The notes: generated by a model from the sequence alone, not told the origin. Shown: positions 1 through 64,000, counted from the first letter of the stretch. The stretch: 64,000 bases of DNA from Basidiobolus meristosporus CBS 931.73 (GCA_002104905.1 MCFE01000140.1:62001-126000); one strand, 5' to 3'. Program-made: numbers and translations.

Positions 1-159
1 TACAACAATTTTCTCAGCCCATTCACCTTAAAAGAGCTCTTTGCTTGGCAATCCATCTGGCTGCTCCATTTGTATAGTTTCTTGCAGATCACCTTTTAGA
101 ATAGTGGTTACAATGTCAGTTTGGTGTGGATCCAGACTGTATACAGTTGCCCATGCTAG

Positions 160-525
160 TATTACAAGTCTTGATATGAGAGTTGTAGAGTAATAGGGAG
201 TTTGCTAGCATTGTATCCACCAAAACTTGAACTGCATTTTTTTGAGGTTCCAGTGGCTCCTCATATACATTGTGCCAGATCAATTGCTGAGTAATTATAC
301 ATCCTAATGTAGGTTATGACCAATAATTCATTTGAATGCATCATCACCACCCAATTAGATCCTACTTCCTATATCTATTTTTGTCTGATAAGGCTCTGCT
401 GATTCATCTGCTGGATAATACTACTGACTTGTTAGATAACATTGATATACTGGTAGGCTGAACATAAGACCAACTGACTTCACTAGAAACTGATCTAACT
501 TAATCATTCAAGTGGAGATCACAAC
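160..525 (-). repeat. Gypsy-A LTR (degenerate 3' LTR of a truncated copy)
   Basis: Similar to 1792-2159, 13059-13426 and 17958-18324. Preceded on the minus strand by the polypurine tract TTAGTAGGGGAGAA. Confidence 0.75.
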
Positions 526-1791
526 TTTCTCCCCTACTAAAGCTGAAATGGACTTTGTCTGACATTCTTGAATGAGCAGGTCTATTGTGGCTCAAACTTC
601 TTTCATGTTTTGTTTCTCAGCAATACAAAGTTCCCAATAGTCAATGCTTCCAGTGATGCAGTCTTATTCAATCTCTGCTTAATCTTTGCTGCACATTGAG
701 ATACTTTGTCCTGTGCCTCTTGATGTCTTTGTTCCAGCCGCTGATGTCTACCTGGCTGACTGAGTTCATCCTTCTAAGGTATCTCTAAAATTTAGTTTTG
801 CAAGATTTCATGGAATCCTTGGTTCACATTCATTGACTAAGTAAAATGGCAATGGTTGGGTAAAAAGTGCTTGGTCTGTAAACTCATTACATCTCCTAAT
901 AGCGCCATTTACATGTTTGGTCAGCATTTTTGCAAATAGTCCATTAAACTGCTCAGTAACTCCATTAGTTCTAGGTTAATATGCCAAGGTTTCAGGTGCT
1001 TTATCTGCTGCATTTTCAGGTAAGCTTCTAATGTCATTGCTGTGGAGTTTGCTCCTCAATTGGATAAAATCTCTACAGGGCATCCAAACTTCATAAGGAC
1101 CTCTTGGTAGATGAAACTTGCAACCTCTGGCTCACTGACCACCAGTACAGTTCTAGCAACTGGCCATTTACTGGCATTGTCAATTGCTATTGGGATACAG
1201 CAGTTGCATTTCCTGGTGGTTGGCAATCTTCCAATAAGCTCAATTCCCCAACTCTCAGATGGGCTCACAGGCTCCAAGGAAAAGAGTTAAGCAATTATCT
1301 GTGGTTGGCCTTGATTGATTTGGCAGTTTGGGTATGTTTTCACCATTTTCTCAGATCTAGTTTCATTCTGGACCACCATGCTCTGACTTTGGCATGGCTA
1401 TAGGTTCATTCAATTCCAAGAAGGCCCTATCCATTGTGTAGCTTGTATATCAAATCCAGTTTAGCAAAATACGGGCAATAGGCAATAGGGCTTTCATCAA
1501 CAATTTAGTAAAGTGTTTCATCCTGTACTACAATTTGTTGGCTTCATCCCAGATTATCTTCATGATCTCTTCATCCACCTAATTAGGAGTGGCTTGGTTC
1601 TCCAAGTACTTTGGTGATAGGCTAGGCCAATCTGATTCATGCACCAAGTTGAGTTGTGCGACTTGTTCTAGTTTTGATAAGGCATCAGCAACTGTCTTGT
1701 TTTTTCCAGGGCAGTAGACAATCACCAAGCCAAATTGCTGAATGTATTTACTTCATCTTGTCATTCTTCTGGAGAGTACCTTCTGAGTAAA
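526..1791 (-). pseudogene. Gypsy-A integrase/RNase H remnant (first copy, cut off by the next LTR)
   Basis: ORF 1056-1277 (WGIELIGRLPTT...KWPVA) is integrase core. The sequence parallels 2160-3600 with deletions and stops. Confidence 0.85.
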
Positions 1792-2159
1792 TGTTACAAG
1801 TCTTTGCATAAGAGTTGTAGAGGAATAGGAAGTTTGGTTAGTATTGTATTCACTAAAACTTGAACTGATTTTTATTGAGGATCCAGCAGCTCCTTATAGA
1901 CATTTTTGCCAGATCAATTGCTGACTAATTGTATTTCTTAATGTAGGTTGTGGCTGATGACTCATTTGATACATCATCATCACCCAATAAGATTCTACTT
2001 AATATATCTATTCCTGTCTGGTAAGAATCTGCTGATTCATCTGCTGACTAATGCTACTGATTTGATAGATAACACAGATATATTGATAGGCTAAACATAT
2101 AACTAATTGATTTGACTAAAACTGATCAAACTTAAGCATCTAAACAGTAGGTCATAACA
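1792..2159 (-). repeat. Gypsy-A 3' LTR (368 bp)
   Basis: Minus-strand ends TGTTATGAC...CTTGTAACA; PPT AGTAGGGGAGAA lies immediately upstream, just after the integrase stop. Confidence 0.85.
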
Positions 2160-2190
2160 TTCTCCCCTACTAAAGTTGAGAGGGTTCTCC

Positions 2191-5100
2191 TCAATCTTTT
2201 TTTTTGTGATACCAATATCTTGATGGTTCAGTATTGTCATCAAGTCTTGCAAGCTTGTCATGGTATCTACAAACTAAATCATCCTGGAAATTCCCTAGTT
2301 TGTCCACTGGTTGGTGAGTAGTATATGGACATTCTCTGATAATCTTGAAAGGTCCTGTCCATTGTGGCTCAAACATCTTCCAAGTATTGTTTCTCAGTAA
2401 TACAAAGTTCCCAACTGTCAATGATTCTGGTGATACAGTCTTATCCAATCTCAGCTTCATCTTTTCTGCACTTTGAGATACTTTGGCCTGTGCCTCTTGA
2501 CATCTTTGTTCCAGCTGCTGGTATCTACTTGGCTGACTGAATTCCTTGTCTAAGGTGTCTGTAAGATTTGGTTGTGAGAGATCTCCTGGAATCCTTGGTT
2601 CACATCCATACACTAAGTAAAATGGCAATTGTTGGGTGGTGTTGTGTACTCTAACTCTGCATGCAAAGAGTGCATGTCTATGTACTCATTCCATCTACTG
2701 GCAGCTCCGTTTGCATACAGGGTCAGCATTATTCCAAATAATCCATTAAACTGCTTGGGGGCTCCATTAGTTCTAGGGTGATATGCCAAGGTTTTCAAAT
2801 GTCTGATGTGCTGCAGTTCCAGGTAAGCTTCTAATATCTTTGCCATAAAGTTTGCTCCTCTATTGGATAGAGTCTCTACAGGTCATCCAACCTTAATGAG
2901 GATCTCATGGTAGATGAAACCTGCAACTTCTTGTTTACTGTCTACAGATACTGCTTTAGCCACTGGACATTTAGTGGCATGTCAGATGCTACTAGGCTCC
3001 AATGGTTGCATTTCCTGGTAGTTGGCAGTCTTCCAATAAAGTCAATTCCCCATCTTTCAAACAGTCCCACTGGCTCTAAGGGAAAGAGTTTGGCAATTCT
3101 CTGTGGTTGGCCTTGGTTAATCTGGCAATTAGGGCATGTTTTCACTAGTTTCTCAATGTCTTGTTTCATTCTGGGCCACAATGCCCTGGCTTTCACAAGG
3201 CTATAGGTTCCTTCAGTTCCAAGATGTCCATATCCATTGTGTAGCTTATGTAATAAATCCAGACAAGCAACATAAGGGCAATAGGCAATAGGCAATAGGC
3301 CTTCCATCCACAGTTTGGTAGAGTGTTTCATCCTGTACAACAAATTTGCTGGCTTTAACCTGGATTATCTTCTTGATCTCTTCATCCACCTTGTTAGGAA
3401 TGGCTTGGTCCTCCAAGTACTTTGGTAACTGGCTAGACCTATCTAATTCATGCACCAAGTTGAGTTGTGCAGCTTGTCCTAATCTTGATAAAGCATCAGC
3501 GACCATGTTGTTTCTTCTAGGGCAGTTGACAATCTCCAAATCAAATTGCTGATTGTATTTACTCCATCTTGTCATTCTTCTAGAGAGTATCTTCTGAGTA
3601 GTACATACTTGAGGGATGCATGATCAGTCTTAAGCATGCACTTGACTCCTACAATATAGCATCACCATGTCTTCAAACAGTGTATTGTAGCACGCATCTC
3701 CTTCTCATGCACTGGATAGTGTGTTCTGGTGAGTTCAGTTTCTTGGATTCAAAGACAACTGGGTAGTCCTTTCCCTTGTGTTCTTGGCTCAACACTCCAC
3801 CAGTTGCATAATCTGAAGCATATGTGCACAGGTAAATTCTTTTCTGAGGTTAGGTATTCTCAAGCTTGGCAGCTTTGCAAGCTCATTCTTGAGCATCTGG
3901 AAGGCAGTCTCACAAGCTATGTCCCACTTGTAGGTATTGTCTTTCTTTAGGGTATCAGTTAAAGTGGCTACAATTCTTGCAAAGGACTTGACAAATCTCC
4001 AATAATAGGAAACCATTCCAAGGAATGATCTGAGTTCTGATATGCTATGGGGATGCTTCAGATTCATGATAACTTCAACCTTCTTCAGGTCCAAGGTCAC
4101 TCCTGTGCTAGTCACTATGTGTTCAAGATATTCAACATGTTCCTTGAAGAATTCACACTTGGCAAGCTTGACATATAGTTTGTTCTCTCTTAGCTTCTTC
4201 AAGACCTTCTCAAGGTGCATCATGTGATCCTCTTCTGTTTTGTTGTATGTCTATATATCATCTAGGTAGATTATCACAAACCTGTCTAAGTACCCCTGGA
4301 AGACAGTCTGCATCACGGTCATGAATGTTGCAGGGACATTGGTGAGGCCAAAACTCATGACTAAGTACTTGTAATGTCTATATCTGGTCCTGAATACTGT
4401 CTTAGGGATGTCTTCTGGCTTCACCCTAATCAGCTTGTATCCCAACCTGAGATCAATCTTGCTAAATATAGTGGCTCCATTGAGTTGGTCCAATAGCTCA
4501 TCAATCCAAGATTTAGGGTACTTAGTCTTCACGGTAACTGAGTTGAGGGCTCTGTAGTCAATGCACATCCTAAGTGTTCCATCCTTCTTCTTCACCAAAA
4601 GTACTGGTGCTCCCCAAGGTAACTTGCTGGGTCTGATATATCCTTGCTCCAATAACTGAGCTATTTGTCTCTTCATCTCTTCCAACTCTAATGGACTCAT
4701 TCTGCAAGGTGTCTTACTCACTGGAGGGCTATCTCCTGTGTCTAAGGCATGATCCACATCTCTGACTGGTGGTACACTTCCAAGTTCTTCTCAAAATATG
4801 TCAGCATATTCCTTCAAAAGAGTCTGGACTTTCTGGGGTACTGGAGTAGAGAAGTCCTCTTGGAATACTGCCATGAGGAACATCTGGGTGCCTTTTCTAA
4901 GTGCTCTAGAGAACTGTGTCCTGCTAAGTTCACTTGTCTCACACACACTGGAGTTGACCAATTTGAAATCCAGTCTGGCAGGTAATAGCTCATAGGACTT
5001 GTTGTCCTTCTGAATCTGAGTAGCATGGGTTCTCCAGTTGATTGATGGATTACAACACAATAGCCAGGTTCCTCCAAGTACAAGGTCAAACTTGCAGCTC

Positions 5101-5330
5101 CCAAATATATTAGCCTGTAGGTCTTCTTTGTAGTCATTGATCTTCATCCTTACTGGCTAAGTAATACAGTTGATTATGTGAGAGTTCCCATCAGCTTTTG
5201 AGACTGGAGCAGATTTAGTTGGCTACAAGTTGATTTTGGCTTTCAAGGCAAGTTGCTATGACATGTATTTATGTGATGCTCTTAAGTCAGTAATGATCTT
5301 GGCAGGTACCCTGTTGATTACTCCATTCAA
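2191..5330 (-). pseudogene. Gypsy-A pol (protease-RT-RNase H-integrase), frameshifted
   Basis: RT 4251-4757 ([25 protein letters not shown]...YLDD); 3789-4223; RNase H end 3246-3575; integrase HHCC plus core 2942-3343; GPF module 2191-2628 (WTGPF). No chromodomain. Confidence 0.93.
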
Positions 5331-5635
5331 TTATTATAGCTTTCCTGAGTTTGAGTTGATTTGGGATATGTATTCTTCTGTCAAATGGAAGGTGGGCTCG
5401 GAGTCTGCTTCAAGCTCATATTCCATGTTAGCATAGCATCTATTTCCATTGCCACTGCTGAAATATTGGACTATTTGGTATCATTCAGCAGCTAAAGATT
5501 TACTTAACAATTCTAGACTAGTCTTAGTCACTGTAGGACCTATTTACTGCCTTAACTTTGCCACTTTCTCCAGATATATGATCTTATGATTATTCCCCTA
5601 TAGTCAGGATCAAATTAGCACTATTACCAAACATT

Positions 5636-6367
5636 AGACTTGTTTCATTGGATAGTGCCACATTGAGCCATGAGTGCCAAATGATGCCATAGTGTGCCAG
5701 AGAGGCCAAGTGAGCCTATACTTGGCCACAGAGTGTGAAACATAGCTCTTCATCTTCATGCAAAGCAGCTCCTGTGTTTCACTCATTGTGTTGGAGAAAA
5801 TCCATTTTTTGACCTTTTTTTTTGGATCAATGTTGTGCATGATGTGTAAGAGGACAGAAGGACTGAAGAAATGCATCTGGTACTCAATACCCATGGCACT
5901 CTGAATCTAGCACCTGTAGCTTGTATCATGTCACAAAAATGATTGGCACTATCTTGGTCCACTGATACTACCTGGCACTATAAGTGCTTTATATAGGTTT
6001 TACTTTAGGGCTAATATTTAAATATAGTGCCAGATAGTATCAGTGGACCACAATAGTGCCAATCATTTTTGTGACATGATACAAGCTACAGGTGCTAGAT
6101 TCAGAGTGCCATGGGTATTGAGTACCAGATGCATTTCTTCAGTCCTTCTGTCCTCTTACACATCCTGCACAACACTGATCCAAAAAAAAGGGTTAAAAAA
6201 TGGATTTTCTCCACACAATGGGTGAAACACAGGAGCTGCTTTGCATGAAGATGCAGAGCTATGTTTCTCACTCTGTGGCCAAGTATAGGCTCACTTGGCC
6301 TCTCTGGCACACTATGGCATCATTTGCACTCATGGCTCAATGTGGCACTATCCAACGGAACAAGTCT
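5636..6367. mobile_element. Fold-back MITE (732 bp) of the PHIS family at 44226-47667
   Basis: Ends AGACTTGTT...AACAAGTCT; arms of ~345 bp around a ~40-bp spacer. TSD ATT at 5633-5635 and 6368-6370; the empty site has a single ATT at 10677-10679 in the 3' LTR. Confidence 0.92.
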
Positions 6368-6559
6368 ATTATGTACTAACCCTGAACCTGTTACAGAATG
6401 CTCCTGAATATTGAGAAACCCTCCCTACTTAGTGTTACAGCTGTATTACTTCTACAAAGGTATAAATACTGAGCTTCTTTATGAATAAACTACAGTTCAA
6501 CTTTTATCACTATTTCTTGATAAGTTCCTTATATCCAAATCACTTCTTAAATTGCAACA

Positions 6560-6571
6560 GGTTATGAGCCC
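6560..6571 (+). promoter_or_regulatory. Copia primer-binding site GGTTATGAGCCC
   Basis: Directly follows the LTR end CAACA. Same motif at 13843, 18580-18591 (minus), 31341 and 57674-57685 (minus). Resembles the half-tRNAiMet PBS of Drosophila copia. Confidence 0.8.
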
Positions 6572-6574
6572 CAA

Positions 6575-9500
6575 TTGCCTCAATCTATTCTAAAGATGAC
6601 TTCTACCAGCAAACAAAGTAATACCAACATCTTCCTTGTAAAGGAGAGGTTTGATGGGAAGAACTACAGACTTTGGAGAATCAAGATGCAGATCCACCTT
6701 AAGGAAAGAAAGCTTTGGAATATAGTAACAGGAAAGGAAGTTGAGCCCAAAGGAACAGCAGAAGATGTGGAGAAGCTTCAAGAGAAGGAGAGAAAGGCCT
6801 TCAATGCCATATGCATCAATGTGCAAGACTCCTTCATTGGACAAATCCATGCCTCAAATACTGCCAAAGCAGCATGGGAATCCTTAGAGAAGATCTTTAG
6901 AGCAAAGTCAGTATCAAGCAAGCTTTATTTGAAACAAAAGTTCAACATGAGGAAGAAGCCAGATGATGACATGCTGCAACTCATTACCAGAATGGAGACA
7001 CTTGCAGAAGAACTTTACAGTATTAATGCTGGTGTAGATGATGAAGAACAGATACTCTGTCTGCTTTGCAGCCTACCAGACAAGTATGAGCCACTCATAC
7101 TTTCTTTTGAAAGCAGAGAAGACAACTTGACATTAGACTATGTCAAAGGAAGACTTCTCCATGAAGAACTCAAATGTAATGATCAAGCAGAGAAAATTGA
7201 AGATAATGCTTTATTCAGTTCAGAAAGGCATACATAAAAGAGGGGAAAGCAACAAAACCAAAGAAAACCTGGCTGCTGTAACTACTGTAAGAAGCCAGGA
7301 CACTGTGCAAGAGAATGCAAGAAGAAACAAGCAGACAAAAAACAGAAACTAGAGCAGGCAAACCATAGAACTACTGATGAACAGTTATTTGTAACTGTAC
7401 AAGAGAGTGCAAGTAACCAAAGTAATGAATGGTATATTGACTCTGGAGCATCACAGCATATTTGTGGTATAAAGGATTGGTTCAGCAACTTAAAGACTAT
7501 TCCCATAGGAAAGGTTTATCTGGGAGATAACTCTGCACTGGAAGCTACCGCCAGTGGGTCTATACAACTAAATATGAGTGATAACTCAGGGGCAACAGCA
7601 GCAAAACTGACTGACATACACTATCTACCTGGAATAGCTAAGAACCTACTCTCAGTCAGTAAAGCAACTACTCAGGGGCTGAAATTTGCTTTTACTAAGC
7701 TGAGCTGCTCAATATTGAGTGAAAATGGACAACAATTAGCTTTGGGAATCAGAGATCACAATATATACAAGTTACAGTGCAAGATCATTGTACCTGAGTA
7801 TGTCAACATTGCTGGAACTGATGAAACCAACTGGGAGAGGTGGCATAGGAGGCTAGGGCACATAGGGGAACAGAAAATGAGCCAATTGGTGAAAAATCAG
7901 CTTGTCTTGAGCCTAAAATACTCAATTCCAATCAAATTGAATGTTTGTAAGGGATGTTCATATGGCAAACAAGCTAGGCAACATTTCAAGAGCTCAGAGG
8001 GCATCAATACCACCAATATATTGGCTATCATACACTCAGACATATGTGGCCCCATGAGAACACTGTCCTTTGAAGCCAAGAGATACTTTATGATGTTTAT
8101 TGATGACAAGACATGATATACATGGGTGTACTTCCTCAAAACAAAGGATGAAGCTTTAGAGACATTTAAGCACTTCAAGAACATGGCAGAAACACAAACT
8201 GGGTGTAAATTGAGGGTACTACAAAGTGACAACGGAGGAGAATACTGCTCAAAGGAGTTTGAAAAATACTGCTTGTCAACTGGTATACTTCAACAGACCA
8301 CAGTTCCTCATACTCCACAGCAAAATGGAGTAGCAGAACATGCAAATGCAACAATAGTAAAGATGGGAAGATCTATGCTACATGATAAGGGAATGGACTA
8401 CAAGTTTTAGGCTGAATCTGTTGCTACTGCTGTATACATTAAGAACAGATGCCCAACAACAGTACTACATGATTCACCCTTTAAGCATCTACAGGCAAAA
8501 AACCAAATCTCCAGCACCTCAGGATCTTTGGCAGCAATGATATTTATCACATCCCTGACAAAAAACGCTCAAAGTTGGAACCAAAGAGTAGGAAAGGGAT
8601 CTTTCTTGGATATTGTGAAGATACTAAAGGGTATAGAGTGTATGATGGCAAAATTCAGAAGCTGATCAAGAGCAGGCATGTTGTATTTGAGGATAATTCA
8701 GATCAGAAAGCCATGGAAATCATTGGCCAGCTGCCTGATGATGCAATCAACAAAAATGAAGAAGATATGTACCAAATCCAGCCAGAGATGGAGGATACTT
8801 CTACCAGTTCCAGATCAGAACAGATTATCCCAGTTAGGAGATCTACCAGAATAAGAAATGCCCCTGGATCCTGGTGGCAGACATCCAATGATCATGAAGA
8901 AGCTTATCTTGCCTTATGTGCTGAACCTTGGAATCTGGAACAGGCAATGCAAGGTCCAGATGCTACTAAGTGGCAACAAGCCATGCAGGAGGAGTACCAA
9001 TCACTGATCAAGGCAAAAATGTGGGAGCTGGTAGATTTACCAAATGGGAGAAAGCCAATAGGATGTAGATGGATCTACAAGATCAAGATAACCTCAAATG
9101 GTGCCGTTGAGAAGTACAAGGCTAGATTAGTAGCTAAAGGCTACTCCCAGATCCAGGGACTAGACTTTAAGGAAACATTTGCTCCGGTTGCCAAGTTTAA
9201 CTCTATTAGGACAGTTCTAGCACTGACAGCTGTACACAGTCTAGATCTACCCCAAATGGACATCCAAACAGCCTTTCTAAATGGGGATTTGCAAGAAACT
9301 ATATCTATGGAGCAACCAGAAGGTTTCACCGATCCAAAAGGCCCCCATAAGGTGTGCAAACTTAGAAAATTGTTGTATGGGCTTAAGCAGGCACCCAGAG
9401 CATGGTATAACAAGATTGACACATATCTAGAGCAAATTGGGTTCTCTTCTAGCACTGCAGATCACAGTATATATGTGAAACAGCTCAAAAAGGGTGCGAT

Positions 9501-10505
9501 CATCCTAGTTCTTTATGTGGACGACCTAATTATAGCTACAAGTGATCAAGAGGTACTTAAACAGACAAAATCAGATCTCTTCAGCAAGTTTGAGATGAAA
9601 GATCTTGGAAATTGAGCTATTTTCTTGGAATTGAGGACAAATTTGACATACCTACGCAGAAAATTGTGCTGAATCAGTCTAAGTACATCAGGGACATTCT
9701 TAGACGCTTCAAAATGGAAAATTGCAAGCCTGCAGCAACTGCTATGGACAATAACCTGAAATTAAGCAAATCTCAGCCGGTTATAGATGAAAACAGCTCA
9801 AATATGGACCAATATTTTCCCTATCAATTAATGATTAGTAGCCTAATGTACCTGATGGTGTCTACACATCCAGATTTTGCAGTAGCAGTTGGAATAGTCA
9901 GTCAACTCATGCAGAATTATGGATCAGATCAAATTGCAGCAGTTAAGCCGATTTTCAGATATCTACAAGGTACCATAAATATGGTACTGGAATACTCTGG
10001 AGCAGCTAATAGGCAAAAATTTGATGGTTATAGTGATTCAGATTGGGGTAGGGATCTGATTGACAGACGCTCTACCACAGGCTATGTATTTCTTTATGCT
10101 GGTGCAGCTATTACTTGGAATTGCAAGAAACAACCAACTTTGGCACTATTGACAACTGAAGCCAAACATATGGCTGCATGTCAAGCAACTAAGGAGGCTA
10201 TATGGCTACAAAAATTATTCAAAGACTTGGGTTTTAATTCAGGTGAACCAACATGTATTTACAAGGATAATCAAAGTTGTATTTCATTAGCTAGAAATCC
10301 TACTAATCATGCCAGAACTAAGCACATTGATATACAGCATCACTTTGTGAGGGAAGCTGTAGAAAATAACTTAGTGGAGCTGGTTTACTGCCCAACTGAC
10401 AAAATGGTGGCAGACATATTGACAAAACCACTAGCTAGGCCACAGTTTGAGATCCTTAGAGAGAAATTGGGATTAAGAAATTATTTAGTTGAGGGGGAAT
10501 GTTGA
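6575..10505 (+). pseudogene. Copia-A1 gag-pol polyprotein, broken by stops and frameshifts
   Basis: gag FDGKNYRLWRIKM; zinc knuckle C..CKKPGHCAREC ~7275-7320; protease WYIDSGASQH; integrase WHRRLGH...IHSDICGP, SDNGGEY; RT LYVDD; RNase H YSDSDW...RTKHIDIQHHF. Confidence 0.95.
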
Positions 10506-10867
10506 AATATTGAGCTATTTGGTATCATTCAGCAGCTAAAGATTTACTTAACAATTCTAGACTAATCTTAGTCACTGTAGGACTCATTTACTGCCTTAAC
10601 TTTGCCACTTTCTCCAGATATATGATCTTATGATTATTCCCTGATAGTCAGGATCAAATTAGCACTATTACCAAACATTATGTACTAACCCTGAAACTGT
10701 TACACAATGCTCCTGAATATTGAGAAACCCTCCCTGCTTAGTGTTGCAGTTGTATTACTTCTACAGAGGTATAAATACTGAGCTTCTTTATGAATAAACA
10801 ACAGTTCAACTATTATCACTATTTCTTGATAAGTTCCTTATATCCAAATCACTTCTTAAATTCCACA
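10500..10867 (+). repeat. Copia-A1 3' LTR
   Basis: Starts TGTTGAAATATT after the PPT; colinear with the 5' LTR once the MITE is removed. Confidence 0.88.
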
Positions 10868-13058
10868 GGTTTCTGGGGCAATTCCTTTGGCCTTAAAGCT
10901 ACTTCAATCTCAAAGAGTCAAGTTCCTAGGTTTTCATTGACTCTGCCATGGTACCAGTTGACAGCTATACTAAAGCTGCGCTTGACAGGATTTTGCTGGC
11001 TATGGGCCATGGTAGTCATTGCTTGCTGCAGCTGGCTAAGGATCTGGAGTAGCAGTTGTTGTTGACCCCGTTTTGCTGCAGATTATTCATCCATTCTTGA
11101 CTTTTGACATCTTGTGGGTAGCCTCTTCTATCTTCAGGTGGGAAGATTCTAGTTATTGCCGCTATCAATGTTATAAGTATTGATAAAAGTATTATGGAGG
11201 AATAGGGAATTTAGTTGTATTGTATTCACTAAAACTTGACTAATTTTTATTGAGGCTCCAGCAGCTCCTTTTATACATTTTGCTAGATCAATTGCAAACT
11301 AATTGTATTTCCTAACATAGATTGCGGCTAAAAATTCACTAGATTGCATCATCATCACCCAATTGGGTTGTACCTAATATACCTATTTCTGTCTGACAAG
11401 GATCTGCTGATTCATCTGCTGACTTATATTACTAATTTGATAGGTAACACTGATTTATTGGTAGGCTGAACATAAAGCAAATTGCCTATTCATATTTTGA
11501 GGTTTGGCTGATTATAGAGGGATCATTATAAAATCAAAACCTGAAGAAAAGTGGTGAAGTTTGGGCTGTAAATTTGTGCTGCAGTGATCAACACTAGATC
11601 AAAAATATCAGGTAAACTTTAGCTGCTGAAAGATATTAAATAGGCCAATATGACTACACTCCCCCTCAGCTAAATAATTTCTTGGTCCCAATTTCTCTCT
11701 GAGATTTGTAAACTGTGACCTTGCCAAGGGTTTTGTCAGTTCATCTGCCACCATTTTGCCTGTGGGGCAGTAATCAAACTGTACTAAGTTATTTTCTACA
11801 GATCTTCTCACAAAGTTGTGCTGTAAGTCTTTGTGCTTAGTTCTTACATAAATGGTAGGATTTCTAGCTAACAAAACTGAATTTTTATCCTTGGGAATGG
11901 ATGTTGGCCCATCTGAGTTAAAACCTAAGTCTTTCAATTATTATTGTAGCCAAATAGCTTCCTTAGATGCTTGAAATGCAGTTGTATACTCTGCTTCAAT
12001 TGTAGAGTGGGCCACAGTTGTTTGCTTCTTGTGGCTAGTAGTAATAGCTTCACCAGCACTTAGAAATACATACCAATTGGTAGAGTAGCTGTCAACTAGA
12101 TCCCTAGCACCATGTAAGTTACTATAGCCATTAAATTGTTGCCCATTAGTTGCTTCAGAGTATCCCTCAACTACATCAATGGTACCATGTGGATATCTGA
12201 AGCTTTGCTTCACTGCAACAATTTTATGAGATTCATAAATGATTGATTATGCCAGCAGCCACTGCAATAGCAGGACATGTAGGCACCATCAACTACATCA
12301 GGGTACCAACAACTGATTGGCTGGGATAGTTTGGCCTGTATTTGCACCATTTTTACCCTAGGTTGGTAGAGATTTGCCCAATTTGAGGCAAACATTCATG
12401 GGGCTGCTGCATGCTGGCAAGTTTCATTTTGAAGCACGAAAGAGTGTCCCATATGTACTTGGACTGATTCAGCACAATTTGTGTACAGATATGGCAAATT
12501 TGACTTTGATTCTGACAGAAAAGCTGACATCTCTAAGATCTCTCATCTCAAACTTGCTGAGGAGGCATGACTTGTCTGTTTAAGAGCCTCCTGGGCACTT
12601 GTAACTATTATAAGGTCATTTGCATTATGTACAAGGATAATCATTCACAGCTGCTTTGCATATACACTGTGAATCGTAGTGCTGCTAAGGAACTCAGTAT
12701 ATTATCATGATGTATGTCAATTTTGTTATACCACCCTTTTGGTACCTATTTGATCCCCAACAGCAGCCCCATAAGTCTGCACACCATATAGGGGCCTGGT
12801 AAATTTCCTAACTGGGATAATTGGTATCATTGGAAACTAGTGGGATTATTTTCTGTATCTGGTTGTATCAGGTAGATATCTTCTTGACTGATGGTGATTG
12901 CAGCATAAGGCAGCTTACCAATGGTCCTATTGGCTTCCTGGTCTGAGTCCTCCTTTAAGTATTCCCCTCCATTAATACATCAGAGCAATTAGCACATTAA
13001 CTCCTCCCTAATTTGTACTAGTCTCCTTTACCCTGTTTCCCAATAAGTTTGGTAAGTC

Positions 13059-13426
13059 TGTTACAAGTCTTGGTATAAGAGTGGTAGAGGAATAGGGAGT
13101 TTAGCTAGTATTGTATTTACTAGAACTTGAGCTGATCTTTATTGAGGCTCCAGCAGCTCCTTATATACATTTTGTCAGATCAATTGCTGACTAATTGTAT
13201 TTCCTAATGTAGGTTGTGGCTGATGACTCATTTGATAGCATCATCATCACCAAATAAGATCCTACTTAATATATATAATTCTGTCTGATAAGGATCTGTT
13301 GATTCATTTGCTCACTAATGCTACTGATTTCATAGATAATACTGATATACTGATAACATAAGCATACACTGATTGATTTGACTAAAAACTGATCTAACTT
13401 AAACATCCAAGCGGCAGATCATTACA
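13059..13426 (-). repeat. Gypsy-A solo LTR
   Basis: TG...CA ends; 4-bp TSD AGTC at 13055-13058 and 13427-13430. Confidence 0.88.
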
Positions 13427-13474
13427 AGTCTCAGCAGTGTCAATATACTCATGTACAATGATCTTGCATTGTAA

Positions 13475-16400
13475 TATTGATATGTTGGGCTGTTTAGTAT
13501 CATTCAGCAGCTGAAAATTAAATTAAAAATTCTGTACTAGTCTTGGTCACTGTAGTACTAGCTTACAGCCCTAAATTTGCCACTTTTTTCAGATTTATGA
13601 TCCCAAGATTATTTAACTATGGTCATGAGCAACCTAATATTTTTACCAATCATTGTGTACCAACCTTGAAATTGTTACAGAATGCTCCTTAATGCTGAGA
13701 AACCCTCCTTACTTAGAGTCACAGGTGTATCACTTCTGTTATGGTATAAAACTAAGTTGGCTTATGAATAAACTACAGTTGAACTATTATCACCATTTAT
13801 TAACAAGTTCCTTGTGTCCAAAGCACTTCTTAAATTGCAACAGGTTATGTGCCTCAATTGCAGTAAAGGTAGTCGAGCCCAAAGGAACAGCATAAGAAGT
13901 TTTAGAGCTTAAGACAAGGAGAGAAAAGCAATTAATGCCGCAAGTATCAATGTGCAAGTCTTGTTCATTGAAAAATTTTATGCCTCAAATACTGCTAAAG
14001 CTGCATAGGAATCCTTAAAGAATATCTTCAGATCAAAACGTATTTAAAAAGAAAGATCTTGAGCATGAGGAAGAAGCCAGAGGATGACATGCTACAACTT
14101 ATACCCATTAAGGAGATACTTGCGGAAGAACTCTACATGATCAATGCTGGTGTAGATGATGAAAAAAAATACTCTGTCTGCTTTGCAGTTTACCAGACAA
14201 GTATGTGCAACTCATACTTTCTTTGAAAGCAAAGAAGACAGTTTGACTTTACACTATGTCAAAGGAGGACCTCTGCATGGAGACCTGAGATGTAGACCTG
14301 GTTGCTGTAACTACTGCAAGAAGCCAGGACACTAGGCAAGAAAATGCAAGAAGAAACAAGCATACAAAAAAGAGATACTAGAGCAGGCAAACCATACAAC
14401 TGCATATGCCCAGTTATATGTAACTGTACAAGACAGCACAAGTAATCATAGTAATGAATGATACGTTAACTGTGGTGCATCACAGCATATTTCCGGTGTA
14501 AAGAAGTGTTTCAACTACCTAAAGACTCTTTCCACAAGAAAGGCTAATTGGGGAGACAATTCCACACTGGATGCTACTACCAGTGGGTCTATGCAGCTAA
14601 TTATGAGTGACATGTCAGGGCCAACAGCAGCAAAACTGACTAACATACTCCATGTGCCTGGAATAGCAAAGAACTCTCTCTTAGTTGGTAAATAACTACT
14701 TATGGGCTGAAATTAGTATATGCTACATTGAGCTGGGCAATAATGAGTGAAAATGAACAGTAACTTGCTGTGTGAATTTGAGATTGCAATATATTCAAGT
14801 AACAATGCATAATCATTGGCCCTCAGTATGTCAGCATTGCTGAAACTGATGAAACTAACTAACTAGTCAAATTGAGTGCTGTTAAGAGATCTTCATATGG
14901 CCAATAAGCTAGGTAACCTTTCAAGAGCTCAGGAGGTGTCAACACCACCAAGATATTTGCTATTATGCACTCAGACATATGTAGTCCCACAAGAACACTA
15001 TTCCTTAGAACTAAGAGAAACTTTATCACATATGATGATGACAAGAAAAGATAAATATGGGTGTACTTCCTCAAAACAGAAGATGCAGCTTTAGTGATGT
15101 TTAGGTATTTCAAGAACATGGCAGAAATACTAACTGTATGTAAATTGAGCACACTGCAAGTTGTCTATGGAGAGGAACACTGGTCAAAACTTTTTGCAAA
15201 AACAGCTTGTCCACAGATATACTTGCACAGACCATTGTTCCATATAATATAAAACATGATGGAGAAGCAGAATGTGCAAGTAGAAGAGTAATAGATATGC
15301 AAATATCTATGCCAGTTGAAAAGCAAATGAGTTTCAGGATCTGGCAGAATCAGTTGCTACTGTGGTATAAGTTAAAAATAGCTGTCCAACAACAGCACAA
15401 TGCGACTTTACACTCTTTGAAGCATAAACAGGCAAAAACCAGATCTCCAGTATCTCAGGATCCAATGAAGTGATGTTTTCTATCACATCCTTGACACAAA
15501 ATACTCAAAGTTGGAGCCAAAGAGTAGAAAATGGATCTTTCTTGGCTACTTTGAAAATGCCAAAAGGTATAGAATGTATGAAGGCAAATTCAGAAGCTCA
15601 ATAAGGGCAGCAACATAGCATTGAGGAGAATTCAGATCAGAACGCCACAAAGATCATTGACCAGCTACCTGATGATGCAATCACCACTGATGAAAAAGAT
15701 ATGTACCTAATCCAGCCAGATATGGAAGAAAACTCTACCAGTTCCAGAGTAGAACCAATTATCCAGCTAAGTAGATCTAACAGAATAAGGAGTTCCCCTG
15801 GATCTTGTTGGCAGCTGTCTAATGACCATGTAGCAGCTTATCTTGCCTAATGTGCCAAACCACTGAATCCAGAGCAAGCAATACAAAGTCCAGATGCTAT
15901 TATGCAGCAACAAGCCATGTGGGAAGAGTGCTAATCATTGATCAGGGCAAAAATAATGGAACTGGTAGGTACAATAAGTGGCAGAAACTCAATAGGATGT
16001 ATATGGGTCCACAAGATCCAGATAGCCCCAAATGGTGCCAATGATAAGTGGAAAGCTATATTGGTAGCCAAAGACAATTCCCAGATCCAGCAACTGGTTG
16101 TTAAGGAAACATATGCTCAAGTGGCCAAATATACTCCATTAGGACAGTTCAAGCCCTGGCAGCTGTACACAGTCCAGATCCATGCCAAATAGATGTCAAT
16201 ACTGCCCATCTAAGTGTGGATCCACCAGAAACCATATATTTGGAGCAACCAGATGATTTTACCAACTGAAAGGCTTCCATAAGGTGTCCAGACTTAGGAA
16301 ACTATTGTGTTGGCATAAGTAGGCTCCTAGAGCATGGTATCACATGATTGACACATATCAAGAGCACATTGGGCGCATTTGTAGCATGGCATATCATGGT

Positions 16401-17761
16401 ATATGAGTGAAACGGCTCAAAGAAAACAATTATCCTGATACTTTATGTGGACAACCTAGTAATAGCTACTAGTGACTGGGAGGCACTTAAAAAACAAAAT
16501 TAGGCCTCCTCAGCAAGTTTGCCATGGAGGTTTTTGGAGAATTAAGCCATTTTCTTGTCTTTGAAGTCAAGTTTTAGATACCTACACAGAAAACTGTGCT
16601 GAATCATTCCAAGTGCATCAGGGACATTCTTAGATGCTTTGGAATAGAAGATGCATGCCTGCAGCAACCATCATAGACAATGATCTGATATTGAGCAAAT
16701 CCTAGCCAGTCTTAGATGAAAACACCCCAAATATGGGCTAAAACCTTTCCTATCAATCAATGGTTGGTAGCCTAATGTACTTGAGGGCTTCTACATGACC
16801 AGGTATTGCAGTGGCAGCTGAAATAGACAGACATCTCCTGCAGAACTATGGATCTGTTCAAATTACAACAGTTAAGGGAATCTTCAGATATCTGCTGGGT
16901 ACTATTAATATGTTTCAAAATATTCTGGAGCAACCAATAGCTGTCAATGTAATAGCTATAGTGATTCAGATTTGGGTAGAGATCCGGTTGACAGATGTTC
17001 CACCACTGGATATGCATTTCTATATGCTTGTGCAACTATTACCGGTAATTGCATAAACAACCAACTGTGGCCCTATATATAACTGAAGCTGAATATATGG
17101 CTACTTGTCAAGCAACTATAGTAGCTGTAAAGCCTCAAAAATTACTCAAAACGTAGGTTCTAATTCAGTTGAAGCAACATATACTTACAAGGATAATCAA
17201 GGATGAACATCATTAACCAGAGATTCCACAAATTATACTTTCTGAGGAAATCTGTAGAAAGTAACTTAGTGTTGTTAGTTTTCTGCCCAGCTGCTAAAAT
17301 TGTGGTAGATATATGACAAATTAACTAGCTAGGCTACAAATTGACAGTCTCAGAGAGGAATAAGGATTAAAAATATATATAGTTGAGGGGCAGTCTTGAT
17401 ATATTGTACTACTTGGTGGCATTTTGCAGCTAGATATATACTCAGCAATTCTGAGTTAGTCTTGGTCACTGTAAGACTAATTGACAGCCTTTACTTTGCC
17501 ACCTTCTTCAGATCTATGCACCTAAGATTATTCCCCTGAAGTTAAGATCAAATCAGCACTTTTACAAACATTACATAAAAGCCCTGATATTGTTACAGAA
17601 TGTGCATGAATGCTGAGAAACACTCCTTACTTAGTGTTACAGATGAATTACCTCTACAAAGGTGAAAATACTGAGCTTCCTTATGAATATGCCACAGAAC
17701 AACTATTATCATTATTTCTTGTTAAGTTCCTTATATCCAAAGCACTTCTTGAATTGCAACA
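13475..17761 (+). mobile_element. Copia-A2, very degenerate, inserted antisense into Copia-A3
   Basis: 5' LTR ~13475-13842 with PBS GGTTATGTGCC; internal region colinear with Copia-A1 but shattered; 3' LTR ~17394-17761; both flanks carry GTAA. Confidence 0.85.
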
Positions 17762-17957
17762 GTAACTTGAATATAATGTGATCTCTGATCTCCAAAGCAA
17801 ATATTTGTCCATTTTCACTTAATATCAGGCATGGCTTAGTGAAAACAAAGTGCAGTCTCTTTGTAGTGACTTTACTTATTGAGAGTAGGTTCTGAGCTAT
17901 TCCATGCACATAGAGTACAATGCTTAGCTTTTCTGTTGTCGTTGGTAAGATATCACT

Positions 17958-18324
17958 TGTTATGATCTGCTGCTTGAATGTTTAAGTTAAATCAGTTTTT
18001 AGTCAAATCAATTAGTACATGTTTAGGTTATCACTATATCAGTATTATCTATCAAGTCAGTAGTATTAGTGAGCAAATGAATCAGCAGATCCTTTTCAGA
18101 CAGAAAGAGATATATTAAGTAGGATCTTATTTGGTAATGATGATGCAATCAAATGAGTCATCAGCCACAACCTACATTAAGAAATGCAATTAGTTAGCAA
18201 TTGATCTGGCAAAATGTATATAAGGAGCTGCTGGAGCCTCAATAAAGATTAGTTCAAGTTGAGTGAATAAAATACTAGCTAAACTCCCTATTCCTCTACA
18301 ACTCTTGTGCCAAGACTTGTAACA
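17958..18324 (+). repeat. Gypsy-A solo LTR
   Basis: TGTTATGATC...CTTGTAACA; 4-bp TSD CACT at 17954-17957 and 18325-18328. Confidence 0.9.
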
Positions 18325-18830
18325 CACTCATATTTAGCTCTATAGCATTAAAGGTGTTCTCTCCTTCTGTTGAAGCTGTTCAGCTTCTTCTGTTGTTCCT
18401 GTAGGCTCAACTTTGTTTACTACAACTATATTCCAAAGCTATCATTGCTCCAGGTGGATTGGTATCTTGATATCTCATGGGCTGTAGTTCTTCCCATCAA
18501 ACCTCTCCTTTACAGTGAAGATATTCAAGTTGTGTTGTTAGCTGGTAGAAGACATCTTCAGAGTAGACTAAGGCAATTGGTGCTCATAACCTGTTGGAAC
18601 CTAAGAAGTGTTCTTGATATAGGACACTTGGCAAGAAATGATGACAAGTGTAGAGCTGTTGATGATTCATAAAAGAGCACTGCATTTATACCTTGATAGA
18701 AGTAATACAGCAGTAACACTAAGTAAGGAGAGTTTTGCTACATTCAGGAGCATTCTGTAATGATTTCATGGCTAGTACAGAATATTTGGTAAAAGTCCTA
18801 ATTTGATCTTGACTATGAGGGAATAAATAT

Positions 18831-21800
18831 CCTTATGCAAATGAACTTGGTCCTGTGGATGGACTCAATCAAGATTGGCCATCATGATCCTGTCAGGAGA
18901 CAGCTATAGTACCAGCAGCTTGAAACTAATGGCCATCAATACAATCTCATAATAGAATTACAATAGCATTTGGCTAATTTCACAGCCAAATAAAGTTAAG
19001 AACATAATGGTGTTTTTGCAGTATTTTACCAAGAGTGACATAGCATTGTTGCAGTCTAAGTGCACTCTACAACTATTTGAGTGAATCTTACTAGCCCATA
19101 TATCCAATTACCCTATGTGTCAAAAAACTTGATTTTGTTTTGATGGCCTTGTTGCATGCCATCCATGATAATATAATGGCAGTATGGCAGCCTACAGATA
19201 GTCCTGTATAATGCTGCTGTACCAACTTACTAAATGGTATTTCCTTTTTCTACCTCTGCTGGTACAACTGAATTATTCCACTATGGAGTCACCCTTCTTT
19301 ATATGCTTACCCACCACCACCATGGGTATTTCACATATTGTTTGAATCTTGAAATACTATTGTCTCCAGCTTATTAACCTCTACAAATGCACACACCTGC
19401 TGCAATTGACATACTTCTATTGCCTAAACTTTACAGCTTTTTAGTGTGACACTTGCAAAGCTGCCATTTACCTTATATTGCTGTTAATATATACCTCTTA
19501 CAAAAATATACTTGGTTGCCACTGCTAATGCCAGGAATAGCTCCTGTATATCTGCAACAAACACTTTGGAATTTAGCCAATATATATTCCTTCTCCCTGC
19601 AGGACTCTAGTCCCCCTCATGAGTGAGCTCTGGCTCATGTTTGTGTGAATTCTGTATTGGATGGTGTAGAACTTGACTAGTGACCAAGAGATTTCTGGCA
19701 CACCTTGGTAGAGTTTTCCTGATAACAGTTGGTTACTTGTCTATGCATTGGGGCTGCTTAGCTTCTTAATTTCATAGGCATAGATGTCTCCTTGTGCAAA
19801 TCTGTCCTCAGGATTATCCACTCTTACTGGCTGTCCTTCATGTACCAGCTCATAACATCTATCACAGACTTGAATGTAGTATTCTTGATGGGATCAAGGT
19901 ATGGCAGTACTGGCAACTTGACGCGTCTTTCTATCTCCTCACACATTGGCTCCATAGGGAACTCCCATAAGGTGAAGCAAGGTCCAATATTCTCAGCACA
20001 CCATGCAAGATGGGGTAGCACATGGATACTGTAGTAGCAGAGACCTACGCATGCAGCTTTATGTCATTAGTGTAGCTGCTCACATTCTGTTGCTAATGCT
20101 TTGCACAAAGGCTGTAGATGCATCAAGTTGCTATTGGTGATTCTCTTCTGAATAAATTTACCTACAATGTCACAAATCACTCCCAATGCTTCCAATGTAC
20201 ACCTGGTAGCTATGGCTTCAGATGGCCACTTGAATATATACAAACTCAGCTCATCCAGTCCTTGAACTTGTATTGTTGCATATGTACATGAATGTTGATC
20301 AAAGCCATGAGAAGTCCGCAGGGTAGAGGATACTCTGTAATATCTTGCCAGTTACTTCATATTTCTCATGTATCTCAAAGGTTGGATTTGGCTTGAAATG
20401 CCCCATGTACAATTTGGTCATCTGTATAGGGATATTGCTGAAAAGTAAATGCATTGCTCCCAGTGGAGAGCTTTTGCTTAAACTGATACTCTCTATTCTA
20501 AGTATTGCTGAACTCCAACTTCTTCCGTTGTAAGACCAATAGCTTATAGCATGCCATCTTTGCTACAATTGCATGCGGACATCTGTATGTTCTCTCTGCA
20601 GAAGGATGATACTCTTGATGTTGGTGTTTGGGTAATAGTAATGTGTGGGAGTTATGGAGTAAGTCCTCTGGATCTTACACATTCAACAGCTATATCATCC
20701 ACTGTGCCAAGAAAAGCCAGTTATCTTGCAGATGACTGTGGTATCTTTAATGCGGTTAATAATATGTGCTTTCACAGGATGGTCATTTACTGTTATCCTG
20801 CTGGAAAGCATAAAAATTTCATTCAAAAATGGATACAGGCAGCTATCCAAATAGGATGGCAATTTAGGCCCAGATATCAGTGGCAGCAAGGGCTGAGGGC
20901 TGAAAACAAGTGGAAAAGAAGCATCAGGCTTCCTGCAGAGTGCCAGCAGGTACAAGCAGGCCATAACAGATGCATTAGAGCTGCATTCATCAAGGAGAAA
21001 ACATAGTTCAGTACAAGAAGCACTCAGACATTGCAGCAGTGAAAGACCTGGCAGTGATAACAGAAAGATAAAGAGGAAAAAGTGTACTCAAGCCAGATAC
21101 AGGGAAGCATAGGAGAAAAGCTGCTGTTCTTGCCAATTGATGCCATAAGCTTGGAATAGACTGAATCCCTTCATAGCCAAGAAGAGCTATCAACAAGAAA
21201 TCAGCAGTTCTCACAAGAGTTGGAAGTGCAGCCAGCTGAGCTACACTCCAGTGAGGTATATGAGTTTGCAGAGAAAGGCAAATTCTCTACCATTGCCTGC
21301 ATGTCCTCAATTGTTTTTGGAGTAGAGATCTCACCAACAGACAAAGTAACAATGCCAAGAACTCAAAAGGTTATTACTATGCCATTCGTGAAATTTTGGA
21401 ACATTAATAGGCACACCAAGAAGTTGCAGCACTTCTTCAAGAGCGGTGCTCAAGAAAACTCACCTGAATATTGCATGGACTTATTGCAAAGGCTAGCAAA
21501 TGAGGAGCTAGGCCTTGCAGTGCCAGCTGAAGACCAGGATATATAGGCACCAGTGAATGAAAAGTGGCACAAAGCTGTAGATTGCCCACCAAAGCTGTGG
21601 AAAAGAGCATTACAGCAGAAATACTTGTTGAGTGGTGGACTTTAATGGAGTTACTTGTTAAGTATGGGGTTGGGCTTCATGTTAGTGTAGGGTATAGGTA
21701 CTTGTATAAATCAGTACACTTGGCAATTGAGGTACAACTAATATTTCAACAGAAACAATCAATTTGTATGCTTGAAGAGTCAGAGAAATGTTTGGATCAT

Positions 21801-22088
21801 GTAGTAAGATTGTGGAAAAGAGGCAATAGCAAATCAATGCACACAAATGTGGGAAGTGACTGAGTGTTGGGGATCATGAAGTGAGAAAATTGGCAGAGAA
21901 CTATTCAAATTCCACTACTGTATAATTGTGATGACAAGTTTTGACAACTTTTTTTTGTAATATTGGGGTTGCAATTACTTTTTGATGGTTTTAGTGCAGT
22001 GTCCTGATGGGATCAATACCTCTTAGTCACAGGACTTAGAATTTGTGGCAGCCTTTTGATGCAATTATCATAATAATTTTTAATAGGG
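18831..22088 (-). mobile_element. CMC/EnSpm (CACTA-like) copy 1, internally deleted, inside the Copia-A3 LTR
   Basis: Ends CCTTATGCAAAT... and ...TTTTTTAATAGGG. Minus-strand tnp2 remnants (LAWCAENIGPCFTLWEFPME; LISGPKLPSYLDSCLYPFLNEI) and plus-strand accessory remnants. The flanks rejoin into Copia-A LTR sequence. Confidence 0.75.
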
Positions 22089-22221
22089 GATAAAATCAGA
22101 AATCTGAAAGAAAGTGGCAAAGATAGAGCTATAAACTAGTCCTAGAGTGACTCAGATTAGTCAAGAACTGGTAAGTAGATCCTAGCTGTTGAATGATACT
22201 AAATTGACCAATAATACCACA

Positions 22222-22700
22222 GACTACCAAACCAAAAATTTGGCCATAAGTACATAAAAGTTCTTGAACCAGAAAGTACTCAAATATAGCTCTGATAGCA
22301 AGGAAGAATAAGATGCATCACCAAGCATTAGTCACTTTCCAGGAGGGTAATCAGAACCCTTAGTAGGAGATGACACTTTCTCTTGCAGCTATTGCAAGAG
22401 GATAGGACACATATCAGACCAGCACTTTGGAAAGAAAGATGATCAGCAGAAAAGATTCAAATAAGAGGATGCTTTAACCTATATAGATGATCTAATGAGA
22501 TCTAAACTCAATATTACCATTTACTCAGCTTTTAAATGTTGCATACTGACTCTGGAGCATCTCAGCACCTCACAAATCAAATATAAATTTCAATGCACTA
22601 CCAAGAAGTAGATATCACAATGGTTCTGATTGTAGTCAGCATAAATATAATGCTGTTAAGTATGTACCTTTCTAGAGAGACCTCAGCAATAGATAGGCAG
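22222..22700 (+). pseudogene. Copia-B-like gag/protease remnant
   Basis: Degenerate similarity to 32000-32330 (zinc knuckle, then TDSGASQHL). Confidence 0.55.
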
Positions 22701-23828
22701 TAGTACTGACTCTTTTGTCTGTTGGAGCAAAAGATTTCTACTGGTAACAGTGCATTTGCATTACAACAATATGCCTATACTGATGGCCAGGTTGTACATG
22801 GGCATCTCAAGCTAAATGAGCCCTTTGGGATACAGGAGAGATTTGAAGAACTGGCAAGATATTACAGAGTATCCTCTACCCTGTCTGTGATAGGATATGA
22901 GCAGCTACACTACAAGCATAGGGCTGAATGTGTAAACTTTGGCTGCTACTGTATCCATTTGCTACTCCATCTTGCTTGGGGTGTTGCAAATATTGGACCT
23001 TGCCTCACCTTTTGGGAGCTCTATGGAGCAGATGTATGGGGAGATAGAAAGACAAGTCAAGTTGCAGGTACTACCACATCCCAATCTCAGCAAGAATATT
23101 CCCTTCAAGTCCATCATGAATATGATGAGCTGGTACTTATAAAACATGCAGTAGGAGTTGAAAATACAGAGGAAAGATGTGCACATGGAGACATCTATGC
23201 CAATGGCATTAAGAAGCTAAGCAGCCACAATGCATGGGCAATCAGTTAGTGATGCAGAGTTGTGTTGGGTGCAAAAAGCAACCAATTTTTATTAGGAATG
23301 CACTACTAAGGTATGTTGGGTCTCTCTTGGTCACAAGCAAGTTTCTACTCCATTCAATACAGAATTCACACAAACAAGAGCCATAAAACACCCATAAGGG
23401 GGACCAGAATCTAGTAGGGAGACGGAATATATTGGCTCAATACCAAAAAGTTCTTTGCAGATATTCAGGAGGTATTCATGGCAGAAATACCATTAGAGGC
23501 TTGTAATGAAGCTGTAAAAACACCATTAAGTTTTTTGCCACATAAGACAATTGGATTTTCTTGCCAGTTAGATCCACTTAAATAGGTGTAGAGTGTATTA
23601 AGACTGTGGCAATGCCATGCCACCCTTGGTACAACACTGTACAAACACTTTTATGTTTTTTAACCTTATTTGGCTGTAAAATTAGCCAAACACCATTGTG
23701 ATCCCATCCTGAGATTATGTGGGTGGTTGTTAATTCCAAGCTGCTGGTATTAAAGTGGTCTCCTGATGGGATCTTGGTGGCTGATCCAGATTTGATACAC
23801 CTGTGGGACCAAATTATTTTTTGTAGGG
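22700..23828 (+). mobile_element. CACTA-like transposase 3' fragment with terminus
   Basis: ORF 22722-23249 (HLLLHLAWGVANIGPCLTFWE). Ends AAATTATTTTTTGTAGGG, which is CCCTACAAAAAAT on the minus strand. Confidence 0.75.
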
Positions 23829-24160
23829 TAGCAAGTATATTGTTAGCTGATACTAAAGCACTACACTATGACAAACTATTGTGATGATCACATCAAAAGG
23901 CCATCACAAATTTAAGTCCTGTAATTAAGAGATACTGTCCCAATCAGGACACCATGCAGAGACCTTTGAAAAATAAATGCACCCCAGATTTCTCAAAAAA
24001 CTTAGTCAAAATATTTCATCACATCAGTATATTAGTGGCTTTTGATTAGTTCTCTGCCAATTTTCTCACTTTCTGATCCCAGACACTCAATTGCCTTCTA
24101 TATTTGTGTACATTGATTGGCTATAACCACTTTTTCACACTTCTCACTTCCCAAATCAAC

Positions 24161-24958
24161 TGCTGTGGTGGTGTAGAGGTACTCCTGGGAGAAGCGGCCC
24201 AACTCAAGGTGTGTGAGGTGTCTGATGGGTGCAATAACCTTGGGGTCTAAACTGCTGGTGTCTTTGTCAATACGTCACTATGGTAAAAGCTCCTGCTTCT
24301 CTAGCTTCCTAGGTGCTCCAAGTATCTCCAAAGGCCTCTATGTGTCTTGTGCGCTACCCTGAAAAGCTCCTTGATGGCAGGTCTGAGGTGTAACTATTGA
24401 AGGTAGGTGCAGTGATCAACTGCTAATCAATAAGGGAGAAGTTTTACTGATACAAGGGATGATTCATTGGTAGGGATTGACTTCCCTTAAATACTTGTCC
24501 TGATTGCCAAGTAGTTACTAATCACAAGGCTCTAGAAGAATCCAGGCATTAGTGGAATTCTTGATGACATCACTATGAGCTAAAAATATACTAAGAATGT
24601 CCTGGAAGGTTCTAAAAGGCACAACACATCCAACCAATTAGGGATTGGTAGTTTGAAACCTGTGCAACTAGAGATACCATATATGGTATTTAAATGGTAA
24701 GGATGGTAACACAGACTTAGGTCATTTGTCATAGGTACTGATGTGAGTACTTGCCCAATGTAGATACATATACAGATCCCAAAGCTGAATAATATCTGGG
24801 ATAACTATTGCTAATAACTAATCAGGGTAAATATTATATGGGGGTAATACTAGTAATATGGGCAAAAGAAGATTGGGAATATACTGATAAGATAAAATAT
24901 GGATAGGTACAACATAATAGCTATAAGAATAAACTTGTCTCTGGGAGGTGTGTTTACC
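24161..24958 (-). repeat. Orphan LTR-like repeat family C
   Basis: Reverse-complement similarity to 62237-62900 and 49801-50240; non-coding; interrupts the CACTA sequence. Confidence 0.55.
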
Positions 24959-26853
24959 CTACTACACTGTTTCTCTTACTCTTTATGCATACAAATTGAT
25001 TTATTTCCATAGAAACTTCAGTTGTACCTCAAATACCGTTATATTGATCTATTCAAGTCCCTATGCCCTATACTAACATTAAGCCCAACCCCATATTTGA
25101 CAAGTAACTCCATTAAAATCCTCCACTCAATATGTATATCTGCTGTAAAACTCTGTTTGATGACTCTGGCAGAAATCCAACAACTTTATGCCACTGTTTA
25201 TTCACTTTTTCCCACATGTCCTGGTCTTCAGCCAGCACTGCAAGGTATAGTACATCATCTGCCAGTCTTTGCAAAAAATCCTTGCATTATTCAAGTGAGT
25301 TTTCTCAAGCACTGCTCTTGAAGAAGTGCTGCAACCTTGTGGTGTGCCTGTTAATGTTGCATAATTCCATTGAAGGCATTATGATAGTCTTTGAAGTTCT
25401 CAATGTTGTAGCCTTGTCTGTCAGTGGGATCTCCACTCTGTCTACAGTGGAGGATGTGTATAACTGCAGTAGACAAGTTACCTTTTGCTGCAAATCATCC
25501 ACCTTGCTGGAGTGTAGCACAACTACCTGTGCTTCCAACTCTTGTGAAAACTGCTGTTTTCTTGTTGATAATTCTACTTGGCTATGATGGAATTCAGTCT
25601 GTTCCATGCTTATGACAATAATTGGCTAGAACTGCAGCTTTTTTTGTATGCCTCCCTCTCTCAGGCTTGGGTAGACTTTTTCCCTTTACCTTTTCCTTTA
25701 TCACTGCCCAGTCCTGCACTGCTACTCTGTCTGAGTGCTTCTTGTAATGAACTATGTTTTCCCATTGATATATTCTGCTCTAATATGTCTATTTTGGCCT
25801 GCTTGTTCCTTGCTGGCACTCTCCTGGCAGCTTGACGTTTCTTTACCACTTGTTAGGAGCTCTCAGCTGTAGTTGTGACAGGCTTCTGAGAAAGCAACTG
25901 GTTTATATCACTGCCAGATCCTTCATTGCTACTTTGACTGAGTGCTTCTTGAGTGGTACTACACTTTTTCATTGACAAATGTTATGCTGGTGCATCTGTT
26001 TCTGCCTGCTTGTCCCTAATTGGTACTATTCAGCTACCTGACATCTCTTTGATTCTTGTTTGAAGCTTTTGGCCCTGCTTGTAACAGGCGCTTAAGGAAG
26101 CCACTGGTTTTTAGCCATGGCACCAATGTTCTTCTGCCTTTGATAGTTTCTGCTATTCCTGAGATACTTTCTTGGCATATCAATACTGGCCAAAAATCTG
26201 CTTGCCTATTTGAACCCAAGATAATGCTCATTGAGCAAGTCAAGTATATTTTGCTTGGTCTTGATTTCCTGATTGCCCCATGGTATATTGGCCTTATGGT
26301 GATGGTATGCTAGACTTCTAACAGCCTCTTGAATATTAGCCCACTCTTCATTATTGCACTCAACACCATCATGGATCTTCAATGTGTTTGATTTTTAGGC
26401 TTTGGTACAAGCACCACCTAGTCTCCCTCCCAAGCTCTGATAGGTGTTTATTTGGGCTTTATCTTTGGGCAATGTAGTGGCGCTCCAAAGACTGTGTGGT
26501 GTACCTCTGATGTTTCATTTGGAAATGGCTCAATTATTGGCTGAGACATTGAGCTACTTGAGTTTCTTCTTTGCTGCAAATATACTGCTTTCTCTACCTG
26601 GGATATTGATTGCTCTACACATACTCTCTGCTCATCCTGTCTCTCAAGTATTTCCTGAATTCTCTAGGCCATTGCATCTAAGCTATCAGCCACTGCACCC
26701 AATTGCTTCATTAATGCTTTGGAATCAGCTGACAACATACCTGCTAATATGGTTGGTGGTGATGTTTTGACAGCCACTTGCTTGTCTTCAGCTGAAGGTA
26801 CTGAGCTTGATACACTCTCATTTGCCTGAGCTGGTCACTTTGAGTACAAAGTA

Positions 26854-27786
26854 ATGCTATTTGGCCTCACCAATGCCCCTGCTGTGTTTCAACACCTCAT
26901 GAACAGCATATTCCATGAATACCTTGACCAGTTTGTGGTAATATACCTTGATGATATTCTCATATACTCCAAGAGTCAAGATGAACACAATGAACATGTC
27001 AAGAAAGTATTGAGAGAACTAGACTCTGCTGGTCTCTATGCCAAGCTAGAGAAGTGTGAATTTGACCAGAGAGAAGTGGAATTTCTTGGTTACCTCATCA
27101 GCCCTGAGGGAACAAGAATGGACCCAAAGAAAGTTGACTCAGTCCAATCCTGGAAAACTCCAAGCTCAGTCAAGGAAGTACAATCCTTCCTAGGATTTGC
27201 CAACTTCTATTGCAGGTTCATAGCCAACTACTCCAAGATAGTCACCCCTCTGACAAAGCTTACCCAGAAGTGCACACCTTTTGCCTGGAATGAGGAGCAA
27301 TCCACCTCATTCAACCAACTCAAGAAATCTTTCCTGAAGGCCCCCCTGCTTGCCCACCCTGACCTTGAGAAGCAATTCATAGTGGAGACTGATGCTTCTG
27401 ATTTTGCCCTTGGTGCCATACTCTCCCGGTATGATGAAGACAATGTGTTGCACCCCATTGCATTCTACTCTTGGAAGTTTTCCCCTGCAGAGATCAACTA
27501 TGATATTTATGATAAGGAGTTGCTTGCCATCATTGTAGCCTTTGAGCAATGGAGATACTACCTGGACGGTGCAAAACACAAAATCAAAGTCTTCTGTGAC
27601 CATAAGAACATTGAGTACTTTGCAACTTCCAAAGTACTAAACCGGAGACAAGCCAGATGGTCACTCTTCCTGTCTAGCTTTGACTTTACTATCACCTATA
27701 GACCAGGTGCAAAGCAAGGAAAGCCTGATGCCCTGTCAAGAAAAAAGGAATATGCCCTGGACGAGGGAGATGATGCCTGTTGGTAA
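26854..27786 (+). pseudogene. Chromovirus RT C-terminus plus RNase H
   Basis: FGLTNAPAVFQ, YLDD, ETDASDFALGAILS, YDKELLAI, DHKN, QARW. Confidence 0.95.
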
Positions 27787-27899
27787 ATGGAACACCCATT
27801 ACTGAGCAAGAAACATTTTGAGATTCTTGCCACCCAGTCCTCAAGTCTTTTTTTATCCCTTCATTCCTAGTAAAGATATCAGAATCCCAAGCCTCTGAT

Positions 27900-29350
27900 A
27901 TGACTTCCAGCACCATCAAGAAATATCTGGAATCTCCAGTTGGGCCCCCTCCCAAGTTCCCAAACATCCAGAAGCTGTGTTTGGTAAACAACCTCATCTA
28001 CCACAAGCAGCAGCTTTATGTCCCAGACCTTGCCACCCAGCTAGACATCATTAAGTCTTGGCATGATTCAATGGCTGCAGGCCACTTTGGTACTGCCAAA
28101 ACCTTGAATGCTATCAACAGAGATTTCTGGTGGCCTAGAATGATAACTCTTATCAAAGAGTACATTCTGACTTGTGATATTTGCAACCATGCAAAACCAG
28201 CCAGACACCAGCCCTATGGACTTCTTCAGCCCTTGCCTATCCCAGAACACCAATGGAGATTGATATCTATGGACTTCATTACTGACCTCCCTGAGTCATG
28301 TGGCTTCAATGCTATACTTGTAGTGGCTGACCAGCTGACCAAGATGGCTCACTTTATCCCTTGCTGTAAGAACACTGATGCAAAACAAACGCTGCTTTAG
28401 TCCTGAAGAATATTTTCCGCCTTCATGGTATCCCCAGTGATATTGTGTCAGAAAGAGGCCCACAGTTTGCGTCCAATTTTTGGAAACACTTCATGCAATA
28501 CCTTGGTGTTCAAGTCAAGCTCTCTGCTGCCTTCCATCCACAGTCTGATGGCCAGACTGAAAGAATCAACCAGATTCTAGAGCAATACCTCTGGTGCTAT
28601 ATCAATTACCAGCAAGACAATTGGGTTGATCTACTCCTGGTTGCTGAGTTTACCTACAACAACTCAAGCCATGGTGCAAACGGTTTTACACCATTCTATG
28701 CAAGCTATGGATTCCACCCTCAGTTTGATATCCAGAGTACAACAAACCCAATGAGCCCACATGTGGCTGAATATGCCCAAGCAATCCAGGACATCCAGAA
28801 TACCCTCAGGGAAGAACTATCCTTAGCTCAGGAAAGCTACAAGAAATTTGCCAATCTAAAACTGCATCCCAGCCCTGATCTTAATGAAGGAGATTATGTA
28901 TGGTTGCTCAGAAGAAACATCAGCACCAACTGCCCTTGTGACAAGTTGGATTTCAAGAAACTTGGTCCCTTCAAGAGCAAGAAGAAGCTTACCCCTATAG
29001 TTTATCAGCTACAGTTACCAGCAAGTATGAAAATCCATGATACTTTCCATGTGTCCCTCCTGGAGCCGTATGGTGGGAACACCTTGCCAAACCGGCAAGA
29101 AGCAAAGCCCCAAGCCATCCTGGTTGACCAACATCAAGAATTTGAAGTTAAACAGATTCTAGACTCTAAGTATATCCGGCCAAAGCTGTACTACTTAGTA
29201 GACTGGATTGGTTATGGTCCAAGTGACCAAACATGGGAACCAGCTACCCATCTCACTAATTGTCAAGAACTAGTTACCAAGTTCCACCAGCAATATCCTG
29301 CAAAACCTGCCCCAAAGGGAAACAGAGCTTTGCCTGGAAGAGGAGAATAG
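27900..29350 (+). pseudogene. Chromovirus integrase with C-terminal chromodomain (frameshifted)
   Basis: HHCC zinc finger, SMDFI, SERGPQF, DGQTER, GPF; chromodomain FEVKQILDS...YLVDWIGYGPSDQTWEP. Confidence 0.93.
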
Positions 29351-29871
29351 TGTCATGATCATATGACAACCATGAACACCCATGCCAAGTTTCAGCTTCC
29401 TAGCTCAATTTCTGAGAGATTCCTTCTGGATCCTTCTACCACCTTCCAGAAAGTTCCTGACCATTCCAAACCATTGTTATACAATGGAACATTCCATGGA
29501 AGCTTCCCATTGTATTTTTCATAGTCCAGTACCATATATGGAAATACCAGGTCACATGACTTAGTCACATCATCAAGTGACCCAATCCATTTCCCCATCC
29601 TGTCTCAATGCCTTGCCTTCTATATTATTATCCCCAGCACATTGCTGTGCCTCACCCCACAACCCCATTAATATTAGCCAATATCTCTTGGCATCAGTAT
29701 AACCAGAAAGTATATATAGTCCTATTCCCCCCTTAAGTATTCCTCAGTCTGATAAACACAGGTCTTGAATGCACTGCCTTGCCTTGAATCCTGCCTTGCC
29801 TTGATGGTCCACACCTAAGTCCTTCCCAGCCATGCCTAGCTTTTCCTCCTGCCTTGTGTCTATTCATAACA
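29351..29871 (+). repeat. Chromovirus 3' LTR (521 bp)
   Basis: TGTCATGA...TTCATAACA; second copy at 40893-41414. Confidence 0.9.
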
Positions 29872-30235
29872 GAGAGCCTGAGGAGTCTGCATTTTTACCT
29901 TCAGTGGGCACACTGCCAACAGGGCATTTTTTGGTTATAGCCCTGCTTGTTGCACTGATTGTCAAGGCAAGCTGTTGTCCAACCATTCTTCTGCTGCCAA
30001 CAGTAGTGGGGCTTAGTTGAGAACCAGACAATTTTGATTTATTTTTAGCGGCATATATGTGGAAGTGAGTCATACCAAAGGGAAAATAGTGCTACATATA
30101 CATTGGTATCATCATTAAATCTTACATTCATGTAGGTGCAATGTCCTAAGCTCAAGACTGTCTTAAATTTACATGAGTATTGACCTAAAAGTGATATATC
30201 AGCATTAAGTTGTTGAAGGTCAAACTGTTTGCCCC

Positions 30236-33200
30236 ATGGACAAGACTACGTTGACTCAACACTGTAAGAGAAGAGAAAAATGGCCATGTAGATATTGTGG
30301 CAAGCCTCTCAGCCATGAAGCAAGCAGACAGCATGGGAAGTATTACAAGGATCATGGCCAGTGTTTTGCCACCCAAGTCATATTTGACCATTCATTGGTC
30401 AATACCATACCAACATGATCTTGCCAGTCAGTTGATAATTCTATATTGGCACCTGGCCATCTTTGTCACCTTACACAAACAGTGTCAGGTGAGTTTGTGG
30501 AGCCTTTAGGCTCACATCAGCTTTCTGAATATGGCAGGCAGAGTGATAGCTCTGACAAAGAATGCTCACCAATGGATTTTCAGCCTATCTCCCCTTACAA
30601 CAGTACCATGTATGAGCCCAGTAAAATCCCTATATGCAATGAGACAACACCTGTTGAAACAAATGCCAAGGATACTTTATAGAGCCAAGTGAGCCCAGTA
30701 ATCCATCTACTGGTGAATGATGTAATGTTGTGGCTAGAGAAGTGGCGTGTTTCCACTAGTATCAGTAATGGGGGCTTTGAGGATTTATTACTACTTCTTG
30801 CCAAAATCATACTGAGATGCAACTTACAATGTGCATGATACAAGTGGACAATTTACATTCAGCTGGCAACATATCACCCAGTAACTGTTCAGATTTCAGT
30901 ATGTGTTAGCACTTGCATGACATTCATACCAAAAATGCTATAGTTGCAGCCTCTCCAAATTGTCAGGAATCCACTACTATTGAGGGAAAGCTGTTGTAAA
31001 TGTTTGTATTTCCACTCAGATATTCTCCTAGCTTAGTCACTAAGATCATTATTCTCAAATCCTAGAGAATACTGACCAAATTCCTTGTTGGGACTTACTT
31101 AGAATATTTACATCAAAATACCAGGTACCCAGAACATGAAAATTCTCAAAGTTGTCCAAACAGCCCCAAACTTTGCACACATGTCTTTGGGACCTTCCTT
31201 AACCTATTCTGTGTGTCTGTTATGCCAAGACCATGTAAAAGTATAAATACAACTTTTACATTCAGTAAATTACTAAGTGAAAACTACAAAATCTACTTGT
31301 TCTCCCAATCACTTCCAATATCTCCAAGACTCTTACAACAGGTTATGAGCCCCAAGCTCTCACTCTCTGCAATGTCTACCAATGCTGTAACTGGAACTTT
31401 TTGCTCTGCTAAAAAGTTGGATGGATCCAACTACCAAGTGTGGAAGGTGAAGATGAAGATGCTGCTACAAGAAAGAGGCCTTTAGGATATTGTCATGGGA
31501 GGAGAATGCCCTCCTAAAAATGTGACAGAGGAAGCCTTAAAGTACCAGAAGAAAGAACAAAGTGCCTATAACAGCATTTGCCTTAATGTTAAAGACAAAT
31601 TGCTAATTTAATGCTCACAAGTAAAAATGGCAAAGAATGCCTGGAAGGCATTGGAAGACACCCACCAGTCATGTTTAGATGCTAAGAAATGTATCTGAGA
31701 CAAAAATTCCTTACTACAAAGATGCTGCCAGGAGATGAAATGAAAAATCTAATTAGCAGAGTTACACTGCTGGTATATGAGATGGAATCTGTGGGTGTAC
31801 CAAATACTGATGAGGATGTGTCAGTTATCATCCTGAATAGACTGACAGACAGGTTTCAGGGCCTTGTATCAGCCCTAGAGTCCAGAACTGATGATTTGAC
31901 CTTAAATTACATATGTGGGAGGCTCCTGGATGAAGAATTAAGAAAGTCGAGCACCAATAAGAAGGAAGAGAAATATGCTTTAATATGCAATGCCAACCAA
32001 AAGAGGAGGTACCCAGGACCCTAAAAAGACAACAGCAACCTGATTTGCAACTGCTGCAAAAGGAAAGCACACACATCAGACCAGTGTCTCAAAAGGAGAG
32101 ATAATCAGCAAAAGAAGCCTAATATGGAAATGCTGTAACAACTGAAGATAGACTATTCATATCTGCACTAAGTATGACCACAAACAGGAACTCTCAGATG
32201 TGGTACATTGACCCTGGAGCATCTCAACACTTTACACACCAAAAAGAGCTTTTTACCCAATATCAAGAATTTCCAATTAAGAAGGTTTTCATTGGTGATG
32301 ATAGAACACTTGATGCAGTGGTAGAAGGAGCTATCCAAGTAAGCCTTAGAAGCAGTGAAGGAAGCCATACACCAACCTTTAAAGAAGTACTCTATGCACT
32401 AGAAATAGCCAAGAACGTACTATCTGTAAGCAAGGCCACTGCAGAAGGACTCAGTTTCAGCTTTGACAAGTCTGGATGAAAGATCACTGATCAAAATGAT
32501 GCCCATATTGCTTTGGGTATCAGAGATTAGAATCTATACAAGTTGGCTTATATTCAATCAAATTTGGAAGCCAATCTTAGTAACTTAAATGAAGAAACAC
32601 CAATGCTTTGGCACGGGAGATTTGGGCACATCAATTTTGATTATTTACACAAAATGATCAAAGATCAGCTAATATCTGGAGTAAAAATTGATCCCCAGCT
32701 AATTTGGAGCACTGTGAAGCCTGCATATATGTGAGACAAGCCAGACAACTGTTCAAGAGCTCTGGGTTGATCAAAACTAAGAACATATTAGCTCTAATTT
32801 ACCCAGATCTGTGTGGACCTATGCAAAATATATCCTTAGGTGAGATGAAGTATTTAAACACTTTTATTGATGAGTATACAAGATACATGTGGGTTTACTT
32901 CATGGAAAGAAAGGAAGAAGCTCTGTCTAAGCTCAGGGAGCTCAAAGCCATGGTGGAGGGAGAAACTGGTGAAAAAATCAAGAAAATACGCTCTGTCAAA
33001 GGTGGAGAATATACCTCAAATTTCTTCATCCACTTCTGCAAAATTCATGGGATAACGCAAGAGACTACTGTACCATACTCCCCACAGCAAAATAAAATGG
33101 CAGAATATGCTAACAGATCAATAATTGATAAGGCAAGATCTATGATCCATGATCAAAAATTGTCCTATAATTTTTGGGTGGAATCAATTGCCACTGCTGT

Positions 33201-36200
33201 ATACCTTAAAATAGGAGTTTTAACAGAATACTTTGTAAATCTACTCCATTTGAAGCATGGTATGGATATAGACCAAGTGCAGAACATCTAAGAATATTTG
33301 GGTGTATAGCATATGGCAAGAAACTGCCTGGAAACCAGCCAAACTTGAACTAAAAAGTGTAAAGTGCATATTTTTGGGCTACTGCAATGAGAGTGCAGCA
33401 CACAGACTCTACAATACCAAAGGAAAGGCACTAATCAAGTCCAGGGATGTGTTGTATGATGAAATTCTAAATTTTTGTAAGATATGACAGCAGATGATGA
33501 TAAAAATCTGATCTCAAGTCCACCAATTGTCAGGATTGAATCAGAACAAAACAATGAAAGTTTTTTCACTCCAGAGGACTCTTCAACCATAGTTTAGCCA
33601 GAATCAGTGCCCAGGAATATTCTAGAAGTGATCATTCCAGTATCAGATGCCAGGAGATCCAATCAGACAAGAAATAGACCAAAATTACTATATCAATGAG
33701 GGTGCAAACTTAGCCTATGCCTATTCAGTCCATATTGATGAGATCCAGACTGTAAAAGAGGCCCTAAATAGTCCTCAGACAAAGTTTTGGAGATCAGCAA
33801 TGACTGATGAATATCAGGCCCTGATGGAAAATCAAACTTGGGACTTGGTCAAATTACCAATCAACCAAAAATCAATTGGATGCAGATGGACTTTAAGACA
33901 AAATGCAAGGCTGATGATACAAGTGAAAGATAAAAAGCAAGACTTGTGACCAAAGGATACTCTCAAACAAACAGACTTGACTATACTGAGACCTTTGCAC
34001 TGGTAGCCAAGTTTAATTCCATCAGATTAATATTGGCTATTGCAGCCAAATATAGGTTTTTTATTCATCAAATGGATGTAAAAACGGCATTTTGAATGGA
34101 GAACTTGATGAGGATGTGTATATGGACCAGTCTGATGGGTTTTTTGACCATGATAATCCCCATTTGATCTGCAAGCTTATAAAGTCTCTGTATGGTTTAA
34201 ACAATCACCAAGAGCCTTCAATTGCAGGATAGATTCTTATTTGGAATCTTTGAATCTCAAAAGGGGTAATGCTGACTATAATATATACTATAAGCCAGAT
34301 AGAGCGGATCCAGTTTTATTAGCTCTACCTGTGGATGATCTCATTATAGCCACCAATAACCTAGAAGCATTGGAAGCGACCAAATCCAGCCTATCTAAGG
34401 AGTTCAAGATGTCCAATCTAGGAGAACTCAGTTACTACTTACGGATTAAGTTCTCCATAGACAGAAGTACCCAGACTATCACCCTAAGCCAATCCAAGTA
34501 TATTCAAGATAAACTAAAGAAGCACCAAATGGAAGACTGTTAACTGGCAGTTGCTCCAATGTAGATACATCTTAACTTGGTCAAAACTCAATCAAATCAA
34601 GAGAGCTAGGTGCCATCTGAAAGCCCTGCCTTCCTTATCAATCTATAGTTGGCATTCTGATGTATATCATGCCTGGAACATATCCAGATATCTCATATTC
34701 AGTGGGAGTTGTCAACCAGCATAATCAGAACTATGGATCTGATCATATTGCAGTAGTAAAGTGGATTTTTGGATACCTAAAAGGAAATACTGATATCTAC
34801 TTGAGATACACTTATAAGGATTCAGAACAGGATCTTGTGGGATACTCTGATGCTGATTGGGGACAAAATTTAGAAGACAGAAGATCCACCACAGGATACA
34901 CCTTACTTGACTGTAAAGGAGCAATTTCATGAAATTCAAGATAACAACCAACCATAGCACTTTCTACCACAGAGACAAAGTGCATGGCAGCCTGTGATGT
35001 TACAAAAGAAGCAATGTGGTTAAGAAAGATTTTCACAGATATAGGCCTATGTTAAAAAAATCCTATTACTTTATTTCAAGATAATCAAGGTTGTATACAG
35101 TTAGGTAGAAATCCAACTTTTCATACTAGAACTAAGTACATAGATATTAGGCATAATTTCATATGTAAAGATATAGAGAATAACTTAGCTAGCTTAGTTT
35201 ACTATCCTACAGATGAAATGATTGCAGACATATTTGCCAAGCCATTAGCTAGAGACAAGTTTGAACATCTTAGGTCAGAGTTAGGACTAGTCAGTATGAA
35301 CATTTAGCTGAGAGGGGTGTTGTAAAAGTTTGTAATTCTACCCAAATATTCACCTAACTTAGTCACTTAGATCATTAACTTCAAATCCTAGAGAATACTG
35401 ACTAAATTTCTTGTTAGGATTTACTTAGAATATTTTCACCAAAATACCAGGTGCCCAGAACATGAAAATTCTCAAGGTTGTCCAAACAGCCCCAAGCTTT
35501 GCACACATGTTATTGGGACCTTCCTTAATCAATTCTATGTGTTTGTAATGCCAAGACCATATAAAAGTATAAATATTACTTTTACATTCAATATATCATT
35601 AAGCAAATTCAACATAATCTACTTGTCCTCCCAATCACTTCCAATATCTCCAAGACTCTTATAACAAAAACAACATTCACACTCTGGATATATTCCAGTA
35701 ATACCCCATCTAAAGAAGCTCTTGCAGTCCAACAAGTACTGCAAAGCTTAAAGTACTGCACTTAGTATTAATCAAGCACCAACATATCCAATATATTCAA
35801 TGGCAAACTTTACAAGCAGCTAAGAAGCAAGGGCTACTTTGAAGGTATGTATTACTATGCCTTTGTTTTAGCACTTGATGAGTTCTCATTAAGCAAGTAC
35901 TCTATCAGCAAATCCTGCTAGCCACTGATTCTCATCAACCTGAATTTGCCACCTATTTTACCATATCTGGGCAAAAATCTGATGGTGGTCTCACTGGTAT
36001 CTGGGCCTAAAGCACCTTACTACCTGGATAGCTACCTGCATCTATTTCTGGATGAATTTTGCATGCTTTCCAGCAGGATAACAGTATATGACTACCACAT
36101 CAAAGCGCATATTATTATCTGTATTGGAGTTACCCCAGCCATCAGCAAGCTAGCTAGCTTTTCTGAGCACCATTCATGGTATTGTAGTCAAATGTGTGAG

Positions 36201-37900
36201 ATATAGGGGACTTACTCCATAACTCACGCATATTATGATTACCCTAGCAGCAACAATAAGAACATTATTTTTCTGCACAGAGAACATACAGGAGTCAGCA
36301 TGCCATTGCAGCAATGTTGGTAAGCTATAAGCCATTGGTCTGAATATGGAATTAATTGGATATCAGATATACTTAAGATAGAGTGTATCTATTGTGGCAA
36401 AAGCTTTCCACTGGGAGCAATGCATTTGCTTTTCAACAATATCACTTTACTGATAACCAAGTTGTACATGGGGCATTTCAAGCTAAATGAGCCCTTTGAG
36501 ATACACAAGAAATTTGAAGAATTGTCAAGATATTACAGAGTATCCACTACCCTAAGTACTTCTCACAGGCTCCAATCAGCATTTAAATGCATATGCAATA
36601 ATATAAGTGCAAAGAACAGATGAACTGGATATGTATTTATTCAAGAAGTCTTCAGAAGCCATTTCTACCAAGAGTATGTTAGAAGCATTGGGAATTGTAT
36701 GTGGCCATTTTAGGAATATTTATGCAGAAGCAGATAGCTGATGCCAACTTGATGCATTTACATCTCTTGTGCAAAGAGTTTGTGATGGGATTTGAACAGC
36801 TATCCTACAAGCATAGAGCTAAGTGCATGGATTTCTGCTGCTACTGTATTCATTTGCTACTCCATCTTGCTTGGTGTGTTGAGAATATTGGAACTTGCTT
36901 CACCTTTTGGGATTTCTAAGGAGCCAATATCTGGGTACATAGGAAGAAAAGTCAAGTTGCAGGTACTACCATATCCCAGTCTCATCACAAATACTACCTT
37001 CAAATCCATCATAAATCTGATGAGTTGGCACATGGAGGACTGCCAGGAGGAGTTGGAAAATACCAAGGGCAGATGTGCACATGAAGACACCTATGCCTAT
37101 GGCATTAAGAAGCTAAGCAGCCACAATGCATGGGTAATTAGTTAATAATGCAAAGTTGGATTAGATGCAACAGGCAACCAATTTTTATTAGGAATGCTCT
37201 ACTAAGGTATGTTGGATCTCTCTTGGTCACAAGTAAGTTTCTGCTTCATTCAACACAGAATTCACCAAACAAGAGCCAGAATACACCTACAAGGGAGACC
37301 AGAATCTAACAGGGAGAAGGAATATAATGGCTAAACACCATAGAGTTCTTTGCCGATATTCAGGAGGTATTCACGGAAGAAGTGATGGGAACTAGTCATA
37401 TGTTTAAATGATGTATTTGTTACCAGCAATACAAGGTAGATTGCAACTTTGAAAGTATCACACCAAAAAGCTACAAAAATGAGGCAATAGAAGTATGTCA
37501 ATTGCAGCAGGTGTGCACATTTGTAGAGTTTAGTAAGCAGGAGGCCATAGTGTTTTTAGATTCAATCAATATGTGGAATACCCAAGGTAGTAGTGGGTAA
37601 GTAAATAAAGAGGGGTGATTCTACAGTGGAATACATACATTGCACAAGGGGAGGTAGAAAAAGGACATACCATTTGGTAAATTGGTACAGTAGCATTATA
37701 CAGAGCTAGCTGTAGGCTGTCATACTGCTGTAATAATACCATCAGAGGCCTGCAATGAGGCTGTCAAAACACTATTAAGTTTTTTGCCACATAGGTCAAT
37801 TGGATGTACTGGCCAGTGAGATCCACTCAAATAGGTGTAGAACACACTAGGACTGCAACAATGCCATGCCACCCTTGGTAAAATACCATACAAACACTGT
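30236..37900 (+). pseudogene. CACTA tnp2/Transposase_21-type gene of copy 2, split by Copia-B1
   Basis: N-terminal CRYCGKPLSHEASRQH; LVSGPKAPYYLDSYLHLFLDEF; HLLLHLAWCVENIG. Many stops; the 3' boundary is approximate. Confidence 0.8.
30992..35666 (+). mobile_element. Ty1/Copia-B1 retrotransposon, decayed
   Basis: 5' LTR 30992-31340, PBS GGTTATGAGCCC, gag (KLDGSNYQVWKVKM), PR, INT, RT and RH fragments, 3' LTR 35318-35666. TSD AAAGC/AAAAC; the flanks rejoin into CACTA transposase. Confidence 0.93.
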
Positions 37901-38022
37901 TATGTTTTTTAACTTTATTTTACTGTAAAATTAGCCAAACACCATTGTGATCCCATCTTAAGAATTTATAGATGATCATTAACTCCAAGCTGCTGGTATT
38001 ATAGTGGTCTCCTGATGGGTTC

Positions 38023-39235
38023 TGTTGTGTTGTATTATGATTAGTTTGGGGCTTGTTCTACAATGTAGAGGCTAATCAACAATATACAACAACTTTCAGT
38101 ATGCTAATACTGAAATAATTTATTGGGAGTTTGATACACCAATAGAAGATGTAACTTTCACTAATATCCTCAATCTTAGGCTCAAAGTATACTATAGGCA
38201 GTGTTTCTCACTTCTACAGCAGTATTCTGACCTTCTGTTGACTAATGGGCTTATTTACTTTGATAGTAACTTTTCCCTATTTGGAAGTCACTTTCATTTC
38301 CAAGAGAATATTTCCCAGTATGGAAGTTCTGAGCTCCCCTTTAACCTAAAGCGGTGTGTTGTAGAAGTCTCTAAAGGGGTCTTTAGACCTAAAGGGGTGT
38401 CTAAAGGGGTGTCTTTAGAGTAAAGGGGCTTCTTGTAGTGGTCTCTAAAGTGGACTTTAAACTAATGGGGTGCCAAAAGTGGCTTCTTTAGAGTAAAGCG
38501 GTTTTTTAAAGGGGTCTCTAAAGGGGTGTCTTTAGAGTATAGGGGCTTCTTAGAGGGGACGTTTCCAACAGAAAGGCAGTAGTTTTGTGTAGAAATTACA
38601 TTGGATTCTTATGAGCTTTGCAGTCTCTTTACTGATGTAGTAGCAATCAAAGTCCAAATACTCAACAGTGCAAGTGATGCAGGGGAAGTCTTGTAGCCTT
38701 TAAACTTGTAATTGTAGTGTGAAGATTCTGGAAAGAGAGGCTCTCCTTTATTTTTCAGCTGGGGAAGTCATATATATGAAATTTCTGAAGGATCAAAGTT
38801 TTTGGGCAATTGCACAAGCAATACACTTATACAGAGCTAAAATTTTGCAGTGGCACAGATTAGATATAGGTGCAGCACTTGTGAGAGTCTCACGTGACTT
38901 GATTGGATAGTGCGTAAGTTACATGCAATCAAAGTCACCATAGTAATCCTAGCAATAGTGGCCCAGTACATATAATAATTGGACTCTTTTTGTCATAACT
39001 CCTTAAGCACTGCTTCAAATGAGCTGTGATTTGAAACATGTGTTGGCTACTGTGCGCTCTGTGTGAAATAATATTCTTGGGTGGATTGCTTGTCATGGTC
39101 TGGAATATTTGTCCTTCAAAGTGGTGAATTTGTGATCTTTCACCTGTGTTTTATGATAGCAAAAAGCAAAAAGAAGAAATGAGTGCAATATTGGTTTTAA
39201 GATATTGTAGTAATGGAATACTTTCCATTACCACA
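38023..39235. mobile_element. Unclassified 1.2-kb TG...CA insertion
   Basis: Interrupts the CACTA subterminal sequence (compare 23761-23790); flanks GTTC/GATC; no recognisable protein. Confidence 0.45.
38347..38558 (+). repeat. Imperfect TAAAGGGG minisatellite array (~13 units)
   Basis: Repeated TAAAG(G/C/T)GG units with variable spacers; higher-order duplication of 38400-38438 at 38517-38555. Confidence 0.85.
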
Positions 39236-39329
39236 GATCTGGATTGCTGATCCAGATTGGATCTACCTGTGTGACCAAATTATTTCTTGTAGGGCAGCCA
39301 GTATATTGTTAGCTGATGCTAAAGCACTA

Positions 39330-40716
39330 ATGAGGTAATCAGGTGCAGTGGCTAATAGGATAGTTGCAATGGGTTAGAGAAATCAGGGAAGAGTCCAGAG
39401 ACAAGTTGCTCTCATAATATGTTTAGAGCAATTGTTATCCCAGGACTTAAGTAACTCAACATCATAGACCACAATTGAGCCATTTCCCAATGTGACAGCA
39501 GAGTAACACCTTACAGTCTCTGAAGTACGGCAACAGTGCCCTTAATTAAAGCTCAGAGAAAAATGTATTACAGCCTGGGAGGGAGAGACTATGATATTTA
39601 TATCAAAGACTAAAAATCAAAAGACTTGGAAGATCTGTGAAGCCATTGAGAGCAGTGCTAAGGAGTGGGCTAATATTCAAGAGGCCATCAGCAGTCTAGT
39701 ATCCTATCACCTTAAGGCCAGTATACCATGGGACCACCAGGAGCTCAAGGCAAAGCAGACTGTGCTTGGTTGGTTCTTTGAGCATTATCCTGGAGTTAAA
39801 CAAGCTAACAGATTTGGGCCCGCATTGGTATGCTAAGAAAATATCTCACAAATAGAAAAATCTATCAAGGGCAGAAAACAAGGGTGCCACAGCCAAAAAC
39901 CAGTGCCTTCCAGATAACCTGTCACAAGCAGGGCTACAAACTCTAAACAATCAATAAAGAAGCATCCGGTAGCTGGCAGGGCAATGGTAAGGGAAAAGCA
40001 GGCGGAAATAGATGCATTGGTGCAAAATTTATCAAGGATAAGACTTGGTTCTATATAAAGAGCACTCAGTTAAAGTGGTAGTGAAGAACCTGCAGTGATA
40101 AAAACCAGTGGCTTTCTCAGGATTCTGTCATCAGAAGGGCTGAAAGCTCAAGACAAGCAGTTAAGAAATGTCAGGTAGCATGAAGGGTGTTGATCAGGGA
40201 CAGGCAGGTAGAAACAGATGCACTGGTGCAGACTTTGTGAAGTAGAAGATATGGCTCAATACAAGAAGCACTCTGTCAAAGTACTAGTGAAAGACAAGGC
40301 AGTGAGAAATGTAAAGGTAAAGGGGAACAAGTCTACCCAAGCCAGAGACAGCAAAGTACAAGAAAAAAGCTGCTGCTATCACCAACTGACACTGTCAGCC
40401 CAGAACAGGCTGTATCACATGATAGCCCCAAATAATACCTACAAGACAACAGCTGCTTTCTTATGAGTTGGAAGCACAACCTATTGAGCTACACTCCAAT
40501 GAGGAAGATGAGCTTGCAGAGAAAGGTAACTTGTCTACCATGCCTCCACCCCCTCCATTGTGGAAAGAGGGGATATCCCACTGACAGATAAAGCAACAAC
40601 ATCAATAACTTGGATGATATGATAATGCCTACACTGGAACTTAAGAACTACACTAGGCACATCAAATTGTTGCAGCACTTCTTCAAGAGCAGTGCTCAAG
40701 AAAACACGCTTGTATA
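39330..40716 (+). pseudogene. CACTA accessory-gene fragment
   Basis: ORF 39591-39836 (EWANIQEAI...ASIPWDHQELKAKQ) matches 62804-63106; several internal deletions. Confidence 0.7.
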
Positions 40717-41600
40717 TGTTGTAAAAACATATAATTCCACTCAAGTATTCACTTAGCTTAATCACTTAAATCATTACCTCCAAATCCTAGAGAATACTGA
40801 CCAAAATGCTTGTTGGGATTTACCAAGAATATTATCACCAAAATATTAGGTACCCAGAACATGAGAAGCCTTAAAGCTGTTAAAACAGCCCCTGTCATGA
40901 TCACATGACAACCACAATCACCCATGTCAAGTTTCAGCTTCCTAGCTCAATTTCTAAGAGATTCCTTCTGGAGCCTTCTACCACCTTCCAGAAAGTTCCT
41001 GACCATTCCAAATCATTGTTACACAATGGAACATTCCATGGAAGCCTCCTATTGTGTTTTTCATAGTCCAGTACCATATATGGAAATACCAGGTCACATG
41101 ACTTAATCACATGATCAGGTGACCCAATCCATTTCCCCCATCTTGTCTCAGTGCCTTGCCTTCAGTATTATTATCACCAGCACTGCTGCTGTGCCTCACC
41201 TCACAACCCCATTAGTATTAGCTAATATCTCCTGGCATCAGTATAGCCAAAAAGTATATATAGTCCTATCCCCCCTTAAGTATTCCTCAGTCTGATAAAC
41301 ACAGGTCTTGAGTGAACAGCCTTGCCTTGAATCCTGCATTGCCTTGATGGTCCACACCTAAGTCCTTTCCTACCGTGTCTAGCTTTTCCTCCTGCCTTGT
41401 GTCTATTCATAACTGCCCCAAACTTTGCACACATGTTATTGGGACCTTCCTTAGTCTATTCTATGTGTTTTTATGCCAAGAACAAGTAAAAATATAGATA
41501 TTACTTTTACATTCAATAAACTATTAAGTGAAAACCACATAATCTACTTGTTCTACTTGTTCTCTCAATCACTTCCAATATCTCCAAGACTCTTACAACA
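40717..41600 (+). repeat. Copia-B LTR split by a chromovirus solo LTR
   Basis: TGTTGTAAAA...CTTACAACA; colinear with 30992-31340 once 40893-41414 is removed. Confidence 0.85.
40893..41414 (+). repeat. Chromovirus solo LTR
   Basis: Matches 29351-29871; 5-bp TSD GCCCC at 40888-40892 and 41415-41419. Confidence 0.92.
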
Positions 41601-44600
41601 AGAAGAACATGAAGACAACCTTTCAATCCTCAGATGTGACTCAATTTTCAACTGTACTTACCTATACAAGTCCTGATACCTTACACTAACACTAAGCCCA
41701 ACCCCACACTCAACAAGTAACTCCATTAAAATCCACCACTCATTAAGTATCTCTGCTGTAACACCCTGTTTCCATGACTCTGACAGGAACCCCATGGCTT
41801 TATGTCATTGTTCATTCACTGGTTCCCACATATCCTGGTATTCAGCCACACTGCCAGGTCTAGCAACTCATCAACCAGTCACTGCAGTAAGTCCTTGCAA
41901 TATTCTGTTGTAAGAGTCTTGGAGATAATTAACTAAACTGTATGCATCAAAAGAAAGAGCATTGGGATCAGAGAGTGCAAGAATTTATATAGAACCAATC
42001 AAAAGCCACTTTTGTGTTGTTGTAGGACAAACTCTGACCAAGCTTTTTGTGATGTTGGGGGTGAAATTTTTTTAACTTTCTTTGCATGGTGTCCTCAAGA
42101 CATTGATATCTCCTAGTTCTGGCATTCAAAACTTGTGATGGCCTTTTGACAGGATTATTGCAATTATTTTACACAGGGGGCTATATATCATAAAGATAGT
42201 TGCTATGGCACAATACTTTGCAATTCTACTTCATCAAAGGTATGGTATGACTATAATTCAACGCTATGAAAAATAATTTGGTCCCATGGGTGGATCTAAC
42301 CCAGATCAGCCATCAAGATCCTGTTTAGAGACTGTCATAGTACCAGCAGCTTGGAATTAGTGACCCTCTTAACAACATTATAACATGATCACAAAGGTGT
42401 TTTGCAAATTTTGCAACCAAATAAAGGGATAAAACATGACAGATTTTATTGGTGCTGTGACAATAATTCCATGTTAATGTTGCAGTCTTTTAGCACTCTA
42501 CAACTATTTTAAGTGGATCCAACTGGCCAGGACATCCAATTGCCTTATATGGCAAGAAACTTGATGGTATTTTGATGGCCTCACAGCATGACTCCAATGG
42601 CATTACATTGGCAGTATGATGGTCCACAGCTGGTTCTGCATAATGCTATTGTACCAATTTACCAAATGGTAATTCCTTTTTGTACCTCCCCTTGTACATT
42701 TCATATATTCCACTGTAGAATCACCTCCTCTTTATTTGCTTACCCACTACTACCCTGGGTATTCCACATATTTTTTGAATCTAAAAATACTATGGCATCC
42801 TGCTTACTAAACTCTACAAATGTGCATACCTGCCACAATTGATATACTTCTATTCCTCAACTTTAGGGCTTTTTAGTATGATACTTGCAAAGTTGCCATA
42901 TACCTTGTACTGCTGGTAGCAAATACATCTTGCAAAGATATGCTTGGTTGTTGCCACTTCTGCCATGAATACCTCCTGAATATCTGCAAGGAACTTCTTG
43001 GTATTTAGCCAATATACTCCTTCTCCCTGCTGTATTCTAGTCCCCCTTATAGGTGTGCTCTGGCATTTGTTTGTGTGAACTCCGCACTGAATGGTGTAGA
43101 AGTTGGCTTGTGACCATGGGAAGTCTGGCATACCTTGGTAGAGTTTCCTAATAATGATTAGTTGCTTGTTGCACCCAACCCAACTTTGCATTACTTAACT
43201 GATTACCCACACATTGGGGCTGCTTAGCTTCTTAATGCTATAGGCATAGGTGTCTCCATGTGCACATTTGTCCTGAAATTTTCCAACTCTTCCTGGCTGT
43301 CCTGCATGTGCCCACTCATCACATCCATGATGAACTTGAAGGTAATATTCTTGATGAGACTGGGATAGGGTAGTGCCTGCAACTTGACTTGTCTTCCTAT
43401 CTCCCCACACATCTACTCCATAGGAAACTCCCACAAGGTGCAGCAAGGCTTCATATTCTCCACACACCATGCAAGATGGCGTAGAGTATGGGTACAGTAG
43501 CAGCAGAGATCTACATGCTCATCTTTATGTTTGTAGTATAGCCGCTCAAATTCTGCCACAAACTCCTTGCACAACAGCTGTAGATACATCAAGTTGGTAT
43601 TAGTGATATGCTTCTGGATAGATATTCCAACAATGTCCACTTATGACCCCCAATGCTTCCAATGTACTCTTGGTAGGAATGGCTTCAGAATGCCACTGAA
43701 TAAATACATATCTAATTCATGCAGTTTGTGCATTTGTACTGTGGCATAAGCATATGCATATTTATTGGAGCCCATGAGAAGTACTTAGGGTAGCGGACAC
43801 TCTGTAATATCTTGCCCATTCTCTCAGATTTCTCCAGTACCTCAAAGAGTTCATTTAGCTTGAAATGCCCCATGTGCTACTTGGTCATCAGTATAGGGAT
43901 ATGGCTGAAAGCAAATGCATTGCTCCCAGTGGAAAGCTTTTGCTCCAACAGATACCCTCTATCTTAAGTGTCTCCAGTTTCCAATTGAATTCATATTCTG
44001 ACCAATGGCTTATAGCTTGCCAACTTTGCTGCAATTGCATGCTGACTTCTCTACATTCTCTCTGTGATAGATGATATTCTCAGTGCTGGTGTTTGGGTAA
44101 TATTAATGTGTGTGAGTTATGGAGTAAATCCCCTGGTTTTCACACATTTGACAGCAATACCATCCATTGTGCCTGGAAAAACCTGCTATCTTGCTGATGG
44201 CTGGGGTATCTCCACTGCAGTTAATAGACTTGTTCCACCGTACCGTGCCAGGGCGCGCAGCGCAATCCGCGGTTGCAAAGAATGATTGGGCGCAATATTA
44301 TAGCTACCAGAAGGCAGGATTGTTCTTGGACGATTTTGCACTATGCGGGACAATCTTGCACACTATGGCACAATCTGACACGATGAGGTTGGCGCGGAAG
44401 ATCACGCCAACTTGTAATGCTTGCATCACGTGCGCAATCGGATACCGCTATAATGGCAGGTAAAATCTGGTATTTGGATATGTTTCTTTAATGTAAATGG
44501 AAATAAATGTGTATCACACTATAAACTATACTGATACTTACCATTTTGGTTACCCTCACTCCAATTGGACGGTATCTCAGTGGTTAATTGGTCCAAAAGT

Positions 44601-44969
44601 ATCCTGAAGCTGGCAGACCCCAATTGGCTCATTGACTACTGAAAAAGCTACCTGATTTGCCATCAAATATCCCATTTTGCCCATTGAGCAAGTAAATCCC
44701 TGATCCTAGTGATTGGGCAAGGTGTCATAGCTAGCACGCAAGCAATTGTGTAGGTGCAAAACAGATCCAATAGCTGCACTGGTATTACAGATGACGTATA
44801 TATATGCAGGGTGTTTATTTATAGGGGTTCTGTCTCAAATGTGAGACAACCTTGATATTACTTATATCAAAAATTTGATGATCACTGATTTGCGATGGCT
44901 TGATTTGGATCGCAAAAAAAAAAGGGTTGTCAGGATCATTACGAATGTGAGCGATTCAAAGCGATTGCA

Positions 44970-45299
44970 TCATCTTCTCCTGGGTTTTTTTCTCACAGGG
45001 ATTACTACTGAAGCATTTGGTAGTGACTCACTTTGCACACCTATACTACTTCCTGGCTGACTATCATCTTGGCTACTTGTGTATTTGTAGTCAGTATTTT
45101 GCCTCCTAGTTGATGAGTGCAATGCTGCAGCTTGGCCGCGCTGAATCGCTCTGACTGAACCAACTGAACCAACTGAACCGGCCTGTAGTGCCACGCGCTG
45201 ACGCGTTCTTTTACTTGCCAAGGGCTCCGGTGGTTGAGTCACTTCATGTTGGTCATCATCAGTCAGTTCACCAGAAGTAACTTGCTGATGGTCAGGCAA
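44970..45299 (-). CDS. Low-complexity ORF ending in a basic NLS-like tail; possible 3' exon of the accessory gene
   Basis: 110 codons open from a TTG; S/Q/D-rich; ends VRKKPRRR; 104 nt downstream of ORF 45404-46240 in another frame. Confidence 0.35.
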   Translation of the reverse strand: MPDHQQVTSGELTDDDQHEVTQPPEPLASKRTRQRVALQAGSVGSVGSVRAIQRGQAAALHSSTRRQNTDYKYTSSQDDSQPGSSIGVQSESLPNASVVIPVRKKPRRR

Positions 45300-45403
45300 A
45301 ACGGCACGTGCAGGCGCGCCTTGACACGTTGAGATGGCCCTTGGCTGAGTTCAATGTGATGCCGCATGTTGACGCGACTTGGTCCGCTCCAATGGACTTG
45401 TGT

Positions 45404-46240
45404 CTAAATGAGCAGTTTGGCAAGTTCTGGTAGTTTTGCTCTGAAGCGCGCGCGTTGACCCAACACACGTTGACTCAATGTGCGTGACTCAACGCGGGGC
45501 GTCCTGGTAAAGGGTGTTGGCGTAGTCTGGACTGACGTGCGCCGGCGCGCTGTGGTTGCAAGAGATGGTAGGGAATCCAGCAAGGTGTGCTGGCGCGATC
45601 TGGACGATGTTGCTTGCGGTCTGTATTCTTCCTCCTGAAGCTCACCATCTGATTCCTCAAGGTATTCACTTACCCTCTGTCTGATACTTTGGAGCTGTTG
45701 CCTGGATGAGTGCTGTGTATATTGCTCTTGGAAGCCACTTAGCTCTACTAATATATCACGTAGTACATTAGTCATTTGAGGCAAAAACTCATTCAAAATC
45801 TCTTTGTTTCCCAAAGTTGAGGCACAAACGGACACGTCCGGCCCGTACTGTGCAAATTGCACGCGAAATTGTTCCTGCACGGCTTCCTCGTCAAATCCCC
45901 TCACTCTCAGCTCATTCTTGATTTCAATACTTGTCTTGTTATATATCTTTTTACATACATCGGCTGGCATCTTGATGTAGAACTCATGCCACAGCTTTCT
46001 ACTCAAATTCTTCCATCTTTGTCGACTCTCTGAGGTATCTAGTTCTGCTAGATTAATCAGTAGTGCCCAAATATCTGTATGAAGGCTCATCATAGACACT
46101 TGGGCCATACTAAAATCATTTGGCGAGAACTTGAACGGAGCCAACATCAACTTTTCCGGTCTGGACCGCACTTGTGAGCTGGGGGATGGGTTTTGTCTGG
46201 GTTGTACTAAAGATGAGTTGAGGCTTGGTATGGGGACCAT
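45404..46240 (-). CDS. PHIS accessory protein (278 aa), putative DNA-binding; family not identified
   Basis: Uninterrupted ATG ORF divergent from the transposase. ESRQRWKNLSRKLW resembles a Myb/SANT/MADF recognition helix; disordered R/S/T-rich tail. Confidence 0.65.
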   Translation of the reverse strand: MVPIPSLNSSLVQPRQNPSPSSQVRSRPEKLMLAPFKFSPNDFSMAQVSMMSLHTDIWALLINLAELDTSESRQRWKNLSRKLWHEFYIKMPADVCKKIYNKTSIEIKNELRVRGFDEEAVQEQFRVQFAQYGPDVSVCASTLGNKEILNEFLPQMTNVLRDILVELSGFQEQYTQHSSRQQLQSIRQRVSEYLEESDGELQEEEYRPQATSSRSRQHTLLDSLPSLATTARRRTSVQTTPTPFTRTPRVESRTLSQRVLGQRARFRAKLPELAKLLI

Positions 46241-46599
46241 AGCAACGGATTTGGATACTTATACAGCAGTATATTGGCATCAACCTGGTCTTATATGAAA
46301 TATATATGAAAACTAAAGTGATTGTTGAATTTTCCATATATTATGCATGATGCATCTCGGATCGCGTTGACACGGATCAGATTACATCAATTGCAGATTT
46401 CCTATTTGATTATAGACCTATGATTAAAGCATCAATAAAAGTACCAAGGCATTGTTTGCGGATGATTTTTGCGACATAATAATGGGATACATGGCAATTG
46501 ATGGAGATTTAACCATAATGTGTTAAAAATCAGATAAATAACGCAGATCGCGCCGAATCAATTCAAACCGCCACCATACGATCATCCATCAATTTTAAT

Positions 46600-47484
46600 A
46601 TGACTTACTCATCTGAATGGTCTTTTCTCATCAATCCCATCACTACCACTGGATTTCCTTTTGACACACTGGAGGAGATCTATTCCAAGTACTGTGGACC
46701 ATCAACCCCAATCTACTCAAGGAGATCCCTTGTTAAGCTTCTCTGCTATTACAAGAACTATTGCCCTACAAGGTTTCATCCCACCATCCATGGCAACAAA
46801 AGTCCTAGAAGCTTTCATTCCCAGCTGACAGCAATGGAGAACCACCTTGCAGAGGGTATGAATGACTTAGAGCAAGCTTGGAATACTAGGTTCAGAAGCT
46901 CCAATAGACTTCCATATCCCAGAGTGTTCAGCAACAGGTTCCATATCAGGAGTATTTTGGATACCTTCCCAGTGAGGATTAACAGACCTTCTAGAGGGCA
47001 GAGGCACTTTTATTCTGGCAAGTACAAGGCACACTGTGTGAAGTTTCAAGCACTGTCTGACATTGAGGGTAACATCATCTGGTTTAGTGGGCCATTTGCT
47101 GGAAGTAGGCATGACAAAGCTCTCTGGGTAGAGAATCATCCTGAATTCAGTAGAGGGGAGAAATGTATGGCAGACTTGGCCTATATAGGAGAGGATTGTC
47201 AGAGATTAGGATGTATTACAGCTTATAGGAAGCCAAGGAATGGTGTGCTTAGCAGGAAGCAGAAGCTCTACAATGAGATATTTAATCATTTCAGAGTAAG
47301 GGTAGAGCACACATCTGGATATTTGAAGAGATTCAGCATATTGGCAGGTAAATACAGAGGAAAGTCATATATAGGAGAAAACAGCAGAATAGGTAAAATA
47401 GTTAAGATACTTATCAATGCACAGTATGTTCATACAAGAAGATATCCACTGAGAGAAATGTGTCTGGAGCATTATGAAGAGTAA
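46600..47484 (+). CDS. DDE transposase, DDE_Tnp_4 (IS5/PIF-Harbinger) type, 294 aa, intact
   Basis: ILDTFPVRINRP, YSGKYKAHCVKFQ, GPFAGSRHD, ADLAY, YNEIFNHFRVRVEHTSGYLKRFSIL. No stop or frameshift; AATAAA overlaps the stop. Confidence 0.93.
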   Translation: MTYSSEWSFLINPITTTGFPFDTLEEIYSKYCGPSTPIYSRRSLVKLLCYYKNYCPTRFHPTIHGNKSPRSFHSQLTAMENHLAEGMNDLEQAWNTRFRSSNRLPYPRVFSNRFHIRSILDTFPVRINRPSRGQRHFYSGKYKAHCVKFQALSDIEGNIIWFSGPFAGSRHDKALWVENHPEFSRGEKCMADLAYIGEDCQRLGCITAYRKPRNGVLSRKQKLYNEIFNHFRVRVEHTSGYLKRFSILAGKYRGKSYIGENSRIGKIVKILINAQYVHTRRYPLREMCLEHYEE

Positions 47485-49800
47485 ATAAAGCAAGGAAAGC
47501 ACTATTCTGAGCAACATAAGTAAGATTGAGTAAAATTACCAGTAACTGTATCATACCACTGGCATCATGGTAGAAATTATAGTGCCAGATGGTGCCGTAG
47601 AGTGCCAGATCAATCCGGCACTATAAACTGGCTGGCACTATGTGGCACTATCCAACAGAACAAGTCTAATAATATGGGCTTTTACATGCCAGTCATTTAC
47701 TGTTATCCCACTGGAAAGCATACAAAACTCATCCAGCAATGGATATAGGTTGTTATCCAGGTTGGATGGTGACTTAGGCCCAGATACCAGTGAGACTACC
47801 ATCAGATTATTGCTTTGATACTGTAAGATGGGCAGCAGACTCAGATTGATGAGAATCAGTGGCTGGCAGGGTTTGCTGGTAGAGTACTTGTTTAATGAGA
47901 GTCCATCAAGTGCCAAGGCAATGGCATAGTAATACATACCTTCAAAGTAGCCCTTGCTTCTTAGCTGTTTGCAATGTTTGCCATTGATTATATTGGATAT
48001 GTTTGCGCTTGATTGATACTGAGTGTGGTACTCTATATCTTAGCAATATTTGTTGGACTGCATCAGCTTCCTCAGACAGGGTATGACCGGAATATATCTG
48101 GAGTGTGAACAGTGTTTTACCTCAATGGTGGTAAATTCCTGACAATTTGGACAGGTTAATTGATAGCATTTTTGGATGTGAATGCCATGTAACTGTTGAC
48201 ACATGCTGGAATCAGGACAGTCTCTGGATCATATGTTGCCAGCCACATGGTGGTTGTCCGCTTGTACCATGTATATGGTAAGTTGCATCCCAGTATGATT
48301 TTGGCAAGAAGTAGTAATAAATCCTCAAAGCCTCCATTACTGATATTAGTGGAAACACGCCACTTCTCTAGCCACAACATTACATCATTCATCAGTAGAT
48401 GGATTGCTGGGCTCACTTGGCTCTATAAAGTATCCTTGGCATTTGTTTCAACAGGTGTTGTCTAATTGCATATAGGGATTTTACTGGGCTCATATGTGGT
48501 ACTGTTGTAAGGGGAGATAGGCTGAAAATCCATCAGTGAGCATTCTTTGTCAGAGCTATCACTCTGCCTGCCATATTCAGAATGCTGATGTGAGCCTAAA
48601 GGTTCCACAAACTCACCTGACACAGTTTGTGTAAGGTGACAAAGATGGCCAGGTGCCAATATAGAATTATCAACTGACTGGCAAGATATTGTTGGTATGG
48701 TATTGACCAATGAATAGTCAAAAATGACTTGGGTGGCAAAACACTGGTCTTGATCCTTGTAATACTTCCTATGCTGTATGTTTGCTTCATGGCTGAGAGG
48801 CTTGCCACAATAGCTACATGGTCTTTTTTCTCTTCTCTTACAGTGTTGAGTCAAAGTAGTCTTGTCTATGGGGCAAACAGTTTGACCTTCAACAATGTAA
48901 CGCTATTATATCACTTTTTGGTCAATACTCATGTGAACTTAAGACAGTCTTGTATTTGAGACATTGCACCTATATTAATGTAAGATTCAATGATGACCCA
49001 CCAAAATAAGCATTATAAATAAAGTTGTGGCACTGCATACACACAAATATGTAACACTATTTCCCCCTTGGTTTGACTCACTTCCTTATATATGCTGCCA
49101 AAAAATAAAGCAAAGTTGTCTGGTTCCTAACCAAACCCCACCACTGATGGCAACAGACAAATGCTTGGACAACAGCTTGCTTTGACATTCAGTGCAACAA
49201 GCAGGGCTACATCCAAAAAGGCCCTGTGGACAGTGTGCCCATTGAAGGTAATAATGCGGACTCCTCAGGCTCTCAGTCAAGTAGGCAACTGAGAACCTCT
49301 GCAGAGCCACAAGCTGACCATTATGCTCAGGCAGATGAGAATGTAGCAAATGCAGTACCCTCAGTTGAAGACCAGCAAGTGGCTGTCATAACAGCACCAC
49401 CACCCATGTTAGCAAGTATGTTGTCTGCTCATAACAAAGCATTAGTGAACCAATTAGGTGCAGTGGCTGATAGGATAGATGCAATGGCCCAGAGAAATAA
49501 GGGAATAGTCCAGAAACAGAATGAGCAGATAATATGTGTAGAGCCATGAATATTGCTGGTAGAGAAAGCAGTATCTTTGCTGCAAAGAAGGAACCCAAGT
49601 AGCTCAATGTCACAGCCAAGAATTGAGCCATTTCCCAATGTAACAGCAGAGGAACACTGTACAGTCTTTGATGCACAACAACAGTGCCCAAAGATGTAGC
49701 CCACAGAAAAACCTATCACAGCATGGAGGGAGACAATGTGGTGGTTATACCAAAGCCTAAAAATCAAAAGACCTTGAAATCTGCAAAGCCATTTTAGTGG

Positions 49801-50240
49801 TGTCAAAGAGACACCCACTAACAGATGTGCTCATTCCCATATTTTCCACCTCCCTGTTTCTCTACTACACTTATTTTAGTTTTATCACATTTGTCTTACT
49901 TGATCAGTACTATCCCATTAGCCGGCTGACTATCACATCAGCTTACCTTATTGCATAAGTTATCCCTTACTTTATGTAAGATTACTAGCTGTAAGTGCTT
50001 TGACATTAGGCAAGTACCCATGCCAATACCTGTGACACATGATCAAACTGTGTCACCATCCCTACCATTTCTATACCATATATGGTATCCCTATGTTATG
50101 CAGGTTTCAAAGTACTGATTCCTGATTGGTTGGATGTGCTGTGCCCATACCTACTTAGAATTCTCTTAGCTCACTCTGATGTCATTAAGATTTCTATTGA
50201 TCTCTAGAACCTTCTGGAGCACCATGATTAGTGATCACTT
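49801..50240 (+). repeat. LTR-like family C, partial
   Basis: Starts TGTCAAAGAGACACCCAC; similar to 62237 onward; inserted at the equivalent CACTA position. Confidence 0.6.
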
Positions 50241-50356
50241 GGCTTGGATTTAAACAGGCAAACAGAGTTTGGCCAGCATTGGTTTGCTAAGAAAGTATCT
50301 GAAGAGTAGCAGAAGCTGTCAAAGGCAGAAGAATAAGGTTGCCATGGCTAAAAGCC

Positions 50357-50770
50357 AGTGGCTTCCTCAAGAGCCTGTTACAAGCAGGGCTGAAAGCTCC
50401 AGACAAGCATCAAAGAGACATCAGGTAGCTGGAAGAGTGCCAATTAGGGACAAGCAGGCGGACACAGATGCACCAGGACAACATTTATCAAGGACAAAGT
50501 GTAGCACCACTCAAGAAGCACTCAGTGAAAGTAGCAGTGAAGGACCTGGCAGTGATAAAAATCAGTGGCTTTTACAGGAGCCTGTCACAACTCCAGCTGA
50601 GAGCTCAAAACAAGCAGAAAAGAAACCTCAGGCTGTCAGGAGAGTGCCAGAAAGGGACAAGCAGGCCAAAACAAATGTGTCAGAGCAGAATTCATCAAGG
50701 AAAGAATGCAATCTTTACAAGAAGCACTCAGACAAAGTAGCAGTGAAAGACCTTGCAGCAATAAAGGAAA
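50357..50770 (+). repeat. 207-bp (69-codon) tandem repeat in the CACTA accessory gene
   Basis: CAGTGGCTTCCTCAAGAGCC at 50357 and CAGTGGCTTTTACAGGAGCC at 50564; seen in frame in ORF 50269-50802. Confidence 0.75.
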
Positions 50771-51799
50771 AGGTAAAGGGAAAAATGCCTACCCAAGCCT
50801 GAGACAGGGAGGCATGGAACAAAAACTGTAGCTCTCACCAATCAATGCCGCAAGCCTGGAGCAGACTGAATCACATTATAACTAAGAAATTACCAACAAG
50901 AAAGCAGCTGTTTTCACAAGAGTTGGAAGCACAGACAGTTGAGCTACACTCCAGCAAGGTAGATGAGTTTACTGAAAAAGGCAATTTGTCTACCTCAGCC
51001 TCCACATCCTCCATTGCTGACACAGTGGAGATCCCACTGACTGCCAAAGCTACAACATCAAGAGCTTGAAAGACTATCACAATGCCTTAAGTGGAATTTT
51101 GGAACATTAATAGGCACACCAAGAGGTTGCAGCACTTCTTCATGAGCAGTGCTCAAGAAAACACACTGGAATATTGCAAGGATTCATTGCAAAGACTGGC
51201 AGATGAGGTGCTAGAACCTGCTGTGCCAGCTGAAGACCAGGACATGTGGGAACCAGTGAATGAGCAGTGGCACAAAGCCATTGGGTTCCCACTAAAGTCA
51301 TGGAAGCAGAGCATTACAGCAGAAATACTTATTGAGTGGTGGATTTTAATGGAGTTACTTATTGAGTGTTGGGTTGGGCTTAATGTTAGTGTAGGGTATA
51401 GGGACTTGTATAGGTCGATACAATTGGCAATTGAGGTACAACTGAAGTTTCAACAGAAATAAATCAATTTGTATGGATGAAAAGTTAGAGAAATGGTTAA
51501 GTCAGGAAGTAAGGAGTGTGAAAAAGAGGCAATAGCCAATCAATGCACACAAATGTAGGAGGCAATAGAGTGTCCAGGATTAGAAAGTGAGCAAACTGGC
51601 AGGGAACCAATCAAAAGCCACTAATGCATTGTTGTGATGAAAAATTTTGACCAAGTTTTTTGTGAAATCTGGGGTGCAATTATTCTTCAATGGTCTCTAG
51701 ACAGTGTCCTGACAGGATCAGTACCTCTTAGTCACAGGACTTTAGCTTTGTGATAGCCTTTTGATGGGATCATCTCATAACTTTTCATAGGGTACCTCA

Positions 51800-52976
51800 A
51801 GTCAGTCTAAGTATATTCAATGTATACCCAGGATTCTCCAAGTGGTACACTTTCAACCAGCAGCTAGGTTCTATAGTGACAAACATCCTGTTGGTCAAAT
51901 GCAACCAAATAAAGAGAACTTGGTGCCATTTTGAGGCCCCGGCTCCCTTACCAGCATATGGCTGGGAGTTTGATGTATACTTCACTAGGAAAACATCCAG
52001 ATATCTCATATTCAGTAGGAGTTGTCAGCTAATCTAGCCAGAACAATGGATTTGATCATATTGCAGTAGTTGAGCATATTTTTAGATACTTGAAAGGTAC
52101 TGCTGACATCTGCTCAAGGTTCTCATTTAAGGGCTCAGAGCAGGATCTCTTGGGAAGCTCTGATGCTGATTAGGATCAAAATTTTGAAGACAAAAGACCT
52201 GCCACAAGATACACATTTTTATACTGCAAAGAAGCAATCTCATGGAAGTCAAGAAAGCAACCAACTATAGCACTTTCCATCATATTGGCAGAGTATATGG
52301 CAGTCTATGAGGGTACAAAAGTAGCAATAAGGCCAGTAAAACTGCTTAAAGACTTAGGCTTATATCACAAAGCCCTTACCACTTTGTTTCAAGATAATCA
52401 TGGATGCATAAAATAGGTAGAAATCCACCTTTCCATGGCTAAGCTGAGCACATAGATATTAGACATCATACATGTGTAAAGCTATAGAAAATAGACTTGT
52501 TAGTTTAGCTCACTGTCCTACAGATGAGATGATTGCAAACATACTTACCAAGCCATTAACTGGTGGCATGTTTGCATGTCCAGATCAAAATTAGGACTTG
52601 TTAGCACTGGCATTTAGTTAAGTGGGAGTGTTGTTAATATTTGTAGTTGCTCCTGAGTGTTCACCTGACTTAGTCATCTATACCTTTACCTACAAATCTG
52701 CAAGAGTTCTGACCAGATTCCTTGTTGGAATTCACTTGGAATATCTTGCTAAAACATCAGGTAACCACAACATGAGATCACTCGAAGTTGCCTAAGCAGC
52801 CCTAAACTTTGCTTACATGTGATTGGGACCTTTGCAAGCCTGTTCTCCACATTTGCTTTGCCAAGATCATGCCAAAGTATAAATACCACATTTACAACTC
52901 TTGTATCATTAAGTGAAACCCACATAAGTTATTTGTTTTCCTGATCACTTCATGTACCTCCAAAGCACTTGAAACA
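51800..52976 (+). mobile_element. Copia (B-related) RT-end/RNase H remnant with 3' LTR
   Basis: Degenerate RNase H; PPT AAGTGGGAG; LTR ~52629-52976. Confidence 0.7.
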
Positions 52977-53354
52977 TTTTACTTTATCATTGCACCTGAG
53001 AATTGCCCAAACATACCCATTTGAATTGCCACCTACAATCCTTAGAGAATTCTAACCAAATCCCTTAACAAGATATACAGAGCTTGCATCAAGATAAGCA
53101 ACCCCAGACTTTGTGCACATGTTATTTTGCCATGATCATGCTTGGAAATTCTGGGGCTGTTGGGACAGCTTAGAGACCTTTGATTTTTTAGGTACCTGAC
53201 ATCTTGGTGAAGAAATTCCAAGCAAATCCTTACAAGCCATCTGGTAAGGCTTCTCTGTGACTTATAGTCAATGATCTGGGTGACCAAGTTAGGTGTATAT
53301 TTTGGTGTAATTACAAATCTAACAATAGATTCCATGTTGTCTTCATGTTCTTCT

Positions 53355-56300
53355 TGTTGTAAGAGTCTTGGAGATATTGGAAGTGATTTGGAGAACAAGT
53401 AGATTATGTGGTTTTCACTTAATAATTTATTGAATGTAACAGTAGTATTTATACTTTTACCTGGTCTTGGCATTACAAACACGTAGAATAGGTTAAGGAA
53501 GGTCCCAAGAACATGTGTGCAAAGTTTGGGGCTGTTTGGACAACTTTGAGAATTTTCATGTTCTGGGTACCTGGTATTTTGGTGAAAATATTCTAAGTAA
53601 ATCCCGACAAGGAATTTGGTCAGTATTCTCTAGGATTTGAAGGTGATGATCTAAGTGACTAAGTTAGGTGAATATTTAGGTGGAAATACAAATTTTCACA
53701 ACACTCCTACTCAGCTAAATGTTCATACTGACTAGTCCTAATTTTGACCTAAGATATTCAAACTTGTCTCTAGCTAATAGTTTGGTAAATATGTCTGCAA
53801 TCATTTCATCTGTAGGACAGTAAACTAAGCTAAGTTATTCTCTATAGCTTCTTGTATGAAATGATGTCTAATATCTATGTGCTTGGTTCTAGCATGAAAA
53901 GTTGGATTTCTACCTAATTGTATACATCCTTGATTATCTTGAAATAAAGTAATAGGCGTTTTTTGACATAGGCCTAAATCTGCAAAGAGCTTTCTTAACC
54001 ACATTGCTTCTTTTGTAGCTTCACAGGCTGCCATATACTCTGCCTCTGTAGTAGAAAGAGCTACGGTTGGTTGCTTTCTTAAATTCCATGAAATTGCTCC
54101 TTTACAGTAAAGAAAGGTGTATTCTGTGGTGGATCTTCTGTCTTCCAAATTTTGTCCCCAGTCAGCATCAGAGTATCCCACAAGATCCTGTTCTGAATTC
54201 TTATAAGTGTATCTTAAGCAGATATCAGCAGTTCCTTTTAGGTATCTAAAAATCCGCTTAACTGCTGCAATATGATCAGATCCATAGTTCTGATTATGTT
54301 GGCTTACAACTCCCACTGAATATGAGATATCTGGACGTGTTCCAAGCATGATATACATCAGACTGCCAACCATAGATTGATAAGGAAAGTCAGGGCTTTC
54401 AAATGGCACCAAGCTCTCTTGATTTGGTTGAGTTTTGACCAAGTTAAGGTTTGTCTCCATTGGGGTAGCTGCCGGTTTACAGTCTTCCATTTTGTACTTC
54501 TTTAGTATATCTTGAATATACTTGGATTGGCTTAGGGTAATAGTCTGGGTACTTCTGTCTATGGAGAACTTAATCCCTAGGTAGTAACTAAGCTCTCCTA
54601 AATCAGACATCTTGAACTCCTTAGATAGGCTGGATTTAGTCTCTTCCAATGTTTCTAGGTTATTAGCGGCTATAATAAGATCATCCACATATAGAGCTAA
54701 TAGAACTGGATTTGCTCTATCTGGCTTATAGTATATACTATAGTCAGCATTACTCCTTTTGAAACTCAAAGATTCCAAATAAGAATCTATCTTGCAATTC
54801 CAGGCTCTTGGTGATTGTTTGAGACCATATAGTGACTTTTTAAGCTTGCAGACCAAATGGGGGTTATCTTGGTCAACAAACCCATCAGGCTGGTCCATAT
54901 ACACATCCTCATCAAGTTCTCCATTCAAAAATGCAGTTTTTACATCCATTTGATGAATAAAGAACTTATATTTGGCTGCAATAGCCAATATTAATCTGAT
55001 AGAATTAAACTTGGCTACCGGTGCAAAGGTCTCAGTGTAGTTAAGTCCTTTTGTTTGAGAGTATCCTTTGGCTACAAGTCTTGCTTTGTATCTTTCAATT
55101 GTACCATCAGCCTTGTATTTTGTCTTGAAGACCCATCTGCATCCAATTGATTTTTGGTTGATTGGTAATTTGACCAAGTCCCAAGTTTGATTTTCCATCA
55201 GGGCCTGATATTCCTCAGTCATTGCAGATCTCCAAAACTTTGTCTGAGGGCTATTTAGGGCCTCTTTTACAGTCTGGGGTTTATCAATATGGACTTAATA
55301 GGCATAGGCTAAGTTTGTTCCCTCATTAATATAGTAATTTGGGCTATTTCTTGTCTGATTTGATCTCTGGGCATTTGATACTGGAATGATCACTTCTGGG
55401 ATATTCCTGGGCACTGATTCTGGCTGAACCACGGTTGTAGAGTCCTCTGGAGTGAAAAAATTATCATTGTTTTGCTCTGATTCAATCCTGACAATTGGTA
55501 GACTTGAGATCAAATTTTTGTCATCATCTGATGTCATTTTTTGTGAAAATTTTGAATTTTCATCAAACAACACATCCCTGGACTTGATCAGCTCTTTTGC
55601 TTTGGTATTGTAGAGTCTGTATGCCTTACTCTCATTGCAGTAGCCCAAAAAAATGCATTTTACACTTTTTGGCTCAAATTTTGACTGATTTCCGGCCAGT
55701 TTTTTGGCATATGCTGTACACCCAAATATTCTTAGATGTTCTGCACTTGGTCTATATCCAAACCATGCTTCAAATGGAGTAGAATCACAAAGTATTCTGT
55801 TATAACTCCTATTTTTAAGGTATACAGCAGTGGCAACTGATTCTGCCCAAAAATCATAGGATAATTTTTGATCATGGATCATAGATCTTGCCATATCAAT
55901 TATTGATCTGTTAGCTTGTTCTGCTACTCCATTTTGCTGTGGGGAGTATGGTACAGTAGTCTCTTGCTTTATCCCATGAATTTTGCAGAAGTGGATGAAG
56001 AGTTTGAGGTATATTCTCCACCATTGTCAGAGCGTATTTTCTTGATTTTTTCACCAGTTTCTCTCTCCACCATGGCTTTAAACTCCCTGAGCTTAGACAG
56101 AGCTTCTTCCTTTCTCTCCATGAAGTAGACCCATGTGTATCTTGTATATTCATCAATAACAGTGATTAAATACTTCATCCCGCCTAAGGATAAATTTTGC
56201 ATAGGTCCACACAGATCTGAGTGAGTTAGATATAGTTTTTTCTTAGTTCTGATTAACCCTGAGCTCTTGAACAGTTGTCTGGCTTGTTTCCCATATATGC

Positions 56301-58034
56301 AGGCTTCACAGTGCTTCAAATTAGCTGGGGGATCAATTTTCACTACAGAAATTAGCTGATTTTTGATCATTTTACGCAAATAATCAAAATCAATGTGTCC
56401 AAATCTCCTGTGCCAAAGCATTGGTGTTTCTTCATTTAAGTTACTTATATTGGCTTCAAGATATGATGGAATATAAGTCAACTTGTATAGATTCTAATCT
56501 CCAATGCCCAAAGTAATATGGGCACCATTTTGATCAGTGGTCCTGCATCCAGAATTGTCAAAACTGAAACTGAGTCCTTCTGCTGTGGCCTTACTTACAG
56601 AGAGTAGGTTCTTGGCTATTTCTGGTACATAGGGTACTTCTTTAAAGGTCAGTGTATGGCTTCCTTCACTGCTTCTACGGTTTACTTGGATAGCTCCTTC
56701 TCCCACTGCATCAAGTGTTCTATTGTCACCCATGAAAACCCTCTTAATTGGAATTTCTTGATATTGGGTAAAAAGTTCTTTTTGTTGTGTAAAGTGTTGA
56801 GATGCTTCAGAGTCAATATACCACATCTGAGAATCCTTGTTTGTGGTCATATTTAGTGCAGATGTGAATAGTCTATCTTCAGTTGTTGCAGCATTTCCAT
56901 ATTAAAGCTTCTTTTGCTGATTATCTTTCTTTTTGAGACACCCATCTGATGTGTGTCCTTTCCTTTTGCAGTAGTTACAAAAGAGGTTGCTGTTGCCTTT
57001 GTAGGGTCTTGGGTACCTCCCTTGCTGGTTATCACTGCTTATTAAAGCATTTTCTTCTTCCTTCTTATTGGCACTAGATTTTCTTAATTCTTCATCCAGG
57101 AGCCTTCCACATACGTAATTTAAGGTCAAATCTTCAGTTCTGGACTCTAGGGCTGATACAAGACCCTGAAGCTTGTCTGTCAGGCTATCCAGGATGGTAA
57201 ATATCACATCCTTATCAGTAGTTGGTACACCCACAGATTCCATCTCATCTACCAGCAGGGTAATTCTGTAAATTAGATTTTTCATTTCTTTTCCTGGCAG
57301 CATCTTTATAGTACAGAATTTTTGTCTCAGATACATTTTTTTAGCAGCTGAACATGACTGGTAGGTGTCTTCTAATGCCTTCCAGGCACTCTTTTCTATT
57401 TTTGCTTTTGAGCATTGAATTAGCAATTTGTCTTTAACATCAAGGCAAATGCAGTCAAAGGCACTTTGTTCTTTCTTCTGGTACTTTAAGGCTTCCTCTC
57501 CCACGTTTTTAGGAGGGCATCCTTCTCCCATGACAATATCCCAAAGGTCTCTTTCTTGTAGTAGCACTTTCATCTTCACCTTCCACACTTGGTAGTTAGA
57601 TCCATCCAACTTTTCAGCAGAGGGAAAAATTCCAGTAATAGCAGTAGTAGACATTGCAGAGAGTGACAGCTTGGGGCTCCTAACCTGTTGTAAGAGTCTT
57701 GGAGTTATTGGAAGTGATTTGGGAGGACAAGTAGATTATGTGGTTTTCACTTAATGATTTATTGAATGTAAAAGTAGTGTTTATACTTTTACCAGGTCTT
57801 GGCATTACAGGTACATAGAATAGGTTAAGGAAGGTGCGAAGAACATGTGTGCAAAGCTTGGGGCTGTTTGGACAACTTTGAGAATTTTCATGTTCTGGGT
57901 ACCTGGTATTTTGGTGAAAATACTCAAGTAAATCCCAACAAGGAATTTGGTCAGTATTCTCTAGGATTTGAAGGTAATAATCTAAGTGACTAAGTTAGGT
58001 AAATATCTAGGTGGAAATTCAAATTTTTACAACA
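53355..58034 (-). mobile_element. Ty1/Copia-B2 retrotransposon, best-preserved retroelement here
   Basis: 5' LTR 57686-58034, PBS GGTTAGGAGCCC, gag 56902-57654, PR 56494-56850, INT 55295-56481, RT-RH 53825-55222, 3' LTR 53355-53703. No TSD. Confidence 0.94.
53825..57654 (-). pseudogene. Copia-B2 gag-pol
   Basis: 465-aa open RT-RNase H (YKARLVAKG, LYVDD, YSDADW, RTKHIDIRHHF). In-frame TAA at 55295 where B1 has Ser; frameshift in the integrase. Confidence 0.93.
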
Positions 58035-60996
58035 GAATCACCCCTCTTTATTTGCTTACACACTACTACCTTGGGTATTCCACATATAGTTTGAATCAAA
58101 AAAACTATAGCCTCCTGCTTGCTAAACTCTACAAACATGTACACCTGCCACAATTGACATACTTCTATTACATCAACTTTAGGGCTTTTTAGTGTGATAC
58201 TTGCAAAGTTGCCAGATACCTTGTATTGCTGGTATCATATACATCTTGTAAACATATGCTTGGTTATTGCCACTTCTGCCATGAATACCTCCTGAATATC
58301 CGCAAGAACTTCTTGGAGTTTAGCCAATATATTCCTTCTCCCTGCTATATTCTAGTCCCCCTTATAGGTGTGCTCTGGCTTTTGTTTGTGTGAGTTGCAT
58401 ATTGAATGGTGTAGAAGTTGGCTTGTGACCACAAGAAGTCTGGCATACCTTGGTAGAGTTTTCCTCATAATAATCAGTTTCTTGCTGCACCCAACCCAAC
58501 TTTGCATTACTTAGCTGATTACCCATGCATTGGGGCTGCTTAGCTTCTTAATGCCATAGGCATAGGTGTCTCCATGTGCACAATTGTCCTCAGTATTTTC
58601 CAACTCTTTCTGGCTGTCCTGCATGTGCCAACTCATCACATCCATGATGGACTTGAAGGTAATATTCTTGATGAGATTGGGCTATTGCAGTACCTGCAAC
58701 TTGATTTGACTTCCTATCTCCTCATACATCTGCTCCATAGGAAACTCCAAAAAGGTAAAGCAAGGCCCAATATTCTCCACACACCATGCAAGATGGAGTA
58801 GAGAATGGATACAGTAGCAGCAGAGATCTACATGTTCAGCTTTATGTTTGTAGTATTACCGCTCAAATCCTGTCACAAACTCCTTGCACAACAGCCATAG
58901 ATGCATCAAGTTAGCATTGGTGATATGCTTATGAATAAATATTCCTACATTGCCCACATATGAACCCCAATGCCTCCAATGTACTCTTGGTAGGAATAGC
59001 TTCAGAATGCTACATGAATAATCCCATATTTAGTTCATCCAGTCTGTGCATTTGTATTGTTGCATAGGCATATGAATATTAATTGGAGCCCCTGAGAAGT
59101 ACTTAGGGTGGTGGATAATCTGTAATATCTTGCCAATTCTTCCAAATTCCTCCAGTATCTCAGATGGCTCATTTAGCTTGAAATGCCCATGTTCAACTTG
59201 GTCATCAGTATAGGGATATTGTTGAAAGGCAAATGCATTGCTCTCAGTGGAAAGCTTTTGCTCCAACAGATACCCTCTATCTTAAGTATCTCCAGCTTCC
59301 AAATGATCCCATATTCTGGCCAATGGCTTAAAGCTTGCTAACCTTGCTGCAATTGCATGCTGACTTCAGTACATTTTCTCTGTGATAGATGATGTTCTCA
59401 GTGTTGGTGTTTGGGTAATATTAATGTGTGTGAGTTATGGAGTAAATCCCCTGGTTCTAACAATATGCACTTTTACATGCCAGCCATTTACTGCTATCCT
59501 ACTGGAAAGCATACAAAACGTATCCAGCAATGGATACAGGAAGCTATACAGGTTGGGCAGTGATTTAGGCCCAGATACCAGTGAGACTACTGTCAGATTA
59601 TTGCTTTGATACCATAAGATGGGCAGCAGACTCAGATTGATGAGAATCAATGGCCAGCAGGATTTGCTGGTAGAGTGCTTGTTTAACAAGAATCCATCAA
59701 GTACTAAGGCAAAAGCATGGTCATACATACCTTCAAAGTAGTCCTTGCTTCTTAGCTGTTTGTAATGTTTGCCATTGATTGTATTGGATATGTTTGCACC
59801 TAATTGATACTGAGTGCGGTACTGTATAGCTTTGCAATACTTGTTGGACGGCATCAGTTTCCTCAGACATGGTATGAACAGAATATATCTGGAGTGTGAA
59901 CAATGTTTCACCTCAATGGTGGTGAATTCCTGACAATCTGGACAGGTTGCACTGGTAGCATTTTTGGTTGTGAATGCCATGCACTGCTAACATGTGCTGG
60001 AATCAGGACAGTCTCTGGATTGTATGTTGCCAGCCACATGATAGTGTTCCATCCTGGTATGATTTTGGCAAGAAGTAGTAATAAATCCTCAAAGCCCCCA
60101 TTACTGATATTAATGGAAATGTTCCACTTCTCTAGCCACAACATTACGTCATTCACCAGTAGATGGATCACAGGGCTCACTTGGCTCCATAGAGTGTCCT
60201 TGGCATTTGTTTCAACATGTGTTGTCTCATTGCATATAGGGATTTGACCAGGCCCATATGTGGTACTGTTGTAAGGGGCAATAGGCTCAAAATCCATCAG
60301 TGAACCTTCTTTGTCAGTGCTATCACTCTGTGTGCCATATTCAGAAGGCTGATATGAGCCTAAAGTTGTCACAGATTTACCTGACTCAGTTTGTGTAAGG
60401 TGACAAAGATGGCCAGGTGTTAATATAGGAGTATCAACCATCCAGCAAGATAATGTTGGTGCGGTATTGACAAATGAATGGTCAAATATGACTTGGGTGG
60501 CAAAACACTGGCCGTGATCCTTGTGATACTTCCTATGCTGTCTGCTTGCTTCATGGCTGCAAGATTTGCCACAATAGCCACATGTTCTTTTTTCTCTTCT
60601 CTTACAGCATTGAGTCAAAGTAGTCTTGTCCATGGGGTAAACAGTTTGACCTTCAACAATGTAACACTTTTATACCACTTTTTGGTCAATAGTCATGTGA
60701 GCTTAAGATAGTCTTGTATTTGAGACATTGCACCTACATGTATGTAGAATTCAATGCTGACCCACCATAGTAAGCATTATAAGTAAAGTAGTGGTACCAC
60801 ATACATGTATATGTAGCACTATTTCCCCTTTGGTTTTACTCACTTCCATATATATGCTGCAAAAAATAAAGTAAGGTTGTCTGGTTCCCAACCAAACCCC
60901 ACCACTGACAGCAACAGAAGAATGGTTGGACAATAGCTTGCTTTGACAATCAGTGCAACAAGCAGGGTTTCATCCAAAAAAGGCCCTGTGGACAGT

Positions 60997-61665
60997 AGAC
61001 TTGTTCCGTTGGATAGTGCCACATTGAGCCATGAGTGCCAAATAGTGCCATTGCGTGCCAGAGAGGCATGGCAGACCTAAACTTGGCCCCAGAGTGTGAA
61101 ATTTAGCTCTGCATCATCATGCAAAGCAGCCCCTGTGTTTCACCCATTGTGTTGGAGAAAATCCATTTTTTGACCTTTTTTTTTGGATCAGTGTTGTGCA
61201 GGATGTGTAAGAGGACAGAAGGACTGAAGACATGCACCTGGTACTCAATACACATGGCACTCTGAATCTAGCTCCTGTAGCTTGTATCATGTCACAAAAA
61301 TAAATGGCACTATTTTGGTCCACTGGTACTATCTGGCACTATATTTAAATATTAGCCCTAAAGTAAGACCTATACAAAGCACTTACAGTGCCAGATTCAG
61401 AGTGCCATGTGTATTGAGTACCAGGTGCATGTCTTCAGTCCTTCTGTCCTCTTACACATCCTGCACAACACTGATCCAAATAAAAAGGTCAAAAAATGGA
61501 TTTTCTCCAACACAATGGGTGAAACACAGGGGCTGCTTTGCATGAAGATGGAGAGCTATGTTTCACACTCTGTGGCCAATTTTAGGCACACTTAGTCTCC
61601 CTGGCACACTTTGGCATCAAATGGCACTCATGGCTCAATGTGGCACTATCCAACGGAACAAGTCT
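60997..61665. mobile_element. Fold-back MITE (669 bp), second copy
   Basis: AGACTTGTTCCGTTGG...CCAACGGAACAAGTCT; TSD AGT at 60994-60996 and 61666-61668; empty site with a single AGT at 49232-49234. Confidence 0.93.
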
Positions 61666-62236
61666 AGTGTGCTCATTGAAGGTAATAATGCAGACCCCTC
61701 AGGCTCTCAGTCAAGTAAGCAATTGAGAACCTCTGTGGAGCCGCAAGCTGACCATTATGCTCAGGCAGATGAGAATGTAGCAAATGCAGTACCCTCAGTT
61801 GAAGACCAGCAAATGGCTGTCATAACATCACCACCACCCATATCAGCAAGTATGTTGTCAGCTCATACCAATGCATTAGTGAAGTAATTAGGTGCAGTGG
61901 CTAATAGGATAGATGCAATGGCCTAGAGAAATCAGGAAATTGTCCAGAAACAGGATGAGTGGATAATATGTGTAGAGCTATCAATATTGCTGGTAGAGAA
62001 AGCAGTATTTTTGCTGCAAAGAAGAAACGCAAGTAGCTCAATGTCACAGCAAATAATTGAACTATTTCCCAGTGTAACAGCAGAGAAACACTGTACAGTC
62101 TTTGAAGCACAACAACAGTGCCCAAAGATATAGCCCACAGAAAAACCTATCACAGTGTGGGAGGGAGACAATGTGGTGATTATACCAAAGCCTAAAAATC
62201 AAAAGACCTTGAAGATCTGTGAAGCTGTTGTATTGG

Positions 62237-62900
62237 TGTCACAGTGACACCCACTGACAGATGTGCTCATTCCCATATTTTCTACATCCCTGTTTCTCTA
62301 CTACACTTATTTTAGTTTTATCACATTTGTGTTACTTGATCAGTACTCTCCCATAAGCCGGCTGACTATCACACCTGCTTACCTTATTGCATAAGTTATC
62401 CCTCACTTTATGTAAGATCACTAGCTATAAGTGGTTCAATATTAGGCAACCACCTGCACCAGTGCCTGTGATACATGATCAAACCGTGTCACCATCCCTA
62501 CCATTTCTATACCATATATGGTATCTCTATGTTACACATGTTTCAAAGTAATGATTCCAGATTGGTTAGATGTGCTGTGTCCCTTAAAACCTTCTTTTAA
62601 CTGCTGGTGGATTTTACAGTTGTTTTGACTTTGGAAGCTTTAGTACATTGTCATCTCAAAGGACGCTAAACCCAGCACATACTTCTGTTAAGACACCCAC
62701 TAAGTTAGGGATTGTGGCTCAGTAGTTTTTGCTTGACAAGCTTGTGGCTTTATTCTCCATCACATTATGTTAGAGACAGAGCCCAAGTATTCCTAGCCAG
62801 CTTTTGCTAGAGGTTATTGCACCCAGTGAACATCCAACACACAAAACACTTGAGAAGTGTTGGATGTATTTCTCCCTTGGACTTATACGCCACCATACTA
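62237..62900 (+). repeat. LTR-like family C (~660 bp)
   Basis: Starts TGTCACAG; flanks TTGG/TTGA; uninterrupted host sequence at 39635-39670. Confidence 0.6.
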
Positions 62901-64000
62901 TTGAGTGCAATAATGAAGAGTGGGCTAATATTCAAGAGGCTGTCAGATGTCTAGCACACCATCACCTTAAGGCCAGCATACCATGGGACCATCAGGAACT
63001 CCAGGCCAAGCAGAATGCACTTGACTTGTTCCATGAGCATTATTCTGGATTTAAACAGGCAAACAGAGTTTTGGCCAGCATTGGTATGCTAAGAAAGTAT
63101 TTTTAAGAATAGCAGAAACTATTAAAGGCAGAACAAGAATGCCATGGCTAACAGCCAGCAGCTTCCTCAAGAGCCCATTACAAGCAGGGCTGAAAGCTCC
63201 AGACAAGCATCAAAGAGACGTCAGGTAGTGGGAAGAGTGCCAGTTAGGGACAAGCAGGCAGACACAGATGCACCAGCACAACATTTATCAAGGAAAAAGC
63301 GTAATACCACTCATGAAGCACCCAGTCAAAGTAGCAGTGAAGGACATGGCAGTGATAAAAGCCAGCTGCTTTTACAGGAGCCTATCACAACTATGGTTGA
63401 GAGCTCAAAACAAGTGGAAAAGTAACATCAGGTTGCCAGAAAAGTGCCAGCAAGGGGCAAGCAGGCCAAAATAGATGCATCAGAGCAGAATTTATCCAGG
63501 AGAAAGTGTAGTCCTTTACAAGAGCACCCAGACAAAGTAGCAGTGAAAGACCTGGCAGTGATAAAGGAAAAGGTAAAGGGAAGAATGTCTACCCAAGCCT
63601 GAGACAGGGAGGCATGCAAAAAAACTGCAGCACTCACCAATTAATGGTGCCAGCCTAGAGCAGACTGAATCCAATTATAGCCAAGAAAATTACCAACAAG
63701 AAAACAGCTATTTTCACAAGAGTTGGAAGCGCAGCCAGTTGAGCTACACTTCAGTTAGGTAGATGAGTTTCCTGAAAAAGGCAGTTTGTCTACCACAGCC
63801 TCCACATCCTCTATTGTTGACACAGTGGAGATCCCACTGACAGACAAGGCTACAATTTTAAGAGCTTGAAAGACTATCACAATGCCTTAAGTGGAATTTT
63901 GGGACATTAATAGGCACACCAAGAGGTTGCAGTACCTCTTCAAGAGCAGTGCTCAAGAAAACGCACTGGAATATTGCAAGGATTTGTTGCAAAGACTGGC

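Follow-up and report, generated by a model that had tools for sequence, protein, structure and literature searches.

The locus at 44226-47667 of the window (the whole 64,000-nt stretch of Basidiobolus meristosporus DNA that was analysed) raises the question of what kind of mobile element it holds, and of how its two genes relate to each other and to two short foldback elements inserted elsewhere in the same stretch. The 3442-bp DNA transposon spanning these positions is probably an autonomous-type class II element of the PHIS superfamily, inserted in a degraded EnSpm/CACTA-like repeat, and its structural hallmarks would place it in the Pangu group, which corresponds to Harbinger2 in Repbase (PMC12730594).

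Boundaries and genes of the element

44223-44225, no strand: left copy of the AAT duplication (TSD), present as a single triplet in the empty paralogous sites
44226-44255, + strand: left TIR, beginning AGACTTGTTCC, with a GTGCC motif at position 20
44970-45299, - strand: low-complexity open frame of 109 aa downstream of ORF2, with a basic RKKPRRR tail at its end and no Pfam match
45404-46240, - strand: ORF2, 278 aa, an orphan and presumed accessory protein, divergent to the transposase gene
46241-46599, no strand: divergent intergenic region of 359 bp, AT-rich and CpG-normal; putative shared promoter
46600-47484, + strand: transposase, 294 aa, DDE_Tnp_4 (PF13359, E=1e-22)
47577-47651, no strand: subterminal TAGTGCC and GGCACTA motifs, clustered and inverted relative to one another; candidate protein-binding sites
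47638-47667, - strand: right TIR
47668-47670, no strand: right copy of the AAT duplication

The TIRs start AGACTTGTTC at 44226 and 47667 and are perfect over 10 bp (73% over 30 nt), and the AAT duplication outside them is perfect. At position 11 the right TIR has T, against C in the left end and in the MITEs, which corresponds to a change from CpG to TpG; the left TIR is identical to the right end over 10 bp and to the MITE ends over 11 bp. At two empty paralogous sites (36114-36116 and 20758-20760) the triplet is present once, and the alignment runs across the junction without gaps. The window holds only one coding copy, and its other ORFs of at least 180 aa are Copia and Gypsy fragments, which bears out the claim of the sequence-only reading that this is the only uninterrupted mobile gene set present. 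Transposase_21 fragments flank the element on both sides, and the repeat within which it sits is a degraded EnSpm/CACTA-like one. The surrounding region is very CpG-poor, retroelement-rich fungal genome.

The transposase aligns end to end with relatives of 276-296 aa and is therefore complete and without introns, in agreement with the compact, apparently intronless DDE_Tnp_4 gene of 294 aa first proposed. DDE_Tnp_4 is its sole Pfam domain, with neither THAP nor HTH_Tnp_4. Sequence alignment gives the catalytic triad as D121/D192/E236, with D121 and D192 invariant and E236 conserved at 90% or more among 23 relatives. In the AlphaFold2 model (pLDDT 91, pTM 0.90), D121 is predicted to lie within strand block 116-127, D192 after strand 188-190 and before a short helical turn at about 193-195, and E236 inside helix 219-242. 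This predicted context fits the description of Pangu by Han et al., in which strands enclose the first D, the second follows a strand and precedes a helix, and the E is part of a helix (PMC4482050). Foldseek with the model returned no significant match, its best rows being weak and nearly all DDE transposases or integrases, and a sequence search of solved structures returned none. A profile search for relatives returned 7 proteins, the sole named one being cyanobacterial, and an exact-sequence look-up found neither the transposase nor the ORF2 protein on record.

The divergent second gene of 278 aa is also present as claimed, and none of 500 dinucleotide shuffles of the element's left half yields an ORF as long (maximum 207 aa). 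Comparison of ORF2 with Pfam and NCBIfam gave sub-threshold noise only, with no Myb/SANT and no YqaJ. A word-indexed protein search found no homologue, an ESM Atlas feature search no usable match and tblastn against 20 related loci no match, and by BLASTP ORF2 is unrelated to the ORF upstream of the transposase in a related metagenomic element (L006). Its single-sequence AlphaFold2 model is all-helical and of low confidence (pLDDT 58), and neither Foldseek against PDB nor an Atlas shape search with this model gave a meaningful match. As no homologue, domain or confident fold was found, ORF2 is presumed to be the partner of the transposase by analogy, from its position only. A very divergent trihelix may exist in ORF2 despite the missing Pfam match, and a complex prediction with the transposase (score 0.27, mark 0.34) speaks for neither binding nor its absence. 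The neighbouring 109-aa frame may be a further exon or non-coding.

Alternatively, ORF2 could be a passenger, captured or regulatory gene rather than a cofactor of transposition, perhaps one linked to the high CpG content of the element's left half, with the transposase acting alone as in bacterial IS5. The lack of Myb/SANT or any other domain, and of a homologue near related transposases, would fit such a gene, as would the sharply unlike composition of the two genes. ORF2 is CpG-rich, with 34 CpG and CGN in 13 of 26 Arg codons, whereas the transposase gene has zero CpG and uses AGA or AGG in all 28 of its 28 Arg codons and CGN in 0. A second ORF lacking any domain, 170-592 aa long, is nevertheless carried by most Pangu families (PMC4482050), and divergent genes around a shared intergenic region are the usual layout of two-gene PHIS elements. 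A role for ORF2 outside transposition is possible, if on the unlikely side.

In the mechanism proposed here, the 294-aa DDE transposase would recognise the TAGTGCC repeats near the ends as well as the termini AGACTTGTTC themselves. It would excise the element and, making a staggered cut of 3 nt at an A-N-T triplet, reinsert it; repair of the cut would leave a duplication of 3 bp. By analogy with Harbinger elements and their second protein, the divergent ORF of 278 aa is presumed to supply an accessory protein. What the sequence shows is the ends, the duplications, the empty sites, an intact transposase with its triad and the layout with two genes, while catalysis, the part played by ORF2, mobilisation in trans and current activity are inferred.

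Several of these candidate signals recur in related elements. In the intergenic region, ATAAATA (46534) and GATCGCGCC (46546) are kept in a 63%-identical relative (L001), and the subterminal TAGTGCC/GGCACTA motifs are found both in this relative and in the MITE ends. The termini of L001 are similar to those of the main element, while a 39%-identical relative has the terminus AGAGTTGTTC followed by ATT. The metagenomic element L006 has a 32-bp TIR, and its flanks show no matching duplication. A strict search of the related loci for elements combining an AG or GG TIR with an ANT TSD found none, and a literature search for SRR949943, from which the closest relative comes, found no mention of it.

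Foldback MITEs, CpG content and activity

5636-6367, no strand: foldback MITE, 732 bp, with an ATT duplication (TSD 5633-5635 and 6368-6370)
60997-61665, no strand: foldback MITE, 669 bp, with an AGT duplication (TSD 60994-60996 and 61666-61668)

Both MITEs are non-coding and have their termini and the A-N-T target rule in common with the coding element. The arms of the copy at 5636-6367 (~345 bp) are 96% identical to each other and those of the copy at 60997-61665 are 91% identical. Their empty sites, at 10677-10679 (97% identity) and 49232-49234 (93% identity) respectively, align without gaps and hold one triplet copy. The right end of the element matches the last 35 bp of the MITEs at 91% (32/35, E=3.6e-7) at both ends of 60997-61665 and at one end of 5636-6367, the remaining end of which matches at 86%, and no other sequence in the comparison comes as close to the MITE termini (27/28 first bases). 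Outside the terminal ~35 bp, the MITE arms (~330 bp) are unrelated to the main element. The proposal that the element has its own MITE family is thus upheld for the termini and the ANT rule and has to be narrowed for the rest, as the sharing ends with those ~35 bp. Because the termini and the target rule are the same, the MITEs are most simply read from these sequence matches as non-autonomous riders, moved in trans by the transposase of the main element or of a close sister.

The element could instead be an intact-looking but silent relic, and another PHIS family, a sister located in some other part of the genome, could have moved the MITEs. Such a history would be consistent with the short stretch of matching sequence, with both MITE ends resembling the right end of the element only, and with the similar termini of the 63%-identical sister family. 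The MITEs are also not fresh, given an identity of ~92% between copies and strong CpG depletion (o/e 0.03-0.09), and a difference of ~8% does not imply recent movement. The main element, however, has both ORFs intact and a perfect duplication, and its right end is the one closest to the MITE termini. In addition, 91 CpGs survive in its left 2.35 kb, which extends from the left TIR up to a point 21 bp short of the transposase start codon, in a region where everything else has a CpG o/e of ~0.07; this speaks for a copy that is young or protected. A silent relic appears doubtful, and an intact element of autonomous type remains the preferred reading.

The partition into a CpG-rich and a CpG-free part recurs in the 63%-identical sister family. 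Perhaps it evolved as a design feature and does not simply reflect age, although we regard this as quite improbable. Under such a design, a transposase gene purged of CpG would be safe from CpG-directed methylation and mutation, and a CpG-directed process would have wrecked all other repeats in the window. The CpG-rich half, with the promoter, ORF2 and the left end, would be unmethylated in live copies and would decay fast in dead ones.

Target site and place among PHIS groups

Across the three insertions, that is the element and the two MITEs, the duplications are AAT, ATT and AGT, and five empty paralogues, all in the window, align gaplessly with a single triplet copy. These sites confirm the duplications and empty sites first noted and, together with the DDE_Tnp_4 transposase, a PHIS element with an A-N-T target. 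The target also differs, as had been stated, from canonical TWA (TAA/TTA), as AGT is unreadable as TWA. The sequence-only reading had linked ANT to Pangu, and this link is right: Han et al. (2015, Mob DNA 6:12), who defined the Pangu group in the PHIS superfamily, use a 3-bp 5'-ANT-3' TSD as the group-defining trait, with paralogous empty sites as confirmation (PMC4482050). Pangu elements average ~3487 bp, have TIRs of 11-40 bp that usually begin with AG or GG, and encode a DDE transposase that aligns with those of PHIS (DDE_Tnp_4 or DDE_Tnp_1_6) and has no other domains, accompanied in most families by a second ORF without known motifs (PMC4482050). The Basidiobolus element follows this description in the lone DDE_Tnp_4 domain of its transposase, in the ANT duplications at three insertions with empty sites, in a TIR that starts with AG and is perfect over 10 bp within the copy, close to the lower limit of the published range, and in an ORF2 without Pfam or NCBIfam match or homologue. 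It is further joined by MITE partners of 669 and 732 bp with 32/35 bp of matching termini and ANT duplications. Because these traits agree with Pangu, a described group with the same ends and partner, which is the outcome that the sequence-only reading had itself set against its claim, the finding is of an ordinary, known kind.

A canonical PIF/Harbinger, Nuwa or ISL2EU/Spy element with a misread duplication would be expected to carry DDE_Tnp_4 too, as this domain is common to all PHIS groups, and AAT and ATT are AT-rich like TAA and TTA. AGT, however, is incompatible with TWA, CWG, TNA or a 2-bp AT, the boundaries of element and MITEs are set by gapless empty sites, and neither THAP or HTH_Tnp_4 in the transposase nor YqaJ or Myb in ORF2 was found, so that a misreading of this kind is very improbable. 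True ends of GACTTGTTC with a 5-bp T-A-N-T-A duplication are hardly credible. TAATA does flank the main element on both sides if its outer A and T are assigned to the flank, but both MITE insertions in the window refute this reading, with flanks of CATTA versus TATTA and CAGTA versus TAGTG and with empty sites (C-ATT-A and C-AGT-G) that confine the duplication to the inner three bases.

The element leaves transposon biology as known unchanged, being of a known kind. Fungal Pangu elements have already been described from Melampsora, Puccinia, Talaromyces, Tremella and Tuber (PMC4482050), and PIF/Harbinger expansions have been reported from Basidiobolus at the superfamily level (PMC5751038). Its value is that a seldom studied branch of PHIS is represented here by a tidy copy with both boundaries fixed, in what appears to be an early-diverging fungus. 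Its two genes are open, a MITE matches it, and empty sites within the window establish the A-N-T target rule. As only 2 of 34 Pangu families are potentially active (PMC4482050), a copy like this one, with two intact genes and a short companion MITE, would be a reasonable start for a first transposition assay of Pangu, and it offers a handle on what the domainless second protein does.

Among known systems, bacterial IS5 has a similar DDE_Tnp_4-type catalytic core, and IS5 relatives also have an ANT target and adjoin Pangu in the tree of Han et al. (PMC4482050). Identity to IS5 is nevertheless at most 34% over about half of the transposase, and IS5 has one gene, whereas two are found here amid eukaryotic repeats and with eukaryote-like relatives. 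Contamination by a bacterial IS5 was considered and rejected on the score of the NCBIfam IS5 model (47 bits, cut-off 140), the partial nature of the plasmid matches, and the EnSpm-like and LTR-retroelement debris around the element. Nuwa I/II and ISL2EU/Spy belong to the same superfamily, and most of their families have two ORFs, but their duplications are CWG or C|TNA|G in Nuwa and AT or none in ISL2EU/Spy, as opposed to 3-bp ANT including AGT. Nuwa has a Myb_DNA-bind_5 partner; in ISL2EU the transposase contains THAP/HTH_Tnp_4 and the partner is of YqaJ type. None of these features was detected here.

Canonical PIF/Harbinger elements with their Tourist-like MITEs include maize PIF/mPIF, rice Ping/Pong with mPing, and zebrafish Harbinger3_DR. 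The Basidiobolus element resembles them in superfamily, Pfam family, two-gene design and 3-bp duplications, and in MITEs that have only termini and target rule in common with the coding element. It differs in the target itself, which is TWA in the canonical elements and ANT here, and in the second protein, which has a Myb/SANT-like domain in the canonical elements while none was detected in ORF2. The closest likeness in kind is with Pangu, with which it has in common a PHIS DDE transposase without extra domain, the ANT TSD, the AG TIR and a domainless second ORF, the element being 3.44 kb against a group mean of ~3.49 kb and ORF2 278 aa against the published 170-592 aa. Differences from Pangu as described are its host, since Basidiobolus (Zoopagomycota) is absent from the 15 listed species, a transposase of 294 aa at the compact end of the range, and a perfect TIR of only 10 bp. 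Two final differences are the near-perfect 0.7-kb foldback MITE that goes with the element and the sharp partition into CpG-free and CpG-rich parts within it.

The coding element, the MITEs and their target duplication

The coding element is a 3442-bp insertion with two divergent ORFs on either side of an AT-rich 359-bp spacer, and it is nested in a degraded Transposase_21 (tnp2) repeat. Together with the two foldback MITEs and the corresponding empty paralogous sites it comprises the following features.

Features of the PHIS family in the window
44226-47667: coding element, 3442-bp insertion with inverted termini, AAT on either flank
46600-47484, plus strand: transposase ORF, 294 aa
45404-46240, minus strand: ORF2, 278 aa
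5636-6367: first MITE, 732 bp, ATT on each flank
60997-61665: second MITE, 669 bp, AGT on each flank
36114-36116 and 20758-20760: empty paralogues of the coding element, one triplet copy, gapless across the junction
10677-10679: empty paralogue of the first MITE, one triplet copy, gapless across the junction
49232-49234: empty paralogue of the second MITE, one triplet copy, gapless across the junction

Uninterrupted paralogues are present in the window because all three insertions sit in repeats, and their gapless junctions, each with a single triplet copy, bear out the duplications AAT, ATT and AGT proposed in the sequence-only reading. A TWA, CWG, TNA or 2-bp AT duplication is ruled out by AGT. 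Reading the termini as GACTTGTTC, with TANTA duplicated as a 5-bp unit, would suit the coding element (TAATA on both flanks) but fails at both MITEs, where the 5-bp flanks are unequal (CATTA versus TATTA and CAGTA versus TAGTG); the duplication rule of the coding element and the MITEs is thus 3-bp A-N-T. Two copies of the degraded EnSpm-like (Transposase_21) repeat, about 88-90% identical (43626-44225 plus 47668-49832 versus 58943-62268), carry separate insertions of the PHIS family, the coding element (3.4 kb) in the first and the 669-bp MITE in the second, so that each serves as the other's empty site.

The inverted repeats of the coding element, AGACTTGTTC, are perfect over 10 bp and match at 73% over 30 nt. 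The perfect stretch is cut to 10 bp by a single CpG-to-TpG change at 47656-47658 in the right repeat, which has CTG, against CCG in the left repeat and at three of four MITE ends. The remainder of the 64-kb window consists of Copia and Gypsy retroelement and EnSpm-like DNA transposon debris, and all other ORFs of at least 180 aa are retroelement fragments, which upholds the earlier description of this element as the only uninterrupted mobile gene set in the window.

Both MITEs are near-perfect foldbacks (arm identity within copies 96% and 91%) and are about 92% identical to one another, sharing sequence with the coding element only in the terminal ~35 bp. Both of their ends resemble its right end, with 32/35 bp matching at three of the four ends (E=3.6e-7) and 30/35 at the fourth; the left end of the coding element has only 11 bp and one GTGCC motif in common with them. 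Based on these terminal matches, it is plausible that the coding element moved the MITEs in trans, but a sister family could equally have been the mover.

Transposase and ORF2

The 294-aa transposase matches PF13359 (DDE_Tnp_4, E=1e-22), and 1493 relatives came up in an exhaustive HMMER search (E<=1e-3). Nearest to it are unnamed proteins of 276-296 aa on short contigs (identity 63%, the next about 40%), and since the window protein aligns with them end to end, it is complete and without introns, as the sequence-only reading had suggested. Across the aligned relatives D121 and D192 never vary, and conservation of E236 is at least 90%. The AlphaFold2 model built from this alignment is confident (pLDDT 91, pTM 0.90), with D192 predicted between a strand and a helix and E236 within a long helix. 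Foldseek gave no significant match to the PDB; DDE transposases and integrases, among them Metnase, ISCth4, Tn5 and Mos1, made up nearly all of its top rows. In the ESM Atlas the nearest clusters hold eukaryotic proteins of about 305 aa with DDE_Tnp_4 as their sole domain. Bacterial IS5-family proteins are only remote kin (identity at most 34% across about half of the length; NCBIfam IS5 score 47 bits, cut-off 140).

More distant relatives (P0008-P0011, P0013, P0014, P0016, P0019, P0022, P0028, P0029 and P0040) carry W-rich C-terminal tails of ~60-100 aa that resemble Tudor/Agenet, with a weak PDB match to a DUF724 protein (E=0.81); that of P0011 is chromodomain-like. These tails, of which the window transposase has neither type, may serve chromatin targeting.

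ORF2 is probably a genuine gene, as it is longer, at 278 aa, than any ORF that arose when the left half was dinucleotide-shuffled 500 times (maximum 207 aa). It has no domain in Pfam or NCBIfam, no homologue in a word-indexed protein search, no look-alike in the ESM Atlas and no relative beside any of the fetched transposase loci. Its single-sequence model is all-helical and of low confidence (pLDDT 58), and fold searches with it gave no match. Its position and the two-gene habit of the group would make it the putative partner of the transposase.

A CpG mosaic within the element

Outside the coding element the window has a CpG observed/expected ratio of 0.07, and its degraded Copia, Gypsy and EnSpm-like repeats show extreme CpG depletion with TpG/CpA excess (~1.36), a pattern compatible with methylation and deamination directed at CpG sites in repeats. 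In the left 2374 bp of the coding element, the sole CpG-rich patch in the 64 kb, the ratio is 0.78 (91 CpGs, 44239 to 46579), and these retained CpGs suggest that the copy is young or protected. The transposase gene contains no CpG against 38.6 expected, and the CpG-free tract (46580-47595) starts 21 bp 5' of its ATG and extends 112 bp beyond the stop codon. All 28 of its Arg codons are AGA or AGG, while 13 of 26 in ORF2 are CGN. The locus of the 63%-identical relative, L001, is split in the same way (observed/expected 1.0 upstream, 0.03 in the ORF); the lack of CpG in the transposase gene is therefore a trait of the family, not decay of the window copy. In the more distant L002 (39% identical) CpG is normal throughout.

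Related elements and the Pangu group

L001 is a 1250-bp Logan contig that ends 7 bp before the expected terminus and shares subterminal TAGTGCC and GGCACTA repeats with the coding element. Both have ATAAATA and GATCGCGCC upstream of the ATG (46534-46554 in the coding element, 125-150 in L001), likely core promoter elements; they lie ~50-65 bp 5' of it and are kept between families only 63% identical in protein. L002, from an NCBI assembly, terminates in AGAGTTGTTC, 9/10 as in the coding element, followed by ATT. The metagenomic element L006:326-4204 (3879 bp; transposase 32% identical) has a 32-bp, 97% inverted repeat starting AGAGTTGT / AGAGTTGTATCC, and an intron-split transposase; the divergent ORF upstream is a 313-aa orphan unrelated to ORF2. 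No duplication flanks the element (ACT and TCA are unlike), and L008, another copy at 99.7% identity, has a different flank again.

The Pangu group of PHIS was defined by Han et al. 2015 (PMC4482050), with 5'-ANT-3' duplications borne out by empty paralogous sites, inverted repeats of 11-40 bp mostly starting AG or GG, autonomous candidates averaging about 3487 bp, a DDE transposase without further domains and a second ORF of 170-592 aa that is motif-free in most of 34 families. The coding element agrees in duplication, repeat start, length, domain-free transposase and motif-free second ORF, so that the PHIS identity and the A-N-T link to Pangu given in the sequence-only reading hold against the published traits. 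By these structural traits it is a well-preserved member of Pangu, which equals Repbase Harbinger2 according to Kojima 2025 (PMC12730594). Large PIF/Harbinger and EnSpm expansions have been reported in Basidiobolus genomes (Muszewska et al. 2017, PMC5751038). Pangu/Harbinger2 is already described; the five fungal hosts listed for the group are all Dikarya (PMC4482050), and the lineage of the coding element's host lies outside that list.
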